In this document: positions 1 to 64,000 of the stretch, piece by piece
Layout of the letters: every line of letters starts with the position of its first letter
How positions within the stretch are numbered: position 1 is the stretch's first letter
Source of the DNA: an uncultured delta proteobacterium
Lineage (GTDB): Bacteria; Myxococcota_A; Polyangia; Polyangiales; Polyangiaceae
NCBI GenBank assembly: GCA_963841435.1
Contig: CAWJCS010000002.1
Coordinates: 704,001-768,000 of the forward strand
Direction of reading: 5' to 3'
Length of the DNA: 64,000 bases
Program-made: the position numbers and the translations under genes
The notes under the pieces: model-generated
Database searches by the model: none
Seen by the model: the letters and a program-made list of their open reading frames with translations, nothing else
What the model was told of the DNA's origin: nothing

Positions 1-997
1 TGCCGTCCTGGGGCATGGGCTTTTTGGCTTGAAAGGCCGCGTTCGGCGTGTCGACCTCGAACCCGTTGATCATCAGGTTCTCGTTCGAGGCTCCCGACAT
101 GAGCTGGGCGGCAAAGAGCACCTCGACGGGCTGACCCTCCATGGCGTCGAAGGTGAGATAGGAGCTCGTGGCGTCCGCCGTCGCGAGCGCGCGCACGCTC
201 GGGACGAGCCCGGTCGTCACGGAAACACCGTTCACCGAGATGTTGACGGGTGCGAAGGTGTTGCTGTCGGGGCTCTGCGTGACGTTGTGATACGTGAGCA
301 GCGTGTGGGAACCGGCGGACAGTCCGCTGATCGTGAGCTTTATCGCCGCACCCGGGTCGCCACCATCGACCGTGAGCCCGTCCCCCACGAGGCGGGCGTA
401 GCTCGGTGCTTGGATCCCGGCCTTGTACCAGTCCCCTTTGAGCGCGCTCCCGCTGCCCACCGTCTCGAAGGTGAACGCGATGCCTTCGAACGAGGCGCTG
501 ATCGACGGCGCTTGTTCTGGAACCCAGCTCGCGTAGGCCGGGTCCGTGACCTCCTGGGTGGGCCGCCCCGCAACGTCGAGATCGATTTTGATGGAGGGAG
601 GCACCGGAGGTAGGGGCGGCGCCCCAGCCACGCCCGCGCTCCCGGACGCGCCTGCCGCCGGCGCGGCTCCGCTGCCTCCTTCTGCCGCGAGGCCGCCTGT
701 GCCTGCGCCGACGCCGCCGGCCGCGGGTCCCGCACCGCCTGCCGCTCCGGCCCCCGCGCCGCCGCCCCCCGTCGTCCCACCCTGATTCGCCCCGAAAGCT
801 CCGGCCCCACGGGCGGGGGACGTCCCGCTCGTGCCTCCCGTCGCCGTTCCGCCGTCGGCGGGCGCGCCGGTCGAGCCGCCCAGCCCCCCGCTGGACGAGA
901 CGCCGGGGGACGTTTGCGAGCCGCAACCGAGGAGCATCGCGCCGGCCGCCAGCAGAGCGGCCCCCTTGGGAGGGAGCGATCGGCCCGAGGGCGACAT
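1..997 (-). CDS. Secreted Gly-rich-linker lipoprotein, N-terminal part of a probable pectate lyase-type protein; runs off the left edge
   Basis: Not in the ORF track because its stop lies outside the window. My translation of the minus strand from ATG 997 gives MSPSGRSLPPRGAALLAAGAMLLGC (lipobox), a Gly/Ala/Thr linker, then IKIDLDVAGRPTQEVTDPAYASW...GDGLTVDG...LTISGLSAGSHTLLTYHN...INGFEVDTPN. From memory this resembles the N-terminal domain of Bacteroidetes-type PL1 pectate lyases; the catalytic part is outside the window. Confidence 0.6.
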   Translation of the reverse strand, partial: MSPSGRSLPPKGAALLAAGAMLLGCGSQTSPGVSSSGGLGGSTGAPADGGTATGGTSGTSPARGAGAFGANQGGTTGGGGAGAGAAGGAGPAAGGVGAGTGGLAAEGGSGAAPAAGASGSAGVAGAPPLPPVPPSIKIDLDVAGRPTQEVTDPAYASWVPEQAPSISASFEGIAFTFETVGSGSALKGDWYKAGIQAPSYARLVGDGLTVDGGDPGAAIKLTISGLSAGSHTLLTYHNVTQSPDSNTFAPVNISVNGVSVTTGLVPSVRALATADATSSYLTFDAMEGQPVEVLFAAQLMSGASNENLMINGFEVDTPNAAFQAKKPMPQDG

Positions 998-1079
998 CAC
1001 CCCAAGGGTTGCCGACCCCCGCCTCGCGCCGTTCATTTCTTTTTGGCGCTTCGGGCTGCGGCAGGCTTCAAACGCCTCG

Positions 1080-1973
1080 TCAGCGAGGAACGCGTGGCCT
1101 GCGCACTGGCGGCGTCGCGGGCGAGGGCGAGCGCGACGGTGGCGGCGTGTCCGATCGAGGCGGAGGCGAGCTCTCGGCCTCGAGCCTCGCGTCCGGAACG
1201 CGCGTGCTCACGGGCGTGGAGGTGCGGCGGCCGGCGGCGTCGCTGGGGGCGCGGGGTTGCTGGGCGAGCCGGCCCGGGGCGAGAATTCGCGCGACCTCGT
1301 CGCTCAACGTGGCGGTCACGCGAGCGCCACTCGAGCGGCGCGAGACGGGCGGCGGGTCGGGCGCTGGCGGGACCGACGAGGCACGGCGAAAATGCGCGTC
1401 GATGCGCGCGCGGTCCGCGAACGTCTGGTTTTCGACCCGGAGCGGCTCGGCGTGCGACTCGCGCGCGAAGCGCTCGGCAGCGTGGATCGCCGCCGCGGCG
1501 AACAGGCCGAGCAGCCGCGTGGCGCGTGGACGCCCCGGCACACCGACCGTCAGCGTGAGCCCGCTCGGCGTCCGAGCGAGCTCGAACGTGATCTCGACGT
1601 CGACGAACGGGTGCTCGAGCGGGCCGCGCAGCCGCGCCACGGTGCCGTAGAGGTCGCCCACGCGCACGACGGCGGCCGCTTGCACGAGCTGGCGCGCGAG
1701 CATCTCGCAGGCGACGCGCTCGAGCACCTTGCCGCTACCGTCTCCGAGCGCCTGGTCGAACGCGACCAAGGCCTCCTCGCCCTCGTCGAGCGGAATTGAA
1801 TCGAGGGCCGCCGTGGCGCGCAGCCGGTCGAGCGACAGGTGCGGCCTCACCCGGCTCGGGACGCGCTCTGGCAGCGCGCTCACCTCGGCGGCACCGAGCT
1901 CCCGCTCGGCCGCCTCGAGCAGGTTCCGAAGGAACCACGCTCTGAGCTTCGCTGTGCCTGGGCTCCCCGTCAC
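1080..1973 (-). CDS. Hypothetical myxobacterial protein with Pro/Ser/Arg-rich C-terminal tail
   Basis: C-terminal part of the 743-aa ORF (LRAWFLRNLLEAAERELG...) reads as a globular protein. The upstream part is a shadow of the metB-like gene. GTG start at 1973 is an estimate. Confidence 0.6.
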   Translation of the reverse strand: MTGSPGTAKLRAWFLRNLLEAAERELGAAEVSALPERVPSRVRPHLSLDRLRATAALDSIPLDEGEEALVAFDQALGDGSGKVLERVACEMLARQLVQAAAVVRVGDLYGTVARLRGPLEHPFVDVEITFELARTPSGLTLTVGVPGRPRATRLLGLFAAAAIHAAERFARESHAEPLRVENQTFADRARIDAHFRRASSVPPAPDPPPVSRRSSGARVTATLSDEVARILAPGRLAQQPRAPSDAAGRRTSTPVSTRVPDARLEAESSPPPRSDTPPPSRSPSPATPPVRRPRVPR

Positions 1974-2007
1974 GGGGATGAAGCTAGAGCCCTTGTCGCC
2001 CGTTTTC

Positions 2008-2041
2008 AATGAAAGGCCGGGACGACGGGGTTCCCGGCCTT
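2008..2041 (-). terminator. Probable intrinsic terminator after the proS-metB-like pair
   Basis: 10-bp inverted repeat AAGGCCGGGA (2013-2022) / TCCCGGCCTT (2032-2041), with a short T-rich end on the minus strand, just past the stop at 2060. Confidence 0.5.
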
Positions 2042-2059
2042 CCGGGCGCGGGCATCGGT

Positions 2060-3256
2060 CTAGCTTGCGTCGAGTGCCGCCAGCAGGTCGCCGAGGACAT
2101 CCGAGGTTTCCTCCACGCCCACCGATAGTCGGATGAGACCGGGGTCGATGCCGAGCCGAACGAGCTCTTCCTGTCCGAGCTCGAAGTAGCTCATGATCGC
2201 GGGCTGCTCGATCAGGGTTTCCACGCCGCCGAGTGACGGAGCGATCCGCGCCAGCCGACTCCTGTCGACGACCCGCGACGCTGCGGCGCGGCCACCCTTC
2301 ACGACGAAGCTCACCACGCCGCCGCCGCCCGCCATCTGGGCGCGTGCCACGGCGAACGACGGATGGCTCTCGAGCAGGGGGTAGTAGACGCGCTCGACGG
2401 CGGGATGACCCTCGAGCGCGCGCGCCACGGCCAGCGCCGTTGCGTTCTGGCGCTCGACGCGCAGCGCCAGCGTCTTGATGCCACGGATGCAGAGGAAGGC
2501 GGCATGCGGATCGAGCACGCTGCCGAGCACGCCGCGCGTCTCGCGCAGGAGCGACACGAGGTGGCTCGGCCCCACGGCGACGCCACCGAGTACGTCGTTG
2601 TGGCCCGACAGATATTTGGTCGCGCTGTGCACGACCAGGTCCACGCCGTGGTCGAGGGGGCGGCAGTTGACGGGCGTCGCGAAGGTGGAGTCGACGAGCG
2701 TCTTGATGCGGCCGCGCTGCTTCACGATCCCGACGAGCCGCGCGAAATCGACACAGTAGAGCAGCGGGTTCGTCGGCGACTCGCTCAGAACGAGGCGCGT
2801 GTTGTCCTTGAGTGCCGCCTCGAATGCGCCGAGGTCGCCCGGCGGCACCACGCTGTGCTCCACGCCGAAACGCGTCAAGACGACGGTCACGAGCTGGCGC
2901 GTGCGCCGGTAGCAGTCGTTGAACAAGACCACGTGCTCGCCCGACTTCACGAGCGAGAGTAGGGCCGTCGTGACGGCGCCCATGCCGCTCGAGAACGCCA
3001 CGCCGTCCTCGGCGCCTTCGAGCGCCGCCACGCGTCGCTCGAGCTCGCGAACCGTCGGGTTGCCGTAACGGCCGTATTCCTCGCGCTCGGGATCGGGATC
3101 TTCGCCGCGCATGTAGCGCTCGAGCACCCCGGTGTTCTCGAAGGTGTAGGTCGCCGTCTGCGCGACACTCGGCGCGAGGGTGTGATGGGGGCGCTCGCCG
3201 GAGAGCCCGCCGTGGACGGCGTCGGTCGACGTTGCTCGCTTGCGCTCGTCGCTCAT
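2060..3256 (-). CDS. metB: Cystathionine gamma-synthase family PLP-dependent transsulfuration enzyme
   Basis: Motifs YGRYGNPT, FSSGMGA, ESPTNP, DSTFATP, HSATKYLSGHND (PLP Lys), SLGGVE and RLSVGVE. Confidence 0.85.
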   Translation of the reverse strand: MSDERKRATSTDAVHGGLSGERPHHTLAPSVAQTATYTFENTGVLERYMRGEDPDPEREEYGRYGNPTVRELERRVAALEGAEDGVAFSSGMGAVTTALLSLVKSGEHVVLFNDCYRRTRQLVTVVLTRFGVEHSVVPPGDLGAFEAALKDNTRLVLSESPTNPLLYCVDFARLVGIVKQRGRIKTLVDSTFATPVNCRPLDHGVDLVVHSATKYLSGHNDVLGGVAVGPSHLVSLLRETRGVLGSVLDPHAAFLCIRGIKTLALRVERQNATALAVARALEGHPAVERVYYPLLESHPSFAVARAQMAGGGGVVSFVVKGGRAAASRVVDRSRLARIAPSLGGVETLIEQPAIMSYFELGQEELVRLGIDPGLIRLSVGVEETSDVLGDLLAALDAS

Positions 3257-4980
3257 GGTGCTCCCTTTGCGAGGGCCGCCTCGACGCGCGCAGCAAGCAC
3301 TCCCACGGCATCGCCGAGCGGCACGAGCTCGGCCTTCTTGGGGTCGGGCTCGCTGCGCGGCTTGAGCTCGAGCGCGCCGTTCTTCAGCCCCTTTTCGCCA
3401 ATCGTCACGCGCAGTGGGATGCCGATCAGGTCGGCGTCCTTGAACTTCACGCCGGGGCGCTCGTCACGGTCGTCGACCAGCACTTCGATTCCCGCGCGCT
3501 CGAGGCCGGCCTCGAGCGCGAGCGTCGCGTCGCTGACGCCCTGGCTCTCACCGAGCGGGACGACGTGGACTTGGTAGGGGGCGAGCGTCATCGGCCAGCG
3601 GATGCCGTTGTCGTCGTGGTGCTGCTCGACCACGGTGGCCACGAGCCGGGACACGCCGATGCCGTAGCAGCCCATCACGATGGTCTGCTCCTTGCCCGCG
3701 AGGTCGAGGTAGCTCGCGCCCATCGCCTGGGTGTAGCGCGTGCCGAGCAGAAAGATGTGGCCGGCCTCGATGCCGCGATAGAGCTGGAGCGCCGCGCCGC
3801 AGCTCGGGCATGCGTCGCCTGCGACGACGCTGCGGATCTCGGCCGTGGACCCCTCGAAGTCTCGTCCGTAAACGACGTGCTTGAGGTGAAGGTCGGTCTC
3901 GTTGGCCCCGGTGACGGCGTCGGCGACGGCTGCTGCATCACGGTCGATCAGCACTTTGCCGCGGAAGCCCAGCGGCCCGGCGAACCCCACGGCCGCGCCG
4001 GTCGCCTTCCTGACGTCGTCGGCCGACGCGAGGAACACCTCGCCGACGCCGAGCGCGCGCGCGAGCTTGATCTCGTTCACCTCGTGGTCGCCGCGCACGA
4101 CGGCGAGCACGAGGTCGCCTCCCGCGACGTAGACGAGGCTCTTCAAGAAGCGCGCTGGGCTCGTGCCGAGCAGCTTCGACACGTCCTCGATGGTGCCGGC
4201 GCCGGGCGTCGGCACGCGCTCGACGGCCGGCACGTCGCCCCGAGCGGCGTCGGCGGGCGGCGCCTTGGCCGTCGCCACCTCGAGGTTCGCGGCGTAGTCG
4301 CACGACCCGCACGCGGCGAGCTGATCCTCGCCGCTCTGCACGAGCACCTGGAACTCGGCGCTCGCGGAGCCGCCCATGCTGCCCGAATCGGCGCCCACCA
4401 TGCGGTAAGCGAGCCGCATGCGGTCGAAGATACGCGAGTACGCAACGCGCATGCTCTCGTAGCCGAGTCGCGCGTCCGCCTCGTCGACGTGGAACGAGTA
4501 GGCGTCCTTCATGATGAACTCGCGCCCGCGCAAAAGGCCGCTTCGCGGGCGTGGCTCGTCCCGGAACTTCGTCTGGATCTGGTAGAGGTTCTTCGGAAGG
4601 TCGCGGTAGCTCTTGATCTCGCGTCGCGCCAGATCGGTGATGATCTCCTCGTGGGTCGGTCCGAGGTGATAGTCACCGCGCTTCCGGTCTTTGAGACGAA
4701 AGAGCGTGTCGCCGAACACGTCCCAGCGGCCGCTCTCCTGGAAGTACTCGGCCGGCAAGAGCGCGGGCAGGAGCACTTCCTCCGCGCCGGCTCGGTTCAT
4801 CTCCTCACGAACGACGCCTTCGATTTTTCTGAGCACGCGCACGCCGAGCGGCAGAAAACTGTAGATGCCGGCACCCACGCGCCGGATGCAGCCGGCGCGC
4901 GAGAGCAGCACGTGGCTCTTGCTCGTCGCATCGGCGGGAGCTTCTTTGAGAGTGGGGAGGAGCGAGCGGCGGTAGCGCAT
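3253..4980 (-). CDS. proS: Proline--tRNA ligase (bacterial type with INS editing domain)
   Basis: LLPTLKEAPADA, LGPTHEE, YQIQTKFRDEPRPRSGLLRGREFIMKDAYSF, GCYGIGVSR and DDRDERPGVKFKDADLIGIP. Start reset to ATG 4980. Confidence 0.97.
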   Translation of the reverse strand: MRYRRSLLPTLKEAPADATSKSHVLLSRAGCIRRVGAGIYSFLPLGVRVLRKIEGVVREEMNRAGAEEVLLPALLPAEYFQESGRWDVFGDTLFRLKDRKRGDYHLGPTHEEIITDLARREIKSYRDLPKNLYQIQTKFRDEPRPRSGLLRGREFIMKDAYSFHVDEADARLGYESMRVAYSRIFDRMRLAYRMVGADSGSMGGSASAEFQVLVQSGEDQLAACGSCDYAANLEVATAKAPPADAARGDVPAVERVPTPGAGTIEDVSKLLGTSPARFLKSLVYVAGGDLVLAVVRGDHEVNEIKLARALGVGEVFLASADDVRKATGAAVGFAGPLGFRGKVLIDRDAAAVADAVTGANETDLHLKHVVYGRDFEGSTAEIRSVVAGDACPSCGAALQLYRGIEAGHIFLLGTRYTQAMGASYLDLAGKEQTIVMGCYGIGVSRLVATVVEQHHDDNGIRWPMTLAPYQVHVVPLGESQGVSDATLALEAGLERAGIEVLVDDRDERPGVKFKDADLIGIPLRVTIGEKGLKNGALELKPRSEPDPKKAELVPLGDAVGVLAARVEAALAKGAP

Positions 4981-5138
4981 GGGGGCTTTCGGGCCGGCAA
5001 ACCTAGCAAAACGCCCGGACTCCGGACGGGCCGGCTCGCATTCCCCTGTTATGCCGCCTCGGAGTCCTCCTGGGCTGGTCGCGAGCTGCCTCACTAATAT
5101 TCCATAATAATTACGAAAACTTGTTCGTCAAATCGCCT

Positions 5139-5163
5139 ATTTCCTACTGGCCACACCGGAAAT
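5139..5163. promoter_or_regulatory. Candidate operator (Rrf2/CymR-like inverted repeat) upstream of the sulfite reductase
   Basis: ATTTCC-N13-GGAAAT (25 bp) inside an AT-rich divergent promoter region. The family assignment is inference from size and context. Confidence 0.35.
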
Positions 5164-5222
5164 GTCGGGTACATCTTGCCCACCGGCTCGGCTAGCGTGC
5201 CGGGCCACTAAGAGCAGACGCC

Positions 5223-7478
<2,256 letters not shown>

Positions 7479-7492
7479 CGAACGATTGAGCC

Positions 7493-8059
7493 ATGCAATC
7501 CAAACGCATCAACGTCAAAGTGTATCTCGACGGCGAGCTGCCGAGCGACCGCCTCATCCCAGTGTTTCACCGCTGGATCCGCGAGAAGGTGCTCGACGAG
7601 CTCGCCATCAACGTCGCCGACTACGGCCACGTCCACCAGGGTCCGGGCGTCGTCTTGATCGGCCATGCCTTCGACTACTTCTTCGAGGAAAGCGAAGGGC
7701 GACCGGGCCTCACGTATGCGCGTAAGCGCGACGCGCCGCCGCCCGACGAGCGTTTGCTCGACGCCGTCCGGCGAGCGCTCTCGGGCGCGCGACGGCTCGA
7801 GCAGGATCCGGCGCTTCCGGGCGTCCGCTTCCGCGCCGACGAGCTGCTCGTGAGGCTTCCCGATCGGCTGAACGCGCCGCGCGATGCCGCCGGGCTCGAG
7901 GCCCTGAAAGCCGAGCTTTCGCCGATCGTCGCCCGGATCTCGAACCCCGGTGGCGCGAGCATCGAGCAGGCCGGTACGCCGCGCGACCCGCTGTCGGCCC
8001 GCGTGACGATCCGCTCCGGGCCGAGCTCGGTCGCCGATCTGCTCGCGCGGCTCGGCTGA
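7493..8059 (+). CDS. Hypothetical protein co-transcribed with the sulfite reductase
   Basis: 188-aa ORF 14 bp downstream on the same strand, with globular composition (IPVFHRWI, DYGHVHQGPGVVLIGH, LNAP). Confidence 0.75.
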   Translation: MQSKRINVKVYLDGELPSDRLIPVFHRWIREKVLDELAINVADYGHVHQGPGVVLIGHAFDYFFEESEGRPGLTYARKRDAPPPDERLLDAVRRALSGARRLEQDPALPGVRFRADELLVRLPDRLNAPRDAAGLEALKAELSPIVARISNPGGASIEQAGTPRDPLSARVTIRSGPSSVADLLARLG

Positions 8060-8071
8060 GCGGCCGCGCCG

Positions 8072-8677
8072 TCAGGCTTCCGGCGCCGGCGCGGCGAGCG
8101 CGCGCGCCACGAGCTTTTGGGCACGGGGCTCGAGCGGCAGGCTGAGCGCGGCGCTCCGCCCTCGCTCGCTCATCTTGCGCCAGGTCTTCTGCAGGATGGC
8201 GGTTGCCTTGTCCTGGTCGGGGTATTTCTCGAGGAAGGCGCCGATCTCGAACTCGAGGAACACGAGACAGAGCGCATCCTCCATGGTCTGCGCGTCCGGG
8301 TTCAGCGTGAGGTGCTGCTTTCTCACGATGCGCTCGACCGCCTCGAGGGTGTCGTCGTCGTAGCCGGCATCACGCAGCACGGCGCGCGCACGCTCCGCGT
8401 GGAATTTGCCGAGCGAGGTGCGCCAGCTCAAATAGCCGATGCGACCCTCGGGAAAGTCGCTGCGCGGTATCTTCCAGCGCTCGAGGTGCTGGCAATGGGC
8501 GGCGAGCCGGAGGGGCTCGCTGGCCTCCGGGTCCAGGCGTTCGACCCAGCGCGCGAGCCGCTCGGCCTGCAGCAGCAAGCGCGGCCGCTCGACCCCACGG
8601 TCGAACTCTCGCACGGGGTCCTCGGCATTGAGGGCGTCGAAGGCACGGATGGCGCGCTCGAAACGCTGATCGCTCAT
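8072..8677 (-). CDS. DUF4202 family protein
   Basis: FDALNAEDP, LRLAAHCQHLERWKIPRSDFPEGRIGYLSWR, QTMEDALCLVFLE and KTWRKMS. Confidence 0.85.
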   Translation of the reverse strand: MSDQRFERAIRAFDALNAEDPVREFDRGVERPRLLLQAERLARWVERLDPEASEPLRLAAHCQHLERWKIPRSDFPEGRIGYLSWRTSLGKFHAERARAVLRDAGYDDDTLEAVERIVRKQHLTLNPDAQTMEDALCLVFLEFEIGAFLEKYPDQDKATAILQKTWRKMSERGRSAALSLPLEPRAQKLVARALAAPAPEA

Positions 8678-8808
8678 TTTGGGCCTCGGACCGGGACGAC
8701 TTAGAATGCTTCGAACGCTAGCACCCCTGCGCGCGCCGTCGGCGGGGGGTCGCCGACCCGCGGGGCTCGCGAAGGATCCAGGCCAATGGTGCTAGCCTCT
8801 TTTCCCGG

Positions 8809-9792
8809 ATGAAGCAGCGCGAGCTCGGCACGACGGGTTTTCGAGTTTCCGAGATCGGCTTCGGAGCGTGGGCCATCGGCGGAACCTGGGGCAATGTGCG
8901 CGACGAGGACTCGCTCGCGGCGCTCCACCGTGCGCTCGACGCCGGCGTGACGTTCTTCGACACGGCCGACGTGTACGGCGACGGGCGGAGCGAGCGCCTG
9001 CTCGGCAAGCTTCGCCGTGAGCGGAAAGAGCCGTTCGTGATCGCCACGAAGGCCGGTCGTCGCATCGCGAAGCACGACGCCGATGCCTACACGAAACAGA
9101 ACCTCACGGCGTGGGTGGACGCGAGCCTCGAGAACATCGGGGTGGACGCGATCGATCTCCTGCAGCTGCACGCCCCACCGAACGAGGTCTACTACCGGCC
9201 CGAGGTCTTCGGTGTGCTCGACGACCTCGTCAAGGACGGGAAGATTCGCTTCTACGGCGTGAGCGTGGAACGTGTGGAGGAGGGTCTCAAGGCGCTCGAA
9301 TACCCCGGCGTGCAGTCGGTGCAGATCGTCTTCAACCTGTTCCGCCAGCGACCGGCCAAGCTCTTCTTCCCCGAAGCGCTGCACAAGAAAGTGGGCATCA
9401 TCGTGCGGATTCCGCTGTCGTCCGGCATGCTGACCGGCAAAATGACTCGCGGCACGACCTTCGAAAAGGACGACCATCGCGCGTTCAACCGTCACGGCGC
9501 GGCGTTCGACCGGGGCGAAACGTTCTCGGGTGTCGACTACGAGCTCGGCCTCTCGGTCGTGGAGGACCTCCGGAGCCTTCTTCCCCCTGGTTTTTCGCTC
9601 GTCAACCTCGCGCTTCGCTACGTTCTCGACTTCGACGCCGTGAGCACCGTGATCCCCGGGGCGAAGAGCCCGGAGCAGGTGACCGCGAACGTGCGCGCTG
9701 CCTCGCTCCCGCCGCTCGGCGCGGATCTGCACGGGCGGTTGCGGCGGCTTTACGACGCACGGCTCGCGCCGCACGTGCACCAGCGCTGGTAG
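8809..9792 (+). CDS. Aldo/keto reductase
   Basis: LGTTGFRVSEIGFGAW, FFDTADVYGDGRSE, ATK, DLLQLH, GKIRFYGVS and VIPGAKSPEQV. Confidence 0.93.
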   Translation: MKQRELGTTGFRVSEIGFGAWAIGGTWGNVRDEDSLAALHRALDAGVTFFDTADVYGDGRSERLLGKLRRERKEPFVIATKAGRRIAKHDADAYTKQNLTAWVDASLENIGVDAIDLLQLHAPPNEVYYRPEVFGVLDDLVKDGKIRFYGVSVERVEEGLKALEYPGVQSVQIVFNLFRQRPAKLFFPEALHKKVGIIVRIPLSSGMLTGKMTRGTTFEKDDHRAFNRHGAAFDRGETFSGVDYELGLSVVEDLRSLLPPGFSLVNLALRYVLDFDAVSTVIPGAKSPEQVTANVRAASLPPLGADLHGRLRRLYDARLAPHVHQRW

Positions 9793-9794
9793 GG

Positions 9795-10832
9795 ATGGCG
9801 CTTCGAGCTCGTGGCGGCGCGTCACTTGCCGGCTGCGCGAGCGCGGCCCTGCTCGTGTGCCTTGCGTCCGTCGCCCGGGCCGAAACCGAGGCGATCCGCG
9901 TCGAGTATCACGGTGTCACGGGGTGTCCGAGCGAGGCCGCGTTTCTCGAGCAGGTCTTTCGGCGCACGTCGAGCGCGCGGCTCGTGCCCGAGTCGCAGTC
10001 GGCGCGAACCTTCGTGGTGTCGATCGACCGAGACGCCACCGGCCTCGTCGGCAGTCTCGTCATTCGCGAGACGAACGGGACGACGCTCGCGCGAACCGTG
10101 CGGGGAGCCGCGTGCGAGGACGTCGCGGGTGTGCTCGCCCTCGCCACGGCCCTCGCCATCGATCCGAATGCTGCGCTAGCGCCGGCCGAAACCCTCGCTG
10201 CGGCCGAGCCGTCGGGCTCCGCGCCCGAGCCCACCCCCGAGCCCGGGCCCACCGACGAGGCTCCCCCCGAGCGCTTCGGCAAGACGCCCGTGCCTTCGGA
10301 GTCGTCGAACGGGCCGACGTGGAGCGGGGCGCTCGGTCCTTCCCTTGCGGCGCTCGTGGCGCCTCATTGGTCGGTCGGTGGAACGCTTTCGTTTCGGGCC
10401 ATGCGGGGCCAGCACTCGCCGCTCGCCTCCTATGGCGTCAACCTCACGGTCGTGAAGGCGCTCGAGTCCGGCGACGGCTCGCCGAGCGCCTCGTATGCCT
10501 TCTTCTGGGCACGTCCCGACGCCTGCCTCCCGGGGCTCACGCTCGAGCAAAGGCTGGCACTCATGCCCTGCGTGGGTCTCGAGGTCGGCGCCGTGAATGC
10601 GCGCGGCTCGAACATCGCCATCGGCGAGTCACGCACGCGCTTCTGGGCGACGGCCGATTGGATCGCTCGTTTGCGCGTGGCTCCGGGCGACGCATGGTTC
10701 GTCGAGATCGACGCGGCGCTCGTGCTGCCAATCACCCGCTATTCGTTCGTATTTCGCGATCCCGACACGCCGATCCACACCGTGCCCGCGCTCGCCAGCG
10801 TGCTCGGCGCGCGCCTCGGGCTCGTGCTCTGA
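9795..10832 (+). CDS. Secreted/outer-membrane protein of the type found beside myxobacterial ECF modules
   Basis: Signal peptide, CPSEAAF...ACEDV N-domain, Pro-rich linker, then amphipathic beta-strands ending GARLGLVL. Start reset to ATG 9795. Confidence 0.7.
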   Translation: MALRARGGASLAGCASAALLVCLASVARAETEAIRVEYHGVTGCPSEAAFLEQVFRRTSSARLVPESQSARTFVVSIDRDATGLVGSLVIRETNGTTLARTVRGAACEDVAGVLALATALAIDPNAALAPAETLAAAEPSGSAPEPTPEPGPTDEAPPERFGKTPVPSESSNGPTWSGALGPSLAALVAPHWSVGGTLSFRAMRGQHSPLASYGVNLTVVKALESGDGSPSASYAFFWARPDACLPGLTLEQRLALMPCVGLEVGAVNARGSNIAIGESRTRFWATADWIARLRVAPGDAWFVEIDAALVLPITRYSFVFRDPDTPIHTVPALASVLGARLGLVL

Positions 10833-10836
10833 GCCG

Positions 10837-11895
10837 TCAGAGTCCGACTTCGTGCCTCACGCCACCTGGCAGGTTGGTAAAGCGCGAGGTGGGGCAATGG
10901 GGCGGCGAATCGAAGCGGTTGTTGTGGTCCGTGGGCAGCACGACGCCGCCGTTCGCGGTCGGCGTCGCGAGGAAGCCGGAGGCCGGCTCGGCGTCGGCGC
11001 ACGTCGTGAGCTCGCGGTAGCCGACGCGGGTGGTCCATTCCGTGCTGAGTGACGAGAGTTGCCCCCAATCCTTCGGCACCAGCATGCGACCGTACATGAG
11101 CTCGATTCCCGTCGTGGTGTCGAGGATCCAGGCACCAATCCAGATGTCGCCGGTCACGTCAACCGACTCGCGTCCAGCGCGAAGTCGGTAGGTGTGACAC
11201 GGAGCGAGCGTATAGCGGGCGTGGATCGTGAGCCAGTCGAGGCCGCGCGCCGTGTTCGGAGCGATGCGGGCGTCGGGGTAAGCGATCTCGCCGAGCTCGG
11301 CGCGGATGGGTGGCCCCGCGATCCAGAAGACGATCATGTTCGTGATCTCGTAGGGCCCGTCGGGCGGATCGGCGCTGTAGCCGCCGTTCACCTGGATCCC
11401 CGTGAAGCCACCGCCGCTCGCGACGAAGCCGAACTGATGGGCCCACATGTACCCGTCGGTGAGGTTGTCGCGCTCGACCTCCACCTGCCACTCGAGCATG
11501 TCCATGGGGCCGGGCCAGAACCAGTCGGTGTACGTGTTGGTCATGGCGATGTCGGTGCCCGCCGGATTGGTGGGGCCCGGGGGGTCGGTCGGCAGGCAGC
11601 TCAGCGGCTCGGCGCCGGCCTCGCCTCCGGTGCCGCCGGAAGGTTGCCCCCCGGTGCCGCTCGAGCCGCTCGAGCCGCTCGAGCCGCTCGTCCCCGCGGT
11701 ACCGCTGCTGCCTCCCGAGCCGCTCGAGCCTCCTGGGCCGCTCGCCGCGCCGCTCGAGCCCGCGGTCCCTGCGTTTTCGGGGCGTCCGAACGAGCCGAGC
11801 GGGACTTCATCGGTGCAGCTCCACCCCCCGAGCGCCCCACCAAGGAGCAGCGCGAGCGCGGCTTTCCTGCTCGTGTCGGCGCGGGTCGGCGACAC
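10837..11895 (-). CDS. Gly/Ser-linker lipoprotein with DUF3472-like beta-sandwich domain
   Basis: Signal ending GGWSC, (SGS)n linker, then YMWAHQFGF...GGGFTGIQ. The domain call is from memory. Confidence 0.6.
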   Translation of the reverse strand: MSPTRADTSRKAALALLLGGALGGWSCTDEVPLGSFGRPENAGTAGSSGAASGPGGSSGSGGSSGTAGTSGSSGSSGSSGTGGQPSGGTGGEAGAEPLSCLPTDPPGPTNPAGTDIAMTNTYTDWFWPGPMDMLEWQVEVERDNLTDGYMWAHQFGFVASGGGFTGIQVNGGYSADPPDGPYEITNMIVFWIAGPPIRAELGEIAYPDARIAPNTARGLDWLTIHARYTLAPCHTYRLRAGRESVDVTGDIWIGAWILDTTTGIELMYGRMLVPKDWGQLSSLSTEWTTRVGYRELTTCADAEPASGFLATPTANGGVVLPTDHNNRFDSPPHCPTSRFTNLPGGVRHEVGL

Positions 11896-11899
11896 GACC

Positions 11900-12709
11900 T
11901 CAGGGCCCCGTTGTGGGCTCGGCTTCTCCCATCAACGAGCGCACGCGCTTCGCGTACGGGCCGTTCGGATGGCGGGCCACGAACTTTTGCCCCAGTCGCA
12001 GCGCTGCGGGGCAATCGCCGCTCTTCAGGAGCGCGTCAACCCTGAGCACGGTCGCTTCCATCGTGAGGCGACCGCGCGGGAAGCGTCGCGAGTACTCGTC
12101 GAGCTTCGCGAGCGCCTGGGTCTCGTTTCCTCGGGCGAGCGCGCCGCGGGCCGCGTCGAGCGTCGCGAGCTCGAGCGATAGGGTGTCGGTCGCGCGCTCG
12201 GCGGGTGCGCGCGCGGGCTCGGCGGGGTTTTGGAGCCGATCGGTTTGCTCCGCCGCGGGCTCCGGGGCCGGTGGGGTCTCAACCGCGCGATCCTGCGGCG
12301 CTGGCCGCGGCGCCGGCGAAGCCTGGGCGGGACCGGGCGGCGACGGGGCCGGCGGTGGTGAGGGCGTATGGAGCGTCGTGCCCGCGTAGATGGCGAGCGC
12401 GCCACCGATGGCCGCGACCGTGACGCGCAGGGCCACGCCCGTGCCGAGCCAGCCGAGCTTCGTGGCGGCCGCCGCTGCTGTCGCCTTGGCGCCCGAGGCC
12501 GCGGCGGTGCCGGAGGCGACTGTCGTGCTCGCTGCGTGAGCGCCGGCGCCCGAGGCCACGGTGCCTGCGGTGAGGAGCCCGGCGACTCCGAGCCCTGCCG
12601 CGATTTCGCGTCGGCTGCTCGCGCTCGGCGCGTCGTTTCGCCCGGCGCGCAGCAAGCGCGACTCGAGCTCGTCGGCGCCGCCGTCGAGCAAGCGCTGCGG
12701 ATCATTCAT
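11900..12709 (-). CDS. Putative membrane anti-sigma factor with C-terminal TPR-like domain
   Basis: MNDPQRLL...LLRAGRNDAP, one TM segment, Pro-rich linker, ELATLDAARGAL...YSRRFPRGRL.MEA. ATGA overlap with the sigma gene. Confidence 0.75.
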   Translation of the reverse strand: MNDPQRLLDGGADELESRLLRAGRNDAPSASSRREIAAGLGVAGLLTAGTVASGAGAHAASTTVASGTAAASGAKATAAAAATKLGWLGTGVALRVTVAAIGGALAIYAGTTLHTPSPPPAPSPPGPAQASPAPRPAPQDRAVETPPAPEPAAEQTDRLQNPAEPARAPAERATDTLSLELATLDAARGALARGNETQALAKLDEYSRRFPRGRLTMEATVLRVDALLKSGDCPAALRLGQKFVARHPNGPYAKRVRSLMGEAEPTTGP

Positions 12710-13350
12710 GGTTTGCCTCTTGCGGAGCCGTCCAGGCCCAAGGCCTGAACCCCCTGGTGGAAAACCTCCCGCGAGCGCCGGAGCCTCGTCGCGACCGTGC
12801 CGCGCGGGAGCAAAAGCGCGCGAGCGATCTCGTCGACGCTGAGCTCCTCGAGCTCGAACAATGCGAACACGGTGCGAAGCTCGAGCGGCATCGAGTCGAG
12901 CACTCGGTCGAGGAGCTCGCGCGCCTCCAGCCGCTGCGTGAGCTCCTCGGGGTCGGGGCTCGGGCCGCGGGGCGTCAACGACAGATTCTTCTCCGCCACT
13001 TCCTTGCGCTGGAGAGCGCGGCGCGCGTGGGATGCGACCCGCGCCGCCACGCCGATCAGAAACGCTCGCTCGCTCCCGGTCCGGATCCGATCGAGCTTCT
13101 GATTCGCGATCAAGAAGACCTGCTGGGTGGCGTCGTCGACGTCCGCGGTCGGAACCCCGAAGCGACGCAGCGAGCGCCACACGAAGTCGAGGTGATCGGT
13201 GACCAGGCTCCCGAGTGTCGCCGTGCTGACCCCCGCGTCACTCTCGGACGGCGCCGGAGCGAGCTCGGGCCCTGACGGCTGCGAGGAGGGCGCGCGCTCC
13301 GGGTCCTCGGACGTGGGGACGTCCTGTCTTTGGGTAGCCGAGAGGGCCAT
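12706..13350 (-). CDS. ECF RNA polymerase sigma factor
   Basis: FVWRSLRRFGVPTADVDDATQQVF (region 2) and VFALFELEELSVDEIA...GTVATRLRRSR (region 4). Confidence 0.93.
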   Translation of the reverse strand: MALSATQRQDVPTSEDPERAPSSQPSGPELAPAPSESDAGVSTATLGSLVTDHLDFVWRSLRRFGVPTADVDDATQQVFLIANQKLDRIRTGSERAFLIGVAARVASHARRALQRKEVAEKNLSLTPRGPSPDPEELTQRLEARELLDRVLDSMPLELRTVFALFELEELSVDEIARALLLPRGTVATRLRRSREVFHQGVQALGLDGSARGKP

Positions 13351-13496
13351 TTTTTGCCGAGCGGGCGAGCGCGCCTGCGTTACCGGTATGCCCAGAAAAC
13401 TATCACTATTTTTGTGGGCGGCGAGCGCGCGCCCGAGGCCCCCGGCGTTGCTCGGGGACCTCGGCTCCAGTCTGGCGGTCAGATTGTGCTCGAGCT

Positions 13497-14510
13497 TCAG
13501 CGCGCAATCGGGGGGCTCGCGAAGCGCCCGGGGAAGGGATCGGCCGCTTCGCGGCGGCTGATCTCGCGATCCGTCCAGGGTCGAGTCGCGCCCCGCTCGG
13601 CAAAGAAGGCCACGCCGATGACGCCCACGTTGCGCGCGCCACCTTTTCCAGCAGCGTACGAGCCGCGCACGCTTCCAAAGCGGAAGGCCGCCACCTGGTC
13701 CATGCTCTGCCTGAAGCCGTCGATCTCCACCGTCGCGAAAGGCTGCACGAGATAGCCGCGTTTCGACAGCGTGCCGGCCTTGCCGTCGATGACGTCGAGG
13801 CCGTCCACCGTGACGACCGCCTCGAAACGGCTCGACGAGTGGTTCTCGATTTCGATCATGTAGCGTTGGCCCATCTCACCCTGCACGAGGGTGCGACCGT
13901 TGCCCACGAAGGTCGGTAGCGAGGAGCCGCTGCCGTCCGTCACGCGCACGGTCAGCATGCCGTTGTCGATGGGCGGACGATCCGCGCGAAAGCTCGCGAA
14001 GCTGGCGTTGCTCAGCATCGCGCCGATGCCCGTCGCATCGTTGTAGTGGATGCTCGCGACGGAGAACGGGCCACCGCTCGCGCGCTCGAAGGGCGCGTTC
14101 GACACGTGGCTCGTCATCGACTCGCCCCAGGTCGTACCGAGCCCGGGGCGCTCGGGCTCGATGTCGAGCGGGCGGCTCGACTTCTTCGGCTCGAGGCTCG
14201 CTCGCGACCTCGGGCTCGGAGCGTCGGCTGACGTGCCCGACCCCGCGGAAGCTTCCGCCGAGGCCGGCGGAGCCGCGGGGGCCTGCTCCGGCAGCGCCTC
14301 GTCGTCGTTCCCCGGCTCGCTCTCGCCGCGGGCAATCCCGCCCTCGCTCGCGGGCTCCGCCGGAAACGGTGAAGGCTCGGCAGTCGTTGCTCCGTGCACC
14401 GGGGTCGCGCCTCCCGGAAGCCCCGTGTTGGGCGCCGGCTTTTCAGCCGCAGCGCAACCAAAGGCGAGGATGCCCGCCGTCAAAATCGAAAAGCTCGTGT
14501 TCGTTCTCAT
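13497..14510 (-). CDS. Hypothetical lipoprotein
   Basis: Lipobox AFGC, GGAGGA ribosome-binding site, disordered linker, then VVTVDGLDVIDG...GYLV...IDGFRQS...AAFRF...NVGVIGVAFF. Confidence 0.75.
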   Translation of the reverse strand: MRTNTSFSILTAGILAFGCAAAEKPAPNTGLPGGATPVHGATTAEPSPFPAEPASEGGIARGESEPGNDDEALPEQAPAAPPASAEASAGSGTSADAPSPRSRASLEPKKSSRPLDIEPERPGLGTTWGESMTSHVSNAPFERASGGPFSVASIHYNDATGIGAMLSNASFASFRADRPPIDNGMLTVRVTDGSGSSLPTFVGNGRTLVQGEMGQRYMIEIENHSSSRFEAVVTVDGLDVIDGKAGTLSKRGYLVQPFATVEIDGFRQSMDQVAAFRFGSVRGSYAAGKGGARNVGVIGVAFFAERGATRPWTDREISRREAADPFPGRFASPPIAR

Positions 14511-14536
14511 GACCGTTTCCTCCAGCGTCAGCCAGG

Positions 14537-14565
14537 AAAACGGGGTCCCCCCCGGAACGCTTACA
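14537..14565 (-). promoter_or_regulatory. Candidate ECF-sigma promoter
   Basis: Minus strand TGTAAG-N17-CGTTTT, about 27 bp upstream of the lipoprotein start. It resembles ECF -35 GTAA / -10 CGT boxes. Confidence 0.3.
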
Positions 14566-14579
14566 GGCGTCGCCGCTTT

Positions 14580-16205
14580 TCAGGGGGGCGATGTAGGGTG
14601 CCCGTCGCCCTCGAAGTCCACCTGCCCGCTGAGCCGGGGGCTCCCCACGTAGACGCGAAAGCGCACCTCGGGCGAGAGCGGGAGCTGCCGGCGCAAGAGC
14701 ACGCGCTCGACGCGGCCGTCGGACGGATCGATCTCGCTGAGGGCTTCGCTCACGAGATCGGGGATCCGCTCGAGCGCGACGGCGCGGAGCGGAAACAGGT
14801 TTTCCTCGAGGCGACCCGCGCCCCGGAGCTCGGCGGACGTGGGCTCGGAAATGCCCTGGGCGTCGATGGCGTACTCGAGCACGTGCCCGACGGCGCTCGG
14901 GTCCTCGATCTGGAGCGTCGCTCGGTGCGGCCGCATGTCGAGCGACAGCGCGCGCGCATTCGGCCCCAGCGTGGCGCGCACGGCCCCCACCCAGTGATCC
15001 ACGGCACTCCGCTCGAACAGCGTCGGTCCGCTCGGTGCGGCGTCCGCAATGGCGTCGCTGCGGCGGGCTCGGGCGCCGGCACCCTGCTCGCAGCCCGCGA
15101 GCGTCCCCAGAGTGACGAGCAGGCCGAGCGCGAGCCCCGCGCCCGCGATGCGCTCGAAGAAGCGGGCCAAGATGGCGCGGCCCTCCGCGAGCTTCGGGAT
15201 CTCCGTCCACTCGTTCTTCTGGTGGGCCTGGGCATTGGTGCCGGGACCGAAGTTGACGGCGGGGACCCCGAGCGCCGAAAAGCGGGCCACGTCGGTCCAC
15301 GCTTGCTTCGGCTCGACGGCCACGACACCGCTCTCGGCGAGCGCCTGGACGAGGGGGTTATCCCGATGGGGTGGGGCCGACGGGGATTCGTCGACGTAGC
15401 GGATCGGCGCGTCGCCCTCGACGAGTGCTTCGATCCGGGCACGCGCGGCTCCGAGCGACGTTTGCGGTCCGAAGCGGTGGTTCAGGTTGAGCTCGAAGCG
15501 ATCCGGGATCACGTTCTTGGCGCGACCGCCCGAGGCCAGGGTAGCGCTCACGACGCTTTTCCACTCGAGCCCGTCGACGATTTCGCTGACGGGCTGGAGC
15601 GCACCGAGTCGCGCGAGGAGCCCCGCCGCGCGGTGGATGGCGTTGTCGCCCTGCCACGGGCGGGCGCTGTGCGCCGTACGACCCTGGAAGCTCACGGTGG
15701 CGTGCAACGAGCCCCCGCAGCCGAGCTGTAGCCGGTTGTCGCTCGGCTCGAGCATCACGGCGAGCGACGCCTTCCGGAGCTCGGGCTCCGCCTCGAGCAC
15801 GGGGCCGAGCTCGTTCTCGATGAACGGCCCCTCTTCGCGCGCGTAAAAGACGAGCGTCACGTCGACCTTCGGTCGTTCCACCGATTCGGCAAGATCGAGC
15901 ATGAGGCAAAGCCCGCTCTTCATGTCCGCCGAGCCGGCGCCGTACAGGCGGTCGCCCTCGACGCGGGGCGGGGCGTCGTGCTCGGTGCGGACCACGTCGA
16001 GGTGGCCCGAAAGGACGACGTGGGGCCCACCCGTTCCGCGCACGAGCGGAACGACGAGCGAATCACCGTGACGGCGGATGGCGGACGAAAGCGGCACGCT
16101 CCCGAGCCGCGCGACCACGGCGTCGGCGAGCGCCCGCTCCTCGCCGATGGGTGAGGGGATCCGGCAGAGCCAGAGCAGCGTCTCGACCAGGTCGCTCATG
16201 AGCAC
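14580..16205 (-). CDS. dapE: Succinyl-diaminopimelate desuccinylase (M20) fused in frame to a lipoprotein-like C-terminal domain
   Basis: GHLDVV, GAGSADMKSG, REEG, HSARPWQGDNAIH, WTDVARF, NFGPG...QAH, and adjacent to dapD. An extra domain of about 190 aa begins with a signal-like segment ending LAGC. Confidence 0.85.
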   Translation of the reverse strand: MLMSDLVETLLWLCRIPSPIGEERALADAVVARLGSVPLSSAIRRHGDSLVVPLVRGTGGPHVVLSGHLDVVRTEHDAPPRVEGDRLYGAGSADMKSGLCLMLDLAESVERPKVDVTLVFYAREEGPFIENELGPVLEAEPELRKASLAVMLEPSDNRLQLGCGGSLHATVSFQGRTAHSARPWQGDNAIHRAAGLLARLGALQPVSEIVDGLEWKSVVSATLASGGRAKNVIPDRFELNLNHRFGPQTSLGAARARIEALVEGDAPIRYVDESPSAPPHRDNPLVQALAESGVVAVEPKQAWTDVARFSALGVPAVNFGPGTNAQAHQKNEWTEIPKLAEGRAILARFFERIAGAGLALGLLVTLGTLAGCEQGAGARARRSDAIADAAPSGPTLFERSAVDHWVGAVRATLGPNARALSLDMRPHRATLQIEDPSAVGHVLEYAIDAQGISEPTSAELRGAGRLEENLFPLRAVALERIPDLVSEALSEIDPSDGRVERVLLRRQLPLSPEVRFRVYVGSPRLSGQVDFEGDGHPTSPP

Positions 16206-16218
16206 TTCCGGCGTCCGC

Positions 16219-17043
16219 TCAGACGGCCACGCCGAAATCTCGCAGCGCTGCGTTGAGGCTCGTCTTCTTGTCGGTGCTTTCGCTGCGTCGCCCGATGATC
16301 AGGGCGCAGGGAACCTGGTACTCGCCCGCCGGAAAGCGCTTGGGGCGGGTTCCCGGGATGACGACGCTCCGCGACGGCACGCGACCGCGAAGCTCCACGG
16401 GCGCGCTACCGGTCACGTCGAGGATGACGGTCGACGCCGTGAGCGCCACGCCTGCCCCGATCACCGCCTCGCGCTCGACGAGCACGCCTTCGACGATGAT
16501 GGCGCGCGAGCCGATGAAACAGCCGTCCTCCACGACGACCGGCTGCGCGCCGGGGGGCTCGAGCACGCCGCCGATTCCCACCCCGCCCGAAAGGTGGCAA
16601 TCGCGGCCGATCTGCGCGCAGGAGCCCACCGTGGCCCAGGTGTCTACCATCGTGCCCGCGCCGACGTACGCGCCGATGTTGACGTAGCCCGGCATGATGA
16701 TCGCGCCTCGTTCGACGAAGGCGCCGTAGCGTACCGTCCCAGGCGGCACGACGCGCACTCCCGCCTCCTCGAGCCCCTGTTTGAGCGGGATCTTGTCGTA
16801 GAACTCGAACGGAGCGAGGACGTGTCGCTGCATGGGCCGCAGGCCAAAGTAGAGCAGAATCGCCTGCTTGACCCACGCGTGCGTCACCCAGCGCCCGGGC
16901 GCTTCCTGCGTCGCCACGCGTAGCGAGCCGCGATCGAGCCGCGCGATGACCTCTTCGACGGCGTCCTTCACCTTGGGGTCGGACAGGCGCGCGCGATCGG
17001 CGAAAGCCTGCTTCACCAGCGCTTCGAGCTCGGGGTCGGTCAT
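16219..17043 (-). CDS. dapD: 2,3,4,5-tetrahydropyridine-2,6-dicarboxylate N-succinyltransferase
   Basis: WVKQAILLYF, YDKIPLK, YVNIGAYV, MVDTWATVGSCAQIG and HLSGGVGIGGVLEP. Confidence 0.95.
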   Translation of the reverse strand: MTDPELEALVKQAFADRARLSDPKVKDAVEEVIARLDRGSLRVATQEAPGRWVTHAWVKQAILLYFGLRPMQRHVLAPFEFYDKIPLKQGLEEAGVRVVPPGTVRYGAFVERGAIIMPGYVNIGAYVGAGTMVDTWATVGSCAQIGRDCHLSGGVGIGGVLEPPGAQPVVVEDGCFIGSRAIIVEGVLVEREAVIGAGVALTASTVILDVTGSAPVELRGRVPSRSVVIPGTRPKRFPAGEYQVPCALIIGRRSESTDKKTSLNAALRDFGVAV

Positions 17044-17122
17044 GGGGCGTCGAGTTTTCTTCAGCGACGGACCCCCTGCAACCACGCCGGGACCGAAGCG
17101 GGGGTTCCGGCCGGAAACGCCG

Positions 17123-17950
17123 TCAGCGGGGCAGCGGGATGGTGACGAGCGCCGTGCTCGGCCGCATGTCGAGGCCAAACCCGCCGAGGCGCGCCGCCGC
17201 CTCCACGGCCGCGCGGCAGGGCGCGATCACGCCGTAGGCCCAGAAGGCAACCTCGATGGCGTTCTTCGACGCTTGCGCGCCGATCTCCACCTCGATCCAC
17301 TCGGGTGCGGGTCGCACCACGATGGTCGGCATGGAATCCGAGCCGGACAGCTCGGCCAGCACCCCCACGAGCTGGGCCAGCGAGCGCGGCTTGAGCGGCA
17401 CTTCGGGCACGGGTTGGACGACGGCGAGCCAGGCGCGCAGCTGCTGCCGCGGGCGTTTCCCGCTGGGCGCGGCAGGCAAGCGCTGCCTCAGCACCTCGGA
17501 CGCGCGCAACGGCACGAGCGGCTCGCCCTTCGCGGTCTCGACGAGCTCGAGCAGCGACTGCGCGGCGTCGAGCTCGCTCGACAGGCGCCCGAGCAGACGG
17601 TCGAGGTCGAGGCGACCGGGCGTCCGCAGTGGGCCCGCCGCGATCTCGCCGAGCTCGCGCTCGAGCTCTGCGATACGCGAGAGAAAATGCTCCTCGAGCT
17701 CGTCGGCAACGGGACTGTCGCCCACGCTCGGGCGCAGCGCCCCGATGAGCTCGCGTACGGCCGTGCGCATGGGGCCGACCGAGGCAAGCACGTCGGGCAG
17801 CACGGGCTCGATGGATTTCGAGCCTACCTTCGCGGATCCGGCGAGCTGCGCGAGGTTACCGAGCGCGCCAAGGGCGTCGCGCAGCGTGCCACGTGCAGTG
17901 TCGAAGCCGTCGGCGACCGCAGGTCTCGAGGACGGCGGGGAGCGATCCAT
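17123..17950 (-). CDS. Hypothetical protein (helical N-terminal half; possibly degenerate histidine-kinase-like)
   Basis: 275-aa ORF in line with ndk and dapD; no intact H, N or G boxes. Confidence 0.55.
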   Translation of the reverse strand: MDRSPPSSRPAVADGFDTARGTLRDALGALGNLAQLAGSAKVGSKSIEPVLPDVLASVGPMRTAVRELIGALRPSVGDSPVADELEEHFLSRIAELERELGEIAAGPLRTPGRLDLDRLLGRLSSELDAAQSLLELVETAKGEPLVPLRASEVLRQRLPAAPSGKRPRQQLRAWLAVVQPVPEVPLKPRSLAQLVGVLAELSGSDSMPTIVVRPAPEWIEVEIGAQASKNAIEVAFWAYGVIAPCRAAVEAAARLGGFGLDMRPSTALVTIPLPR

Positions 17951-17995
17951 GGTCGTTTCAGCGCCCCTGTGGGGCCACGAAAGCTCAACGCTCCG

Positions 17996-18415
17996 TCAGA
18001 CCAGATCCATCCCGGGAAAGAAGTATAAGCACTCCGCCCGACCATTTTCCTGCGAGTCGGAGCCGTGCACCGCGTTTTCGCCCACGTTCGAGCCGTAGAG
18101 CTTGCGCACGGTGCCTGCCGCCGCCTTCGCGGGGTCGGTCGCGCCGATCACGGTGCGCAGCGTCTGCACGGCATCGTCACGGTCGAGCGCGAGCAGCACG
18201 ACGGGGCCGCGGCTCATGAAGGTGCAGAGCTCGTCGAAGAAAGGCCTCTCCCGATGCACGGCGTAGAAGCCCTCGGCCTGCGCCCTGGTGAGGCGCGCCT
18301 GGCGCATCGCGCGCACTTGGAAGCCCTCCTCGAGAAGGCGCTGAAGAATGTGGCCCTGCGTGCGCTTTTCGACCGCGTCGGGCTTGATGATGCAGAGGGT
18401 TCGCTCGGTGGCCAT
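17996..18415 (-). CDS. ndk: Nucleoside-diphosphate kinase
   Basis: ERTLCIIKPDAV, FYAVHRERPFF and NAVHGSDS. Confidence 0.97.
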   Translation of the reverse strand: MATERTLCIIKPDAVEKRTQGHILQRLLEEGFQVRAMRQARLTRAQAEGFYAVHRERPFFDELCTFMSRGPVVLLALDRDDAVQTLRTVIGATDPAKAAAGTVRKLYGSNVGENAVHGSDSQENGRAECLYFFPGMDLV

Positions 18416-18581
18416 CGGATCCAAGAAAAAGGGGTGCAGGGCAGTCCTGGGACCACAACGGGGCCCCTGGGAGGGCCCCTCATAGCAAGCCCACAGGGTG
18501 ACGCAAAGCCTTTTGCAGCGTGCGTCAGCGCCAGCGCGCTCGCCCCGAGCCGCGCCCGACCAGAACTGCTCGATGGCGGCG

Positions 18582-19475
18582 TCAGAGCATGGACTTCAGC
18601 GTGACGGCCATTTCCGCCGGGGAAGGGGCCATGCGAACGCCCGCCGCTTCGAGCGCCGCGATCTTGTCCTTGGCCGTCCCCTTGCCGCCGCTGATGATGG
18701 CCCCGGCGTGGCCCATGCGCTTGCCGGGCGGTGCGGTGGCCCCGGCGATGAAGCCCGCGACGGGCTTTTTCATGTCACTCTTGATGAACGACGCGGCGCG
18801 TTCCTCGGCGTTGCCCCCGATCTCTCCGATCATCATCACGCCTTCCGTCTGCGGGTCGTCGTTGAATAGTTTCAGGACGTTGACGAAGTCCATGCCGCCC
18901 ACCGGGTCTCCACCGATCCCCACGCAGGTGGACTGGCCGAGGCCGAGCGCCGTGATCTGTCCCACCGCCTCGTAGGTGAGCGTCCCGGAGCGCGAGACCA
19001 CGCCGAGTCGCCCGGTACGGTGAATGTGGCCGGGCATGATGCCGAGCTTGCAAGCTCCCGGCGTGATGACACCCGGGCAGTTCGGCCCCACGAGGCGCAC
19101 GGGGCGCCCCTCGAGCGCCCGACGCACACGGATCATGTCGGTGACGGGGATGCCCTCCGTGATGCAAATGACGAGCTCGCAGCCGGCATCCGCGGCCTCG
19201 AGGATCGCCTCGGCGGCACCGAGAGCCGGCACGAAGATGCAGGAGGTGTTGGCTCCGAACTTCTCCACCGCCTCGGCCACCGTGTCGAGCACGGGGACGC
19301 CCACCTTCTTGCCGTCCGGCCCTTCCGCCTCGAACGTCTCGCCCCCGCGAAAGGGGGTGCAGCCGGCGACGACCGTCGTCCCGTACGCAATGCATTGACG
19401 CGCGTGGAACGACCCCGCCGAGCCCGTGATGCCCTGAAAGACGGCGCGCGTGTCCTTGTTCACCAAAATCGCCAT
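18582..19475 (-). CDS. sucD: Succinyl-CoA synthetase alpha subunit
   Basis: [20 protein letters not shown] and [10 protein letters not shown]. Confidence 0.97.
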
Positions 19476-19566
19476 GTCGTGTCTCTTTCCCTGCTGCCGC
19501 GAACTAGCGCTTCTCGAGGCCGCTTTGCTTCTCGCTCGTTCCTTCGTCTGCGAAGGTCACGGGGCG

Positions 19567-20766
19567 CTAGGCCGCGGCCACGGCGGCGACGATCTTCTTC
19601 GCCCCGTCTCCCATGCCGTCGGCCGACTCGATGCGGAGGCCGCTGCTCGCGAGGATCTTCTTGCCCTGCTCGACGTTCGTGCCCTCGAGCCGAACGACGA
19701 GCGGCACCTTGAGCCCGAGCTCGCGCGTTGCCGCGACGACGCCTTCGGCGATCACGTCGCAGCGCATGATGCCGCCGAAGATGTTGACGAAGATCCCCTT
19801 CACCTTGGGGCTCGAGAGGATCATGCTGAAGGCCTTGGTGACCTGCTCCTTGGTGGCGCCGCCGCCCACGTCGAGGAAGTTCGCCGGGGTGCCGCCGTGG
19901 TGCTTGATGATGTCCATCGTGGCCATCGCGAGGCCCGCGCCGTTGACGAGGCAGCCGATGTCGCCGTCGAGCGACACGTAGGAGAGCCCCGCCTCCTTGG
20001 CCTCGAGCTCCACCGGATCCTCTTCGTCGGGATCCATCAGCTCCGCCCATTCCTTGTGGCGGCCGCTCGCGTTGTCGTCGAAGTTGAGCTTCGCGTCGAG
20101 CGCGAGAACGTGGCCGTCCTTGGTCACGACGAGCGGATTGATCTCGCAGAGCGAGCAGTCTTCTTTGTCGAACAGTGTCGCGAGCTTCGTGACGATCTTC
20201 ACGAACTCGCCGACCGTCGCCTTCGCGTCGGGCACTCCCGCGTGGACGCCGAGCCCGAACGCGAGCTTGCGCGCTTGATACGCGCCGAGCCCCACGGTCG
20301 GGTCGACATGCTCGTTGAGGATCTTCTCGGGTGTCTCCGCGGCGACCTTCTCGATCTCGACGCCGCCCTCCGTGGACGCCATGATGGCGATGCGGCGCTT
20401 CTCGCGGTCCACCACCATGCCGAGGTAGAGCTCGCGCGCGATGTCGAGGCCCTGCTCGACGTAGAGCCTTCTCACCTTCTGGCCCTCGGGGCCCGTCTGG
20501 TGTGTCACGAGCTGCATGCCGAGCAGCTTCTTCGCGACCTCGCCGGCTTCTTTGGCGCCACCCTTCACGACCTTCACGCCGCCGCCCTTGCCGCGACCGC
20601 CGGCGTGGATCTGCGCCTTGACGACGACGACGCTCGAGCCCGTCTCCGAGATGAGCTTCTCGGCCACCTTCGTGGCCTCGTCGGCCGTCAGCGCCGGGTA
20701 ACCCTTGGGGATGGGAATCCCGTAGCGAGCGAAGATTTGCTTGCCTTGATACTCGTGGATCTTCAT
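19567..20766 (-). CDS. sucC: Succinyl-CoA synthetase beta subunit
   Basis: [42 protein letters not shown] and [10 protein letters not shown]. Confidence 0.97.
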
Positions 20767-20882
20767 GCCGAGGCCTCGCGGAGGGACCTCTCATAATCCA
20801 CCTTTCGGACGCTGGCGAGGGGGCGGGGGTGGTTCTTGCCGCGACCTAGCTCTGGAGGGGGTGGCGGCGGCCCCGCCGGGGG

Positions 20883-23297
20883 CTAGTCCCCAAGCGGCGC
20901 AAAAAGGTCTTCCACGTCGTCTGCGGACAGCGTGCGCGGCGCGCCGCACCCTCCGAGCAGGGCGCGCGCGAGCTCCGACTTTTGCTGCTGCAGCCTCAGC
21001 ATGCGCTCCTCCACGCTGCCCGCCACGATCAAATTGTGCACGAACACCGGCCGCGTCTGGCCGATACGGTGCGCTCGGTCCGTCGCCTGCGCCTGCGAGG
21101 CCGCGTTCCACCAGGGGTCGTAGTGGATCACGGTGTCGGCGCTCGTCAGGTTGAGACCCGTGCCGCCGGCCTTCAGGCTGATCAAGAAAACGTCGACCTC
21201 GCGTCCCTCGAAGCGATCCACGACGCGCTGCCGATCGCCCGTCGAGCCGGTCAGCTCCACGAAGCGAAGATCCCGCTCTTCGAGGCCCGCGGCGATGAGT
21301 GACAGCATGCGAGTGAACTGCGAGAAAACCAGCACGCGTCTTCCCTGGGCGAGCTCGCCGCCCAGAAGCTCGAAGAACAGCTCGAGCTTCGCCGACCGGC
21401 GCACGTTGCGCGCCGACGGCACGTTCACGAGCCGCGGATCGCAGCACACCTGGCGGAGCTTCATCAGTGCGTCGAGGATCGCGATGGTCGAGCCCGTGAC
21501 GCCCTTCTTGCGGATCGCACGGCGCACGTCGCCGTGCGCCGCGACGCGGATGCTTTCGTACAGGTCGCGCTGGGCGTCGTCGAGCTCGACGGGCCGCACG
21601 ATCTCGGTCTTCGGAGGCAGCTCCGTGACCACGGTTTCCTTCATACGCCTGAGAATGAAGGGGGACACCGCCTGGCGCAGCGCGGCGAGACGCTCGGGGT
21701 TTTGGGCCCGTTCGATGGGGTGGCGAAAGTGCCGCCTGAAGCGCTCGGCGTCGCCGAGGAAGCCTGGCATCAAGAAATCGAACAGCGACCAGAGCTCCTC
21801 GAGGTTGTTTTCGATGGGCGTGCCGCTCAGGCACAGCCGGTGCCGCGCCGAAAGCTCGCGCACGGCGCGGCTCGCCTGGCTGCGCGGGTTCTTCACGGCC
21901 TGGGCTTCATCGAGGACCAGGTGGTGGAACGCGAGCCCGTCGAAGGTCGGAAGGTCGCGAACGAGGAGCGGGTACGTGGTGAGCACGACATCGGCCGAGG
22001 CGATGCCGCTGCGCAGCGCGCTTCGCCTGGGACCGTGCAGGCTCAAGACGCGGAGGCCGGGCGCAAAGCGCGAGAGCTCGCGCTGCCAGTTCGTGATGAG
22101 GCTCGTCGGCGTCACGACGAGGCTCGGCCCCGTCGCACGGCCGCTCTCCTTCTCCTGGACGAGCGCTGCGATCACCTGGATCGTCTTGCCGAGGCCCATG
22201 TCGTCGGCGAGGATGCCGCCCGTATCGTGCCGCGCGAGGCGCCCAATCCACTCGACGCCGGCCGCCTGATACGGTCGGAGGGTCGCCGCAAGACCGCGCG
22301 GCGGCTCCGCGGGCGCAGGCGGTGCGTGCAGCGCGTGCGCGCGCTCGATGGCCGCCGTCATTCCGACCCAGAGCAGGCGTGAGCCGTCGCCGAGGGCCCC
22401 GCCGAGCCGGGCGACGCTCGCGGCGCGGCTGCGTGGGAATTCGAGCGCGCCGTCGGGCAGCGTGTCACCCCGGTAAAGCTCGAGCAAAATCGCGAAGAGT
22501 GCGCGCAGCCGGTCGGGCGGCACGGGCAGGTAGCGGTTCTCGCCCACCGGCACCACGCGAAAGCGCGCCGGCGTCGCGAAGAGCGCCTCGAGGCTCTCGG
22601 CCTCGCCGCGCTCCTCCAGCATCGCGACGAGGGCCGGCAAGAGATTCACGCGCCGGCCTTCGATCTGGATGCCGAGCTCGAGCGAAAACCAGTCGGTCCG
22701 CTCCTGGTCGGGCTCGACGCTCGCGTACCAGGGCGCGTCGCTCTCGACGACCTGGTACGGATAGCTCGGATCCACCTCCACCTGGAAACCGAGCGAGCGG
22801 AGCTGCGGCAGCGCGTAAGCCGTGAACGAGCAATACGAGTGCACGCTCCCGCCGAGCTCGACGATGTAGTCGGCCTCGGAATCGAGCTCGGCGCTCACGT
22901 CGTCGAAGCAGCCGAGCTCGAGCGCACCGAAGCTCTCGAGCAATCGCTGCGCCTCGGCCTCGGCCGCCCGGTTTCGGGCCACCATGCCGACTCCGCCCAG
23001 CTGGGCTACGAAAAAGCGCTCTCGCCGGTCCGCCGCGCGCACGCGCACGCCACCGTAGTCGAAGCAGAGGCTGATGACGGGCACCAGCTCCTCGCGACCC
23101 TGGTCGAAGGGCCCTTCGCCGAGGCTCACCCACAGCCGCTCGGCGAACAGCCGGAGGCACGGGGTGCACGCCGCAGGTTCCGCTTTTCTTGCCGACGATC
23201 CGTCCAAGCTCCCCGAGTAGGAACCAGATATCGCCTTTTTTGTCGAGGAACGTGTGAAGGATACCGAGGGGTACGATTTCGCGATGCGGCGGACCAC
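20883..23297 (-). CDS. SNF2-family (DEAQ) helicase/ATPase
   Basis: LRPYQ, LADDMGLGKT, LDEAQAVKN, SGTPIENNLEELWS, FSQF, SLKAGGTGLNLT and QATDRAHRIGQ. Start uncertain. Confidence 0.92.
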   Translation of the reverse strand: MVRRIAKSYPSVSFTRSSTKKAISGSYSGSLDGSSARKAEPAACTPCLRLFAERLWVSLGEGPFDQGREELVPVISLCFDYGGVRVRAADRRERFFVAQLGGVGMVARNRAAEAEAQRLLESFGALELGCFDDVSAELDSEADYIVELGGSVHSYCSFTAYALPQLRSLGFQVEVDPSYPYQVVESDAPWYASVEPDQERTDWFSLELGIQIEGRRVNLLPALVAMLEERGEAESLEALFATPARFRVVPVGENRYLPVPPDRLRALFAILLELYRGDTLPDGALEFPRSRAASVARLGGALGDGSRLLWVGMTAAIERAHALHAPPAPAEPPRGLAATLRPYQAAGVEWIGRLARHDTGGILADDMGLGKTIQVIAALVQEKESGRATGPSLVVTPTSLITNWQRELSRFAPGLRVLSLHGPRRSALRSGIASADVVLTTYPLLVRDLPTFDGLAFHHLVLDEAQAVKNPRSQASRAVRELSARHRLCLSGTPIENNLEELWSLFDFLMPGFLGDAERFRRHFRHPIERAQNPERLAALRQAVSPFILRRMKETVVTELPPKTEIVRPVELDDAQRDLYESIRVAAHGDVRRAIRKKGVTGSTIAILDALMKLRQVCCDPRLVNVPSARNVRRSAKLELFFELLGGELAQGRRVLVFSQFTRMLSLIAAGLEERDLRFVELTGSTGDRQRVVDRFEGREVDVFLISLKAGGTGLNLTSADTVIHYDPWWNAASQAQATDRAHRIGQTRPVFVHNLIVAGSVEERMLRLQQQKSELARALLGGCGAPRTLSADDVEDLFAPLGD

Positions 23298-23333
23298 AAG
23301 GTATTGGGGTCCGTCCCCGGGCGGGACGCTCAG

Positions 23334-25244
23334 CTACTCTTGCTCGTCGAACCAGGCGTCAGTCGCCAAGATCCGAGTGCTCGTGTGCTGCGGCACGAAC
23401 GCGACGCCGAACGACAATGGCCCCGACGCGACTTTGACGGCTCCGGTCGGCTCCTCGCCGGCCGGCTTCTCCACTTTGAGGCGAACTTCCACCACGCCGC
23501 TCTTGGCCCGAAAGTGGTCGACGGTGACCCCTCCCGCCAGGGTCGCGAGCTTGCCGCGAAAGCTGGTTCCTGGCAGCGGCAGGAACGCCTGAACCCAGGC
23601 GGGAACACCGATGTCCTTGCCGAAGGCCACGAACAGCGGCTCGATGTCCCGAAGGAGCCCGCCGAGCTCGAGGTCCCAGTGTGGCGAATCGCCCTTCACG
23701 TAGCCGCCGCTCACGACCTCGAGGTGCGACCACCAGCCGTAGGTCACGTCCTGGCCTTGGGCGACCATGAGGTCCGAGACATCGAGGCGCGTCTTGTCGA
23801 ACGCGATGCCTTCGCGTGTTTCCGCCAGCACGCCGCGGGCGTCCAGCTTCCCTGCGAAGCGCCGCTTGCCCACGTGGGCCTCGAGCTCGGCCCTCATCTG
23901 GAGCTCCGCGCGCAGATCGGGCTCCGTGAGAGTGCCGCTCACGTGCCCGCCGAGCGTGAGCGTCCCCTCGTCGAGCGCCACGGGGCTGCCTTTCGGCAGG
24001 TAGGCACGAACGACCGCCGCGTCGCCCGAGACGGGAGACAACGTCGCATCGTAAGCGAGACGGGGAGCAGGCTTCGACAGGTCAATGACGGCGCCCGACC
24101 GGATATCGGCCACGAGCTTTCCGCCGGACAAGCGCGCGCCCTCGCCGCTCGGTGAGAGCGAAAGTTCGCTCGTCGTCAGGTGCACGACACCGTGACTCGC
24201 GGAGTCAACCGCGCCCGTCATCACGAGCGATGTGCGAAGCAACGTGTGCGCCGCCTGCGCTTCGAGCTTGAGACTCGAGATCTCGAGCGCCGTACCCGGC
24301 CGTAGAATTCCGCGCTCGAAGCCGAAAGCGAGCTTGAAACGGCCCGCGCCTCCCTCGAGCTTTACGCCCGACGATGCCAGAAAGTAGTTGGCGAACTCGG
24401 CGTTCACGACGTTGGCTCGAACTTCGAGGGAGCCACTGAAAAACGACAAGATGGCCATGCCCTCGGGCTCGACGGGATTGAAATGAGGCGTCGAGCACTC
24501 GGCTCGCCCCGACATAGCGGTGAGCGCGGACTTGCCGGCAACGGCAAGCTCGCCATTTTGGAATTGGACCGCCGCGCCTGGGCCGACGCGCAACTCGAGC
24601 CGGGGTCGAAACAGAAAGGCACCCACGACGTGCGCTTGCCCGCTGTAGCGAGTCTCGTCGATCCAGAGCTCCTTGACCGTGGCGTCGATGTCGCTCACCT
24701 CGAGCGAAGTGTCCGTGTAGTTCTCGCGCGTGGGTGGCGGACTGGGGACGTAGGCGTCCGTGAGAGGTGGTTTGGGGTGGCCCGGGATGTCGGGCAGCGC
24801 TCGCACCTTGGCGGCGTCAACTGCCCAGGGCTGCAACCGGCGGACTCCACGGACCGATGCCCCGGAGCCCCGAAGCCTGGTGATCTCAATCGTGCGCTTG
24901 CTGACTGCGGACCATAGATCGAGGGTCAGCCCCACTTCGTCGATGCTGACCACGAACTGGATGTTCGGATCCTCGCCGACGATCACGAGATGGTGGAAGT
25001 TCAGGCGCGTCGGCCAGGGTGCCCAAGCAAAGCCGTAGCTCATGGCTGCGCTGTCCGTGTTGAGGAAACGCGGCACGACGCGTAGCCAGAGCGCGAGGTT
25101 CGTGATGAGCGGAATCGCAAAGAAGGCGCCGCTCGCGACCACGACCGCGCGCCTCGCCCAGCGCGGCGCGTCGAACCAGCGTTTCCACCCGCGCATCGCG
25201 AGAAGACGCAGCCATGAGGGAGTCCGTCGGTTGGGCGAATGCAA
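23334..25244 (-). CDS. Membrane-anchored beta-rich hypothetical protein (AsmA-like architecture)
   Basis: One N-terminal TM segment followed by a long beta-strand-rich region. Start may be a later ATG. Confidence 0.6.
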   Translation of the reverse strand: MHSPNRRTPSWLRLLAMRGWKRWFDAPRWARRAVVVASGAFFAIPLITNLALWLRVVPRFLNTDSAAMSYGFAWAPWPTRLNFHHLVIVGEDPNIQFVVSIDEVGLTLDLWSAVSKRTIEITRLRGSGASVRGVRRLQPWAVDAAKVRALPDIPGHPKPPLTDAYVPSPPPTRENYTDTSLEVSDIDATVKELWIDETRYSGQAHVVGAFLFRPRLELRVGPGAAVQFQNGELAVAGKSALTAMSGRAECSTPHFNPVEPEGMAILSFFSGSLEVRANVVNAEFANYFLASSGVKLEGGAGRFKLAFGFERGILRPGTALEISSLKLEAQAAHTLLRTSLVMTGAVDSASHGVVHLTTSELSLSPSGEGARLSGGKLVADIRSGAVIDLSKPAPRLAYDATLSPVSGDAAVVRAYLPKGSPVALDEGTLTLGGHVSGTLTEPDLRAELQMRAELEAHVGKRRFAGKLDARGVLAETREGIAFDKTRLDVSDLMVAQGQDVTYGWWSHLEVVSGGYVKGDSPHWDLELGGLLRDIEPLFVAFGKDIGVPAWVQAFLPLPGTSFRGKLATLAGGVTVDHFRAKSGVVEVRLKVEKPAGEEPTGAVKVASGPLSFGVAFVPQHTSTRILATDAWFDEQE

Positions 25245-25270
25245 GCTTTTGGCTCGAGCTTTCGTCCGGT

Positions 25271-25951
25271 CTAGTGATACGTCGCGGAGAGCGCCAACTC
25301 CGGAACGATGAAGAGCGTGTGCTCGGTGCCGTCACGGGCGGCGCGCGCGGCAGCGCCGAATGCGACCCGGCCGATGAATCCCAGGCTCAACTCGTTCGCG
25401 ATGAACCATTCGTAGCCGCTGCCAGTCGCCAGGGCCGCCCCGAACGTTTCGGGCTTGATCGGATTGCCCTTCACGTCGCTTTCGAGCTGCACGACGAGCT
25501 CGACGGCGACCAAACTGTGAAAGCCGAGCTTCGGGTACGGGTACCAGTCGAGGAATGGGCCGACGCGAAGCTGCGTCACTTTGACGCTGTCATCGTCCGG
25601 CGTGACGGTCTTGCCGTTCTCGATGAAGACGGGGTCGATGCGTACCGTCCAGACGGTGCCCCCGAGCACCAGACCGCGCGCCGGCGTTCCGCCGAGCGAG
25701 AGCGCCGCACTCTGCCCCAGGCCGCGGATGCCGGTGCGACGGAGCGCATTCGAGCCGGAAACGTGCGCCCAATAGAAGGCGAGGCCCGGCTCCGAGCGGG
25801 CGAAGAACCCGTCATGAGTCTTTGCCCCCGGGTCGGCTTCGCACGGGGATTCATGCGTCGCTTTGCGGGCCACGGGCGAGCTCGGGTCGGCGGCCGCGAG
25901 TCCCGCGTGAAAGAGAACCGCGGCGACGATCGCGAGGGCGCGGGACGCCAT
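25271..25951 (-). CDS. Outer-membrane beta-barrel-like protein
   Basis: Signal peptide MASRALAIVAAVLFHAGLAAA, HDGFFAR motif, amphipathic strands and C-terminal ELALSATYH. TGATG coupling to the upstream small gene. Confidence 0.75.
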   Translation of the reverse strand: MASRALAIVAAVLFHAGLAAADPSSPVARKATHESPCEADPGAKTHDGFFARSEPGLAFYWAHVSGSNALRRTGIRGLGQSAALSLGGTPARGLVLGGTVWTVRIDPVFIENGKTVTPDDDSVKVTQLRVGPFLDWYPYPKLGFHSLVAVELVVQLESDVKGNPIKPETFGAALATGSGYEWFIANELSLGFIGRVAFGAAARAARDGTEHTLFIVPELALSATYH

Positions 25952-26259
25952 CACACGATCAGGATGATGATGATGATGCCGAGGAGAATGATCACGGCCA
26001 CGGTCGCGCTGATGACGATGACATCGCCACCTCTGAAGTTCTTTGCGTTCCGCGACAACGCCTCGCGCATCGCATAGCGCTGGTCCTCCGACGACGCCCC
26101 GGCAGCCCCCGTGCGCGGGATGCGGATGACGCGCACCTGCGGGCTCCCGGTTCCGGCCGCGACGGGCGAGGTGCTCGTCACCCGAACGCTTTCGGCTCCC
26201 GCGGGCGCCGAGAGCGCCAGCACTAGAGCAACCATCAGTGCGAGGCTCGTCCTTTTCAT
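25951..26259 (-). CDS. Small secreted protein with GG motif and hydrophobic C-terminal tail (PA2779-like architecture)
   Basis: MKRTSLALMVALVLALSAPAGA signal ... YAMREALSRNAKNFRGG-DVIVISATVAVIILLGIIIIILIV. Confidence 0.7.
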   Translation of the reverse strand: MKRTSLALMVALVLALSAPAGAESVRVTSTSPVAAGTGSPQVRVIRIPRTGAAGASSEDQRYAMREALSRNAKNFRGGDVIVISATVAVIILLGIIIIILIV

Positions 26260-26271
26260 ACTGCAACACGA

Positions 26272-26287
26272 AGCAAGCAACGTGCCG
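26272..26287 (-). promoter_or_regulatory. Sigma54 (-24/-12) promoter candidate
   Basis: Minus strand CGGCACG-TTGC-TTGCT versus consensus TGGCACG-N4-TTGCW. Predicted +1 is near 26261, almost at the ATG. Confidence 0.55.
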
Positions 26288-26302
26288 GAGCGCGTGGGGT
26301 GC

Positions 26303-26950
26303 TCACCGTTCGGCGACTCGAGCATCGACCGGCGGCGCGAAGGTCACGATCGTGACGCCTTTACTGCGTTCCCACTCCTCGGAAAACCCCTTCAGATCGT
26401 CCACCTGCCAGCCGCTGCCGGGATCGAGCAAGAGCACGCGCCCTCGTTTCGGCTGGTAACCCACGACGACCTCGTAGTGGGCCAGCGCCTTCTCGGCCTC
26501 GAACGCCTTGCCGAGCCCCACGATGACGGGACGCCCGCGCTCGAGCTCGTGAACGATGTCCGCGATGTTGCCGAAGAAGACGTACGAGTGCAGTCCCCGT
26601 TTGCGGGCATAGCCGACCATGTCGCCGGCGAGCAACCGAGCGTCGGCGCCACCAATCGCCGCCTCGACCGACCCCGGCGTTGCCGGGTGGCCCCAGAAAC
26701 GCAGCACCGCGGCGAGCGCGGCGGCGCCGCAATCAGCGCTTTTTTCCTGCCGGACCAGCGGGAACGCGGGGACCATCAGCCAGCCACCTTCGCGTGCGAC
26801 GACGGCAGGCTGCGCGCTCACGGCGGTGCCGGCGTACGAGGCGCACCCAGTGCTGCCGAAAAGAAGAACAACGGCGAACGCGCCCCGCCTGACGGCGACC
26901 AGCCACGAGGCGCGCTCGGCGCCATCAGATTGATGGGTCTGTCTCGTCAC
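26303..26950 (-). CDS. Stand-alone C39-family cysteine peptidase lipoprotein
   Basis: Lipobox STGC, QEKSADCGAAALAAVL (Q...C), GRPVIV, HYEVVVGY (His) and LLLDP (Asp). Confidence 0.85.
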   Translation of the reverse strand: MTRQTHQSDGAERASWLVAVRRGAFAVVLLFGSTGCASYAGTAVSAQPAVVAREGGWLMVPAFPLVRQEKSADCGAAALAAVLRFWGHPATPGSVEAAIGGADARLLAGDMVGYARKRGLHSYVFFGNIADIVHELERGRPVIVGLGKAFEAEKALAHYEVVVGYQPKRGRVLLLDPGSGWQVDDLKGFSEEWERSKGVTIVTFAPPVDARVAER

Positions 26951-26963
26951 TTTGATGGTCTTT

Positions 26964-27119
26964 TCACACGACGCGACGGCCCATGATGACGCGGACCAAA
27001 ACCGCAACAACCGCCAGGACGAGCAGCAGGTGAATGAGGCCTCCCGACGCGACGTGCAGCCCGAAGCCGAGCATCCACATCGCGACGAGAACGACCGCGA
27101 TAATCCAGAGTAGGTTCAA
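26964..27119 (-). CDS. lmo0937/DUF5670 family small membrane protein
   Basis: LLWIIAVVLVAMWMLGFGLHVASGGLIHLLLVLAVVAVLVRVIMGRRVV; TTG start. Confidence 0.85.
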   Translation of the reverse strand: MNLLWIIAVVLVAMWMLGFGLHVASGGLIHLLLVLAVVAVLVRVIMGRRVV

Positions 27120-27170
27120 ACGAGCGTCCTTGGTTCGGGCCCGATGGTGTCGGGCCGCGAAGGGCGGGTA

Positions 27171-27186
27171 CGCACGATGTGTGCCG
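27171..27186 (-). promoter_or_regulatory. Sigma54 promoter candidate for the lmo0937-family gene
   Basis: Minus strand CGGCACA-CATC-GTGCG keeps the GG-N10-GC spacing. Confidence 0.35.
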
Positions 27187-27223
27187 GGCGGCGGCCCTCG
27201 CGCCCGAGGACGCACGCCGTGCT

Positions 27224-27239
27224 TGGTCCGCATGTTGCT
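27224..27239 (+). promoter_or_regulatory. Sigma54 promoter candidate for the PP2C gene
   Basis: TGGTCCG-CATG-TTGCT, about 57 bp upstream of the ATG. Confidence 0.5.
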
Positions 27240-27296
27240 TGGGCGTCGGCAGTGGCCCGCAGCGCGGGGCGGGAATGAAGAGCGAGGAGTCCTTCC

Positions 27297-28310
27297 ATGC
27301 TGATCGATGAGGCAAGTGCCAACGGTTCTGTCGCGGCTCAGGGGGCGGCGGCCTGGATCGATGCGGCAGGTCTGACGAACGTCGGACGGGAGCGACCCCG
27401 AAACGAGGACGCCTACCTGATCGCGACCTTGCAGCGGTCCATGGTCGTGCACGATGCGAGCCCAGCCGCCGCACGTGGCTGGTTCGCGGGAAGCTTGGCC
27501 GGCACCTTGCTCGTCGTGGCCGATGGCATGGGTGGACAGGGCGGGGGCGACGTGGCGAGCCGCGTGGCCGTCAATACCGTTGCGGGCTACCTGCTCAACG
27601 TCATGTCGTGGCCGACGGTGGTGCCCGCGGCTTCCGAGGTCCATGACCGCGCGTCGCTCCCTGGTTTGCGCGATCAACTTTCCGCGGCGCTCGTCATGAG
27701 CAGCTCGACCGTCAAGGCGGCCGGGGCTCAGACCGGAATCCCGCAGATGGGCACCACGTTGACGATGGCGTTGGTGTTGTGGCCCGCGCTCTACGTCGCG
27801 CACGTGGGAGACACTCGCTGCTACCTCTTCCGCTCGGGGAAGCTGACACGCCTGACCACCGACCACACGGTGGCGGAAAGGATGACCGCAGCTGCAGCCG
27901 AGCCGATCGAGCCGGAGTCCCAGCTGCACCACATCCTGTGGAACTCGCTGGGTGGCAGCTCCGAGCTTCCCAAGCCCGAAATGGTGAAGCTCGATCTCGA
28001 GCTCGGCGACACCTTGCTATTGTGCTCGGACGGGCTCACCAAACATGTTGGTGAGGAGCAGATCAGCGCCTACCTCCGCTCGGACGAACCGAACCCGGCG
28101 CGCTGCGCGAAGCTCGTGGAGCAGGCCAATGCCGGTGGCGGTTCGGACAACGTGACCGTGCTGATTGCGAGCGCGCGGCCAATGCGCACGCCCCCCGGTC
28201 GCGCTCGCCGGCAACGTCGCGCCCCCGGGCCCGCTCTGAGCGGGAGGGCTCATTCCCGATCGCGTAGGCGACTCCGGCAGCGCGCGGGCTCTCGTCACAG
28301 CCGAACTTGA
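27297..28310 (+). CDS. PP2C-family Ser/Thr protein phosphatase
   Basis: GRERPRNEDA, VADGMGG, MGTTLT, HVGDTRCY, LLCSDGL and GGSDNVT. The Arg-rich tail overlapping the convergent gene may be an artefact. Confidence 0.9.
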   Translation: MLIDEASANGSVAAQGAAAWIDAAGLTNVGRERPRNEDAYLIATLQRSMVVHDASPAAARGWFAGSLAGTLLVVADGMGGQGGGDVASRVAVNTVAGYLLNVMSWPTVVPAASEVHDRASLPGLRDQLSAALVMSSSTVKAAGAQTGIPQMGTTLTMALVLWPALYVAHVGDTRCYLFRSGKLTRLTTDHTVAERMTAAAAEPIEPESQLHHILWNSLGGSSELPKPEMVKLDLELGDTLLLCSDGLTKHVGEEQISAYLRSDEPNPARCAKLVEQANAGGGSDNVTVLIASARPMRTPPGRARRQRRAPGPALSGRAHSRSRRRLRQRAGSRHSRT

Positions 28311-29376
28311 GCAACATCAAGAGCGGGAAAGCGAGGATCGCACCCGGCAGGGACCACAGCCAAACCCAAACCGCGAGCCAGACGAAACACCACGAGCGGG
28401 CTCACACGGAGCGTGCGGCCGAGCAAGAGCGGAGTCACGATGTTCCCCACGATCACCGACAGCGCAAGGTAGACGAGCGGCGGTGCGAGGACCGTGCCCG
28501 TCGTTTGGAACGTCACGAACGCCGCCAGTGCGACGAGGCCGATGCCAATGGCGGGACCCAGGTACGGAACGTAGGTCAAGAGCGCCGCGATGCCGCCCCA
28601 GAGCCACGGATTCGGCATGCCCAGCAGAAACAGCGCTCCTGTGAGCGCCATGCCGAGGCCCAGGTTGATCAACGTGACGGTGCGAAGGTACCGGCTCATG
28701 CGCGCGGTCACCTTGTCGAGGACGAGTGCCGCCTGCTGGGATGGGGTCGAAGCGGAAGCGGTTCGGGACAATCGTCCGATCAGGTTGTCGGCCTCCGTCA
28801 GCAGGAAGTACGAAAGAACCATGGTCAGTACGAGCTGGGTCGTGAACGTCGCTGCTCCCCCGACCAGTCCCCTCAGTTGTCCTCGGCCCACCGTCGCGAC
28901 GTGCAAGACCTTGTCCGCGCCGATTTTTTCGGCCGCTTCCGCTGCTGTCTGGAGCAGAGGCGACGCGAGGTTGAGCGGGTAGCTGAGGCTGCGGCTTCGT
29001 GCTTCGAGCCCGTGGAGGGCGTTCGGCAAGCGCCCGGCCCAGGCGGAGGCGGGTGCCGCGAGCTCGAGCGCGCCGAAAGCAAGCGCTCCCAGTGCGGCTC
29101 CGAGAACCAGTGTGCTCCCGACCAGGCGCGGCACGTGGCACCACGCGAGCGCCCTGACCACGGGTCGCAGCAAGAAGTAAAGCATCACTGCGAACGTGAG
29201 CGGAAGAGGATGCTACGCATCGCGTACGAGGTTGCCAGCACGCTGATGCAGAGCAACCCGGGTAGCACCAACGACCGAAACGGTGCCTGCTCGAACGTGA
29301 GCTCCAATCGCCGCGCCAACGACGGTCGCTGGGAGCGCGCGGTGGGAGTTTGGCCAGCGGGTACCTCGGAGCTCAT
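28063..29376 (-). pseudogene. AI-2E family transporter with two single-base frameshifts (probable sequencing errors)
   Basis: MSSEVP...YAMRSILF, then a missing C near 29202, then PLTFAVMLYFLLRPVV...YVPYLGP...GNIVTPLLLG...SPLVVF, then an extra T near 28386, then VWLAVWVWLWSLPGAILAFPLLMLLK. True 3' end uncertain. Confidence 0.8.
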
Positions 29377-29416
29377 GGTGCGTCGCTCATTCCCTGGCCG
29401 AGCTGACCACCCCCGG

Positions 29417-29707
29417 TCAGGCGAGTCCCGGAGCCGGGGTCCAGCGCGTTCGCGCCCCACGCATCGCGGTCTGTGCGATTCGACGGAGCAACGGGGCATC
29501 GCAGCCGATCCGCGAGACGACGCGCAACGACCCACCGTCGCGGAAGCTGCCCATCGGCACGTCATCGAGCACGCGGACGGCGTCGTAGCTTCCGTTCGCC
29601 AGCGCGACGATCCGATAGGTCATTCCAGAGACCTGCACCATGCTCACGAAGTCTCCCGTTGCTCGTCGAGCAGGTGGTTGACCGGTTGCCGTTCTATCTG
29701 AGTCCAA
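29417..29707 (-). CDS. Small hypothetical protein
   Basis: MVQVSGMTYRIV...YDAVRVLDDVPMGSF...IAQTAMRGARTRW has natural protein composition. Confidence 0.55.
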   Translation of the reverse strand: MDSDRTATGQPPARRATGDFVSMVQVSGMTYRIVALANGSYDAVRVLDDVPMGSFRDGGSLRVVSRIGCDAPLLRRIAQTAMRGARTRWTPAPGLA

Positions 29708-29953
29708 TTCATAGCGTGCTTCATTCGTGGTCGGCCGGCGTGGGCAGCGTGAAGAGCTGCACCGGCTCGCTTAGGCTCTCAGCACGTTCCATGCCGCCGA
29801 GGGTTTCGCCGAATATCCCACCCTTCGGCACACGTCATGCCAAGGAGGCCATCATCATGAGCGAGTTGGCTACTCCGATTCGACGGGGTGTTCGCGCGGG
29901 GGCGGACGCAGAGCGAGCGCGACCCCGGATTCGCGACCGCGCGGCGGTGGGCC

Positions 29954-31540
29954 CTACTGGGCTCGGTCTTCGGCAGAGCTCGCACAGAGCGACAATGAGG
30001 CTTTGAGCTCGTCGTCGAGCGGGGCGTTGAAGAGCTCGAAGTGTCGGTTGTAGCCCTGATAGCCGATGAGCACACCGAAGACGATGCTGACCACGCCCAG
30101 CGTGGCGAAAAGCGCGCTCGTGAAGCGGGGTGTGTACCGACCGAGCCGGTGAGATCGTAGCGCGAAGCCTCCGAGCAACGCGAGGAGCACGATGCCGAAA
30201 GAGACGTCGTTCAGGTAACGCATCGTCGCCAGGTAGAGCCCGAGCGCGACGACGCCGCTCAGGCTGGCGAGTGCGGCGAAGCAAACGAGGCACCACAGGT
30301 AGGCGCGGGTGCGACGCGCGTCGAGACCGAGCGGTCGCGGCACGAGCAGGAACGCGAACGGCAGGAGCCAGCTCGACGGCACCGCGCGGAGCCAGCCGAT
30401 CACGGGCTCTTCCGCCATGTAGTCGGAGGGAAGCCTGAAGCCGTTCGGGAAGGCGCCAGCGCCCTGGTGCCAGGCCTGGAACACGTAAGGAAACTCACAG
30501 GACGTTTCGAAGCTTCGCAGCGCATACGAGTAGAGGTTCGGCAAGAGGTACCGCGGCGACAGGCGAAAGAGCGGGTAACCCGAGAGCTGCACGCCCGTGC
30601 CGAACTCGAAATAGCTGTCGAAGCGCGCCTTGTTGTAAAGGAGCAGCGACAACCCGACGACGGCGAGCGGCCCGCCGAGCACGAGCACGTTCACGAGCGA
30701 GCGGCGTGCTCGCCCGCCGTTCCAGCCCTCGCAAACGGCCGTCGCTACGACGAAAAGCGCGATGGCCGGGGCGACACTGACGCGCGAGCCCAGCGCGAGC
30801 GACCACGCCACTCCGGCCAAAAACAGCCGAACGCGCCGGGCCCGCGGCGTTCCGGCGTCCCAGACGGCGTCGAATGCCGCGAGCAGCCCGACCAAGAGCC
30901 ACGCCTGCGCCGCCATGATGGCCGCGTGGTACGTGCTGCCGGTCGTGACGGCGTGAAGCGCGGGGTTCGCGAAGGCGAGGACGAGCACCGCGAGGACGAC
31001 CAGCCAGCGGGGCACCGGGCTGAACAGGCGCGTCGCCATTCGTTCCACGATCAGCGCGCCGGCCCAGAACGCGACACACGACGAGACGACGCAAACGTAC
31101 TGATCGCCGAGTAGGTATTCGATGCCCAGGAGCTCTTTGACCAGGGACAGCAGGAGGGCGGGCACGGGCCCCCAGTAAATGTAGTAGCGCCCCGCGTAGT
31201 AGCTCGAGTCGAGGGCCCAGCTGCCGTCGTCGCCGGAAAGCGGATCGGGCAGTGGCCCGGTGGCAATGTAGAGCTTGCCGTGCCGAAAGGCTTCCGCGAG
31301 TAGGTCGTGGTACGCGCCGTAGCTCGGCAGGTCGATATGGCCGGCTCCCGCGAAAACTCGGTAGATCCACCAAACGCACGGAATGAGCACGAAGAGCCAG
31401 AGTCGCGAGCGTTCCCGCGCCAGGCGCGCGGCGAGCACACTTCCGGAGGGCGGCTCGAGTCGAGTGACGACGCCGAGGGCGCGATTGAGCGCGCGGCGCA
31501 AGGCGGATGGCGCGCGCGGGGCGCTTGCGGCGCTCGGCAT
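29954..31540 (-). CDS. Polytopic membrane protein, probable GT-C-fold glycosyltransferase
   Basis: About 11-12 TM segments, an aromatic loop DSSYYAGRYYIYWGPVPALL, and YNKARFDSYFEFG and MRYLND motifs. Confidence 0.65.
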   Translation of the reverse strand: MPSAASAPRAPSALRRALNRALGVVTRLEPPSGSVLAARLARERSRLWLFVLIPCVWWIYRVFAGAGHIDLPSYGAYHDLLAEAFRHGKLYIATGPLPDPLSGDDGSWALDSSYYAGRYYIYWGPVPALLLSLVKELLGIEYLLGDQYVCVVSSCVAFWAGALIVERMATRLFSPVPRWLVVLAVLVLAFANPALHAVTTGSTYHAAIMAAQAWLLVGLLAAFDAVWDAGTPRARRVRLFLAGVAWSLALGSRVSVAPAIALFVVATAVCEGWNGGRARRSLVNVLVLGGPLAVVGLSLLLYNKARFDSYFEFGTGVQLSGYPLFRLSPRYLLPNLYSYALRSFETSCEFPYVFQAWHQGAGAFPNGFRLPSDYMAEEPVIGWLRAVPSSWLLPFAFLLVPRPLGLDARRTRAYLWCLVCFAALASLSGVVALGLYLATMRYLNDVSFGIVLLALLGGFALRSHRLGRYTPRFTSALFATLGVVSIVFGVLIGYQGYNRHFELFNAPLDDELKASLSLCASSAEDRAQ

Positions 31541-31681
31541 GGACTCCACGCTCGTCGTACCACGGTCTCGCCTGTTCGCGCGTGGTTGCCATTCGCGAAA
31601 TGTGCACGACCAACGAGAAGAAAACGCTCGCGCCGTGCCTGCCCCACGTTCGCTCGCGCTACTACAATGGCTGACTAGACG

Positions 31682-32719
31682 GTGGAGACCCTCGGGAAAC
31701 AACGGGCGCTTGCGTCACCGGCGTCGCACGCGATGAGGGCGCGCTTGGTCGGGCTTTTTCGCAGGGACAGGACGCGTACTGGGGTGGCGCCGCACGCGGC
31801 GTCGTTGCGTTTCGTCGAGCTCGTTGGGCGCGCGCGACGTGCCAGCGAGCTCGGGGATCTCACGTTGCATCCCTCCGAGCTCTTGGCACACGGCGGCGGT
31901 GCTGCCCTGGCGTGCGATCTTTATCGCCAGTCCATCCATTGGGCACTGCTCGCCCACGGCGAGCTCGCGTCCGAAAACGCCCCCGACCAAGTCGGCGGTT
32001 CGGGGCCACCCGCGGTGCTCCACTGGGAACGTGCCGAGCCCGAGCTGCTCGCGCGGGCCGCGCGCGGCGCTGCGGCGCTCGACAGGATTCAGAACGAGCT
32101 CTCGAACGCAACGTTCGTCGACTTTGCGGAACGCGCGCCGCCCGAACAGCGCGAGCTGGCCGAAAGGCTCGCCCGGTTCGTGGACGGCCTTCTCGCACCG
32201 CTCGACCCCCCGCGCCGCGCCCGCGAGCGGGTCTGGGCTCGGCGCGCTGCGCGAGCGCTCGCCTTCGTGGCAGCGCTCTTCGCGATTGCCCTGTTGTTCG
32301 ACGGCTACGGAAACTGGCGAGCGAGCAAGCTCGATTACGCGAAGCGCGCGCGCTGGACGACGAGCTCGGTCGCACCGTTCGGGGGCTGCGAATCTCCGGA
32401 ACAAGATTGCGCCGAGAATCACGGCTTCTTTTTCCACACCTTGGCGGAAGAGAACCCGTTCATCGTGTTCGACCTCGGAGCGAACAAGCGCCTCTCGCGG
32501 ATCTGGGTCGAGAACCGGCGCGACTGCTGCGCCGAGCGCGCGCTCCCGCTCGTCGTGCTCTTGGGCACGAGCAAGGACGACCTTCACGAGGTGGCGCGCA
32601 GGACGGCCGAGTTTTCCGTCTGGCGCGAGCGCTTCCCGAGCGTTCGCGCGCGCTACGTCAAGCTGATGGTCGAAGGCAACGTCTCGTTGCACCTCGCGGG
32701 TGTGCGCATCCTGCCGTGA
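31682..32719 (+). CDS. Membrane-anchored discoidin (F5/8 type C)/galactose-binding-domain protein
   Basis: TM segment followed by FFHTLAEENPFIVFDLG, VENRRDCCAERALPL and ARYVKL. Confidence 0.8.
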   Translation: METLGKQRALASPASHAMRARLVGLFRRDRTRTGVAPHAASLRFVELVGRARRASELGDLTLHPSELLAHGGGAALACDLYRQSIHWALLAHGELASENAPDQVGGSGPPAVLHWERAEPELLARAARGAAALDRIQNELSNATFVDFAERAPPEQRELAERLARFVDGLLAPLDPPRRARERVWARRAARALAFVAALFAIALLFDGYGNWRASKLDYAKRARWTTSSVAPFGGCESPEQDCAENHGFFFHTLAEENPFIVFDLGANKRLSRIWVENRRDCCAERALPLVVLLGTSKDDLHEVARRTAEFSVWRERFPSVRARYVKLMVEGNVSLHLAGVRILP

Positions 32720-32812
32720 GGCCCGCCCGACGACGCGCATCCAGCCCGCGGGCCGGGCCGCTGGTGATCGACAGCCCCCCCGGGAGCATTTAGCTCCTCG
32801 GAGGTCGAACCC

Positions 32813-34435
32813 ATGCTGCCTGCACACCGTGGCAAAAAGCTCTGCGCCGGACTGGCCGTCGCCCTGCTCGCCTGTTCGGAGCCCGCATCCAACGGCAAGA
32901 ACGGGGCTGCCGGCAGCGGAGGAACGGGGACGGGCGGTGGGAGCGGTGCGACCGCGGCTGGCGGCACCACCGCGGGTGGGACATCTGGGGCTGCTCCCAC
33001 CGGAGGATCCGGGGCGTTGGGCGGTGCTTCCGGAGCGAGCGCCGGGATCGGTGGCGGCGCGGCGGCAAGTGGCGCCGGGACGGGAGGTGCCGGGGACGGC
33101 GGCGCCATGTCGGGCGCCGGCGGCGCCGCGACGGGAGGAGCCGGAGACGGTGGAGCGACTTCGGGGGGTGCAACGGGAGGAGCCGGGGACGCCGGCACGG
33201 GCGGACTAGGTGGAGGCGCTGGCACTGCTGGAGACGGCGGCGGCGGCGCAGGAGCCAGCGGTACGAGCGGGTCCGGCGGCGCAGGGACCGGCGGGAGCAA
33301 CGCTGGCGGGGCGGCCGGGCTCGGTGGCCTCGGCGGCTTCACGGGCACCGCATCGCGACCCGTCCTCACGGCCGCCCAGGCCGCAAACTTCACGATCCTC
33401 GCGTACCTTTCACGAGGCGGCACCGTGACGGCGCCGACCGTCGACAACTGGGACCCCACGACGGGCGTCGGCGACGTGGCGACGTTCACGCCGACCTACA
33501 CGGTGGCGACGAGCGGCGGCACGCACTCGACCGTGCAGGCTGCGGTCACGGCGGCGGTGAGCGCCGGCGGCTCGAATCGCGTCTTCATCCGCGTCATGCC
33601 CGGCACTTACCGCGAAGTCGTGTGCGTCCCATCGAGCGCTCCACCCATCACGCTCTACAGCACGAGCAGCGACGCGAGCCAGACGACCATCGTCTACAAC
33701 CATCTTTCGGGAACGACGGTCAACTCGGTCGTCAACACCTGTTCGACGCCCTCGGGCAACACCTACGGCACGAGCGGGAGCGCCACTTTCGCCGCGTTCG
33801 GCCCGGGTTTCATGATGAAGAACATCACGGTCTCGAACGACGGCGACGAGGCGTCGGTTTCGAGCAGTACCCAGGGCGTCGCGCTGAACACGCGCAACGA
33901 CAAGATGGTGTTCGAGAACGTGCATGTGCTGGGCAATCAAGACACGCTGTCGGTCGGCACCAACAACGTCGCCAACATCATGCGCGCCTACTTCAAGAAC
34001 GCGACGATCGAGGGCGACGTCGACTTCATCTTCGGGCGCGGCACGGCCGTCTTCGACGGTGGGACCATCCGGCTTGCCACGAACCGCCGCACGAACGGCA
34101 ACGCGCTCGCCCCGAGCACCGACGCCCGAAACTCTTACGGCTTCCTCGTCATCGGGGTGACGTTCAGCGCCGCGAGCGGCGCGCAAAGTGCCGGCATGAC
34201 ACTCGGTCGCGCCTGGGACGAAAGCCAGGTCAACGTCGCCACCTACACGACGAACGTCATGTCCGGCGTCTACCCGAACGGCCAGGCCCTCGTGCGCGAT
34301 TCCACGCTCGGCGCCCACGTGAACGGCACGTCGCCCTGGGCCTCGGCCGCCACCACGTCGCGCCCCTTCAGCTCGACGCCGACGGCCACGCTGCCCGCGA
34401 ATCGTCTCTACGAGTACGGCGACACCGGGCCCTGA
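32813..34435 (+). CDS. Pectinesterase (CE8)/YbhC-like lipoprotein with long Gly-rich linker
   Basis: Lipobox LLAC, PGTYRE, SATF, QGVAL, GNQDTL, IEGDVDFIFG, LGRAWD and RLYEY. Confidence 0.88.
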   Translation: MLPAHRGKKLCAGLAVALLACSEPASNGKNGAAGSGGTGTGGGSGATAAGGTTAGGTSGAAPTGGSGALGGASGASAGIGGGAAASGAGTGGAGDGGAMSGAGGAATGGAGDGGATSGGATGGAGDAGTGGLGGGAGTAGDGGGGAGASGTSGSGGAGTGGSNAGGAAGLGGLGGFTGTASRPVLTAAQAANFTILAYLSRGGTVTAPTVDNWDPTTGVGDVATFTPTYTVATSGGTHSTVQAAVTAAVSAGGSNRVFIRVMPGTYREVVCVPSSAPPITLYSTSSDASQTTIVYNHLSGTTVNSVVNTCSTPSGNTYGTSGSATFAAFGPGFMMKNITVSNDGDEASVSSSTQGVALNTRNDKMVFENVHVLGNQDTLSVGTNNVANIMRAYFKNATIEGDVDFIFGRGTAVFDGGTIRLATNRRTNGNALAPSTDARNSYGFLVIGVTFSAASGAQSAGMTLGRAWDESQVNVATYTTNVMSGVYPNGQALVRDSTLGAHVNGTSPWASAATTSRPFSSTPTATLPANRLYEYGDTGP

Positions 34436-34591
34436 GCCCCTGCCCAGGGCACAGCGCGGCGACCTCTCGGCGGTCGGGTGAGCATCGGCCTCTTTTGGCA
34501 GCCTCGGGGAGAATCGAGCGCGGCGTCCGGCAACACTCCCGAAAAATCGCGCTCCACACGGGCATTCCCTTTTCCGCCGAGTCGCAGCACC

Positions 34592-35587
34592 ATGCGCGCC
34601 ATGTCCCGCCCCGAACGCCCGTTTTCTCTCGCGCTCCTGCTCGTCGCCCTTGGGGGGTGCGGTGGAGAAGCGCAACCCGTGCCCGCCGCGCCGGCAGCAC
34701 CCGCGCCGATCGCCGAGACGACTCCTCCTCTGGCGCCCGTCGTACCGCCCGCGCCTGCGCCCGCGCCTGCGCCTCCCGAGCCGGTCTCGAAGCTTTCGCT
34801 GCAGGTTTTCACGGGCACGCCCGAGGGCTTCCTCGTCACCTCGACGCTCATCGCGGGCGAGAAGAACGCGTTGCTCATCGACGCCGCCTTCACGCTCGCC
34901 GACGCCAAGAAGATCGCCGACAGCGTGAAGGCCTCTGGAAAGGACCTCACGCTCGTCTACGTGACGCACTTTCATCCCGATCACTACTTCGGCTTCCCGG
35001 CGATCCTGGAAGTCTTTCCGAACGCCAAGCTCGTCGCGCTGCCTTCGACCGTGGCTGAGGTGAAGAAGACCTGGGCGGCCAAGGTGAAGCAGTGGAAGCC
35101 CATGTACAAGGGCGCGATCACCTCGAAGCCCGTCATTCCGGAGCCGCTCCCTGCGTCCGTGCTCGGGCTCGAGGGCGAGAAGCTCGAGATCGTGGGTGAC
35201 GTGCAAGGCGACGCCGAGACGAGCTCCTACGTTTGGATCCCCACGCTTCGAACGGTCGTCTGCGGCGACATCGTCTACGACGGCGTCTTCCCCTGGACGG
35301 CGGAGACCACGCCCGAGCAGCGCAGCGCCTGGCTCGGAACGCTGGAGAAAGTTGCCGCGCTGGGAGCAAAGACCGTGGTGCCGGGGCACGAGCAGCCCAA
35401 CGCCAAGCACGATGCCTCGAGCATCGCGTTCACGAAGGGGTACCTCGTCGCGTTCGACGAAGCGCTCGCTGCATCGAAGAACGCCGACGAGCTCCAGACG
35501 GCGCTGAAGGCGAAGTACCCCGACGCCGCGCTCGACGTGATTCTGAAAATCGGCGCCGAGGCCGCCTTCAAGAAGCCGAAGAAGTAG
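34592..35587 (+). CDS. MBL-fold metallo-hydrolase lipoprotein
   Basis: Lipobox LGGC, THFHPDHYFG, GDIVY and VVPGH. Confidence 0.88.
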   Translation: MRAMSRPERPFSLALLLVALGGCGGEAQPVPAAPAAPAPIAETTPPLAPVVPPAPAPAPAPPEPVSKLSLQVFTGTPEGFLVTSTLIAGEKNALLIDAAFTLADAKKIADSVKASGKDLTLVYVTHFHPDHYFGFPAILEVFPNAKLVALPSTVAEVKKTWAAKVKQWKPMYKGAITSKPVIPEPLPASVLGLEGEKLEIVGDVQGDAETSSYVWIPTLRTVVCGDIVYDGVFPWTAETTPEQRSAWLGTLEKVAALGAKTVVPGHEQPNAKHDASSIAFTKGYLVAFDEALAASKNADELQTALKAKYPDAALDVILKIGAEAAFKKPKK

Positions 35588-35590
35588 CGG

Positions 35591-36529
35591 CTACGCCTTC
35601 GACTTCACGAGGTCGCGGACCTTCTTCACGCTGTCGGCGCTCTTCTCGAGCATCGCCTTTTCCTCGGCGGTGAGCTCGACTTGGACGATGCGCTCGATGC
35701 CGCCCGCGCCGATCACGACGGGAACGCCCATGTAGAGGTCCTTATAGCCGTACTCGCCCTCGAGGTAGGCGGCGCAGGGGAGCAAGCGCTTCTGGTCGTA
35801 GAGGTACGCCTCGGCCATTTCGATGGCGCTCGCGGCCGGCGCGAAATACGCGCTCGTGCCCATGAGCGAGACGAGCTCGCCGCCGCCCTTGCGCGTCCGC
35901 TCGATGATCTTGTCGAGCGCGTCCTTGCCGACGAGCTCTCGGACGGGAACGCCGTTGATCGTGCAGGCCGAGAGCACCGGCACCATGTCGTCGCCGTGGC
36001 CGCCGAGCACCATCGTGCGCACGTCCTTGACGCTCGCCTTGGCCTCGCGAGCCAAAAATAGTGACAGGCGCGCGCTGTCGAGCACGCCCGCCATGCCGAC
36101 GACCTTGGCGCGCGGCGCGCCCGTGCGCCGCTTGTACTCGTAGACCATCGCGTCGAGCGGGTTCGAAATCACGATCACGAAAGCGTCGGGGCAGTGCTGC
36201 TTCGCGTTGTCGGCCACGTTGCGGATGATCGGGAGGTTCGTCTCCACGAGGTCGTCGCGCGATTGGCCCGGCTTTCGCGGTATGCCGGCCGTGATGATGA
36301 GCACGTCGGCGCCCGCGAGGTCGGCCCAGTTGGACGTGCCCGAGACGCTGCCGTCGGAGCCCGAGAGCGTGCTCGCCTGCTCGAGATCGAGCGCCTTGCC
36401 CTTGGCGAAATTCTCCTTGGCGGGAATGTCGAAAAGCACAATGTCGCCGAGCTGCTTCGTGAGGGCGAGGTTCGCGAGCTCGCCGCCGATGTTGCCTGCG
36501 CCAATCAGCCCAATCTTCTTTCTTGCCAT
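35591..36529 (-). CDS. mdh: Malate dehydrogenase (LDH-like)
   Basis: GAGNIG, TAGIPRKPGQSRDDL, SNPLDAM, GVLDSAR and GGHGD. Confidence 0.96.
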   Translation of the reverse strand: MARKKIGLIGAGNIGGELANLALTKQLGDIVLFDIPAKENFAKGKALDLEQASTLSGSDGSVSGTSNWADLAGADVLIITAGIPRKPGQSRDDLVETNLPIIRNVADNAKQHCPDAFVIVISNPLDAMVYEYKRRTGAPRAKVVGMAGVLDSARLSLFLAREAKASVKDVRTMVLGGHGDDMVPVLSACTINGVPVRELVGKDALDKIIERTRKGGGELVSLMGTSAYFAPAASAIEMAEAYLYDQKRLLPCAAYLEGEYGYKDLYMGVPVVIGAGGIERIVQVELTAEEKAMLEKSADSVKKVRDLVKSKA

Positions 36530-36692
36530 GGCGCGTTCTCCCTACCCCCGCCCAAGGCCGAAGGGAAGGGCCGCCCCCACGAGGCACGTCGCCGCACCTA
36601 CCGCGTGCTCGGCCGGGGCCTGCGCACGTGGACGCCCGAAAAGCGCCGGCTCCGCCGTCGCGGGGGCGCGCGCGCTGGGTTTCGCCACCGCG

Positions 36693-38474
36693 TCACTCTT
36701 CGTCGACGATGCACCCCGAGCGCGCCGCCTTCGCCGCGCCCGGTCCTCGTGCAGACGACATCAGCGGGGCGATGTGGCTCGCCGCCGTGCACGCCTCGTA
36801 GAAGGCCATGCCCTGCGACGGGTTCTGCACGTTGTTCGTCTGTGGCACGACGCCCGGCACGAAGAACGGAAAGCGCTCGAAGTAGGCGCTCCGGTAGTCG
36901 CTCATCCAGGTGTCGAAGCCGGCGTTGGTCGCGTCGAGGACGCCCGTCCGCGCGTAGACCCAGTACGCCGTCACCTCGCGGCAGAAGTTGCACATGCGGT
37001 CGCTCGGGCGGAGCGTGCCGTTGCCGCCGTAGTACGTTGCGTTGTCGTGCGTGCCGTTCATGAGGCACAAGAGCTCCGAGTGGAAGCCGTGCGTCGAGCG
37101 GCCGAAGGCGCCCACGAGCTCGTCGGTAGCTGGATTGATCGCGCCGCCCGAGAGCAGATGCTGCCAGGGGAGGTCGGAGCAGACGTTCGAAGCGACGACG
37201 TTCGACTGCGGCGACGAGCCCTGAGGCGGCGCATTGTCGTCCTCCAGGTACTCGTCGCGCACGGCCGAGAAGGCGTGCGTGAACTCGTGGGCATGGCCCA
37301 TCGCGAAAGCCGTCGCGATGCGCTGCTGGCTGTCGTCGGGGTTCCTGAGCGACGTCGTGAGGCCGCTCAGCCCCGCACGCCCGCTCTGCGGGTCGAAGAT
37401 CAAGAACGCCGCCACGTGGGTGCGAAGGGTGCCGAAGCCGCCGCCCGAAAAGTCCATGGGCGGCACGGGATTGAGCGCGATGGCCGCCCACGTGCGTGCG
37501 GCCGTCTCGCTCGTCGGCGTCGCGAGCGCGCCGTTCGAGACGGGCACGGCGAACGCCGTGTCGCCCTCGTTCGAGTGGGCCGCGGAAGCGCGCGGCAGGT
37601 ACCAGACGACGAACGCCTCGCGATAGTCAGCGTACGGCGGGATCCGGAACACCTCGTCAACCCAGCGATCTATGTCGTTCGCGCGGTTGCCGTCGTGACT
37701 CGATACCGTGTGCAAAACATCGAGATCCGCTGCGGTGTAGCCCTCGGCGAAGAGCAGCACCTGCACGCGCTTTTCGAGCGGCACGGTGGGCACCGGCATG
37801 CCGGTCGAGACGTCCTCGAAGCGGCCGCTGCCGAGCTCTTCGAGCACCCACTCGCCCTCGGGCGTCGCGCTCGCGTCGTTCGACGGCCCGGCCTCGGCGC
37901 CACCGACGACGGCCGTGACGAGGTAGTGATACTCCGTGCCGTTCGTGAGGCCGCGGTGCACCGCCGTCGTGTGCTCTTTCGCTATGTCGAGCGCCGGGTC
38001 GCCGAGCGCGGCGGGGGCGCCGCTCGCATAGTGCACGCGGTACTCTTCCGCGCCAGCCACGGGGTTCCACTCGAGGCCCACGGTCTGGTTGGCGGCGAGC
38101 GCCGTGAGCGTGAGGTCGGCGCTCGAGGCGCCGGCGCTCCCAGCACTGCCCCCGCCGCTGCCGGAAGAACCGCCCGTTGGCGCGCTGCCCGCCGCGCTGC
38201 CACCGGCGCCAGCGGCGTCGCTCCCCGCCGCGCCCGAGCTCGCCGCGCTGCCTGCGGCACCGCTCGTCGTGCCGCCGCTCCCGGTGCCCGCCGCCCCGCC
38301 GCTTCCCGCGCCCCCGCCAGCCGTTCCCGCCGTGCCGCCGATCCCGGCAGTCGCCGCCGACCCGCCGGCGCCCCCGGCCTGACCCGGCGTGGTGCTCGAG
38401 CCGTCGTCGCTCGAGCACGCGGCGAGGGCGACGCCCGCGACGAGCGCCAGGAGGGCGGCTGTGGTCTCGCGCAC
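36693..38474 (-). CDS. Lipoprotein with Gly-rich linker, Fn3 domain and M64-like metallopeptidase domain
   Basis: Lipobox LAAC, GLTNGTEYHYLV (Fn3), AEGYT, HEFTHAFSAVRDEY, CLMN and CNFC. Confidence 0.8.
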   Translation of the reverse strand: MRETTAALLALVAGVALAACSSDDGSSTTPGQAGGAGGSAATAGIGGTAGTAGGGAGSGGAAGTGSGGTTSGAAGSAASSGAAGSDAAGAGGSAAGSAPTGGSSGSGGGSAGSAGASSADLTLTALAANQTVGLEWNPVAGAEEYRVHYASGAPAALGDPALDIAKEHTTAVHRGLTNGTEYHYLVTAVVGGAEAGPSNDASATPEGEWVLEELGSGRFEDVSTGMPVPTVPLEKRVQVLLFAEGYTAADLDVLHTVSSHDGNRANDIDRWVDEVFRIPPYADYREAFVVWYLPRASAAHSNEGDTAFAVPVSNGALATPTSETAARTWAAIALNPVPPMDFSGGGFGTLRTHVAAFLIFDPQSGRAGLSGLTTSLRNPDDSQQRIATAFAMGHAHEFTHAFSAVRDEYLEDDNAPPQGSSPQSNVVASNVCSDLPWQHLLSGGAINPATDELVGAFGRSTHGFHSELLCLMNGTHDNATYYGGNGTLRPSDRMCNFCREVTAYWVYARTGVLDATNAGFDTWMSDYRSAYFERFPFFVPGVVPQTNNVQNPSQGMAFYEACTAASHIAPLMSSARGPGAAKAARSGCIVDEE

Positions 38475-38601
38475 CGAGCCTTAATGATAACCCGATAGCG
38501 CCCGTCGCTGCGGGCGATCGGTCGCGAAAAAAGCTCAGTGTTTTCAGAGCGGTGCGACGAGCTTCAGCCCACGGCACCCCGAGCGCGCGAAAGCCGGCCG
38601 C

Positions 38602-39991
38602 TCACATGTGCTCGATCACGGCACGCCCGAACTCCGAGCACTTCACTTCCTTGGCGCCCTCCATGAGCCGAGCAAAGTCGTACGTCACCGTGCGTGCGCC
38701 GATGGCACCGTCCATCCCCTTGATGACGAGATCGGCGGCCTCGTTCCAGCCGAGGTGACGCAGCATCATCTCACCGCTCAGCGTGACGGAGCCGGGATTC
38801 ACGCGGTCGAGGTTCGCGTACTTCGGCGCGGTGCCGTGCGTCGCTTCGAAGACGGCGTGGCCCGTGTCGTAGTTGATGTTGCCGCCCGGCGCGATACCGA
38901 TGCCACCCACCTGCGCCGCGAGCGCGTCCGACAGGTAGTCGCCGTTGAGGTTGAGCGTCGCGATCACTTCGAAATCCTTGGCGCGCGTCAGCACTTGCTG
39001 GAGCGTGATGTCGGCGATCGAGTCGCGGATCTTGAGCAGCTTCTTCCACTTGCCGCCACCGTGCGTCGGCGCGAGCGCGAGCGCGGCCGTCACCTCGGCG
39101 TGGAGGTCGGCGCGCACGTCGGGCGGAGCCATCTCGTAGCCGGGCTCGACGAGGCGCGCGTTCGCCTCCACGCTGAGGCTCGGATCCTTCTCCTGGTTGT
39201 CGAGGATCCAGCTCTCGCGCTCGGTGACGACCTGGGCGCGGAATTCCCGAGTCGCGAGGGCGTAGCCCCAGTCGCGGAACGCGCCCTCGGTGAACTTCAT
39301 GATGTTGCCCTTGTGCACCAGCGTCACGCTCTTGCGACCCGGCCTTGAGCGCGAAGTTGATCGCCGCGCGCACCAGCCGCTCCGTCCCCTCACGCGATAC
39401 CGGCTTGATGCCGATGCCCGACGTCTCCGGGAAGCGGATCTTCGTCACGCCCATCTCGTTCTGCAAGAAGGCGATCACCTTCTTGGCTTCGGGCGTCTCG
39501 GCGGTCCACTCGATGCCGGCGTAGATGTCCTCGGTGTTCTCACGGAAAATCACCATGTCAACGTCGCCGGGCCGCTTCACGGGGCTCGGCACGTTCGTGA
39601 ACCAGCGCACGGGTCTGAGGCACACGTAAAGGTCGAGCATCTGCCGGAGCGCGACGTTGAGGGAACGGATGCCCTTACCGACGGGTGTCGTCAGCGGACC
39701 CTTGATGCCCACGAGGTACTTTCGGTAGGCGTCCACGGTTTCGTCGGGAAGCCAGCTGTCGAAGAGCTTCTTCGATTTTTCCCCAGCGTACACCTCGTAC
39801 CACTCGAGCTTGCGCTTGCCGCCGTACGCCTTCGCCACCGCAGCATCCAGGATCGCGCTCGAGGCGCGCCAGATGTCGGGCCCCGTCCCGTCGCCCTCGA
39901 TGAACGGCAGGATCGGGTGGTCGGGCACCTCGAGCTTCTCGCCCTGCATGCGGATGGGTTCGCCGGACTGGGGTGGTTTCAAGGACGACAT
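38602..39991 (-). CDS. icd: NADP-dependent isocitrate dehydrogenase, split by a +1 frameshift near 39339
   Basis: [36 protein letters not shown], then [21 protein letters not shown] and [10 protein letters not shown]. Removing one base from CCC at 39338-39340 restores ...[11 protein letters not shown] (463 codons). Confidence 0.93.
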
Positions 39992-40242
39992 CGTCCCCCG
40001 CTCTTAGCATCGCTTGCGGCCGGCGGGGAGTGCGCGCGACGACCGAAGCGCGCTGCCTCGCGTGAGAGCGGCTGCTGCGCACGGGCCCACGCGCATCGCT
40101 GATGTGGGCCGGCGCAAGCCTCGACGCGGCCGTCCGGTTTCTGGCCGATTGCGCCCGGATTGGTCCCGAAATTCCGCCGGTCAACGGATGGTCGCGAGCG
40201 CGGCGGGGTGATGGCGCAGGACGCTGGTGTATCGTCCGTCCC

Positions 40243-40893
40243 GTGCGCCTTTTCGTGACGCTCCTTGCCGTGCTGCTGTCGGCGCTCACGGCGTGCGGCA
40301 CGCCGCCCGAGCCGCGCAGCGCTCCGCCCGAGCGCCCGCGCGCGGCCGCGGTAACGCCAGAGCGTGACCCGTGCGCTTCCGGCGACCCGTCAGCGGACGA
40401 CGCGACCAAGCTTGCCTCCTTTCGCGGTCTGCTGCTCGGCGTGCGCTGCCGCGCGGAGCTGTTCGCCGTCATGAAGAAGACCGCGACGGCGCTCGGTGTC
40501 GCGTGCACACACTGCCACGTCGCGGGCAACTACGCGGCCTCGACGCCCCAAAAGAGCATTGCGAACTGGATGGCAGGGTTCGAGCGCGGGCTCCGGCAGC
40601 GCGGCGGTGGCGCCGTTGCGTGCGCCGATTGCCACGCCTACGACGGCAAGCCACACACCAAAATGCTCGGCGAGCCGCGAAGTCGCACGGCATCCGTCGA
40701 ATGGATGACAACCGTGCTCGCCGAGCGTTTCGAGTCGGCGTCGGGCGAGCCGCTCTACTGCCGCTCGTGCCACGTCGGGGGGCTCGGCGAGCCGAGCTTC
40801 GCGCGCACCGTCATCGGGAGCGAGCACGTGCCGCTCCCCCCGGGCCCAGCTCCCGCCTCGATCGATCGCGCCCCCGGAGCGCCGGATGGCTGA
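40243..40893 (+). CDS. Triheme c-type cytochrome lipoprotein (PufC/reaction-centre cytochrome-like spacing)
   Basis: Lipobox LTAC; MKKTATALGVACTHCH, CADCH and CRSCH. Confidence 0.8.
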   Translation: MRLFVTLLAVLLSALTACGTPPEPRSAPPERPRAAAVTPERDPCASGDPSADDATKLASFRGLLLGVRCRAELFAVMKKTATALGVACTHCHVAGNYAASTPQKSIANWMAGFERGLRQRGGGAVACADCHAYDGKPHTKMLGEPRSRTASVEWMTTVLAERFESASGEPLYCRSCHVGGLGEPSFARTVIGSEHVPLPPGPAPASIDRAPGAPDG

Positions 40894-40927
40894 CGAAGTC
40901 GACTCCGTGCGCGCCGCGTGAACGCCG

Positions 40928-42379
40928 CTACTGGACCGGCTTTTCGGCCTGTACTTTTTCGAACAACGCGCGCTCTTCCGGCGTCGCTTCCTCGAGCTCG
41001 GGCGGCTCGGAGAAGCGGTCGAGCTTGCGCTCGAGCGATTTGCGATTCACGCCGAGCAGGCGCGCCGCCGCGCTCTTGTTGCCGCTGCACATCTCGATGG
41101 CGTGGTGCAGGATGGCGCGTTCGATGAGATCGAGCTTCGAGCCGATGCGCGACGGCAGCGCGAGGATGGCGCGCGCCATGCGGTCCACCTCGCGCGCGCC
41201 TTCGGTGAGCTGGCCGCCCACGAGCTCCTCGAGCACGGGCACGTCGACGACTTCCTTTTCGGCGAGCAGCGCGAGGCGCTCGACGCCGTTTTTGAGCTCG
41301 CGCACGTTGCCCGGCCAGCGCCGCCGGCGGATCCATTCGACGGCTTCGTCCGTGAAACGGAGCCTGGGCTGAAACTGCGCCGCGAACGAGTGCAAAAGCT
41401 CGATGACGTCGTCCCCGCGGTCCGCGAGCGAAGGCACGGTCACGGCGACCACGTTGAGGCGGTAGAAGAGATCCTCGCGGAACCGCCCCTCCGCGATGCG
41501 CTTCTCCAGGTCGACGTGGGTCGCGGCGATGACGCGCGCCTTGAGCGGCAGCTCGTCCTCGCCTCCGAGCGGGCGAAAGCGCCGGTCCTCGAGCACGCGC
41601 AAGAGCTTTGCCTGCAGCTCGACGGGCATCTCGGCGATCTCGTCGAGCAGCAGCGTGCCGCTGCCGGCGAGCTCGAGCTGCCCGCGCATGCGCTGCACGG
41701 CTCCGGTGAAGGCGCCGCGCTGGTGGCCGAAGATCAACGATTCGATGAGGTTGCCCGGCAACGCAGAGCAGTTCACGGCCAGAAATGGCTGGCTGCTGCG
41801 GTGGCTCGAGTGGTGGATGGCACGGGCCACCATTTCCTTGCCGCTGCCCGTCTCGCCGAGGATGAGCACGGGTGCTTCCGCGTCCGCGACGCGCGCGACG
41901 AGCTTCATGACGCGCTCCATCGGCGGCGAAGTGCCGATGAGCGCCGCCGGGCCGAAGCTGGTGTCGATGTGTTGCTTGAGCCGCACCACCTCGCTCCGCA
42001 GCTGCAGGCGCTCGCGGATGCCTTCGACGATGGGCAGGAGCATCTCGGGGCCGAGCTCGTCCTTGAGCACGTAGTCCTGAGCGCCCTGGCGCATGGCCTC
42101 GCGGATCTCGGCCAGCTCCGTCGAGGCGGTCACCATGACGGCGGGCGTGGAGCGTCCGCTCTCGCGTAGCCAGCGCAAGAAGGAGAGCCCGCCGCGATCG
42201 GTCGGATTGGGCGACAGCCGGATGTCGACGAGGGCGGCATCCGGATTCTGGCTCTCAACGCGCTCCTTCGCTTCCTCGAGGCTGCCGGCCTCCAGAATCT
42301 CGACGTCCTTGAGCTCGCTAAGCAGGTGGCGGAGCACGCGCCGCGCGCTGCGCTGATCGTCGACGAGGAGGATCTTCAT
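40928..42379 (-). CDS. Sigma54-dependent response regulator (REC-AAA+-Fis HTH, NtrC family)
   Basis: ILLVDD, ALVDIRL, GETGSGKE, GAFTGA, FREDLFYRLNV, WPGNVREL and GNKSAAARLLG. ATGA overlap with the kinase. Confidence 0.95.
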   Translation of the reverse strand: MKILLVDDQRSARRVLRHLLSELKDVEILEAGSLEEAKERVESQNPDAALVDIRLSPNPTDRGGLSFLRWLRESGRSTPAVMVTASTELAEIREAMRQGAQDYVLKDELGPEMLLPIVEGIRERLQLRSEVVRLKQHIDTSFGPAALIGTSPPMERVMKLVARVADAEAPVLILGETGSGKEMVARAIHHSSHRSSQPFLAVNCSALPGNLIESLIFGHQRGAFTGAVQRMRGQLELAGSGTLLLDEIAEMPVELQAKLLRVLEDRRFRPLGGEDELPLKARVIAATHVDLEKRIAEGRFREDLFYRLNVVAVTVPSLADRGDDVIELLHSFAAQFQPRLRFTDEAVEWIRRRRWPGNVRELKNGVERLALLAEKEVVDVPVLEELVGGQLTEGAREVDRMARAILALPSRIGSKLDLIERAILHHAIEMCSGNKSAAARLLGVNRKSLERKLDRFSEPPELEEATPEERALFEKVQAEKPVQ

Positions 42380-44768
42380 GCAACCCTTGCTTCCGAGTCG
42401 GCGGCCGCCTCGTTCGGCGCCTGGCGCGCGCCGTCGCGCACGATGTCCTCACCGCGCACGGTCACGGCGAAGACGGTGCGGCTATCGCGGCGCTGCGCCG
42501 CGATGCTCCAGCCGTGCGCGCGCACGAGCCGGTGCGTGATGGCGAGGCCGAGGCCCGTACCGCGTGGCTTGGTGGTGTACCAGGGCGCGAACAGTCGCGA
42601 CGGGTCGCCCACGTAGCCCGGGCCCTCGTCCCACACCGAAAGCTCCCCGCCGCCGCCCGCCGCGCGCCACGCGATGCCGACGCGCCCATTCGGGCCGCAC
42701 GCCTCGAGCGCGTTGGACATCAAGTTCACGAGCACCTGAGTCATCTTGTCCGGATCGCAGCGCAGGGTCGCGTCCGCTCCGAGTCCGAGCTCGATGTGCC
42801 GGTTGCCGAGTGCATCCCCGAGCAGCGTTTCCACGCGCCCGCAGAGCTCCGACACCGGCGTTGGCGCCCGCTCCAGACGGTGAGCGGCCATGCGCTTCAA
42901 CCCCGAGACCAGCCGCTCCAGACGATCCACTTCTTCTCTGCCCACGTCGATGTCGTCGGCCGTCAACGCCACGCTGCGGGAGCCACGCTCGAAGACGCTC
43001 CTGAAGTAGTTGATGGGGTAGCGCACCTCGTGCGCGATCTCGGCCGCGACCGTCTCGACGAGGGCTTCGCGCTCGCCGCGCCATGCCTCTGCCTGCCGGC
43101 GCCGCCGCTCCTCGAGCTCCTGGTAGGCGTGGGCATGGGCGAGCGCGAGCCCACCGTTGTTGGCGATCGTACGCAAGAGATCGATGTCGTCGCTCGTGAA
43201 GAGCGCGCCGCCCCGCTTCGCTCCCGCGTCGAGCCAACCGAACGGTTTGCCGCCGAAAGTGACCTCGAGCCTGAGCTCGGCGTCGCTCGGGCGCGGCGGC
43301 TCGTCGGTCTCGACGCCGGCGCCGGTCGGGCCCTCGCCCGACGCTGGGCCCTCTGCGTCGGCGACGGTGGACCTCCGCGGTGCCGGCGCGAGCGTGAGGT
43401 GAATGTAGTCGCAGGGCAACCAGCGACGCACGGTGCGCTCGATGGCCTGGGTGACCTCTCTCGGCGAGGTGAGCGTCGTCAGCTCCTCGCTCAGACGGTC
43501 GATCGTGGGTTTGTACTGTGAGCGCGACCGAAACAGCGTGAAGTCGCTGACGCGCAGCGCCGAGACGACGAGCACAGCGGCCGCCACGCCGCCGCCCGCG
43601 GCACCGGCCAGCGCATCACGGAAGCTCGCGCCCATCCACGTCGCGAGCGCACCGCCCACGGCGATGGCGAGTGCGCAGGCGAGCGCGCCGACGAACAGGC
43701 TCGTGCCGACGCGAGACAGCAACGCACGACTGCCCCAAAGGTCATAACGCACGAACGCGTACAGGCTCGCGACCGGCGCGAGTAAAAGCGCGGGGAAGAC
43801 GATGGCGTCGGGAAAGGACTTAAGGAGGCCGAGCGAAGTGAGCACGCCCCAAACAGCGACCCCGGTGTAAGCGGGCACCATCGACAGGAGGAGGGCACGT
43901 AGCGTGTCGCGCTGTTCGCCGCGCGACTGGCCGTAGCGAAAGAGAAACCCCGCCACGAACGCTACGAACGAGAGCCCCAGCAAGAGCGTGACGAGGCTCT
44001 GAATCGGCCCGGTATCGCGCCCGAGCAGGTAGGATCCGGTCAGCGTGAGAGCGAAGCAGAGGGCGATCGCCTGGATCAGCGTACGGGTCCAGGGGTGCTT
44101 CCTCACGACGGCGACCGTCGTCGGCAGCTCCAGAACGAGAAGCACGACCACGAAGGGGAGGATGGCGAAGGCCGAAAAGAAAATCGGCGTCAGCGTTCTG
44201 GTCGTGTGAACGTTGAAGAGTGTGAGCAGGAAAAGTCCGCTCGTGACGCCGAACTTGGCGAACGCCCGTGACAACGCGCCACGCGGTCGCGCCCAGAGTG
44301 CGAGCAGACCCGCGCTAGCGTAGACCACGCCGCTAAAAAGAAAGCTGCCCGCGTAGAGCCACCAGCCGATGGGGGAAAGCGGCTGGAGGGCCAGGCGGAC
44401 GACTTCTTGGTCGAGCTACGCTCGACGACGGCATCGAGGTAGCCGACCTTCGCCGCCTCCACGACGGCGGCATCCCACGCGGTGGCCCGGGCCAGGCTTC
44501 CCGTGACCCCTTCCGCCCCCACGGGCAAGACCCGATCAGGAAATTTCAGGCCCAGTCGTCGTCCCGCCCAGTCGTCGAGGCCTAGGCTGGACACCGAACC
44601 GCCCGGATCGACCAGGACGCCCGGGATCGGACGACCATACCAGGTCAGCGCATCGCGGACGGCAACACAGGTCAGCGCGACCAGGAGGCTCGTGAGCACG
44701 ACGATGGCAAGGGTGACCCGCGGTCCGGCGGCATGGTCGTGATCGGCTTGGGGCACGTTGCCCAGCAT
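42376..44768 (-). CDS. Multi-TM sensor histidine kinase (TM-PDZ-like-9TM-GAF-HisKA-HATPase; ComP-like), one -1 frameshift near 44403
   Basis: Two ORFs (44190-44768 and 42376-44328) join if one G is added (AAG GTC GTC CGC), giving 798 codons. H-box AHEVRYP, N-box VNLMSNALEA, DEGPG and GTGLGLAI. Confidence 0.85.
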
Positions 44769-44815
44769 ACGCGCGCTCCTGCACGCCTTCTAGCCGAGCA
44801 CGAATGGGCGTCAAT

Positions 44816-46693
44816 TCAGCCCGATCCGGCTCTCAAAGAGCCCGGGTCGGCCGGTCGCTCTGCCTCGCTGGCCGGGACGACTCCGGAGCGGTGCGCTTGG
44901 GTGTTTGGCGCTCGCCCCCACTCGGCCGCGTCGACGAGCTGCCGGAGGATGGCCTCTTCGAGGGCACCCTCAGCCTCCGCCGACGAGCGGGCGCGCAGCG
45001 CCACCTCGAGGCCCAAGAGAGCCTCCTTTCGCGTGCCGCTCGGGTCCGCGTCGGAAAGGACGCGCAGCAATAGCCCGAGCTGCCGGAGCAGGTGGCCCCG
45101 AGGCTGAACGCCGAGCCGTTCCGGATGCCGCGCCCAGACTCGCGCCGCGCGCAGCATGCTCGCGAGCGCGTGGGCCGCGGTCGAATCGCGCATGATGACG
45201 CAAACCGCAAATTGCCACACCGCCCGCGACGTACCCGGGGCAAGCGGGGCGCCACGCGACGCTTCGACGAAAGCCCGGGCAGCGTGGTGTTCTCCCATGC
45301 GCACGAGTGAGAGGGCCACGGGGTCGGTCGCGGCAAGGCAAGCGGTGGTCGCGCTCAAGCGGCCGTACCCGTGCTTGGCATTGTGGCCGTCGTCATCGCT
45401 GCCCAGGGGCTCGAAGTCGCGGCGATCGGCGAGCCCGTGCTCAAAAGCTCGCCCCGACGGATCGAGAGCAACGCTCGTTTCACGGAGCAAGCAATCCACG
45501 TCGGGCAAAGTGAGCAGCGGATTCGTCGCAAGCAGGAGCAGGAAGACACCACTCGCGACGCCGGACGCGCCGCTGGACTCCGCGTGCCATGCCCGCTCCT
45601 CTTCAGCGAACGGGTAGGCCATGTCGTCGCCCGGAGCGAGGAAGCGCACCGACGGACCGCGATTCGCGAATGGCCTCAGGCGCCCGCGTCGGTCGAGCCA
45701 GAGGAACCAGCCACCGTCGCGGGCGCTCGGCCCGATGCAGAATACGCGAGGATCGGCCGCGGGCTCACCCAGGCCGAGGCTGAGGCTCGAATGGACCGAA
45801 TCGTGTGGGCTCGACATCTCGCGGCCCGTGGGCATCACGACGACGGTGCCGCGTCCGCCGCGCCCAACGCGCACCGCGAGCTCGAGCGCGTCGTCGAGCA
45901 TGGGGCTGGTTTGCCCCTCGACGTACGTCGCGCACACGATGACGTCGGCGCCGTCCTCGACGGCGCGCGCGATGGCGAGCGGTAGCGTCCACACGTCGTT
46001 GCCCGGCTTGGGAATGCAGTAGAAGCGGGGGGACGCGTCGGGAGCGATGCCCGAGAAGCGCTTCCCGTTCGCAGCCGTCGCTCCTACCGCCCAGCCGAGC
46101 ATCAGTGCGGCGTGCGAGTGCGACCGCGGTATCGCAGCGACGGCGACGGGCACCTCCGCCTCGAGCGGGATGCGCTCGAGTTCGAGCCCGTCGTTGTCGA
46201 TCACCGCGAGTCGCGTGCCAGCACCGGTCCCGCAAAAGCGGCGGTTAACGTCCGCACCCTTCGCCCGAAGGAACCAGCGCCAGGGCGTGTCGGCTTCGAC
46301 GAGCTCCGTTGGCCCGCGCGCGGGCCAGTCGCGCGCTTGTCGTCGGGCGCGCGTCACGCAGAAATCGAGGCGCGGGGGAAGGGTCTGCGTGCCGCGCCTC
46401 GCCGAGGTGACGTAGCGCACGCGAGCGGAGCCTAGACGGCGAGATACCTCCCGGCGATCGAGCTTCTTCGAAGACTCGACCCGCGTCCAAAAGATCGGGT
46501 GATTGCTGAACAGGGGCGTCACTGCAACGTCGGGGGCGAGGTCCGAAAGCGCGCGAGTGACCTCCACGGGATCGATGTCCTCGCAGGTCGCAACGACGAG
46601 GTCCTGCTCCGGTTGGCCCTCGTCGCCACCCCCATCGGGATCGGCGCGTAGTCGAAGTCCCAACTCGGGTCCGGGTCCGCCCGCGCCGCTCAC
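44816..46693 (-). CDS. Divergent S8 (subtilisin-like) peptidase, no signal peptide
   Basis: GTGAGTRLAVIDND (Asp), HSHAALM (His), GIAPDA, FANRGP...LAPG, ESSGASGVASG...LLLATNP (Ser) and HGYGRL. GTGA overlap with the upstream gene. Confidence 0.8.
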   Translation of the reverse strand: MSGAGGPGPELGLRLRADPDGGGDEGQPEQDLVVATCEDIDPVEVTRALSDLAPDVAVTPLFSNHPIFWTRVESSKKLDRREVSRRLGSARVRYVTSARRGTQTLPPRLDFCVTRARRQARDWPARGPTELVEADTPWRWFLRAKGADVNRRFCGTGAGTRLAVIDNDGLELERIPLEAEVPVAVAAIPRSHSHAALMLGWAVGATAANGKRFSGIAPDASPRFYCIPKPGNDVWTLPLAIARAVEDGADVIVCATYVEGQTSPMLDDALELAVRVGRGGRGTVVVMPTGREMSSPHDSVHSSLSLGLGEPAADPRVFCIGPSARDGGWFLWLDRRGRLRPFANRGPSVRFLAPGDDMAYPFAEEERAWHAESSGASGVASGVFLLLLATNPLLTLPDVDCLLRETSVALDPSGRAFEHGLADRRDFEPLGSDDDGHNAKHGYGRLSATTACLAATDPVALSLVRMGEHHAARAFVEASRGAPLAPGTSRAVWQFAVCVIMRDSTAAHALASMLRAARVWARHPERLGVQPRGHLLRQLGLLLRVLSDADPSGTRKEALLGLEVALRARSSAEAEGALEEAILRQLVDAAEWGRAPNTQAHRSGVVPASEAERPADPGSLRAGSG

Positions 46694-47655
46694 GTCAGCA
46701 CCTCGGCCGCCCACGAGCCGAGCTTGATGGCGCGCACGACGTACCCGGCGTGGCGATCTTCCAGCGGCAAAAGGGCGTCGAGGCGGACTTGGCGTTGCTC
46801 TGCCCAGCGAGCGAGCGTGTCGGCGCCGAGCGCTCGTGCGTGGCGCCAGGCGGTTCGGTACTGATGCCGTGCGTCCCGCAACATCAGGTACAAGACACGC
46901 ATCCCTAGCACCCGGCGGCGAACGATGTCGGGCTCCGTGGGGCGCTCGTTTTTGGGGTCCTGTTTCACTGCCTCGAGCCGCCGCCTCGCGAGCGATACCG
47001 CCCACGCGCCGCCGCCGCGCCGCCAATCGTCCTCCCAGTCCCCGGCATCGTCCTCGAACTGGAGGCCGAGCCAGACACCCGCGAGCAGGCGGTGGACCTG
47101 CTCGACCTGAATGGGAGAGGCACCCGACGCGCGAGCCAGCGCGAGCGTGGCCGGAAAGCCAACTGCCTGTTTCGCGAGTGAGATGCGCCGATAGTCGCCG
47201 AACGTGACGGCAGCGATGCGACTCAGTAGGGCGTGCTCTTCGAGGATTGCCTCGCTGGTTTCTCGGTCTGCCGCTTCCGCGAGCGCCACGGTGTCCGGGC
47301 ACAGCTCCGCCAACAATCGATCGCGACCGCTCCGGAGCTCGGCAAGGAGCAAGAGCAGCTCCGGGGTGGGACTGATTTGCCGGTCGGCGACGCGGTCCGT
47401 GCCGAATGCTTCGATGACCGACAAGGCGTGTGCAAGCACGGCAAGACGGACGTGCTCGGGGCGCGCCATGGGGAACGCCTCGGCGACCAAGCTCGGCGCC
47501 TCGAGCGTTACCGCGTGGTTGAAGACATCGCTCCAGGCCTTACCGCTGACCGGGGCGAGCCCCAACAAATGCGGAAGGTCGCGGGCAATCCCGCGCAGTG
47601 CAGGAGGTAGCGCATTCGCGTAGCCCGCGTAGAGCGCGTCTATCATGGATGTCAT
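46690..47655 (-). CDS. Class I isoprenoid-synthase-fold protein (ComQ-like peptide prenyltransferase candidate)
   Basis: All-alpha composition, degenerate first Asp motif FGTDRVADRQ, Y-x6-K helix (DYRRISLAKQA) and second Asp-rich motif GLQFEDDAGDWEDD. Confidence 0.7.
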   Translation of the reverse strand: MTSMIDALYAGYANALPPALRGIARDLPHLLGLAPVSGKAWSDVFNHAVTLEAPSLVAEAFPMARPEHVRLAVLAHALSVIEAFGTDRVADRQISPTPELLLLLAELRSGRDRLLAELCPDTVALAEAADRETSEAILEEHALLSRIAAVTFGDYRRISLAKQAVGFPATLALARASGASPIQVEQVHRLLAGVWLGLQFEDDAGDWEDDWRRGGGAWAVSLARRRLEAVKQDPKNERPTEPDIVRRRVLGMRVLYLMLRDARHQYRTAWRHARALGADTLARWAEQRQVRLDALLPLEDRHAGYVVRAIKLGSWAAEVLT

Positions 47656-47715
47656 CGAGGGAGACGATTCGGTCCGAGGAAAGTTGTCCCCCCCTCGGTG
47701 AGCGCGCTCAATCAG

Positions 47716-48036
47716 TCAGTAGCCGTTCGACTCCTTCCAGGGAGAGATCGCGACGTTGATCCGCTCGTTGACGACGATGCTCCGCCAGAGAACCACCTGG
47801 GCGGCGCTGAGCTCCTCGAAGTCACCGCAGACCCAGTCCGTGATGCGGGCGTTCAATTGCGCGCGCACGCGACGTGCGTCGTCGTTCTCTTCGGTGGCGT
47901 CTTCGGTCGTAGGATAAAGAGCGAGCAGCTGCTTGAATTCGTCGAAGCGGTTCTGATCTTCCAAAAGTGAAATGTAGAGGCGGCGAAGCTGAGCGTGGGG
48001 GTCGGTGGCGTGCATTTGGGTAGCGACGGCGGTCAT
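47716..48036 (-). CDS. Small protein, putative RiPP/pheromone precursor (106 aa)
   Basis: Strong AAGGAG ribosome-binding site, first gene of the operon, helical acidic leader-like region, C-terminus ...NVAISPWKESNGY. Confidence 0.7.
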   Translation of the reverse strand: MTAVATQMHATDPHAQLRRLYISLLEDQNRFDEFKQLLALYPTTEDATEENDDARRVRAQLNARITDWVCGDFEELSAAQVVLWRSIVVNERINVAISPWKESNGY

Positions 48037-48097
48037 TGGGTGGTTTTTCTCCTTGATGCATGCGGGTGAGAGCCCGCACTGCTGGCCCCCCCAGACG

Positions 48098-48114
48098 TGC
48101 AAGGATCGTGCACA
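48098..48114 (-). promoter_or_regulatory. Sigma54-like promoter of the precursor operon
   Basis: Minus strand TGTGCACG-ATCC-TTGCA. It matches GCACG-N4-TTGCA but has TG instead of the conserved GG. Confidence 0.45.
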
Positions 48115-48177
48115 CGTCGTGACCTCCAGGAAGCACCCGCATTTGCGCGGATCGCGTCGCGCGCGCCGGTTGACGCT

Positions 48178-48214
48178 GGTCGGATCCGGCCAAGCGCGGG
48201 GTCGGATCCGGCCA
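48178..48214. repeat. Tandem 15-bp direct repeat of a near-palindrome (candidate enhancer/UAS)
   Basis: GGTCGGATCCGGCCA at 48178-48192 and 48200-48214; 22-bp period, palindromic core CGGATCCG. Confidence 0.75.
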
Positions 48215-48267
48215 CTCGTCGCCGCATCGCAACGTCGCTACGCTCGCGTGCGAGTCAGCGCGTGCCG

Positions 48268-48576
48268 ATGCCCGTCCTGTTGTTCGTCTACGGATCCCTC
48301 ATGCGTGGGGGGAAACATCACGCCGAGCTCGCCGATGCGCGTTTCGTCGGGCCAGCTGCGACCGAGCGCCGTTGCGGCGTCGTGCGGGTCGCGGAGTATC
48401 CGGCGCTCGTGCCCGGAAACGACGTAGTCCCCGGAGAGCTCTACGAAATCGACGAGACGAGCTTGCTCGCGCTCGATGCTTTCGAGGGCGAAATGTACCG
48501 TCGCGACACCGTAGCGCTCGACGACGGCCGCGTGGTGCTGGCCTATGTTCTCGCCGCCGCCGCGGGGCCGTATTAG
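48268..48576 (+). CDS. Gamma-glutamylcyclotransferase (AIG2-like) family protein
   Basis: [20 protein letters not shown] and LDAFEG. Confidence 0.88.
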
Positions 48577-48586
48577 GCCCTCACCC

Positions 48587-49439
48587 ATGAGGCTGATTCG
48601 CTTCGGCGCTCCCGGTAACGAGCGTCCCGGCGTGCTCGTTGGGGGCGATCGGCGCGACGTTTCCGAGGTATTTCGCGACTGGGATCGCGACTTCTTCGAG
48701 AGCGACGGGCTTGCGCAACTTGCGCAGCTTCTCGCACGCAGCGTCGCGACGTTGCCCGTCGTCGATGCGTCCGAGCGCTGGGCGTCGTGCGTGGCGCGAC
48801 CCGGCAAGGTGCTCTGCATCGGGCTCAACTATCGCGACCACGCGCGCGAGTCGGGTGCGGAGCTTCCCAAGGAGCCGGTGCTGTTCCTCAAGGCCGCCAA
48901 CACCGTCGTCGGTCCGTACGACGACGTTCAGGATTCCGCGCAGCAGCGCGAAGACGGATTGGGAGGTCGAGCTCGGCGTCGTCGTCGGCAAGCGTGCTCG
49001 CTACGTGCCTTCGGCGAGCGCGGCCCTCGAGCACGTCGCAGGCTACACGATCTCGCACGATGTCTCCGAGCGCGAGTTCCAGCTCGAGCGCGGTGGGCAG
49101 TGGACGAAGGGGAAGTCGTGCGACACCTTCAATCCGCTCGGGCCGTACCTGGCCACGCCTGACGAGGTGGGCGATCCTCAGGCTCTCGCGCTCGGTCTCG
49201 ACGTGAACGGCGTGCGCCGCCAGTCCGGAAATACGCGGGATATGGCGTTCGGGGTGGCCGAAATCGTTCGCTACGTGTCCGAGTTCATGACGCTCGAGGG
49301 CGGCGACGTCATCAGCACGGGGACGCCGGCGGGCGTCGGGCTCGGCATGAAGCCGCCCGTCTACCTGAAGAACGGCGACGTGTGCGAGCTGTTCGTGGAA
49401 AAGCTCGGCACCCAGCGCCAAACGTTTCGGAGCGAGTGA
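48587..49439 (+). CDS. Fumarylacetoacetate hydrolase family protein, +1 frameshift near 48931
   Basis: [17 protein letters not shown], then [25 protein letters not shown] and TGTPAGVG. Removing one G (CAG G ATT) restores 284 codons. Confidence 0.9.
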
Positions 49440-49458
49440 CCGAGCGCTGGCTGGGACT

Positions 49459-51168
49459 TCAGTCCTCGCCCAGCCAGGGAGCGAGGTACTTCGAGGTGAA
49501 ACGCGCGAAGGCGCGCGCCATGACCTCTTGGTACACTTCCTCGGGAGGGACCTCGCCGGCCTCGATGCGACGCCGTTCGGGAGCGAGCCACGCCGTGTGC
49601 TTGAACGTGTCGGGCGGCTCCTTGTCGGGCACGCTGAGCGTCGCCTCGGCGACGAGGCCGACGCCCGCGAAGATCGCGCGAGGCTTCTTGGTCACGAACG
49701 CGCCCGAGATCTCGAGGCGGTAACTCACGAACAGTGTCGGCACCTCGAAGCTGGGCGTGGATGTGCCTTCGACGGGTGGGCCGAGCTCGAAGTGCAAGAG
49801 GTCGGCCGGGAACACTTCGGCAAAGCCCGCAGTGAGCTCGTCGGCCGCGGCCTTTTCGGCCTTCCTGACCGGGGCGCCCACGAGGTAGCGGGTGGGCAGC
49901 GTCTTCTGCCCGCCGTAGTAGGCGCTCGCCGTGATCAAGTGCTCGTTCTTCTCGAGCGTGCGCGACTCGCGCTGGGCGAAGCGGATCTGAGCCTCGGGGC
50001 CGTGTTGATCCGCGTAGACGATCAAGCGGCGCGCGAGCAGCCATTCCTCGCGAGTGGGCTTGTGCTCCTTTTGGAAACGATCGAGGACGCCCGACAGGTA
50101 GGCGAAGCGGGCCTGCGGTAGCTCGGGCACGAGCGGGAGGTGTCGGGCGTGTCGCTTCTCGAAAGCGCGGAACGCCGTGATGGTGTTCTTCTTCTTCGTT
50201 TCCTCGAGCGCCGCGAGCAGCGCCGTGCGCAACGCTGCTTGAACCTCGGTCTGGATCTTCGAGCCTGGATGGCCCTCCATGTACCGCTCGATCGCTTCGA
50301 CCGAGTGCGCCGCGATCGCCTCGCGGAGCTCGGCACGCGGTAGGAGCAATTCGGTCACGTCGCTCCGCTTGCCGCCGCGCGAGAGATAGGCGCGGTAGCC
50401 CTCGACGCTGTCCTTCTGCCGTGCCACGGCGTAGATGGCTCGCTCACCGAGCGTGTTTCGCACCGCGAACGAGGCCACGCCGAGCAGCCCTAGCGCCACG
50501 AGCACCAAGACCGGCCACAGCACGAGCTTCTTGGGCGCGAGGGGCCGCATGGACTCCGACGGAGAGAACGGGTTTCTGAAACCGTTGTCGCGTAGCGGAT
50601 TGAGCAGCACCAGGTCGCGCTCCTCGAGCGTCCCGGTCCCCACGCGTTCTTTGAGCTCGGTCACCCGTTGCTCGAGCTCAGCGAGGTTCATGCTCGGCCC
50701 GACGGGGAAGGTGAAGCTGCCGCCGACGAATTCGAAGCTTGCACGACCCGGCACGATGGAGTGCTGCTTCAGATCCTCCCAGCCGTGCTGCACCAGGTGG
50801 GCGGAGCGTGCGTTGACGACACCGATCGGGAAGAGGTACGTGGTCTGTACGAACGGCAGCCGGGCGCGGCGGGCGACGCTGCGGCGTGCCATGAGCGCCG
50901 CAATGCCGGCCAGCACCGGCAGGGCGACGTGCAGGATCCCCATCCAGCGAGGCTGCACGGCGAGCGAGCTCTCGAGCTTTCCGTAGCCGAGCCCCGCGAG
51001 GTAGAGCCAGGCCGCGGCGAGCAGCACGGCGAGCAGCACCCAGCGCCATGCGCCGAGGGGCACGGCCTGCTTGCCGACGAGCAGCGGCGGCACGCCCAGG
51101 CCGCGGCTTGCGTTGACGAAGCGCTCCTGGACGGGACGCTCGAGCTTGTAGAATTCGAGGCGCTTCAT
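49459..51168 (-). CDS. Hypothetical membrane protein (3 TM plus large C-terminal domain)
   Basis: 569-aa ORF with TM segments and short helical repeats (GYRAYL, AIERYM, AFRAFE). Confidence 0.7.
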   Translation of the reverse strand: MKRLEFYKLERPVQERFVNASRGLGVPPLLVGKQAVPLGAWRWVLLAVLLAAAWLYLAGLGYGKLESSLAVQPRWMGILHVALPVLAGIAALMARRSVARRARLPFVQTTYLFPIGVVNARSAHLVQHGWEDLKQHSIVPGRASFEFVGGSFTFPVGPSMNLAELEQRVTELKERVGTGTLEERDLVLLNPLRDNGFRNPFSPSESMRPLAPKKLVLWPVLVLVALGLLGVASFAVRNTLGERAIYAVARQKDSVEGYRAYLSRGGKRSDVTELLLPRAELREAIAAHSVEAIERYMEGHPGSKIQTEVQAALRTALLAALEETKKKNTITAFRAFEKRHARHLPLVPELPQARFAYLSGVLDRFQKEHKPTREEWLLARRLIVYADQHGPEAQIRFAQRESRTLEKNEHLITASAYYGGQKTLPTRYLVGAPVRKAEKAAADELTAGFAEVFPADLLHFELGPPVEGTSTPSFEVPTLFVSYRLEISGAFVTKKPRAIFAGVGLVAEATLSVPDKEPPDTFKHTAWLAPERRRIEAGEVPPEEVYQEVMARAFARFTSKYLAPWLGED

Positions 51169-51340
51169 CGTACGACGGGCCGGAAGGGCCCGCGAGAATC
51201 GAGACTTACGACACTAGTCTCCATTGGGGCCCCCCTGCGAGGCAAGATCGTCGTCGGCGGCGGGGCGCGTGAAAAAGGGCTGCGGGGGGGCGCCCCTGCG
51301 GCCCCTGATCGCCGCGCCACGCTATGCTCGTTGCCGCGGC

Positions 51341-52681
51341 GTGCAAGATTTCGACTTCATCGTGATAGGCGGGGGGAGCGGTGGGCTGGCGGCCGCGCGC
51401 CGCGCTGCGCAGCACGGCGCCCGGGTGCTCTTGATCGAGGCGGGCCTCTTGGGCGGCACGTGCGTGAACGTTGGCTGCGTGCCCAAGAAGATATCGTACT
51501 ACGCCGCGGGGATCGCCGACGCCCTGCGCGACGCTGCCGACTACGGGTTCGACGTCGAGGTCCGCGGCTTCGATCTCGGCCGGCTCAAACGTGCTCGCGA
51601 CGCGTACGTCGAGCGCCTGCGAGGCATCTACGCAAAGAACCTGCTGGCGGACGGCGTCGAAAAGCTCTCCGGATGGGCACGCTTCGTTGACGCACACACC
51701 GTCGAGGTAGCCGGAGAGCGATACCGCGCTCGAAACGTCCTGATTGCCACGGGAGGCGCGCCCCGCATTCCGAACGTGCCCGGGCGCGAGCTCGGTATCA
51801 CTTCGGACGGCTTCTTCGAGCTCGAGCGAGCGCCGGCGCGCATCGTCATTGCGGGTGCCGGCTACGTCGCGCTCGAGCTCGCGGGCATTTTCCAAGCGCT
51901 CGGCACGAGCGTCGTCCTCTGTGCGCGCGGGCCCGCACTGCTGTCCGACTTCGATCCCATGCTCGGCGAAGCGGCGCGCCAGGAGCTCGAGCGTGCGGGG
52001 GGACGCGTGATGACCGACTTCGTGTTGGCGGAGGCCCGACCGACGGCGCCCGGGCGCGTGCTCCGTTCGCGCGACGGCCGGGAGGTCGAGGGCAACATGC
52101 TGCTTTGGGCCATTGGGCGCGTGCCCCAAACCGCGAACATCGGCCTCGAGGTGGTCGGAGTCGAGCTCGACACCGAGGGGCACGTCGTCGTCGACGAATA
52201 CCAGCGCGCGAGCGTCGCGGGGATCCACGCGCTCGGCGACGTGACCCATCGACACGGTCTCACGCCCGTCGCTATTGCGGCGGGCCGTAAGCTCGCGGAC
52301 CGCCTGTTCGGCGGCATGCCGGACGCGAAGCTCGACGAGAGCGACGTGCCCACCGTGATCTTCAGTCACCCGCCGATCGGCAGCGTCGGGCTGTCCGAGC
52401 CGGCGGCGCGCGCCCGCTTCGGTGATTCCGTTCGCACCTACACGAGCCGGTTCACGCCGCTTTACGACGGGGTGACCACGAAGAAGACGACGACGGCGCT
52501 CAAGCTCGTCGTGGTCGGCACCGAGGAGCGCGTGGTCGGCATCCACGCGGCCGGCCTCGGATTGGACGAGCTCTTGCAGGGGTTCGCGGTCGCCCTCAAG
52601 ATGGGGGCGACGAAGGTCGATCTCGACCGAACCGTCGCCATCCACCCGACCGCGGCCGAAGAGCTGGTGACGATGCGGTGA
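51341..52681 (+). CDS. gor: Glutathione-disulfide reductase
   Basis: [38 protein letters not shown] and [13 protein letters not shown]. Confidence 0.93.
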
Positions 52682-52710
52682 AGGCGGTGAAGGCGGTGAA
52701 GGCGGTGAAG
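52675..52710 (+). repeat. (GCGGTGAAG)x4 tandem repeat spanning the gor stop codon
   Basis: Four perfect 9-bp copies read directly from the sequence. Confidence 0.9.
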
Positions 52711-52819
52711 AGCGATGCGGTTAAGACGCCCCGCAACATATGAGAGGTTGCTAGGCGCTCCAGATGCGATCATGATGATTGGTTGCGGGAATTGAGCTTT
52801 TTGAACCCCCCGCCCGAGC

Positions 52820-53977
52820 TTGCATAAACCCGTGCAACAAGACCCCCGACAGGCAAGGCGGCTGCGGGTGCGGGTGGCACTCGTCGCTGTCGTCGCGTTC
52901 GTTGGCTGCAACGTCTACGACTCCTCCCTGCTGACCGGGCAGGAATGGGGCGTCGCGGCCGGCGTGGGCGGTAGCGCGGGAGTTTCGGGCCTGGGGCAAG
53001 GGGGCGGGACCAGCGGCAGCGGGGGCAGCGGCGGCTCGGGCCTGACGGGCGGCTCGTCGGGCCGTGGTGGTGGTGGTGGTGGTGGAAATGGGGGCTCGAA
53101 CGGGGGCACCGGCGCGCTCGAGGGCGGCGCCATGGGCGAGGGGGGCCAGGGCGACACGGGCAGCGGCGGAACCACCGCCGGGGCGACGGGTGACGGCGGC
53201 ACGACCGGGGGCGCAAGCGGCGATGCCGGAACCGCCGGTGCGGGCGGAAGTAGCGGCAAGGGCGGCTCTTCGGGGGCGGGCGGCACCAGCGGCACCAGCG
53301 GCACCAGCGGCACCAGCGGCACCAGCGGCACCAGCGGCACCAGCGGCACCAGCGGCACCAGCGGCACCAGCGGCACCGCGGGTGCGGGCGGCACGAGCGG
53401 CGCGGGCAGCGGCGGTGGTGGCACGGGCGGCGGCGCCGAAACGTGCACGGGCTGCGCTCGGCTCTCGGTCCCGCTCGCCGCGACCGGCGACCATGCTCAC
53501 TACGTCTTGGCGCTGCCCTCGACGACGAATCTTGCCGCCGCCACGATCACCGTGCGCTTCGTGAGGTTCAAGGGTACCGGCGGTCGCGTCAGGTTCTACG
53601 TCCAGCACGGGGGCAGCCCCGACTACAGCTGGGATTTGGGTCCCGAGACGCCCATCGCCAACATCGCGACGAGCGGGACCAACGTCGCGTGGGACATCGC
53701 GAGCACGTCGAGCACGTTCGACCGCACGGTCATCGCGCGGATCGGGATCGAGGTGAACGGTGCGAGCGCGACCGCGTGGACCAATCCGACGGTGCTCTAC
53801 GTCGATCGCATCGACGTGTCCGGGGCTAGCCCCGCCCTGGCCGCTTCGACCTTCGACGCCGCCTCGTCGGTGGACACGACGCCGACGAGCAGCGGCCCGA
53901 CGGGCCCGCTCTGGCTCAACAGCTACAGCGGCGACACCAACGTCACGGGCGCCGCGCTCGGCTGGCTCGGGCCCTGA
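52820..53977 (+). CDS. Gly-rich-linker lipoprotein with C-terminal carbohydrate-binding-like beta-sandwich
   Basis: Lipobox FVGC (CNVYDSSLL), long G/S/T linker, then a beta-rich domain with RIGIEV and LYVDRI. Start uncertain. Confidence 0.7.
   Translation: MHKPVQQDPRQARRLRVRVALVAVVAFVGCNVYDSSLLTGQEWGVAAGVGGSAGVSGLGQGGGTSGSGGSGGSGLTGGSSGRGGGGGGGNGGSNGGTGALEGGAMGEGGQGDTGSGGTTAGATGDGGTTGGASGDAGTAGAGGSSGKGGSSGAGGTSGTSGTSGTSGTSGTSGTSGTSGTSGTSGTAGAGGTSGAGSGGGGTGGGAETCTGCARLSVPLAATGDHAHYVLALPSTTNLAAATITVRFVRFKGTGGRVRFYVQHGGSPDYSWDLGPETPIANIATSGTNVAWDIASTSSTFDRTVIARIGIEVNGASATAWTNPTVLYVDRIDVSGASPALAASTFDAASSVDTTPTSSGPTGPLWLNSYSGDTNVTGAALGWLGP
53282..53377 (+). repeat. (GGCACCAGC)x10.7 in-frame tandem repeat encoding (GTS)10
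   Basis: Ten perfect 9-bp copies plus GGCACC. Confidence 0.92.
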
Positions 53978-53998
53978 CCGAGCTTCGCGCGAACCAGG

Positions 53999-55279
53999 CT
54001 AGAGCAGCCCGGCCTCGGTCATGAAGGTGCGCTCGACGCGCCCGTAGTCCACGCGCACGTCGAGGCGTGAAAGCACCGAATAGAAACCGAATTGCAGGCG
54101 ATTCAAGAACAGCATCGCGGGCGGGAGCATGACGAAGCTGTTGTCCTTCGCCCAGAACAGCTTCTTCATCGCCTTGAGCTCCTCCACGAGGCTCGTCGTG
54201 TAAGTGCGGGTGATGTGGAACGGCGAGTGGAACATCGGATCGAAACAGCGCCGCGAGTACTCGACGGCGCGCGTTCCGTAGGCGCCGCCGTGCGTGCCGA
54301 GCAGGATCTCGGCCTGGCGCGCGAACTCGGCTTCGTTGCGTGAAAGCGCCGCGAGATGCATGGCGCGCGCCGTCGGCAGCCGATCGGCCGCGATCGGTTG
54401 CACGCAACCGAAGTCGAGGAACGTGACCAAGCCGTCAGGGCCGAACAGGTAATTGCCAGGGTGAGGGTCGGCGTTGAACATCCCGCCGACGAGGTTTCCC
54501 TTGAACACGAAGCGCCACAACGTCTCCGCCCAGGCGCGGCGCTCGGCTTCGCTCGCCTCGGTGGCGCGCTCGTACGAGATGCCCCCGGCGAGCGCCGTCG
54601 TGAGCACGCGTCGGCTCGAGCGCTCGGGCATGACCTCGGGTATCTTGATCTTCTCGTCGCCTGCGTGAAGCTTCGCGAACGCACGCTGCCGCTCCGCTTC
54701 GAGCTCGTAGTCGAGCTCCTCGCGGAAGCGCGTGGCGACCTCGTCGTAGGCCGCCTGCGCGTTCAGGCCGCGCGGGCCGAGCGCCGAAACGAGGCCCTGC
54801 ATCAGGCCGGCGTTCTTGAGGTCGCTTTCCACGGCACTCGCGATGCCTGGATGCTGCACCTTCACCGCGACCTGGCGGCCGTCGGGCAGGGTGGCGCGGT
54901 GAACCTGGCCGATCGACGCGCTCGCGAAGGGTCGCTCGTCGAAGGTCTCGAAGAGCTTGCCGATGGGCGCGCCGAGCTCGTCCTCGATGAGGCCGCGGAT
55001 CGCGTCCGGCGAGGAACGGGGTGCCCTGTCACGCAGCCTCGCGAGCGCTCGCTCGTAGGTCTCGCGCTGTGCTTCCGGAACGAGCCCATCGACGTAGCTC
55101 AGCGTCTGGCCGACCTTCGCCGCGAGTCCGCGCAGGGTGCCGAGGACCTCGGCGGCGTACTCGGCCGCGTCGGGCCCGCTCTTCGAGACGATGAAGCCCG
55201 CTCCGGCTCGCGCGCCCACCCCGGCGAGTCGGACCACGCGCCCGAGACGCCCGGTTGGCAGGCTCGGGGTTTTGGACAT
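53999..55279 (-). CDS. ABC1/AarF/UbiB family atypical kinase
   Basis: KVGQ, ASASIGQVHRA, VAVKVQHPG, EELDYELEA, ADPHPGN and LDFG. Confidence 0.92.
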   Translation of the reverse strand: MSKTPSLPTGRLGRVVRLAGVGARAGAGFIVSKSGPDAAEYAAEVLGTLRGLAAKVGQTLSYVDGLVPEAQRETYERALARLRDRAPRSSPDAIRGLIEDELGAPIGKLFETFDERPFASASIGQVHRATLPDGRQVAVKVQHPGIASAVESDLKNAGLMQGLVSALGPRGLNAQAAYDEVATRFREELDYELEAERQRAFAKLHAGDEKIKIPEVMPERSSRRVLTTALAGGISYERATEASEAERRAWAETLWRFVFKGNLVGGMFNADPHPGNYLFGPDGLVTFLDFGCVQPIAADRLPTARAMHLAALSRNEAEFARQAEILLGTHGGAYGTRAVEYSRRCFDPMFHSPFHITRTYTTSLVEELKAMKKLFWAKDNSFVMLPPAMLFLNRLQFGFYSVLSRLDVRVDYGRVERTFMTEAGLL

Positions 55280-55356
55280 GCTCCGATGCTAGCGGATTTT
55301 CGAGAACGGGCCGCTCGGCGTCTGGCCGAGCCCGGAGACCGCCGTGCCGGTGCCGG

Positions 55357-56322
55357 TCAGCCGAGGGTCGGATCCGGCGACCCGGAGACGATCCCTGGCG
55401 CGGCTTTCTTGGTGGCGTGCGGCAGCTGCAGGGCCGGATCGTACACCCGCGCCGGAGGCTCTTTGATGTCCCAGACGAGGCCGACGAGCCCGAGTAGACG
55501 TAGCAAGTAGTAGGTGAGGTCGATTTCCCACCAGTAGAAGCCCTGGCGCGTCGAGCCCATGAAGTGGTGGTGGTTGTTGTGCCAACCCTCGCCCATCGTG
55601 ACGATGGCGAGCACCCAGTTGTTCGTGCTCGCGTCGCCCGCGTCGTAGCGCTGCGTGCCGAGCATGTGCGAGAGCGAGTTGATGGTGAACGTACCGTGCC
55701 AGAGGAGCGCCGTGCTGAGGAAGAAGCCGATCAGCAGGCCGGACCAGCCGAACAGGAGCCAGACACTCACGCCGAGCAGCGCCGGGGGCAAGAACCAGAA
55801 CTTGTTCAGGAACACGAGCTCGGGGTAGCGCGCAAGGTCGCGCACCTTGCTGTAGTCGGTCTTCTCGGTGTGGTCGTAGAGCCAGCCGAAGTGCGAGTAC
55901 CAGAAACCGCGCCGCGAATCGTGGGGGTCGCCGTCCTGATCGGAGAGCTTGTGGTGCACCCTGTGCTTCGAGGCCCACCAGATCACGCCCTTCTGCGAGC
56001 TCGACATGGCGAGGACGGCCAGCAAGAACTGGAAGAAGCGGCTCGTCTTGTAGGTGCGGTGCGAAAAGTAGCGGTGGTAAACGCCCGTGACCCCGAACAT
56101 CCGGATCCAGTAAAGAGCCACGCAGACCGCCCAGTCCTGCCACTTGGTCCCGGTATAAAACGCGAGCAGCGGCAGTGCGTGGACGATGATGAAGGGGGTG
56201 GCCCCCAACCACTGGTACTCGGAGAGCTTCGTGGCGCGCTGCGTGGGGGCCGGCGGATCGTAGGAAACGGAAAGAAGGCTCACCTCCCGAAGATGGCATC
56301 GGGTGGCGATGGCCACGGTCAC
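55357..56322 (-). CDS. Acyl-CoA (delta-9) fatty acid desaturase
   Basis: His boxes YHRYFSH, HRVHH and GEGWHNNHH. Start may be slightly later. Confidence 0.92.
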   Translation of the reverse strand: MTVAIATRCHLREVSLLSVSYDPPAPTQRATKLSEYQWLGATPFIIVHALPLLAFYTGTKWQDWAVCVALYWIRMFGVTGVYHRYFSHRTYKTSRFFQFLLAVLAMSSSQKGVIWWASKHRVHHKLSDQDGDPHDSRRGFWYSHFGWLYDHTEKTDYSKVRDLARYPELVFLNKFWFLPPALLGVSVWLLFGWSGLLIGFFLSTALLWHGTFTINSLSHMLGTQRYDAGDASTNNWVLAIVTMGEGWHNNHHHFMGSTRQGFYWWEIDLTYYLLRLLGLVGLVWDIKEPPARVYDPALQLPHATKKAAPGIVSGSPDPTLG

Positions 56323-56434
56323 GGTTCTGTCAGAAACCCGTCAGAGGGGGGGGGCCGCGAGCGGGCGAGCGGCCGGTCGGCCCGTCGCCGGCAGGCGGGT
56401 GGTCTCGCCGGCGCTCAGCCTGGAACGAGGCCGC

Positions 56435-56647
56435 TCATTTCCGCAAGACGAGGTTCAAGAGCAGTGTGAGCAAAAGGCTCACCAGGATCGATGTCGCAAG
56501 CGGTGCGTAGAGCCGGAAGCCCTTCCGTTCGACGACGATGTCGCCCGGCAGTCGGCCGAGCCCGAGCTTGTCCGCGAGGAGAAGCGCGCCACCGACCACG
56601 ATCAGGAGCACGCCGAACGCGAGGAGGCCGCGGCCGAGCTGGCTCAT
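56435..56647 (-). CDS. DUF2905 family small membrane protein
   Basis: LGRLPGDI...YAPLATSILVSLLLT. Confidence 0.88.
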   Translation of the reverse strand: MSQLGRGLLAFGVLLIVVGGALLLADKLGLGRLPGDIVVERKGFRLYAPLATSILVSLLLTLLLNLVLRK

Positions 56648-57561
56648 GCGCCGGTTTTTCCACCTTCCGCGGGCGCCAGCAAGTGCTTCGACATGGCGCG
56701 GTGAGGCACCGTCACCTCGATGAAGGGCTCGCCTTGCGGCTCGTACCCGAGCCGCTCGTAAAACGGCACCGCGGGCTCGCGCGCGTTCAGCACCATCTCC
56801 GAGAAGCCCCGCGCGCGGGCGACGGACTCCGAGTAGGCGACCAGACGCGACCCGATGCCAGCCTTCTGTCGATCGAACTCGACGGCGACCTGACGCATCT
56901 TGACGCGGCCTTCACCGCGATCTTCGAGCATCAAACAGGCGGCGAGCCGCTCGCCCTCGAAGGCACCGAGGTGCACCAGGCTCCTTTCGGTGGCGCGTTC
57001 CTCCGGACCGGGGCGCAACCCGAGCGGCTCCCTGAGCACGCGCGTTCGGAGCACGACGCTCGCGTCGTATTCGCTGGTGCCGAAGCTGATCTCGCGAAGG
57101 TCGAGCACGCCGCCCGCCGCGATGCCCCACAGGACCGTCGCGATGGCTCCGAACAAGCACAGGGCGCCGGGCGGCACGAGCAGCACGCCGAGCCCAGGGT
57201 CGCCTCCGTGCACGAACAGCCCGCCGAGTAAGAAGCCGCCGGGCAAGAGCACGGTCGCCGCGCCGAGCAGCGCCCCCGCGCGCTTCGCCCGTTCCAGGCT
57301 CGGGGCATGGCGTGACTCGAGCGTGAGCCCGAACACCACGTGCAGGAGCGAGAGCAGCGTGCCGTGCGCATGCGCTAGCCTGAACGACAGCCGGCGCGCC
57401 TCGTTCCCCACGTCGAGATAAGAGCCCACCTTGAAGCCGTGCAGCGCCTCGAGCACGACGCCGAGCGAGAGGAAGACGAGCAGCCCGGCATAGCCGACGC
57501 GCAGGTGACGGACGGCAAGGGCACTCAGCGAGGGGCGCCGGGGCGTCTTCGGCTCGTTCAT
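56644..57561 (-). CDS. 4-TM membrane domain (HAH motif) fused to a YjcF/ElaA-like GNAT acetyltransferase
   Basis: LEALHGFK...RLAHAHGTL...LLPGGFLLGG...DPG, then LRTRVLREPLG, MRQVAV...QKAGIGS, LNARE and FYERLGY. Confidence 0.75.
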   Translation of the reverse strand: MNEPKTPRRPSLSALAVRHLRVGYAGLLVFLSLGVVLEALHGFKVGSYLDVGNEARRLSFRLAHAHGTLLSLLHVVFGLTLESRHAPSLERAKRAGALLGAATVLLPGGFLLGGLFVHGGDPGLGVLLVPPGALCLFGAIATVLWGIAAGGVLDLREISFGTSEYDASVVLRTRVLREPLGLRPGPEERATERSLVHLGAFEGERLAACLMLEDRGEGRVKMRQVAVEFDRQKAGIGSRLVAYSESVARARGFSEMVLNAREPAVPFYERLGYEPQGEPFIEVTVPHRAMSKHLLAPAEGGKTGA

Positions 57562-57613
57562 CCCGCTCGGGGAATAGATCATGATCGGCGGCGAAACACC
57601 ACGCCCACGAAGC

Positions 57614-59533
57614 TCATTCGGAGATGGTCGTGGGCCTGTCGTCGCGGGTAGCGGCGAGGCGCGAGAGACGTGCTTCGTCGCGCCCGCGCGCCCCGTCGAG
57701 CAACACGGTCGGAGCGACGCGCGGGGCCCACGTGCTCTTCCACAGCGAAAGCGCCCGCGCCCGTGCCTCCCGCCGCGCCGCGGGGCCGGCGACGAAGTCC
57801 GCGTCGAATTCGGCGAAATGGGGCAGCGTTCGGAGCGCGTCGAGCGCCATCTTGCGCACCGCGGCGTAGGGGTCGTCGAGCAGCTCGGCGAGCAAGGCCG
57901 CTTCCCAGTCGGAGCCGGAGGCGCGCTGCGCTTCCGGGCGACCGAACGCCCACGCGAGGATGGCGCGCTCGGCGGCATCGCCCGCGACGAGGCCGGCCAC
58001 GGCCATGGCCGTGTCGTCGGACCCGACCGCGCTCGAACCGATGCCGTAAAAGCGTTGCAATCGCTCGGCGGTCCACGCGAGCGTGCGGTCGAGGTGGCAG
58101 AGGTTGCAGGCGTTCGGTCGTCCGAACTCGGCCGTGTCGGTCGCGCTCGGCGAGTCGATGCGGTGGGAGCGAATGCCCTTGAACAGGGCGTAGGAGGTAA
58201 ATGGCATGTGGCAGCCCACGCACGAGTCGCCCGGGGAGCCGGCGGCGTGGTGTGTGTGCTCGGCGCGGTGCCCCGCTTCTTTCGCGTGGCAGTGCTCACA
58301 GGCGGCATCGACGCTGGCGCCACGGCGGAGCTGATCGTCCGGCTCGCTCTCGTGCATCGAATGGCAACTGAGGCAGGAAATCCGCCGCTTGCCGCTCCCC
58401 CGCGCGAAGCACGCGGATGCGACGAGCCCATTGTGCTCGCGCCCGCCGACGCGAATCGTGCCGTCCGCCCAGAAGAGGCTCTCCGCGCTCGCCTCCACGA
58501 GCCCTGCGAGCGTGCCGCCCGTGGCGGGCGAGGCGACGAGCGTTCGGCTTTCGTCGAGCGCGTCGCCAGGACGATAGTCGTCGGCGTACCCCGCTTTCCA
58601 GAAGCGCTCCTCGCTCTTTGGCACGAAGTACGCGTGGCACTGACCGCACACCTCCGAGGCGCGCTCCGGCGTCAGGCGCGCCGGATTGACGATGGTCGGG
58701 TCCGGTTCGTCGCGGAGGTGACGCGCCAGGCGCTCGAGCGGGTTTCGGTGCCGCTCGGCGTGCTCGCCGCCGGGTCCGTGGCAGGCCTCGCAGGCGATGC
58801 CGAGCTCGGCCGCGCTCGTCCTGAACGTGTCGGTGCGAAGGTCGTGCTCCGGGCGCCCGAGCGTGGCGTGGCACTGAACGCAGTTCGAATTCCAGCGCAC
58901 CGCGTGCTCGGACGCAGCGGGGGGCTGCAAGAAAGCGTCGCGGCGAGCGATGAAGCGCCCGTCACCGATGAGGTACGTCACGGGCACGAGCCGGAGCTCG
59001 TTGCCGCGCTCGCCACGCACCCAATAGACTTCGTGGTGGTGCGACCCCGTGGCGAGCACGACGCGCCTCGTGACGAGGGGCGCGGCGGCGTTCGGCCGCG
59101 GGTCGCCCGCGACGATCGCCCGGGCCACGAGGTCCGGATCGGGCAGTCGGGCCCGTAGCTCTTCGCCGCGCGTGAAAAGCTCGATGCTGCGGCCTTCGAC
59201 CTCGAGCCTCCGGCCATCGAAGGGCGCGCGCACGGTGCTCGGCGTCGCGAGGCGCGTCATGGTGCGGTGAAAGCTCCGGTGCCAGCTTGCGTGTTCGGCC
59301 GGATGGCAGCTCCGGCAAGCGTTCGACCCCACGGCGCTCGATGGCGTCGTGCGCTCGGGCGCGCCCGGCGCTGCGGCCGTGTCAGGGCGGCTTGCCACGA
59401 GGACCGCCGTGGCCGTCAGCCCGAACAGCCCGGCCGCGCCCGCCGCGCGCGCACGGGACCCCGCGCCGCGCACGGCGACCCAGGCACCGCTCGCAGCGAC
59501 GCCGAGCACGCAGAAAAGCTCCACGGCGGCCAC
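57614..59533 (-). CDS. Membrane-anchored octaheme c-type cytochrome (c554-like) with C-terminal HEAT-like repeats
   Basis: Eight CxxCH motifs: CRSCH, CVQCH, CEACH, CGQCH, CLSCH, CEHCH, CVGCH and CNLCH. Two N-terminal TM segments. Start estimated. Confidence 0.85.
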   Translation of the reverse strand: MAAVELFCVLGVAASGAWVAVRGAGSRARAAGAAGLFGLTATAVLVASRPDTAAAPGAPERTTPSSAVGSNACRSCHPAEHASWHRSFHRTMTRLATPSTVRAPFDGRRLEVEGRSIELFTRGEELRARLPDPDLVARAIVAGDPRPNAAAPLVTRRVVLATGSHHHEVYWVRGERGNELRLVPVTYLIGDGRFIARRDAFLQPPAASEHAVRWNSNCVQCHATLGRPEHDLRTDTFRTSAAELGIACEACHGPGGEHAERHRNPLERLARHLRDEPDPTIVNPARLTPERASEVCGQCHAYFVPKSEERFWKAGYADDYRPGDALDESRTLVASPATGGTLAGLVEASAESLFWADGTIRVGGREHNGLVASACFARGSGKRRISCLSCHSMHESEPDDQLRRGASVDAACEHCHAKEAGHRAEHTHHAAGSPGDSCVGCHMPFTSYALFKGIRSHRIDSPSATDTAEFGRPNACNLCHLDRTLAWTAERLQRFYGIGSSAVGSDDTAMAVAGLVAGDAAERAILAWAFGRPEAQRASGSDWEAALLAELLDDPYAAVRKMALDALRTLPHFAEFDADFVAGPAARREARARALSLWKSTWAPRVAPTVLLDGARGRDEARLSRLAATRDDRPTTISE

Positions 59534-59584
59534 GAGCGTGCCGAACCATACCAGCCGCTGACCTCGGTTGCAGCGCGGCCGTGG

Positions 59585-61330
59585 ATGGGCGATGCGAAAC
59601 CGGTGCGCGCCGACGAGCTCCATGCCCGCGTCGAGCGTCTCAGGGAGCGGGTGGAGGCGCGTGACCCGGGGGAGTGGACCCGGCTGACCTCGGAGCTCGA
59701 GGCGCTGCGTGCTCTTTATCGGAGCAACTCGCTCGCGTTCACGCCCGACCTGCTCGGCATGCTCAAAGGCATCGCGGAGAACCTGCGTGTCGGGCCGAGC
59801 GATCTCGAGCTCGAGCGCGCGCTCAAGACGACGTTCGGTTTCGATACTTTCCGTCCCGGTCAGCTCGCCATCGTGCGCAGCGTGCTCGCGGGGCGCGACT
59901 GCATCGGCGTGATGCCCACGGGGGCCGGAAAGTCGCTCACCTACCAGCTACCGGCGCGCGTCCTCGGCGGCCTCGCGCTGGTCGTTTCGCCACTCATCGC
60001 CCTCATGAAAGATCAGGTCAACGCGCTGTCGGAGGCGGGCCTTCGCGCGACGTACTTGAACTCGAGCCTGACTCTCGACGAGCGACGCGAGCGCATCGCG
60101 CGGCTTCGCGCGGGAGAATACGAGCTGCTCTACGCGGCGCCCGAGGGCCTCGAGGCGGCGACGGGAAGGCTCGTGGGCGAGCTCGACTTGAAGTTGATCG
60201 CCGTGGACGAGGCGCACTGCATCAGCCAGTGGGGCCACGATTTTCGCCCCGCCTACCGCAACCTTTCGGGCCTCAAGCGCCGCTTCCCCAGGACCCCCGT
60301 GCTCGCGCTGACCGCCACCGCCACCCAAGACGTGGTGCGGGATATCGAGGCGCAGCTCGGCATGCAGGGGCCCGCGCTCTTTCGTGGCTCGTTCTACAGG
60401 AAGAACCTGCGCCTGTTCGCCTGCCGCAAGGACGCTCTCGGCCGCATGACGACGCGCGAGGCCATCCGCGCGCTCCTGCTCGATCGCCGCGGTGAGAGCG
60501 GCATCATTTACGCCCTCTCGCGAAAGTCCGTCGAGCAGCTCTCGGAATTCCTCAAGGCCTCGGGGATCGCGGCGGGCCACTACCACGCGGGGATGGACCC
60601 CGCCGACCGCTCGCGCGTCCAGGACGCCTTCCGCTCCGGCGAAATCAACGTCGTGGTGGCCACGATTGCCTTCGGCATGGGCATCGACAAATCGAACGTC
60701 CGCTTCGTGATCCACCGCGACATGCCGCGCTCGGTCGAGGGCTACTATCAGGAGATCGGTCGTGCGGGGCGCGACGGCCTCGAGAGCGACTGCTATCTAT
60801 TTTACTCGTGGGCAGACGTGAAAGCCTACGACCGCTTCGCCGACTCTGCGACCGACGATCTTGCCGGCGAGCGACTCCGCGCGCAGGCGCGGGAGATGCA
60901 CCGGCTCGCGGAAGCCGACGGATGCCGCCACCAGCACCTCGTGGGCTACTTCGGCGAATTGCTCGGGCCAACCTGCGCGAGCTGCGATCACTGCCTCGCT
61001 GAGGATGCGTCCGCGACGCTGCGCGGGCTCAGGCGCACGGCCAAGGCGGGGAAGCCTCGCCCGGAAGCCGGCGAGGGTGCGCGGCGCGCGCCCCCGGAGC
61101 TCGGGACCGGCGACGAGACGTTGTTCCAGACGTTGCGCGAGCTTCGCGGGCGGCTCGCGGTCGAGCGCCGCGTGCCCGCGTACGTCGTGTTCAGCGACGC
61201 GACGCTCGTGGAGATGGCGCGCCGGCGCCCGGCGAGCCAGGGCGAGCTGCTCGGCGTGCCCGGCGTGGGCATGGCGAAGCTCGAGCGCTACGGCGAGGTC
61301 TTCCTCGCCGCCATCGCTCGCCACGGCTGA
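59585..61330 (+). CDS. recQ: RecQ-family DNA helicase with HRDC domain
   Basis: MPTGAGKSL, VDEAHCISQWGHDFRP, ATIAFGMGIDK, QEIGRAGRDG, Zn site CR...C..CD.C and HRDC (PAYVVFSDATL). Confidence 0.92.
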   Translation: MGDAKPVRADELHARVERLRERVEARDPGEWTRLTSELEALRALYRSNSLAFTPDLLGMLKGIAENLRVGPSDLELERALKTTFGFDTFRPGQLAIVRSVLAGRDCIGVMPTGAGKSLTYQLPARVLGGLALVVSPLIALMKDQVNALSEAGLRATYLNSSLTLDERRERIARLRAGEYELLYAAPEGLEAATGRLVGELDLKLIAVDEAHCISQWGHDFRPAYRNLSGLKRRFPRTPVLALTATATQDVVRDIEAQLGMQGPALFRGSFYRKNLRLFACRKDALGRMTTREAIRALLLDRRGESGIIYALSRKSVEQLSEFLKASGIAAGHYHAGMDPADRSRVQDAFRSGEINVVVATIAFGMGIDKSNVRFVIHRDMPRSVEGYYQEIGRAGRDGLESDCYLFYSWADVKAYDRFADSATDDLAGERLRAQAREMHRLAEADGCRHQHLVGYFGELLGPTCASCDHCLAEDASATLRGLRRTAKAGKPRPEAGEGARRAPPELGTGDETLFQTLRELRGRLAVERRVPAYVVFSDATLVEMARRRPASQGELLGVPGVGMAKLERYGEVFLAAIARHG

Positions 61331-61333
61331 CGT

Positions 61334-61762
61334 TCAGGACGGCGTGGTGCCGACGAGCGACTTGAGGATCCCCGCCGGGCTGCGGCGGCCTGGGCGGTAG
61401 CGCGGCGGCGCGGGCGGCAGGTAGCGGAGCGCGCGCTCGAGCAGGTAGCGATCGAGCCCCGACACGTGCTCGAACTCGAGGGCGAGGCCGCGCGTGTGCT
61501 CGCCGGGGCGCCGTCCGTGGACCACGCGAGCGACCACCGCTTCCGCATCGATGTAGTTCGAGAGCTGCGGGATGCGGAAGGACAGGATGACGCGCTCGCC
61601 CGTCAGCACGGGATCGGCCGGCATCACGAGCGCGCCGCCCGCGGAAAGGTCGGCGATTTGGTCGGCGACGAGGCGAAAGTCGCGTTCCCGGACGACCTGG
61701 CAGTCGAGCGAGACCAGTCGTCGGGGAGCGCGGTGGTGTGAGGTGGGCGGGATTCGGCGCAT
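61334..61762 (-). CDS. PilZ domain protein
   Basis: HRAPRR and DLSAGG motifs, plus GLALEF. Confidence 0.82.
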   Translation of the reverse strand: MRRIPPTSHHRAPRRLVSLDCQVVRERDFRLVADQIADLSAGGALVMPADPVLTGERVILSFRIPQLSNYIDAEAVVARVVHGRRPGEHTRGLALEFEHVSGLDRYLLERALRYLPPAPPRYRPGRRSPAGILKSLVGTTPS

Positions 61763-61916
61763 CGGGATCTCCTCGACCGCGATCGTACGGGGCTTCCCAC
61801 ACTCGGGGCCAAATTCGCTGAAGCTCCCACAAGCGCCCACTTCGACCCAGCAAAGTCGGGAGCTCCTTCGGGATTGTCTTAACTCGAGGCGGCCCCACCC
61901 GTTCAAGTCGCTAGTG

Positions 61917-63329
61917 ATGCGTCGTAACACGTTGGGCAAAATTGTCGGATTTTCCTTGAGTCTCGCGATGTCGGGCGTCGCGGCACCCCGCGCTGGTTCC
62001 GACGTGCGGCGTCCAACGCTGGTCCTCGGCCAAGCGCCCGACCACTTCGGTCTGCGAACGGTGGGTGAAAGCGGCGCCGAATGGGCGCTTCCCGACGGGG
62101 CGCGCGTGATCGCCGAGCCGGGTACGACGCTTTCGATCTCCAAGGGCGCCCAGCGCCTGAAGCTCGCCACGGGCACCGTGCGTGCCTACACCGTCGCGCT
62201 CCGGGCAGGCTCGCTGCGGGTCAGCGTGCCAGACCCCGAGCACTCGGCCGTGATCGTGGCCACGCCGCGCCGCACGATCGCCATCGTCGCCAGTGGAGAC
62301 GTGACGATCCTCGCGGGGGACGAGGTCGTGGTCGCCAACACCGTCGGACAAACGTCGCTGTCCCTCGCCGGAGGCCGCTATCACCCCATCGACGCCGGCA
62401 CGCTCGCCGTGGTCAACAGGAACGGCGAAAGCCGCCGCCCGCTCCTCCCTTCGCCGGGCAATCTCCGCGGCTCCACCGTGATGCTCTCGTACGGCGGCCG
62501 CGTCCGGCTCGGCGCCTTCTCGTGGCAGGGGGTACCCGGCGCGGCCGGCTACCGCGTCGAGCTACGCGAAGCCGATTCGAACCGACTCCTCGAGCGTGCC
62601 GTGCGTTCCGAGCCGCGCCTGGAGGCCGGTCTCGTCGAGCTCGAGCCCGGCGCGTACTCGATGCGGCTCGTGGCGTTGGATTCCAGTGGCCTCGAGAGCG
62701 AAAACCCCGTCGAGCGCTCGCTGCACGTGATGCACTTGACGCTTCCCGAGGGGGGGTACCTCGACGAGCGCGGTGCGGCGCGGCTGCCGCCCGGCGCCAA
62801 GCTCAGGCTGGCGAACGTGACCGGCGTGACGATGACCTACGGCGGCGGGCGAAACTTCGTTCCGGCTCCCAGCGCGCTCGAGCTGTTCCAGCCCGAGGCG
62901 CGCGTGGTCCACTTTCGCGACGGCGGGGGAGGTGGCGACGCCACGCTCGTGCTGTTGCCGCGCACCGCCCGCGCCGCCGTGTCGTTCGGCCCCTTGGCCC
63001 CGAGCTGGCCCGGCACGTCGCTGCGGATCCGCGTGCGGCTGACCGAGGCGGGAGGACAAACCGTGCCGAGCTGGATCGAAGCGCGCACGCGCGTCTTCGT
63101 GGGCGTCGACCCCGTCGATGTCTCGTTCTCGACCGAAGACGGCTGGCTCGTCGGCGCTCTCGATCCGCAGCCTGGTCCCGGACCGTGGGTGGTGCGTGTC
63201 GAGGTCGCCGATCAGCACGGCATCGAGCTCGGACGCGACTTCGTGGAAATCGCGCCGGCGCGCCCGCGCCCCGCGCCCGATCGATCAGCCAAGCCGGCTC
63301 ATCCGGCCGAAGTAGGAAAGGGCTCCTGA
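61917..63329 (+). CDS. Secreted protein with FecR-like N-terminus and Fn3-like domain
   Basis: Signal-like N-terminus, LPDGARV...LRAGSL (FecR-like) and WQGVPGAAGYRV...GAYSMRL (Fn3-like). Confidence 0.65.
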   Translation: MRRNTLGKIVGFSLSLAMSGVAAPRAGSDVRRPTLVLGQAPDHFGLRTVGESGAEWALPDGARVIAEPGTTLSISKGAQRLKLATGTVRAYTVALRAGSLRVSVPDPEHSAVIVATPRRTIAIVASGDVTILAGDEVVVANTVGQTSLSLAGGRYHPIDAGTLAVVNRNGESRRPLLPSPGNLRGSTVMLSYGGRVRLGAFSWQGVPGAAGYRVELREADSNRLLERAVRSEPRLEAGLVELEPGAYSMRLVALDSSGLESENPVERSLHVMHLTLPEGGYLDERGAARLPPGAKLRLANVTGVTMTYGGGRNFVPAPSALELFQPEARVVHFRDGGGGGDATLVLLPRTARAAVSFGPLAPSWPGTSLRIRVRLTEAGGQTVPSWIEARTRVFVGVDPVDVSFSTEDGWLVGALDPQPGPGPWVVRVEVADQHGIELGRDFVEIAPARPRPAPDRSAKPAHPAEVGKGS

Positions 63330-63742
63330 TGGCCAATGCGCTAGCAAAGCAAATCGACGCTCCGCCCGACGAGGGCACGTCCGAAAGCGCCGAGGGCGCC
63401 GCGAACCGCCGGGTGCACCGTCGTCACCAGATCGAGATCGAGATCGACGTGACGAGCGATCACAACTTTTATGCCGGCATCAGCTTCGACTTGTCGGAAG
63501 GAGGCGTGTTCGTCGCGACCCACCTCAACAGGCCCATCGGCACGGTCATCGATCTTGCGCTGCGCCTGCCGGGTTGTGACACGCCGCTGCATTGCGTCGG
63601 TGAGGTGCGCTGGGTGCGAGCCTACCGCGAGGACAGCGAGTCTCCCCCCGGCCTCGGCGTGCGCTTCGTGCTGCTCGAGCCGGGCGCGCGCGAGGCAATC
63701 CAGGCGTTTTTGGCCGAGCGCGATCCGATGTTCTACGAGTGA
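63329..63742 (+). CDS. TIGR02266-family (myxobacterial PilZ-like) protein
   Basis: NRRVHRR, SDHNFYAG, DLSEGGVFVAT, GEVRWVR, PGLGVRF and RDPMFYE. Confidence 0.88.
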   Translation: MANALAKQIDAPPDEGTSESAEGAANRRVHRRHQIEIEIDVTSDHNFYAGISFDLSEGGVFVATHLNRPIGTVIDLALRLPGCDTPLHCVGEVRWVRAYREDSESPPGLGVRFVLLEPGAREAIQAFLAERDPMFYE

Positions 63743-63752
63743 GCCTGCTTTC

Positions 63753-64000
63753 TCACGACGCAGGGAAGCCGTAGCGCTTGTAGACGCGCCCGACTGCCTT
63801 GTCGTCGATGAGGCCGAGCAGGCGCCCGCTTTCGTCCGTGACGGGGAGCTCGCGCAGGCCGTTGGCGAGCATGATCTCGATGGCGGCGGCGACCTCGTCG
63901 TCGGCCCGGATCGAGACCGGCGGTCGCATCATGTCGGACGCAGTGGCGACGTGCATCAGCTCGGGTGACGAAGCGAGGATCATGACCTCGTCCGGCGTGA
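63753..64000 (-). CDS. C-terminal CBS domain of a protein running in from the right edge
   Basis: ASDMMRPPVSI...MLANGLRELPVTD..GRLLGLI. Confidence 0.75.
   Translation of the reverse strand, partial: TPDEVMILASSPELMHVATASDMMRPPVSIRADDEVAAAIEIMLANGLRELPVTDESGRLLGLIDDKAVGRVYKRYGFPAS

Follow-up and report, generated by a model that had tools for sequence, protein, structure and literature searches.

A conserved five-gene locus of uncultured myxobacteria that may form a Trp-prenylation and sensing circuit with a sigma-54 activator

Three systems have been described in which a Trp prenyltransferase of the IPPS superfamily adjoins a small Trp-tailed protein, namely ComQXPA, PalPXQ and StheQ/StheX, and two of them, in the available parts of the reports, come with a histidine kinase. 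In ComQXPA of Bacillus subtilis a ComQ-type prenyltransferase is paired with the Trp-tailed ComX (PMC4008528, PMC10853753, PMC13290415), and a 2014 census found no ComQXPA-type loci outside Firmicutes (PMC4008528). The PalP-PalX-PalQ set of Paenibacillus alvei is reported to combine a kinase with a precursor that is long and conserved and with a Trp prenyltransferase of the isoprenoid-synthase superfamily; PalQ is remote from the known subfamilies, its active site held the Trp in an AlphaFold model, and prenylation was demonstrated afterwards (PMC10853753). With StheQ/StheX of Sphaerobacter thermophilus, ComQ-type enzymes were extended to Chloroflexota, and according to the excerpted preprint the first motif of StheQ binds metal and diphosphate through its first and last Asp (D85, D89), together with a Gln, Q212 (bioRxiv 10.64898/2026.08.29.745113). 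A preliminary description of the locus studied here held that no described system has its combination of genes; this was too strong, since PalP-PalX-PalQ and StheQ/StheX both resemble it.

The window, that is, the whole 64,000-nucleotide stretch of DNA analysed, was inspected by sequence and ORFs, and contains five co-oriented minus-strand genes for a small protein, an enzyme, an S8-like protein, a sensor kinase and an NtrC-type activator (Table 1). The host group of the operon is uncultured Polyangiaceae-type soil myxobacteria. The tight packing put forward earlier is borne out by the sequence: a 60-bp gap separates the small gene from the enzyme gene, a GTGA overlap joins the latter to the S8-like ORF, a 47-bp gap precedes the kinase gene, and the kinase and activator genes meet in an ATGA overlap. 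Overlapping stop and start codons point to co-translation. The wobble positions, previously judged A/T-rich, do deviate in that direction, though to a modest degree: the small, enzyme and S8 genes and the 5' part of the kinase gene have a GC3 of 0.78-0.81, while values are 0.85 for the 3' part of the kinase gene, 0.90 for the NtrC-type gene and typically 0.82-0.92 for other ORFs of the window. Reading frames are disrupted in the kinase gene, at the S8 5' end and in the adjoining dehydrogenase gene, and assembly indels are the likely cause.

Table 1. Positions in the window of the genes and upstream elements of the locus.
Feature	Position	Strand	Description
Tandem operator	48178..48213		Two CGGATCCG palindromes, 48181-48188 and 48203-48210
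-24/-12-like element	48113..48098	-	GTGCAC-N5-TTGCA, ~60 nt upstream of the small-gene ATG
Small protein, 106 aa	48036..47716	-	ATG start, preceded by AAGGAG
Enzyme, 321 aa	47655..46690	-	Trans-isoprenyl diphosphate synthase fold
S8 (subtilase)-like protein, 625 aa as annotated	46693..44816	-	Pfam S8, triad
Sensor histidine kinase	44768..42376	-	HisKA and HATPase_c, polytopic
NtrC-type response regulator, sigma-54 enhancer-binding	42379..40928	-	REC, AAA+ with GAFTGA, HTH_8

Eight Polyangiaceae/Myxococcota genome loci (L001-L008) were used for comparison. The enzyme gene was found in all eight, the small gene in all seven with upstream DNA, and the kinase and activator genes in seven of seven and six of six loci that reach far enough, with an activator identity of 67-81%. 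Conservation of the five-gene order, as previously proposed, therefore holds for the small, enzyme, kinase and activator genes but not for the S8 gene, which is missing from one clade. The five genes are best explained as a self-regulating signalling module that uncultured Polyangiaceae-type myxobacteria carry, predicted to be a single operon for three cytoplasmic proteins, a kinase and an activator. Our best reading of its function, a tentative one, is a Trp-prenylation and sensing circuit.

The isoprenoid-synthase fold assigned earlier to the enzyme was confirmed by a structure model (pLDDT 90.7) and by Foldseek, which gave 21 PDB matches at E<=0.001 with TM 0.52-0.70. Among the matches listed, all are polyprenyl synthases of the trans type or the indole prenyltransferase Ord1, and the large subunit of a heterodimeric hexaprenyl diphosphate synthase (3aqb_B, TM 0.70) is among the best. 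In the Atlas the enzyme leads to a class-1 isoprenoid cluster (0.93), 21% of whose members carry PF00348, and 382 representative homologues were found at E<=0.001. Two motifs, D87-R-x-x-D91 and Q199-x-x-D202-D203-x-x-D206-W-E-D-D, sit in the model on the same two helices as in prenyl-diphosphate enzymes. In 112 close sequences, position 87 is Asp or Glu in 110, R88 is kept in 111 and position 91 is Asp or Glu in 100; Q199 is kept in 106, and D203, W207 and E208 in all 112. No Pfam or NCBIfam model matched the enzyme, those for ComQ, polyprenyl synthases and terpene synthases included, and the best hit of its profile against PDB sequences was a GGPP synthase at E=0.58. The ComQ analogy drawn at first is not supported here: neither the ComQ nor the polyprenyl-synthase sequence models match, and the full second Asp-rich motif is unlike the degenerate one of the ComQ type. 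The missing family matches count against the Trp-prenylation and sensing circuit, and so does a first motif D-R-x-x-D, rather than DDxxD or DExxD, together with a complete DDxxD second motif, which leaves room for an enzyme of free isoprenoids.

For the small gene, a 128-aa ORF with a TTG start was rejected as an over-extension in favour of the shorter one in Table 1. Its product is predicted to have four helices and a low-confidence C-terminal tail ending SPWKESNGY (pLDDT 69 overall and below 60 in the tail, modelled alone); low confidence of the isolated tail is expected if the tail docks into a partner. The earlier description as a Trp-containing small protein stands, with Trp100 six residues from the C-terminal end, in a tail that the isolated model shows as flexible. 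The protein has 347 homologues and, across the listed homologue clusters, an identity of 63-86% along its whole length, which places its gene among the best conserved of the locus. The C-terminal Tyr is present in 120 and the Trp in 119 of the 120 homologues listed, and the tail consensus SPW[KR]ESNxY is almost invariant, varying essentially at the penultimate residue, so that the hypervariable C-terminus (pherotypes) proposed as a check was not found. Such whole-length conservation would make the small protein more like a folded partner than a typical precursor, which, together with the lack of pherotypes, counts against the Trp-prenylation and sensing circuit. No family or fold match was obtained with Pfam and NCBIfam models, NHLP and Nif11 included, or in a structure search of PDB chains, small subunits included (0 matches at E<=0.001).

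These properties of the enzyme and the small protein bear on a second explanation, regulated isoprenoid metabolism, in which the product of the enzyme, by synthesis or conversion, would be a free isoprenoid (prenyl diphosphate, terpene or lipid head group). The small protein would then serve as its accessory or regulatory subunit, and the two-component system would control expression only. Both acidic motifs are present, the second being the full DDxxD typical of chain-elongating synthases, and the synthase of 3aqb, a structural neighbour of the enzyme, functions together with a small helical partner encoded alongside. The full-length conservation of the small protein, and its retention with the enzyme in the S8-less clade, also speak for this explanation. 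Canonical synthases, however, have an N-terminal IPP-binding Lys/Arg region, a counterpart of which was not seen on inspection of the enzyme alignment, and the small protein has no structural match among PDB chains. Nor would this explanation account for the invariant unstructured Trp/Tyr tail, the co-transcribed cytoplasmic subtilase or the repeated association with a polytopic kinase, and we consider such a metabolic role somewhat unlikely.

The S8 assignment is weak for the window copy (19.1 bits against a Pfam cut-off of 21.8), but homologues pass the cut-off at 24-25 bits and the triad is intact: D166, H194 and S374 align to the subtilase triad of 1dbi, H194 and S374 being invariant in 31 sequences and D166 present in at least 90% of them. 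The oxyanion Asn of subtilases is replaced by an invariant R291. An N-terminal extension, the catalytic domain and a ~170-aa C-terminal helical region make up the protein, with no signal peptide or N-terminal hydrophobic segment found. At its 5' end, about 46693-46622, the gene departs locally from the frame of its homologues; the conserved WDFDYAPIPMG is encoded in another frame at about 46665-46630, which implies two compensating shifts, one of them in a G5 run. The protease had been called dedicated; it does belong to the operon, yet it is absent from the clade that keeps the other four genes. In the same clade the small-protein tail ends at Asn, the xY dipeptide being gone, and in the kinase the loop has been deleted or has decayed. 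These linked losses speak for the Trp-prenylation and sensing circuit, but S8 and xY disappeared together in one evolutionary event only, which makes the association anecdotal.

The kinase was correctly taken as a 10-TM histidine kinase: HisKA and HATPase_c were found, along with about 10 hydropathy peaks. TM1 is followed by a ~95-aa loop, predicted periplasmic from hydropathy, then by nine further hydrophobic segments, a GAF-like linker and the HisKA and HATPase_c domains; the loop and the membrane region are the least conserved parts. A PDZ-like region is unsupported, as none of five kinase loop segments matched a PDZ model. One base is missing near 44420-44415, and this frame change rules out the kinase as one ORF in the window; the homologues are single-frame in all five loci that span the site. 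The frameshift counts against the reading as a sensing circuit. As to export, the operon encodes no exporter, as had been stated, and none is conserved near the locus either. No signal peptides were found in the small protein, the enzyme or the S8-like protein, which, set against a kinase loop predicted to be periplasmic, would also count against that reading.

A third explanation does without export. In lipid anchoring of the eukaryotic CaaX kind, Trp100 would be prenylated and the subtilase would trim the residues beyond it, the small protein staying inside the cell and docking on the cytoplasmic face of the kinase membrane domain. This agrees with three proteins that are cytoplasmic by sequence and with the lack of a conserved exporter, with a small protein conserved throughout like a folded adaptor, and with a protease-less clade whose tail is encoded as already ending at Asn. 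It also agrees with the kinases of L006, which lacks most membrane segments, and L003, which lacks the loop, both loci keeping the small protein and the enzyme. The kinase loop domain would remain unexplained, the literature on Trp-prenylating systems, in its available parts, offers no bacterial precedent, and all chemical steps would be shared with the Trp-prenylation and sensing circuit. Lipid anchoring is in our view unlikely. Still less probable is a non-catalytic adaptor set, in which the IPPS-fold and subtilase-like proteins would serve for binding, or be pseudo-enzymes, and would join the small protein in modulating the kinase or activator through protein-protein contacts. The non-canonical first motif with Arg in place of the second acidic residue, the exchange of the subtilase oxyanion Asn for an invariant Arg and the lack of family-level matches point that way, but 89-100% conservation of Q199 and the acidic residues (n=112) and of the subtilase triad (n=31) is hard to explain without catalysis.

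The assignment of the activator as NtrC-type is solid, since it combines REC, Sigma54_activat (223 bits) and HTH_8 domains with a GAFTGA visible in the sequence; the ntrC model scores 348.6 bits, below its cut-off of 558.6. Upstream of the small gene, the tandem palindrome noted earlier is present and its position is kept in related loci. Of six CGGATCCG copies in the window, only these two form a tandem pair, 22 bp apart centre to centre and each within a TGGCCGGATCCGACC repeat. Both CGGATCCG cores are invariant in an alignment of eight related upstream sequences, and one exact pair lies upstream of the small gene in six of the eight loci and nowhere else in them; the exceptions are L001, which has no upstream DNA, and L005, which has one deviating copy. 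The pair is predicted to be, and likely is, the binding sites of the NtrC-type activator. The proposed sigma54-like promoter keeps its position in related loci, but the bare motif, with two mismatches to TGGCAC-N5-TTGCW, does not stand out from chance (21 matches with two mismatches, 18.9 expected). Its GC and TTGC do not vary among the eight aligned sequences and stay in register in all of them; the full -24 GG occurs only in that of L008 and is imperfect in the other seven, which would weigh against the preferred circuit. No sigma-70-type promoter was found in 40500-48500. Conservation of both the element and the operator implies autoregulation. That the genes are neighbours only by shared ancestry of related genomes, with no joint function, is hardly credible: flanking housekeeping genes are syntenic in the closer loci L002, L003, L004 and L006, but the five genes also stand together in the distant L007 and L008 (enzyme identity 51% and 43%), which share only three, rearranged, and none of the tested flanking genes, respectively, and the stop/start overlaps and an operator pair unique to this spot and conserved with the promoter element also speak against it. 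Gene order is thus conserved beyond local synteny.

In the Trp-prenylation and sensing circuit, we infer steps of prenylation, cleavage, possible export and sensing. In its favour are the fold and motifs of the enzyme, the near-invariant tail, the gene order, the conserved operator and promoter element, and the closest precedents, ComQXPA, PalPXQ and StheQ/StheX. By analogy with ComQ, PalQ and StheQ, the enzyme would bind a prenyl diphosphate and use it to prenylate Trp100 in the tail. The subtilase would then process the tail, perhaps removing the terminal xY, as proposed from the missing xY of the protease-less clade, and/or freeing a C-terminal lipopeptide. The product may act on the sensor region of the kinase, in the membrane or the loop, and the kinase would drive the activator to switch on the operon from the tandem operator, giving positive feedback. 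If true, a Gram-negative lineage may possess a circuit for lipid-peptide signalling in the style of Bacillus.

As far as the available descriptions go, ComQXPA and this locus share an IPPS-fold enzyme, a small protein with an internal Trp near its C-terminus, a polytopic kinase and a response regulator, encoded on one strand by overlapping genes with no exporter among them. The order here is X-Q-(S8)-P-A instead of Q-X-P-A, the 106-aa precursor is highly conserved where that of ComQXPA is described as polymorphic, and the second Asp-rich motif is complete where it is reported absent or degenerate in ComQ-type enzymes; no sequence-level kinship with ComQ was detected by family models or by the profile against PDB sequences. 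ComA is a LuxR-type regulator, and the regulator here is of the NtrC type. In comparison with StheQ as excerpted, D87/D91 have the spacing of the metal-binding D85/D89, and Q199 that of Q212, one turn before the second motif; StheX, of 69 aa, also carries its acceptor Trp near the C-terminus. The StheQ motifs are D-E-x-x-D and a pseudo N-D-x-x-D, against D-R-x-x-D and D-D-x-x-D-W-E-D-D here, and the available account of StheQ mentions no kinase, protease or sigma-54 regulator, all three of which are present here. The enzyme also resembles the large subunit of the Micrococcus luteus hexaprenyl diphosphate synthase (PDB 3aqb); unlike heteromeric trans-prenyl diphosphate synthases, however, this locus has a small protein without similarity to PDB chains and with a conserved unstructured tail, and it is linked with kinase, protease and activator genes. 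The PalP-PalX-PalQ set, in its published outline, likewise has a kinase gene beside a long conserved Trp-tailed protein and a remote enzyme of the isoprenoid-synthase superfamily. PalX is described as an NHLP-type precursor with Trp as its very last residue, whereas the protein here has no NHLP or Nif11 match and its Trp is followed by K-E-S-N-x-Y; as PalQ is reported to need a terminal Trp, a Trp six residues from the end speaks against prenylation at this site. Beyond what PalP-PalX-PalQ has, the present locus encodes a subtilase and a sigma-54 activator of the NtrC type, in a myxobacterial host.

Five genes on the minus strand make up the operon, in the order small protein, enzyme, S8-like protein, sensor histidine kinase and NtrC-type activator. 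The preliminary description, which took them for a candidate ComQXPA-like prenylated-peptide signalling operon with its own S8 protease and a sigma-54 output, was right about their order, common strand, overlaps and gaps; it missed the frameshift in the kinase gene and the out-of-frame 5' end of the S8-like ORF. A 128-aa ORF with a TTG start was rejected for the small gene as an over-extension, the ATG preceded by AAGGAG being the start. The best-supported reading, still a tentative one, is that the enzyme prenylates Trp100 in the C-terminal tail of the small protein, that the subtilase-like protein processes the C-terminal end of the small protein, and that the product feeds back through kinase and activator onto the operon. 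It is preferred because of the fold of the enzyme, its conserved catalytic-type residues, the unstructured and invariant tail of the small protein, the conserved linkage of the genes, and three described systems that follow the same enzyme, small-protein and kinase logic.

Coordinates of the operon genes, the promoter-like element and the neighbouring dehydrogenase gene in the window
Feature	Coordinates	Strand	Length	Remarks
-24/-12-like element	48113..48098	minus		GTGCAC-N5-TTGCA; two mismatches to sigma-54 consensus
Small gene	48036..47716	minus	106 aa	ATG start preceded by AAGGAG
Enzyme gene	47655..46690	minus	321 aa	60-bp gap after small gene
S8-like ORF	46693..44816	minus	625 aa	start overlaps enzyme stop (GTGA)
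Kinase gene	start 44768	minus		47 bp after S8-like ORF
Regulator gene	42379..40928	minus	483 aa	start overlaps kinase stop (ATGA)
Isocitrate/isopropylmalate dehydrogenase gene	38602-39991	minus		split over two overlapping frames

Near 44420-44415 the kinase gene is one base short of an open frame and its reading frame breaks; all five related loci covering this position have the kinase in a single frame. All S8 homologues conserve the N-terminal sequence WDFDYAPIPMG, which in the window lies at about 46665-46630 in a frame other than that of the annotated ORF. This implies two compensating shifts within about 70 nt at the S8-like 5' end, the second in a G5 run. In this stretch (46622-46693, minus strand) the motif follows the frame of the gene upstream of the S8-like ORF. 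The two dehydrogenase ORFs, 38771-39991 and 38602-39393, correspond to profile positions 3-178 and 174-348 respectively; the copy of this gene in L007, one of eight related loci (L001-L008), is likewise split. Since four frame breaks occur in 8 kb and one of them lies within a housekeeping gene, they probably point to indel errors of the assembly rather than to biology. A genuinely split kinase was judged unlikely, because the dehydrogenase gene and the S8 5' end are shifted too, one shift lying in the G5 run.

The block had also been described as more A/T-rich at wobble positions than its flanks. This holds weakly for the first genes and fails for the rest: the small gene and the enzyme both have a GC3 of 0.79, S8 has 0.81 and the 5' part of the kinase 0.78, against 0.85 for its 3' part, 0.90 for the regulator and typically 0.82-0.92 for ORFs elsewhere in the window. 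Horizontal transfer was rejected as an explanation of this composition, the bias being small and the locus lying in conserved chromosomal synteny; as its neighbours are housekeeping genes with conserved synteny in relatives, the bias is no sign of recent import. A 10-bp stem CCGAGGGGGG...CUUUCCUCGG in the gap after the small gene (47656-47715, minus strand) was rejected as an attenuator because it does not stand out in stability (z = -0.62; 45 of 200 shuffled sequences fold equally well or better). The Rfam scan of 40500-48600 returned one sub-threshold chance match and nothing else. PADLOC gave generic AAA+ activator matches to the regulator and no more, so that the locus is no known defence system.

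On either side of the operon, several neighbours recur. At 48097-49439 (plus strand), a gene for a GGACT/AIG2-like gamma-glutamyl cyclotransferase is divergent from the operon and is accompanied by one for an FAA-hydrolase-family protein; synteny of both extends to L002-L004, and that of the hydrolase gene also to L006, with no evident operon link. A convergent 263-aa ORF (40102-40893, plus strand) without a Pfam match carries the motifs CTHCH, CADCH and CRSCH and a lipoprotein-like N-terminus, and with three CxxCH-type motifs it may encode a multihaem cytochrome c. The ORF recurs close to the operon in L001, L003, L004, L006 and L007.

The enzyme was modelled from an alignment of 26 homologues as an all-helical protein (pLDDT 90.7, pTM 0.88). 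A Foldseek search of the PDB with the model gave 21 matches at E<=0.001, and those listed are all trans-polyprenyl diphosphate synthases or the indole prenyltransferase Ord1 (TM 0.52-0.70). The model thus predicts the all-alpha trans-isoprenyl diphosphate synthase fold. The Atlas search led to a class-1 isoprenoid cluster (score 0.93) in which 21% of the members carry PF00348. At the sequence level, no Pfam or NCBIfam family was found at E<=0.1, and the best match among PDB sequences was a GGPP synthase at E=0.58. When 1.84 billion representatives (50% identity) were searched with a profile, 382 scored at E<=0.001; the family forms a substantial branch of the isoprenoid-synthase superfamily that is still uncharacterised.

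Motif residues were counted in 112 sequences, namely the window's enzyme and 111 of the 120 listed homologues, those of at least 300 aa. The first-motif helix reads H76...E82...D87-R88-x-x-D91, with D or E at position 87 in 110/112 and at position 91 in 100/112, and R88 kept in 111/112. It departs from DDxxD/DExxD by an Arg at the second acidic place and keeps the outer Asp pair, the equivalence of D87 and D91 to the synthase motif being judged from sequence and helix position. In the second-motif helix, Q199-x-x-D202-D203-x-x-D206-W207-E208-D209-D210, Q199 is kept in 106/112 and D203, W207 and E208 each in 112/112; the full D202-D203-x-x-D206 followed by W-E-D-D is conserved at 94-100%. H76, R88, Y155, K162, D203, W207 and W218 exceed 90% in a wider set as well (86 aligned of 149 newly listed matches, those of 290-400 aa). 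It is unlikely that the enzyme makes a free isoprenoid, with the small protein as its small subunit. The synthases among the structural matches and the complete second motif may be set on that side, the invariant Trp-bearing tail on the side of prenylation. If true, it would mean a new family of regulated isoprenoid enzymes with an unusual D-R-x-x-D first motif.

For the small protein, which on the prenylation reading would be the substrate, 347 of 354 candidates (clusters) qualify as homologues at E<=0.001. The 120 that are listed include the protein of the window itself; the remaining 119 clusters share 63-86% identity with it and are, with few exceptions, 102-110 aa long. The C-terminal Tyr is present in 120/120 and the Trp, 6 residues from the end, in 119/120. 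The tail consensus is (V/I)A(L/I/V)SPW(K/R)ESNxY, in which position 105 (x) is the sole variable site. It belongs to the seven columns with the greatest variability (3.03 bits) and takes 11 different residue types, each hydrophobic or small; of 34 pairs with at least 95% identity over the rest of the protein, only 13 agree at this position. The preliminary description had raised the prospect of a hypervariable precursor C-terminus defining pherotypes; what was found is a near-invariant tail with no pherotype-like polymorphism. In the model (pLDDT 69), four helices are followed by a tail whose confidence is low from about residue 91 on. A fold search of the PDB with this model gave no match at E<=0.001, and the Atlas search gave no lead (top score 0.80).

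Homologues of the S8-like protein number 459 at E<=0.001 among 8000 scored candidates (clusters). The window copy scores 19.1 for PF00082, below the gathering threshold of 21.8, while the four homologues tested all pass it with 24.1-25.1. In an alignment with Ak.1 protease (1dbi), D166, H194 and S374 fall on its triad motifs, in subtilase order; H194 and S374 are invariant in 31 S8-like sequences and D166 is present in at least 90%. The position of the oxyanion-hole Asn is occupied by R291, which is invariant in the 31 sequences. No N-terminal hydrophobic segment was found in the S8-like protein, which argues that it is cytoplasmic; this protein, the enzyme and the small protein are all predicted to be cytoplasmic. 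No exporter is conserved near the operon in any of the loci. With these two observations may be set the rather improbable alternative of intracellular lipid anchoring without export, and against it the extracytoplasmic loop predicted for the kinase. Less probable still, and to be doubted strongly, is a non-catalytic adaptor set, to which the Arg at the oxyanion-hole position could be referred and with which the conserved catalytic-type residues of both proteins sit poorly.

The locus scan (one genome per species) yielded eight loci; each lies in a MAG assigned to Polyangiaceae or to unclassified Myxococcota. By tblastn, the enzyme is present in 8/8, the small gene directly upstream of it in all seven loci that have upstream DNA, the kinase in 7/7 and the regulator in 6/6 that extend far enough. 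All five genes are retained even in L007 and L008, the two loci most distant from the window; among the flanking genes tested, L008 shares none and L007 three only, at different positions. That the genes are neighbours through ancestry only is, given this, highly improbable. In both of these loci an extra soluble histidine kinase gene lies on the minus strand directly upstream of, and divergent from, the small gene (L007 6920-9265, PAS-HisKA-HATPase-REC; L008 7662-9206, GAF-HisKA-HATPase); the window has the GGACT-family gene at this position.

The S8 gene is present in 5/8 loci (tblastn) and cleanly missing in L003, L004 and L006, which form one supported clade (99/96) nested among S8-bearing loci. 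In exactly these three, the small protein ends in ...W(K/R)E(S/T)N without its last two residues, xY. The loop is deleted in the L003 kinase (3668-6010), its core of about 75 residues being gone, and diverged in that of L004, and the L006 kinase (11150-12643) is left with one N-terminal segment and the last membrane segments, most others being gone. Loss of S8, loss of xY and decay of the sensor region in the same three loci suggest that the S8-like protein, the xY end and the sensor region are linked. As a correlation, the co-loss of S8 and xY was set aside, since it collapses to one evolutionary event on the tree.

HisKA and HATPase_c domains were identified in the kinase, along with a weak GAF-like stretch. 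The hydropathy profile of the kinase shows first one segment at the N-terminus, next a loop of about 95 residues, then nine further segments up to about residue 405; together with the positively charged N-termini of the homologues, this places the loop outside the cytoplasm. The loop had been called PDZ-like; none of five homologue loop segments matched a PDZ family (Pfam, E<=10), and the likeness is an impression. The regulator contains Response_reg (68.7 bits), Sigma54_activat (223 bits) and the Fis-type helix-turn-helix HTH_8 (41.7 bits), with GAFTGA present. Its score against the NCBIfam ntrC model is 348.6 bits (cut-off 558.6), and it falls below the cut-off of every named NCBIfam equivalog. 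From its sequence, it is classed as NtrC-type and not as NtrC itself.

Six copies of CGGATCCG occur in the window against 4.1 expected, with one tandem pair (48181-48188 and 48203-48210). The exact tandem pair is found in 6/8 loci, always just upstream of the small gene, and no other such pair in up to 21 kb of those loci; as for the exceptions, the upstream DNA is absent from L001, and in L005 one copy deviates. Aligning eight upstream regions showed no variation in either CGGATCCG core, nor in the GC and TTGC of the GCAC-N7-TTGC element. As a motif, the promoter element is not above chance (21 matches, 18.9 expected), and the full GG at -24 is found in L008 only. No sigma-70-type promoter was found in 40500-48500. 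We infer a sigma-54-type promoter with a weak -24, which would be driven by the operon's own activator from the tandem operator about 95-120 bp upstream.

A more complete version of the prenylation reading takes the operon as the first Trp-prenylation signalling circuit in a Gram-negative phylum. The divergent IPPS-fold enzyme would lipidate Trp100 of the conserved 106-aa protein; the cytoplasmic subtilase would trim the ...N-x-Y end after lipidation, in CaaX-like order; the 10-TM kinase would read the lipidated product, its extracytoplasmic loop recognising the C-terminus; and a sigma-54 positive-feedback loop would be closed through the dedicated tandem operator. That all of these steps hold jointly is unlikely. 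A literature search for this family or a myxobacterial counterpart found no prior description. If the reading were true, it would extend lipopeptide or lipoprotein signalling to myxobacteria, which are known for their social behaviour, and both the dedicated subtilase and the sigma-54 output with its defined operator would be new components. It would also give a function to three protein families now named 'hypothetical protein' or generic peptidase (382 enzyme representatives, 347 small-protein clusters and 459 subtilase clusters).

The operon was compared with ComQXPA of Bacillus, PalP-PalX-PalQ of Paenibacillus alvei and StheQ/StheX of Sphaerobacter thermophilus. The available parts of the sources describe ComQ, PalQ, ChrPC and StheQ, the last from a Chloroflexota species, as IPPS-type systems of Trp prenylation. 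In the accessible text of a 2026 review, ComQ, the P domain of ChrPC and PalQ are the trans-IDS-like prenyltransferases, all targeting Trp and all with a conserved Gln, and a 2014 census, in the portion available, reports no ComQXPA-like loci outside Firmicutes (PMC4008528). In StheQ, according to the available part of its report (bioRxiv 10.64898/2026.08.29.745113), D85 and D89 of a D-E-x-x-D motif hold Mg2+ and diphosphate, and a Gln (Q212) stands one turn before a degenerate second motif, N-D-x-x-D (N215 on); ComQ, in the accessible part of PMC10853753, keeps the first Asp-rich motif and lacks the second. As far as these extracts go, the enzyme resembles StheQ in the spacing of D87/D91 and in that of Q199 before the second motif. 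It differs in having Arg where StheQ has the second acidic residue, and its second motif is complete and extended, whereas that of StheQ is degenerate and ComQ has none. Because of this Arg and the complete second motif, the enzyme is, on its sequence, no demonstrable member of the ComQ family; by analogy, it would at best work like Trp prenyltransferases such as ComQ and StheQ. Canonical synthases also carry a Gln one turn before the second motif, so Q199 does not discriminate ComQ-type enzymes.

As in ComQ-type systems, a small ORF with a candidate acceptor Trp near its C-terminus adjoins the enzyme gene. Unlike in ComQXPA, the small protein has no pherotype-type hypervariability (63-86% identity over the 119 listed homologue clusters), and the loop and membrane region of the kinase, although the least conserved part (28-60%), are not hypervariable either. 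Finally, ComA of ComQXPA is a response regulator of the LuxR/NarL type, whereas the regulator of the present operon combines REC, Sigma54_activat and HTH_8.

Follow-up and report, generated by a model that had tools for sequence, protein, structure and literature searches.

A small protein encoded with a synthase-fold protein and a kinase/regulator pair in a myxobacterium as a possible precursor of a modified peptide signal

Known prenylated-tryptophan systems and the gene order of the locus

In the work cited here, peptide signals carrying a prenylated tryptophan are documented only from Bacillus, Paenibacillus, and Sphaerobacter (PMC10853753; PMC13290415; bioRxiv 10.64898/2026.08.29.745113). 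PalP-PalX-PalQ from Paenibacillus alvei combines a kinase, a precursor with a large leader, and a Trp prenyltransferase of the isoprene synthase family, and PalQ is reported to need the terminal Trp of its substrate (PMC10853753). An Asp pair of the first motif (D85/D89 in StheQ, D89/D93 in PalQ) binds the Mg2+-prenyl diphosphate, and a Gln one helical turn ahead of the second motif (or pseudo-second motif) is proposed to read the indole NH (PMC10853753; PMC13290415; bioRxiv 10.64898/2026.08.29.745113). For the precursor StheX, an ordered N-terminal part and a disordered tail were reported (bioRxiv 10.64898/2026.08.29.745113).

The window analyzed here, a stretch of 64,000 nucleotides from an uncultured member of the Polyangiaceae, carries on its minus strand a co-directional run of genes for a small protein, a 321-amino acid protein (p321), an S8-like peptidase, a histidine kinase, and an NtrC-type response regulator, the small gene being the first. 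The small ORF (47716..48036, stop codon included, minus strand; an earlier note made from the sequence had given no strand) encodes the 106-amino acid protein P0001 of an unnamed family with the C-terminal end ...VAISPWKESNGY. The protein contains W68, W84, and W100, the latter at position −7 from the end, and its last residue is Tyr. An AAGGAG ribosome-binding site, read directly from the sequence, is located 12 nt before the ATG (48049..48054, minus strand). The earlier note had pointed out this site, the first operon position, and the Trp and Tyr residues, and all of them were found as described. The small-protein family comprised 347 homologues at E ≤ 0.01 among 354 candidates, and close relatives showed 63 to 86% identity across the full length in a 33-sequence alignment. 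Together with the shared gene order, these values identify the ORF as a real gene and more than a chance reading frame.

The order small gene, p321, S8 peptidase, histidine kinase, and regulator was kept in four of four related genomes, in the majority of the 75 metagenome loci, and, for p321, in all 27 species-genome loci, with flanking genes conserved in the closest relatives only. Sorangium carries the module, strain So ce56 included; a literature search on the myxobacterial/Sorangium module retrieved no paper describing it. The p321 gene was found beside the small gene in 53 of 64 informative unique loci (52 by the main survey, plus L087, detected solely by HMM). The small gene was present without p321 alongside in the other 11, in nine of which the kinase gene followed directly; four of these nine also showed the regulator gene within the sequence available. 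Neither a p321-like sequence nor a look-alike of its C-terminal helix was found in the available DNA around the p321-less loci. Four architectures were distinguished, with p321 and S8 (A), p321 only (B), neither (C), or S8 only (D); the small gene, kinase, and regulator are present in all of them, and p321 and S8 vary independently. In locus L013, the S8 gene directly follows the small gene and p321 is absent. The constant partners of the small gene are thus the kinase and the regulator. Homologues unlinked to the transferase, which the earlier note had named as an argument against its own interpretation, thus occur in part of the loci, and they weaken a precursor role of the small protein.

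We propose, at slightly less than an even chance, that the small protein is a ComX/PalX-like, leader/core-type precursor of a modified peptide signal. Its N-domain (residues ~12–92) would dock on a family-specific C-terminal helix of p321, and docking would offer the flexible tail ...SPWKESNxY to the enzyme as the part to be modified; the known pairs ComQ/ComX, PalQ/PalX, and StheQ/StheX suggest that the modification is most likely a prenyl group on W100. Trimming of the small protein or release of its tail would then fall to the cytoplasmic S8 peptidase, the co-encoded multi-TM histidine kinase would sense either the product or the small protein's state, and the NtrC-type partner of the kinase would activate a sigma-54-like promoter before the small gene, giving a positive loop. 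What the analysis shows is the gene with its family and conserved surroundings, the fold and motifs of p321, a predicted interface better than its controls, and the conserved promoter-like element; that p321 is catalytic, which residue is modified, and that cleavage, export, sensing, and feedback take place is inferred.

PalP-PalX-PalQ provides the published precedent that supports such a role: there, too, a kinase is combined with an enzyme of the isoprene synthase superfamily and with a precursor whose large N-terminal domain and C-terminal aromatic residue are both conserved. PalQ resembles p321 in belonging to no established subfamily, and in both cases the enzyme–precursor complex is a structure prediction (PMC10853753). 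An S8 protease and an NtrC-type regulator belong to the module only here (PMC10853753). The host is a Gram-negative myxobacterium versus Paenibacillus alvei, and the module is known from sequence and models.

The small protein, p321, and their predicted complex

In the AF2 model of the small protein, the conserved helical, leader-like N-domain (residues 12–92; 47761..48003, minus strand), which is kept in 45 distant members, forms four main helices with a mean pLDDT of 69. In the core-like C-terminal tail (residues 93–106, INVAISPWKESNGY; 47719..47760, minus strand), the pLDDT drops to 61 and then to 44. The leader-like N-region followed by a tail that the earlier note had proposed is thus borne out by the model, and an ordered N-domain with a low-confidence tail, as reported for StheX, supports a precursor. 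ComQXPA and StheQ/StheX share with the locus a trans-isoprenyl diphosphate synthase-fold enzyme adjoining a small ORF whose product is ordered in its N-part, ends in a disordered tail, and has a Trp close to the terminus (PMC13290415; bioRxiv 10.64898/2026.08.29.745113). In contrast, the protein here has 106 amino acids versus 69 in StheX, and its gene comes first, whereas stheX is located downstream of stheQ (bioRxiv 10.64898/2026.08.29.745113). The Trp is the third residue from the end in ComX of strain 168, the second in StheX, and the last in PalX (PMC13290415; PMC10853753; bioRxiv 10.64898/2026.08.29.745113); here, it is invariant at −7 in a main clade ending in Tyr. The greater distance from the end, already stated for Bacillus subtilis 168 ComX in the earlier note, weakens the precursor assignment.

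No signal peptide was seen on the small protein and no conserved transporter or exporter gene was found near the module, which also speaks against a precursor. The model gave no fold match (best E 2.3 with Foldseek, best Z 4.9 in the wide VIA search), and no match above 0.80 was obtained in an ESM Atlas search. The Pfam/NCBIfam libraries presumably contain models for NHLP, Nif11, and ComX. None of 45 family members matched these libraries at E ≤ 1; the protein could therefore not be linked to ComX or to NHLP or Nif11 leaders, and the kinship suspected in the earlier note did not hold up in this search. In this respect, the leader differs from that of PalX, which belongs to NHLP (PMC10853753).

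In the 33-sequence alignment, the main-clade tail was conserved as much as the N-domain, or more: N94, S98, P99, W100, E102, N104, and Y106 were invariant and position 105 was freely variable. Among the 45 distant members, the N-domain was retained and the tail had diverged. Of the invariant W100 inside a variable tail that the earlier note had suggested looking for, the invariance of W100, together with that of the terminal Tyr, was found, whereas the main-clade tail turned out to be highly conserved; a variable tail appeared in the distant homologues. Uniform conservation, which the same note had regarded as contrary evidence, thus applies to the main clade, with its maximum in the tail. The altered tails of distant relatives with a kept N-domain support a precursor, whereas the highly conserved main-clade tail, unlike the tails of ComX pherotypes, weakens it.

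Where p321 is linked and the small ORF is intact (50 unique loci), a Trp was always present within the last 12 residues, which again supports a precursor; among the tails listed, it occupies the W100-equivalent position. In the divergent tail of the p321-linked locus L072 (...ATWNGFGVY), W is still at −7 and Tyr is terminal. The p321-less loci kept the N-domain and a near-identical tail; two of nine had Leu at the W100-equivalent position, and the tail of L013 is without Trp.

The neighboring p321 (P0002; 46690..47655, minus strand) is a divergent protein of predicted trans-isoprenyl diphosphate synthase fold and a candidate prenyltransferase, as judged from Foldseek, VIA, and motifs. Its AF2 model (pLDDT 91.8) shows the all-alpha fold that is shared by ComQ-type enzymes. 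Foldseek retrieved 32 PDB matches at E ≤ 1e-3, and those listed were all polyprenyl synthases or Ord1, a Trp prenyltransferase. VIA matched the fold with a Z of 23.3 (rmsd 2.7, 270 aligned), and Ord1 was matched with a Z of 19.6 (rmsd 3.0, 260 aligned); the heterodimeric synthases 3aqb_B (Z 21.4) and 9kp1_B (Z 19.5) were also among the structural neighbors. At the sequence level, p321 matched no Pfam/NCBIfam family at E ≤ 1, ComQ and polyprenyl synthase models included, and no Pfam domains were found on its relatives among those listed. A search of the p321 profile against PDB sequences gave nothing significant (sole match a GGPP synthase, E 1.1), and a further protein search with the profile revealed no more distant or annotated relatives.

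The second motif Q199-x-x-D202-D203-x-x-D206 was highly conserved among 80 loci (Q199 in 77, D202 in 79, D203 and D206 in 80), and K162 was kept in 80 of 80. In an hhalign comparison with the polyprenyl synthase of the same genome, QFEDDAxD of p321 was placed on FQLVDDVLD, albeit weakly (probability 3.9%, E 0.011). The prenyltransferase-type neighbor assumed in the earlier note is consistent with the fold and with the conserved QxxDDxxD. The first Asp-rich motif (D87 in 72, R88 in 80, D91 in 76 of 80 loci), tentatively equated with the known first motif by sequence position and the equal D...D spacing, is noncanonical in that its second acidic position is Arg (DRxxD). In ComQ-type enzymes, the first motif is reported to be conserved (DExxD in StheQ) and the second to be a pseudo-motif (NDxxD); the situation is reversed in p321 with DRxxD and a canonical QxxDDxxD (PMC13290415; bioRxiv 10.64898/2026.08.29.745113). 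The Gln one helical turn ahead of the second motif is common to p321 and ComQ-type enzymes (PMC13290415; bioRxiv 10.64898/2026.08.29.745113) and lies three residues before the first Asp of this motif in both PalQ (Q197/D200/D204) and p321 (Q199/D202/D206) (PMC10853753); as it also occurs in canonical synthases, it has no discriminating value. Membership in no prenyltransferase sequence family and the DRxxD motif weaken the assignment of the small protein as a precursor.

Complex prediction for the small protein and p321 gave ipSAE values of 0.74, 0.74, and 0.77 versus 0.00 for the best control; the runs agreed in at least 62% of contacts, with a partner pLDDT of at least 73. In a benchmark, 116 of 157 solved complexes came up to the mark used, as did 2 of 215 mismatched pairs; these counts are only rough because own alignments were used. 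The predicted interface is formed by residues 14–35 and 83–92 of the small protein and residues 246, 250, and 298–320 of p321, with confident contacts on the C-terminal helix at 298, 301–305, and 308–320. This helix (~residues 297–321; 46693..46767, minus strand), the predicted docking site, is strongly conserved and lies outside the canonical fold, as synthase alignments ended at model residues 288–301, mostly 291–295. An interface that beats the controls, the conserved gene order with a synthase-like gene, and the fold and motifs of p321 support a precursor. Neither W100 nor any other tail residue was among the confident p321 contacts or confidently in the pocket, which weakens it. Of the entry of a tail residue into the enzyme that the earlier note had looked for in such a complex, binding of the N-domain was predicted and a confident placement of the tail was not. 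The predicted p321-touching residues were kept in the L050 sequence, where p321 is absent.

Peptidase, kinase, regulator, and promoter

The S8 (subtilisin-like) peptidase gene (44816..46663, minus strand) encodes ~615 amino acids; the 828-amino acid ORF in the program-made list is over-extended, homology to relatives beginning near residue 230. The model matches were weak and below the cut-offs for PF00082 (E 0.0016, 18.3 bits versus 21.8) and TIGR03921 (E 4.7e-8, 32.5 bits versus 278.75). The Asp (xVIDxD), His, and Ser (ESSGAS) positions, assigned by eye, were conserved in 15 aligned sequences, in which no signal peptide was seen and the N-termini were not hydrophobic. In class I lanthipeptides, the leader is usually removed by an S8 protease (LanP-type), which supports a precursor; there, too, a subtilisin-family protease gene is located next to precursor and modifying-enzyme genes. 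The protease here differs in its very weak matches to S8 models and its long helical C-terminal extension, and its role in cleavage is putative.

The histidine kinase gene (42376..44768, minus strand; assigned by domain matches and hydropathy) is split over two frames by an apparent frameshift at 44409..44424 (minus strand), either a sequencing error or a real break. Residues 126–220 of the L036 kinase align at 44705–44424 (frame −2) and residues 226–902 at 44409–42379 (frame −1), whereas the kinase of relatives is encoded in a single continuous frame; the interrupted gene in the window weakens the assignment of the small protein as a precursor. The kinase consists of an N-terminal TM helix, a PDZ-like domain of ~100 amino acids, approximately nine hydrophobic segments, and GAF-like, HisKA, and HATPase domains, with about 10 hydrophobic segments in total by hydropathy. 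PF17820 (PDZ) matched 3 of 10 kinase members weakly (best E 0.063), and 20 of 22 matches of the outer-domain profile to PDB sequences at E ≤ 10 were PDZ domains, again weakly (best E 0.045). Two p321-containing loci, L068 and L052, have a short kinase with two TM helices and no outer domain; sensing would therefore be cytoplasmic or within the membrane there, and these loci, too, weaken a precursor role.

The NtrC-type response regulator (40928..42379, minus strand) is composed of a receiver, a sigma-54 activator AAA+, and a Fis-type HTH domain (Pfam matches PF00072, PF00158 with E 2.3e-66, and PF02954). ComP/ComA represents a multi-TM kinase with a response regulator, and such a pair is also part of the module here; the regulator here is sigma-54-dependent, unlike that of ComQXPA.

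A sigma-54-type −24/−12-like promoter element (xGCACG-N4-TTGCA; 48097..48113, minus strand) is located ~63 nt upstream of the ATG. The pattern GC-N-Y-G-N5-TGC was present in 58 of 65 unique upstream regions at 50 to 90 nt before the start, with three outliers at −96 to −116, compared with an average of 1.4 and at most 6 in base-shuffled controls. The pattern leaves the base after TGC free, and this base was A or T in 57 of the 58 elements; the canonical GG was present in 21 of 58 and is absent from the window's own. Judging from its sequence, the element probably works as a promoter, and its frequency upstream of the small gene, together with a sigma-54 activator in the operon, supports the proposed positive loop.

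Alternative roles of the small protein

In the main alternative, which we consider somewhat unlikely, the small protein is folded, stays in the cytoplasm, and serves the kinase/NtrC-type regulator pair as an accessory (adaptor, inhibitor, or co-sensor), with p321 and S8 as optional components. The conserved tail would then be a protein-binding motif and not a substrate, and p321 and S8 would tune or degrade the small protein. The constant association of the small gene with kinase and regulator genes in every architecture, with p321 and S8 each varying on its own, argues for such an accessory, as do the strong and uniform conservation along the full length, tail included, the p321-touching residues kept in L050, the lack of both a signal peptide and a conserved exporter, and the two-TM kinases of L068 and L052. 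It leaves unexplained, however, why 53 of 64 loci contain a p321 with QxxDDxxD, K162, DRxxD, and a docking helix, and why the tail is replaced in distant relatives that keep the N-domain; moreover, no fold or family tie to known kinase regulators was obtained (best Z 4.9).

A further alternative is a noncatalytic p321 subunit, a role that appears quite improbable: as in heteromeric hexaprenyl/heptaprenyl diphosphate synthases, the small protein would assist p321 in forming an isoprenoid-derived small molecule, which the kinase would sense in the membrane. The predicted stable binding, the two heterodimeric synthases among the p321 neighbors, and the numerous hydrophobic segments of the kinase are in line with this role, and the heteromeric medium-chain prenyl diphosphate synthases (3aqb, 9kp1) likewise pair a large subunit of synthase fold with a small helical protein encoded alongside. 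Their dimer is formed by central helices, whereas the interface predicted here is the add-on C-terminal helix 298–320. Furthermore, the small partner occurs in 11 of 64 informative loci without a synthase-like gene, the first Asp-rich motif of p321 is noncanonical, and neither the invariant, disordered tail nor the S8 protease would be accounted for. Very improbable is a tail acting as inhibitor or substrate handle of S8 in the manner of a trans-acting propeptide, with the signaling link being co-regulation only: the gene order in L013 and the cytoplasmic S8 with its retained triad would fit, but the tail is kept in architectures B and C, which are without S8, and S8 has its own N-terminal domain, a possible prodomain as judged by eye.

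The interpretation given in the earlier note, a precursor with W100 as target, is thus partly supported. In a more far-reaching form of the precursor assignment, which we regard as unlikely, the module would be the Gram-negative myxobacterial counterpart of ComQXPA/PalPXQ built from unrelated parts. These would comprise a new leader family of ~90 amino acids, a new clade of trans-isoprenyl diphosphate synthase-like Trp prenyltransferases recruiting the substrate via an add-on C-terminal helix, and a cytoplasmic S8 leader peptidase. Once released, the peptide would be recognized at its free C-terminus by the periplasmic PDZ-like domain of the ~10-TM kinase, and the NtrC-type regulator would close a sigma-54 autoinduction loop. 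Recognition of the C-terminus by a PDZ-like domain is suggested by the tail motif [ST]-[NS]-x-[YW]-COOH, in which the −1 position varies freely, as it does in PDZ ligands.

If correct, a precursor role would extend the principle of prenylated-Trp signaling to myxobacteria, social Gram-negative bacteria in which peptide signaling is poorly understood, and would contribute a new leader family along with a new clade of prenyltransferases that may prove useful for lipidating peptides. Cultured Sorangium strains, So ce56 among them, carry the module, which makes it directly testable. Even if the small protein is not a precursor, a conserved set of three, in which a small protein ending in an invariant motif is joined by a kinase and a sigma-54 activator, represents an undescribed signaling arrangement.

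Two minor points concern the family itself. An Hpt-like phosphotransfer identity of the four-helix small protein was considered and rejected; H14 is invariant in close relatives and missing in several distant ones. Several profile matches (P0292, P0296, P0312, P0313, P0290, and P0304) gave the impression of fused forms, but they appear to be repeats, chimeras, or frameshifted calls and not true fusions.

Operon and family of the small protein

Translation of the window confirmed the 106-aa ORF that the earlier note had placed at 47716–48036, and located it on the minus strand. Its product, here termed the small protein, ends in ...VAISPWKESNGY and contains three Trp residues at positions 68, 84, and 100, as previously claimed; the proposed AAGGAG ribosome-binding site was likewise found, at 48049–48054, 12 nt 5′ of the ATG. 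The small gene is the first of five codirectional genes on the minus strand, the others encoding a 321-aa candidate prenyltransferase (p321, 46690–47655), a peptidase with weak matches to S8 models (about 44816–46663), a histidine kinase with GAF-like, HisKA, and HATPase domains (42376–44768), and an NtrC-type regulator with receiver, sigma-54 activator, and Fis-type HTH domains (40928–42379). A sigma-54-like pattern, GC-N-Y-G-N5-TGC, was present at about −50 to −90 in 58 of 65 unique regions 5′ of the small gene (shuffled controls: mean 1.4, maximum 6). The base after TGC, which the pattern leaves free, was A or T in 57 of the 58 elements, and 21 carried the canonical GG; in the window, the element lies at 48097–48113 (minus) and its first G is missing. 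The pattern fits the −24/−12 consensus of sigma-54 promoters.

Homology searches yielded 347 relatives of the small protein at E ≤ 0.01 among 354 candidates, all unnamed or annotated as hypothetical and several from Polyangiaceae MAGs; no Pfam or NCBIfam model was matched by any member of a 45-sequence set. Conservation extended over the full length in 33 aligned relatives (63–86% identity) and was highest in the C-terminal tail (residues 93–106), where N94, S98, P99, W100, E102, N104, and Y106 were invariant and position 105 accepted almost any residue. Among 1.84 billion representatives searched with a profile, 73 clusters matched at E ≤ 0.001. Distant relatives retained the N-terminal ∼90 residues with replaced tails, which had a Trp near the end, a terminal Cys, or neither. 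The terminal Cys occurred in 6 of the 43 distant representatives fetched (P0262, P0273, P0274, P0276, P0279, and P0284). The AlphaFold2 model of the small protein (mean pLDDT 69) consisted of four main helices, ended in a segment of low confidence, and had no match among solved folds (Foldseek best E 2.3, VIA best Z 4.9).

Fold of p321 and predicted complex with the small protein

No Pfam or NCBIfam model matched p321, and a Pfam domain was absent from all of its relatives among the matches listed. Its confident AlphaFold2 model (pLDDT 91.8) adopts the fold of trans-isoprenyl diphosphate synthases. Foldseek returned 32 PDB matches at E ≤ 1e-3, and those listed were all polyprenyl synthases except for Ord1, a Trp prenyltransferase; VIA gave a Z of 23.3 (rmsd 2.7, 270 aligned residues), and 19.6 for Ord1. 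Since the structural alignments stop at about residues 291–295, the conserved helix 297–320 is an addition to this fold. Across 80 loci, the residues conserved were H76 (80), an acidic residue at 82 (77), D87 (72), R88 (80), D91 (76), K162 (80), Q199 (77), D202 (79), D203 (80), and D206 (80). DRxxD stands where the first Asp-rich motif would lie, an equivalence judged by eye, and the second motif is a canonical QxxDDxxD. A weak hhalign alignment (probability 3.9%, E 0.011) set the latter against FQLVDDVLD, and Y155...K162 against Y...KT, of the genome's own polyprenyl synthase.

The predicted complex of p321 and the small protein reached ipSAE values of 0.74, 0.74, and 0.77 (best of three controls 0.00), with a contact agreement of at least 62% and a partner pLDDT of at least 73. 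The same level was attained by 116 of 157 solved complexes and by 2 of 215 mismatched pairs, counts that apply only roughly here because our own alignments were used. The confident interface links residues 14–35 and 83–92 of the small protein to residues 246, 250, and 298–320 of p321, the last forming the additional helix. The earlier note had proposed such a prediction for identifying the residue entering the p321 pocket; docking of the helical N-domain (residues ∼12–92) was supported, whereas confident contacts included no tail residue, so the prediction is silent on the pocket residue.

A 2023 paper reports a gene cluster in which a histidine kinase accompanies an NHLP-type precursor, whose C-terminal Trp is conserved, and PalQ, an isoprene-synthase-superfamily enzyme outside known subfamilies that was discovered via an AlphaFold complex and demonstrated to prenylate the terminal Trp (PMC10853753). 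According to a 2026 review, all characterized trans-IDS-like prenyltransferases act on Trp, and a Gln immediately preceding the second motif is common to them (PMC13290415). A 2026 preprint reports tight binding of StheQ to the 69-aa StheX, with residues 1–59 ordered and the last ten disordered (10.64898/2026.08.29.745113). The logic of the present module resembles that of the PalQ, ComQ-type, and StheQ/StheX systems. It differs from them in its leader family, its Trp at −7, its S8 protease and sigma-54 regulator, and its Gram-negative host; moreover, DRxxD with a true second motif reverses the DExxD and NDxxD of ComQ-type enzymes.

Putative protease and kinase

The S8-like proteins matched S8 models weakly, and the Asp, His, and Ser positions, assigned by eye, were retained in 15 aligned sequences. 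Their N-termini are non-hydrophobic by eye, so they are probably cytoplasmic. An 828-aa ORF at 44816–47302 (minus) is an over-extension overlapping p321; because homology to relatives starts near its residue 230, a TTG at about 46663 is the probable start of the gene.

In relatives, the kinase is a single frame of about 750–800 aa with, according to a crude hydropathy scan, a TM helix, a ∼100-aa domain, and about nine more hydrophobic segments before the GAF-like, HisKA, and HATPase domains. The ∼100-aa domain gave PDZ signals that were weak but one-sided: 3 of 10 members matched PF17820 (best E 0.063), and PDZ domains made up 20 of 22 matches to PDB sequences (best E 0.045). The window's kinase gene is split at 44409–44424 (minus): the stretch for the N-terminal TM helix and the PDZ-like domain lies in one frame, and what follows lies in another; the frame was unbroken in all relatives examined.

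Distribution, architectures, and proposed role of the small protein

The small gene was found in 5 of 201 sampled genomes of the window's taxonomic order, all in one family, and in 3 of 401 genomes of a phylum sample. A species-genome scan with the relatives' alignment gave 27 loci, about 19 of them from Sorangium genomes (including S. cellulosum So ce56, So0157-2, and So ce26), and p321 followed the small gene in all 27. A further set comprised 71 unique complete small ORFs from the window, four genomes, and 75 metagenome loci, 64 of which were informative (≥450 nt downstream); p321 was detected in 52 of these by tblastn and in one more (L087) by HMM, and such counts across loci are not phylogenetically independent.

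Most loci contain all five genes, with tails ending ...SNxY. Others keep p321, kinase, and regulator but lack the S8 gene: L049 and L067, with tails ending ...WKE[AT]N, and L052 and L068, with tails ending ...SNVW and short kinases with two TM helices. Nine loci lack both p321 and S8 and retain the kinase and regulator, with tails SPW[KR]E[ST]SVW, in two of which Leu replaces W100; the sole small gene–S8 pair (L013) encodes a tail without Trp.

The small protein is tentatively read as a ComX/PalX-like precursor of a modified peptide signal, with W100 the residue that would most likely be prenylated. This reading explains most: it covers gene order, the docking helix, a disordered yet invariant tail, a Trp kept at every p321-containing locus, the changed tails of distant relatives, and the presence of a protease; catalysis, cleavage, export, and sensing are proposals within it. 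The main problem for it is the nine loci in which the small protein, N-domain, and tail are kept with kinase and regulator only. Either the genes for modification are located at other sites in these genomes, or the small protein has a core role with the two-component system, to which p321 and S8 are accessories. The same persistence favors the small protein as an accessory regulator of the two-component system, which we regard as possible but rather unlikely. That it is a synthase subunit partnering p321 appears improbable; a partnership with the S8 protease is more doubtful still.

Within the precursor reading, a bold and rather improbable extension is that the PDZ-like outer domain of the kinase recognizes the exposed C-terminal end of the peptide once it is released, as suggested by the weak domain signals and by general rules for PDZ ligands, which the tail pattern fits (positions −2 and 0 invariant, −1 free).

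In L049 and L067, p321 carries Q199K and D91E and the small-protein tail is two residues shorter; these loci may hold a module in decay or one that has been rewired. The short kinases of L068 and L052 have no PDZ-like or multi-TM part; that of L068 (L068:6068–7435) has 455 aa. The small ORFs of L061, L082, L085, and L087 appear frameshifted or truncated, which may reflect misassembly or disrupted gene copies.

Genes flanking the module were conserved in the closest relatives only, and no conserved transporter was found among the genes around it. A divergent plus-strand gene within 48268–49439 encodes a gamma-glutamyl cyclotransferase-like product (PF06094, E 5e-21), beside another plus-strand ORF at 48639–49439; both probably lie outside the module, because they adjoin it in no loci other than the three closest (L036, L049, and L067). 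In the ORF list, the product of 52820–53977 (plus) has a long Gly/Ser/Thr-rich stretch, with about nine tandem GTS units in it.
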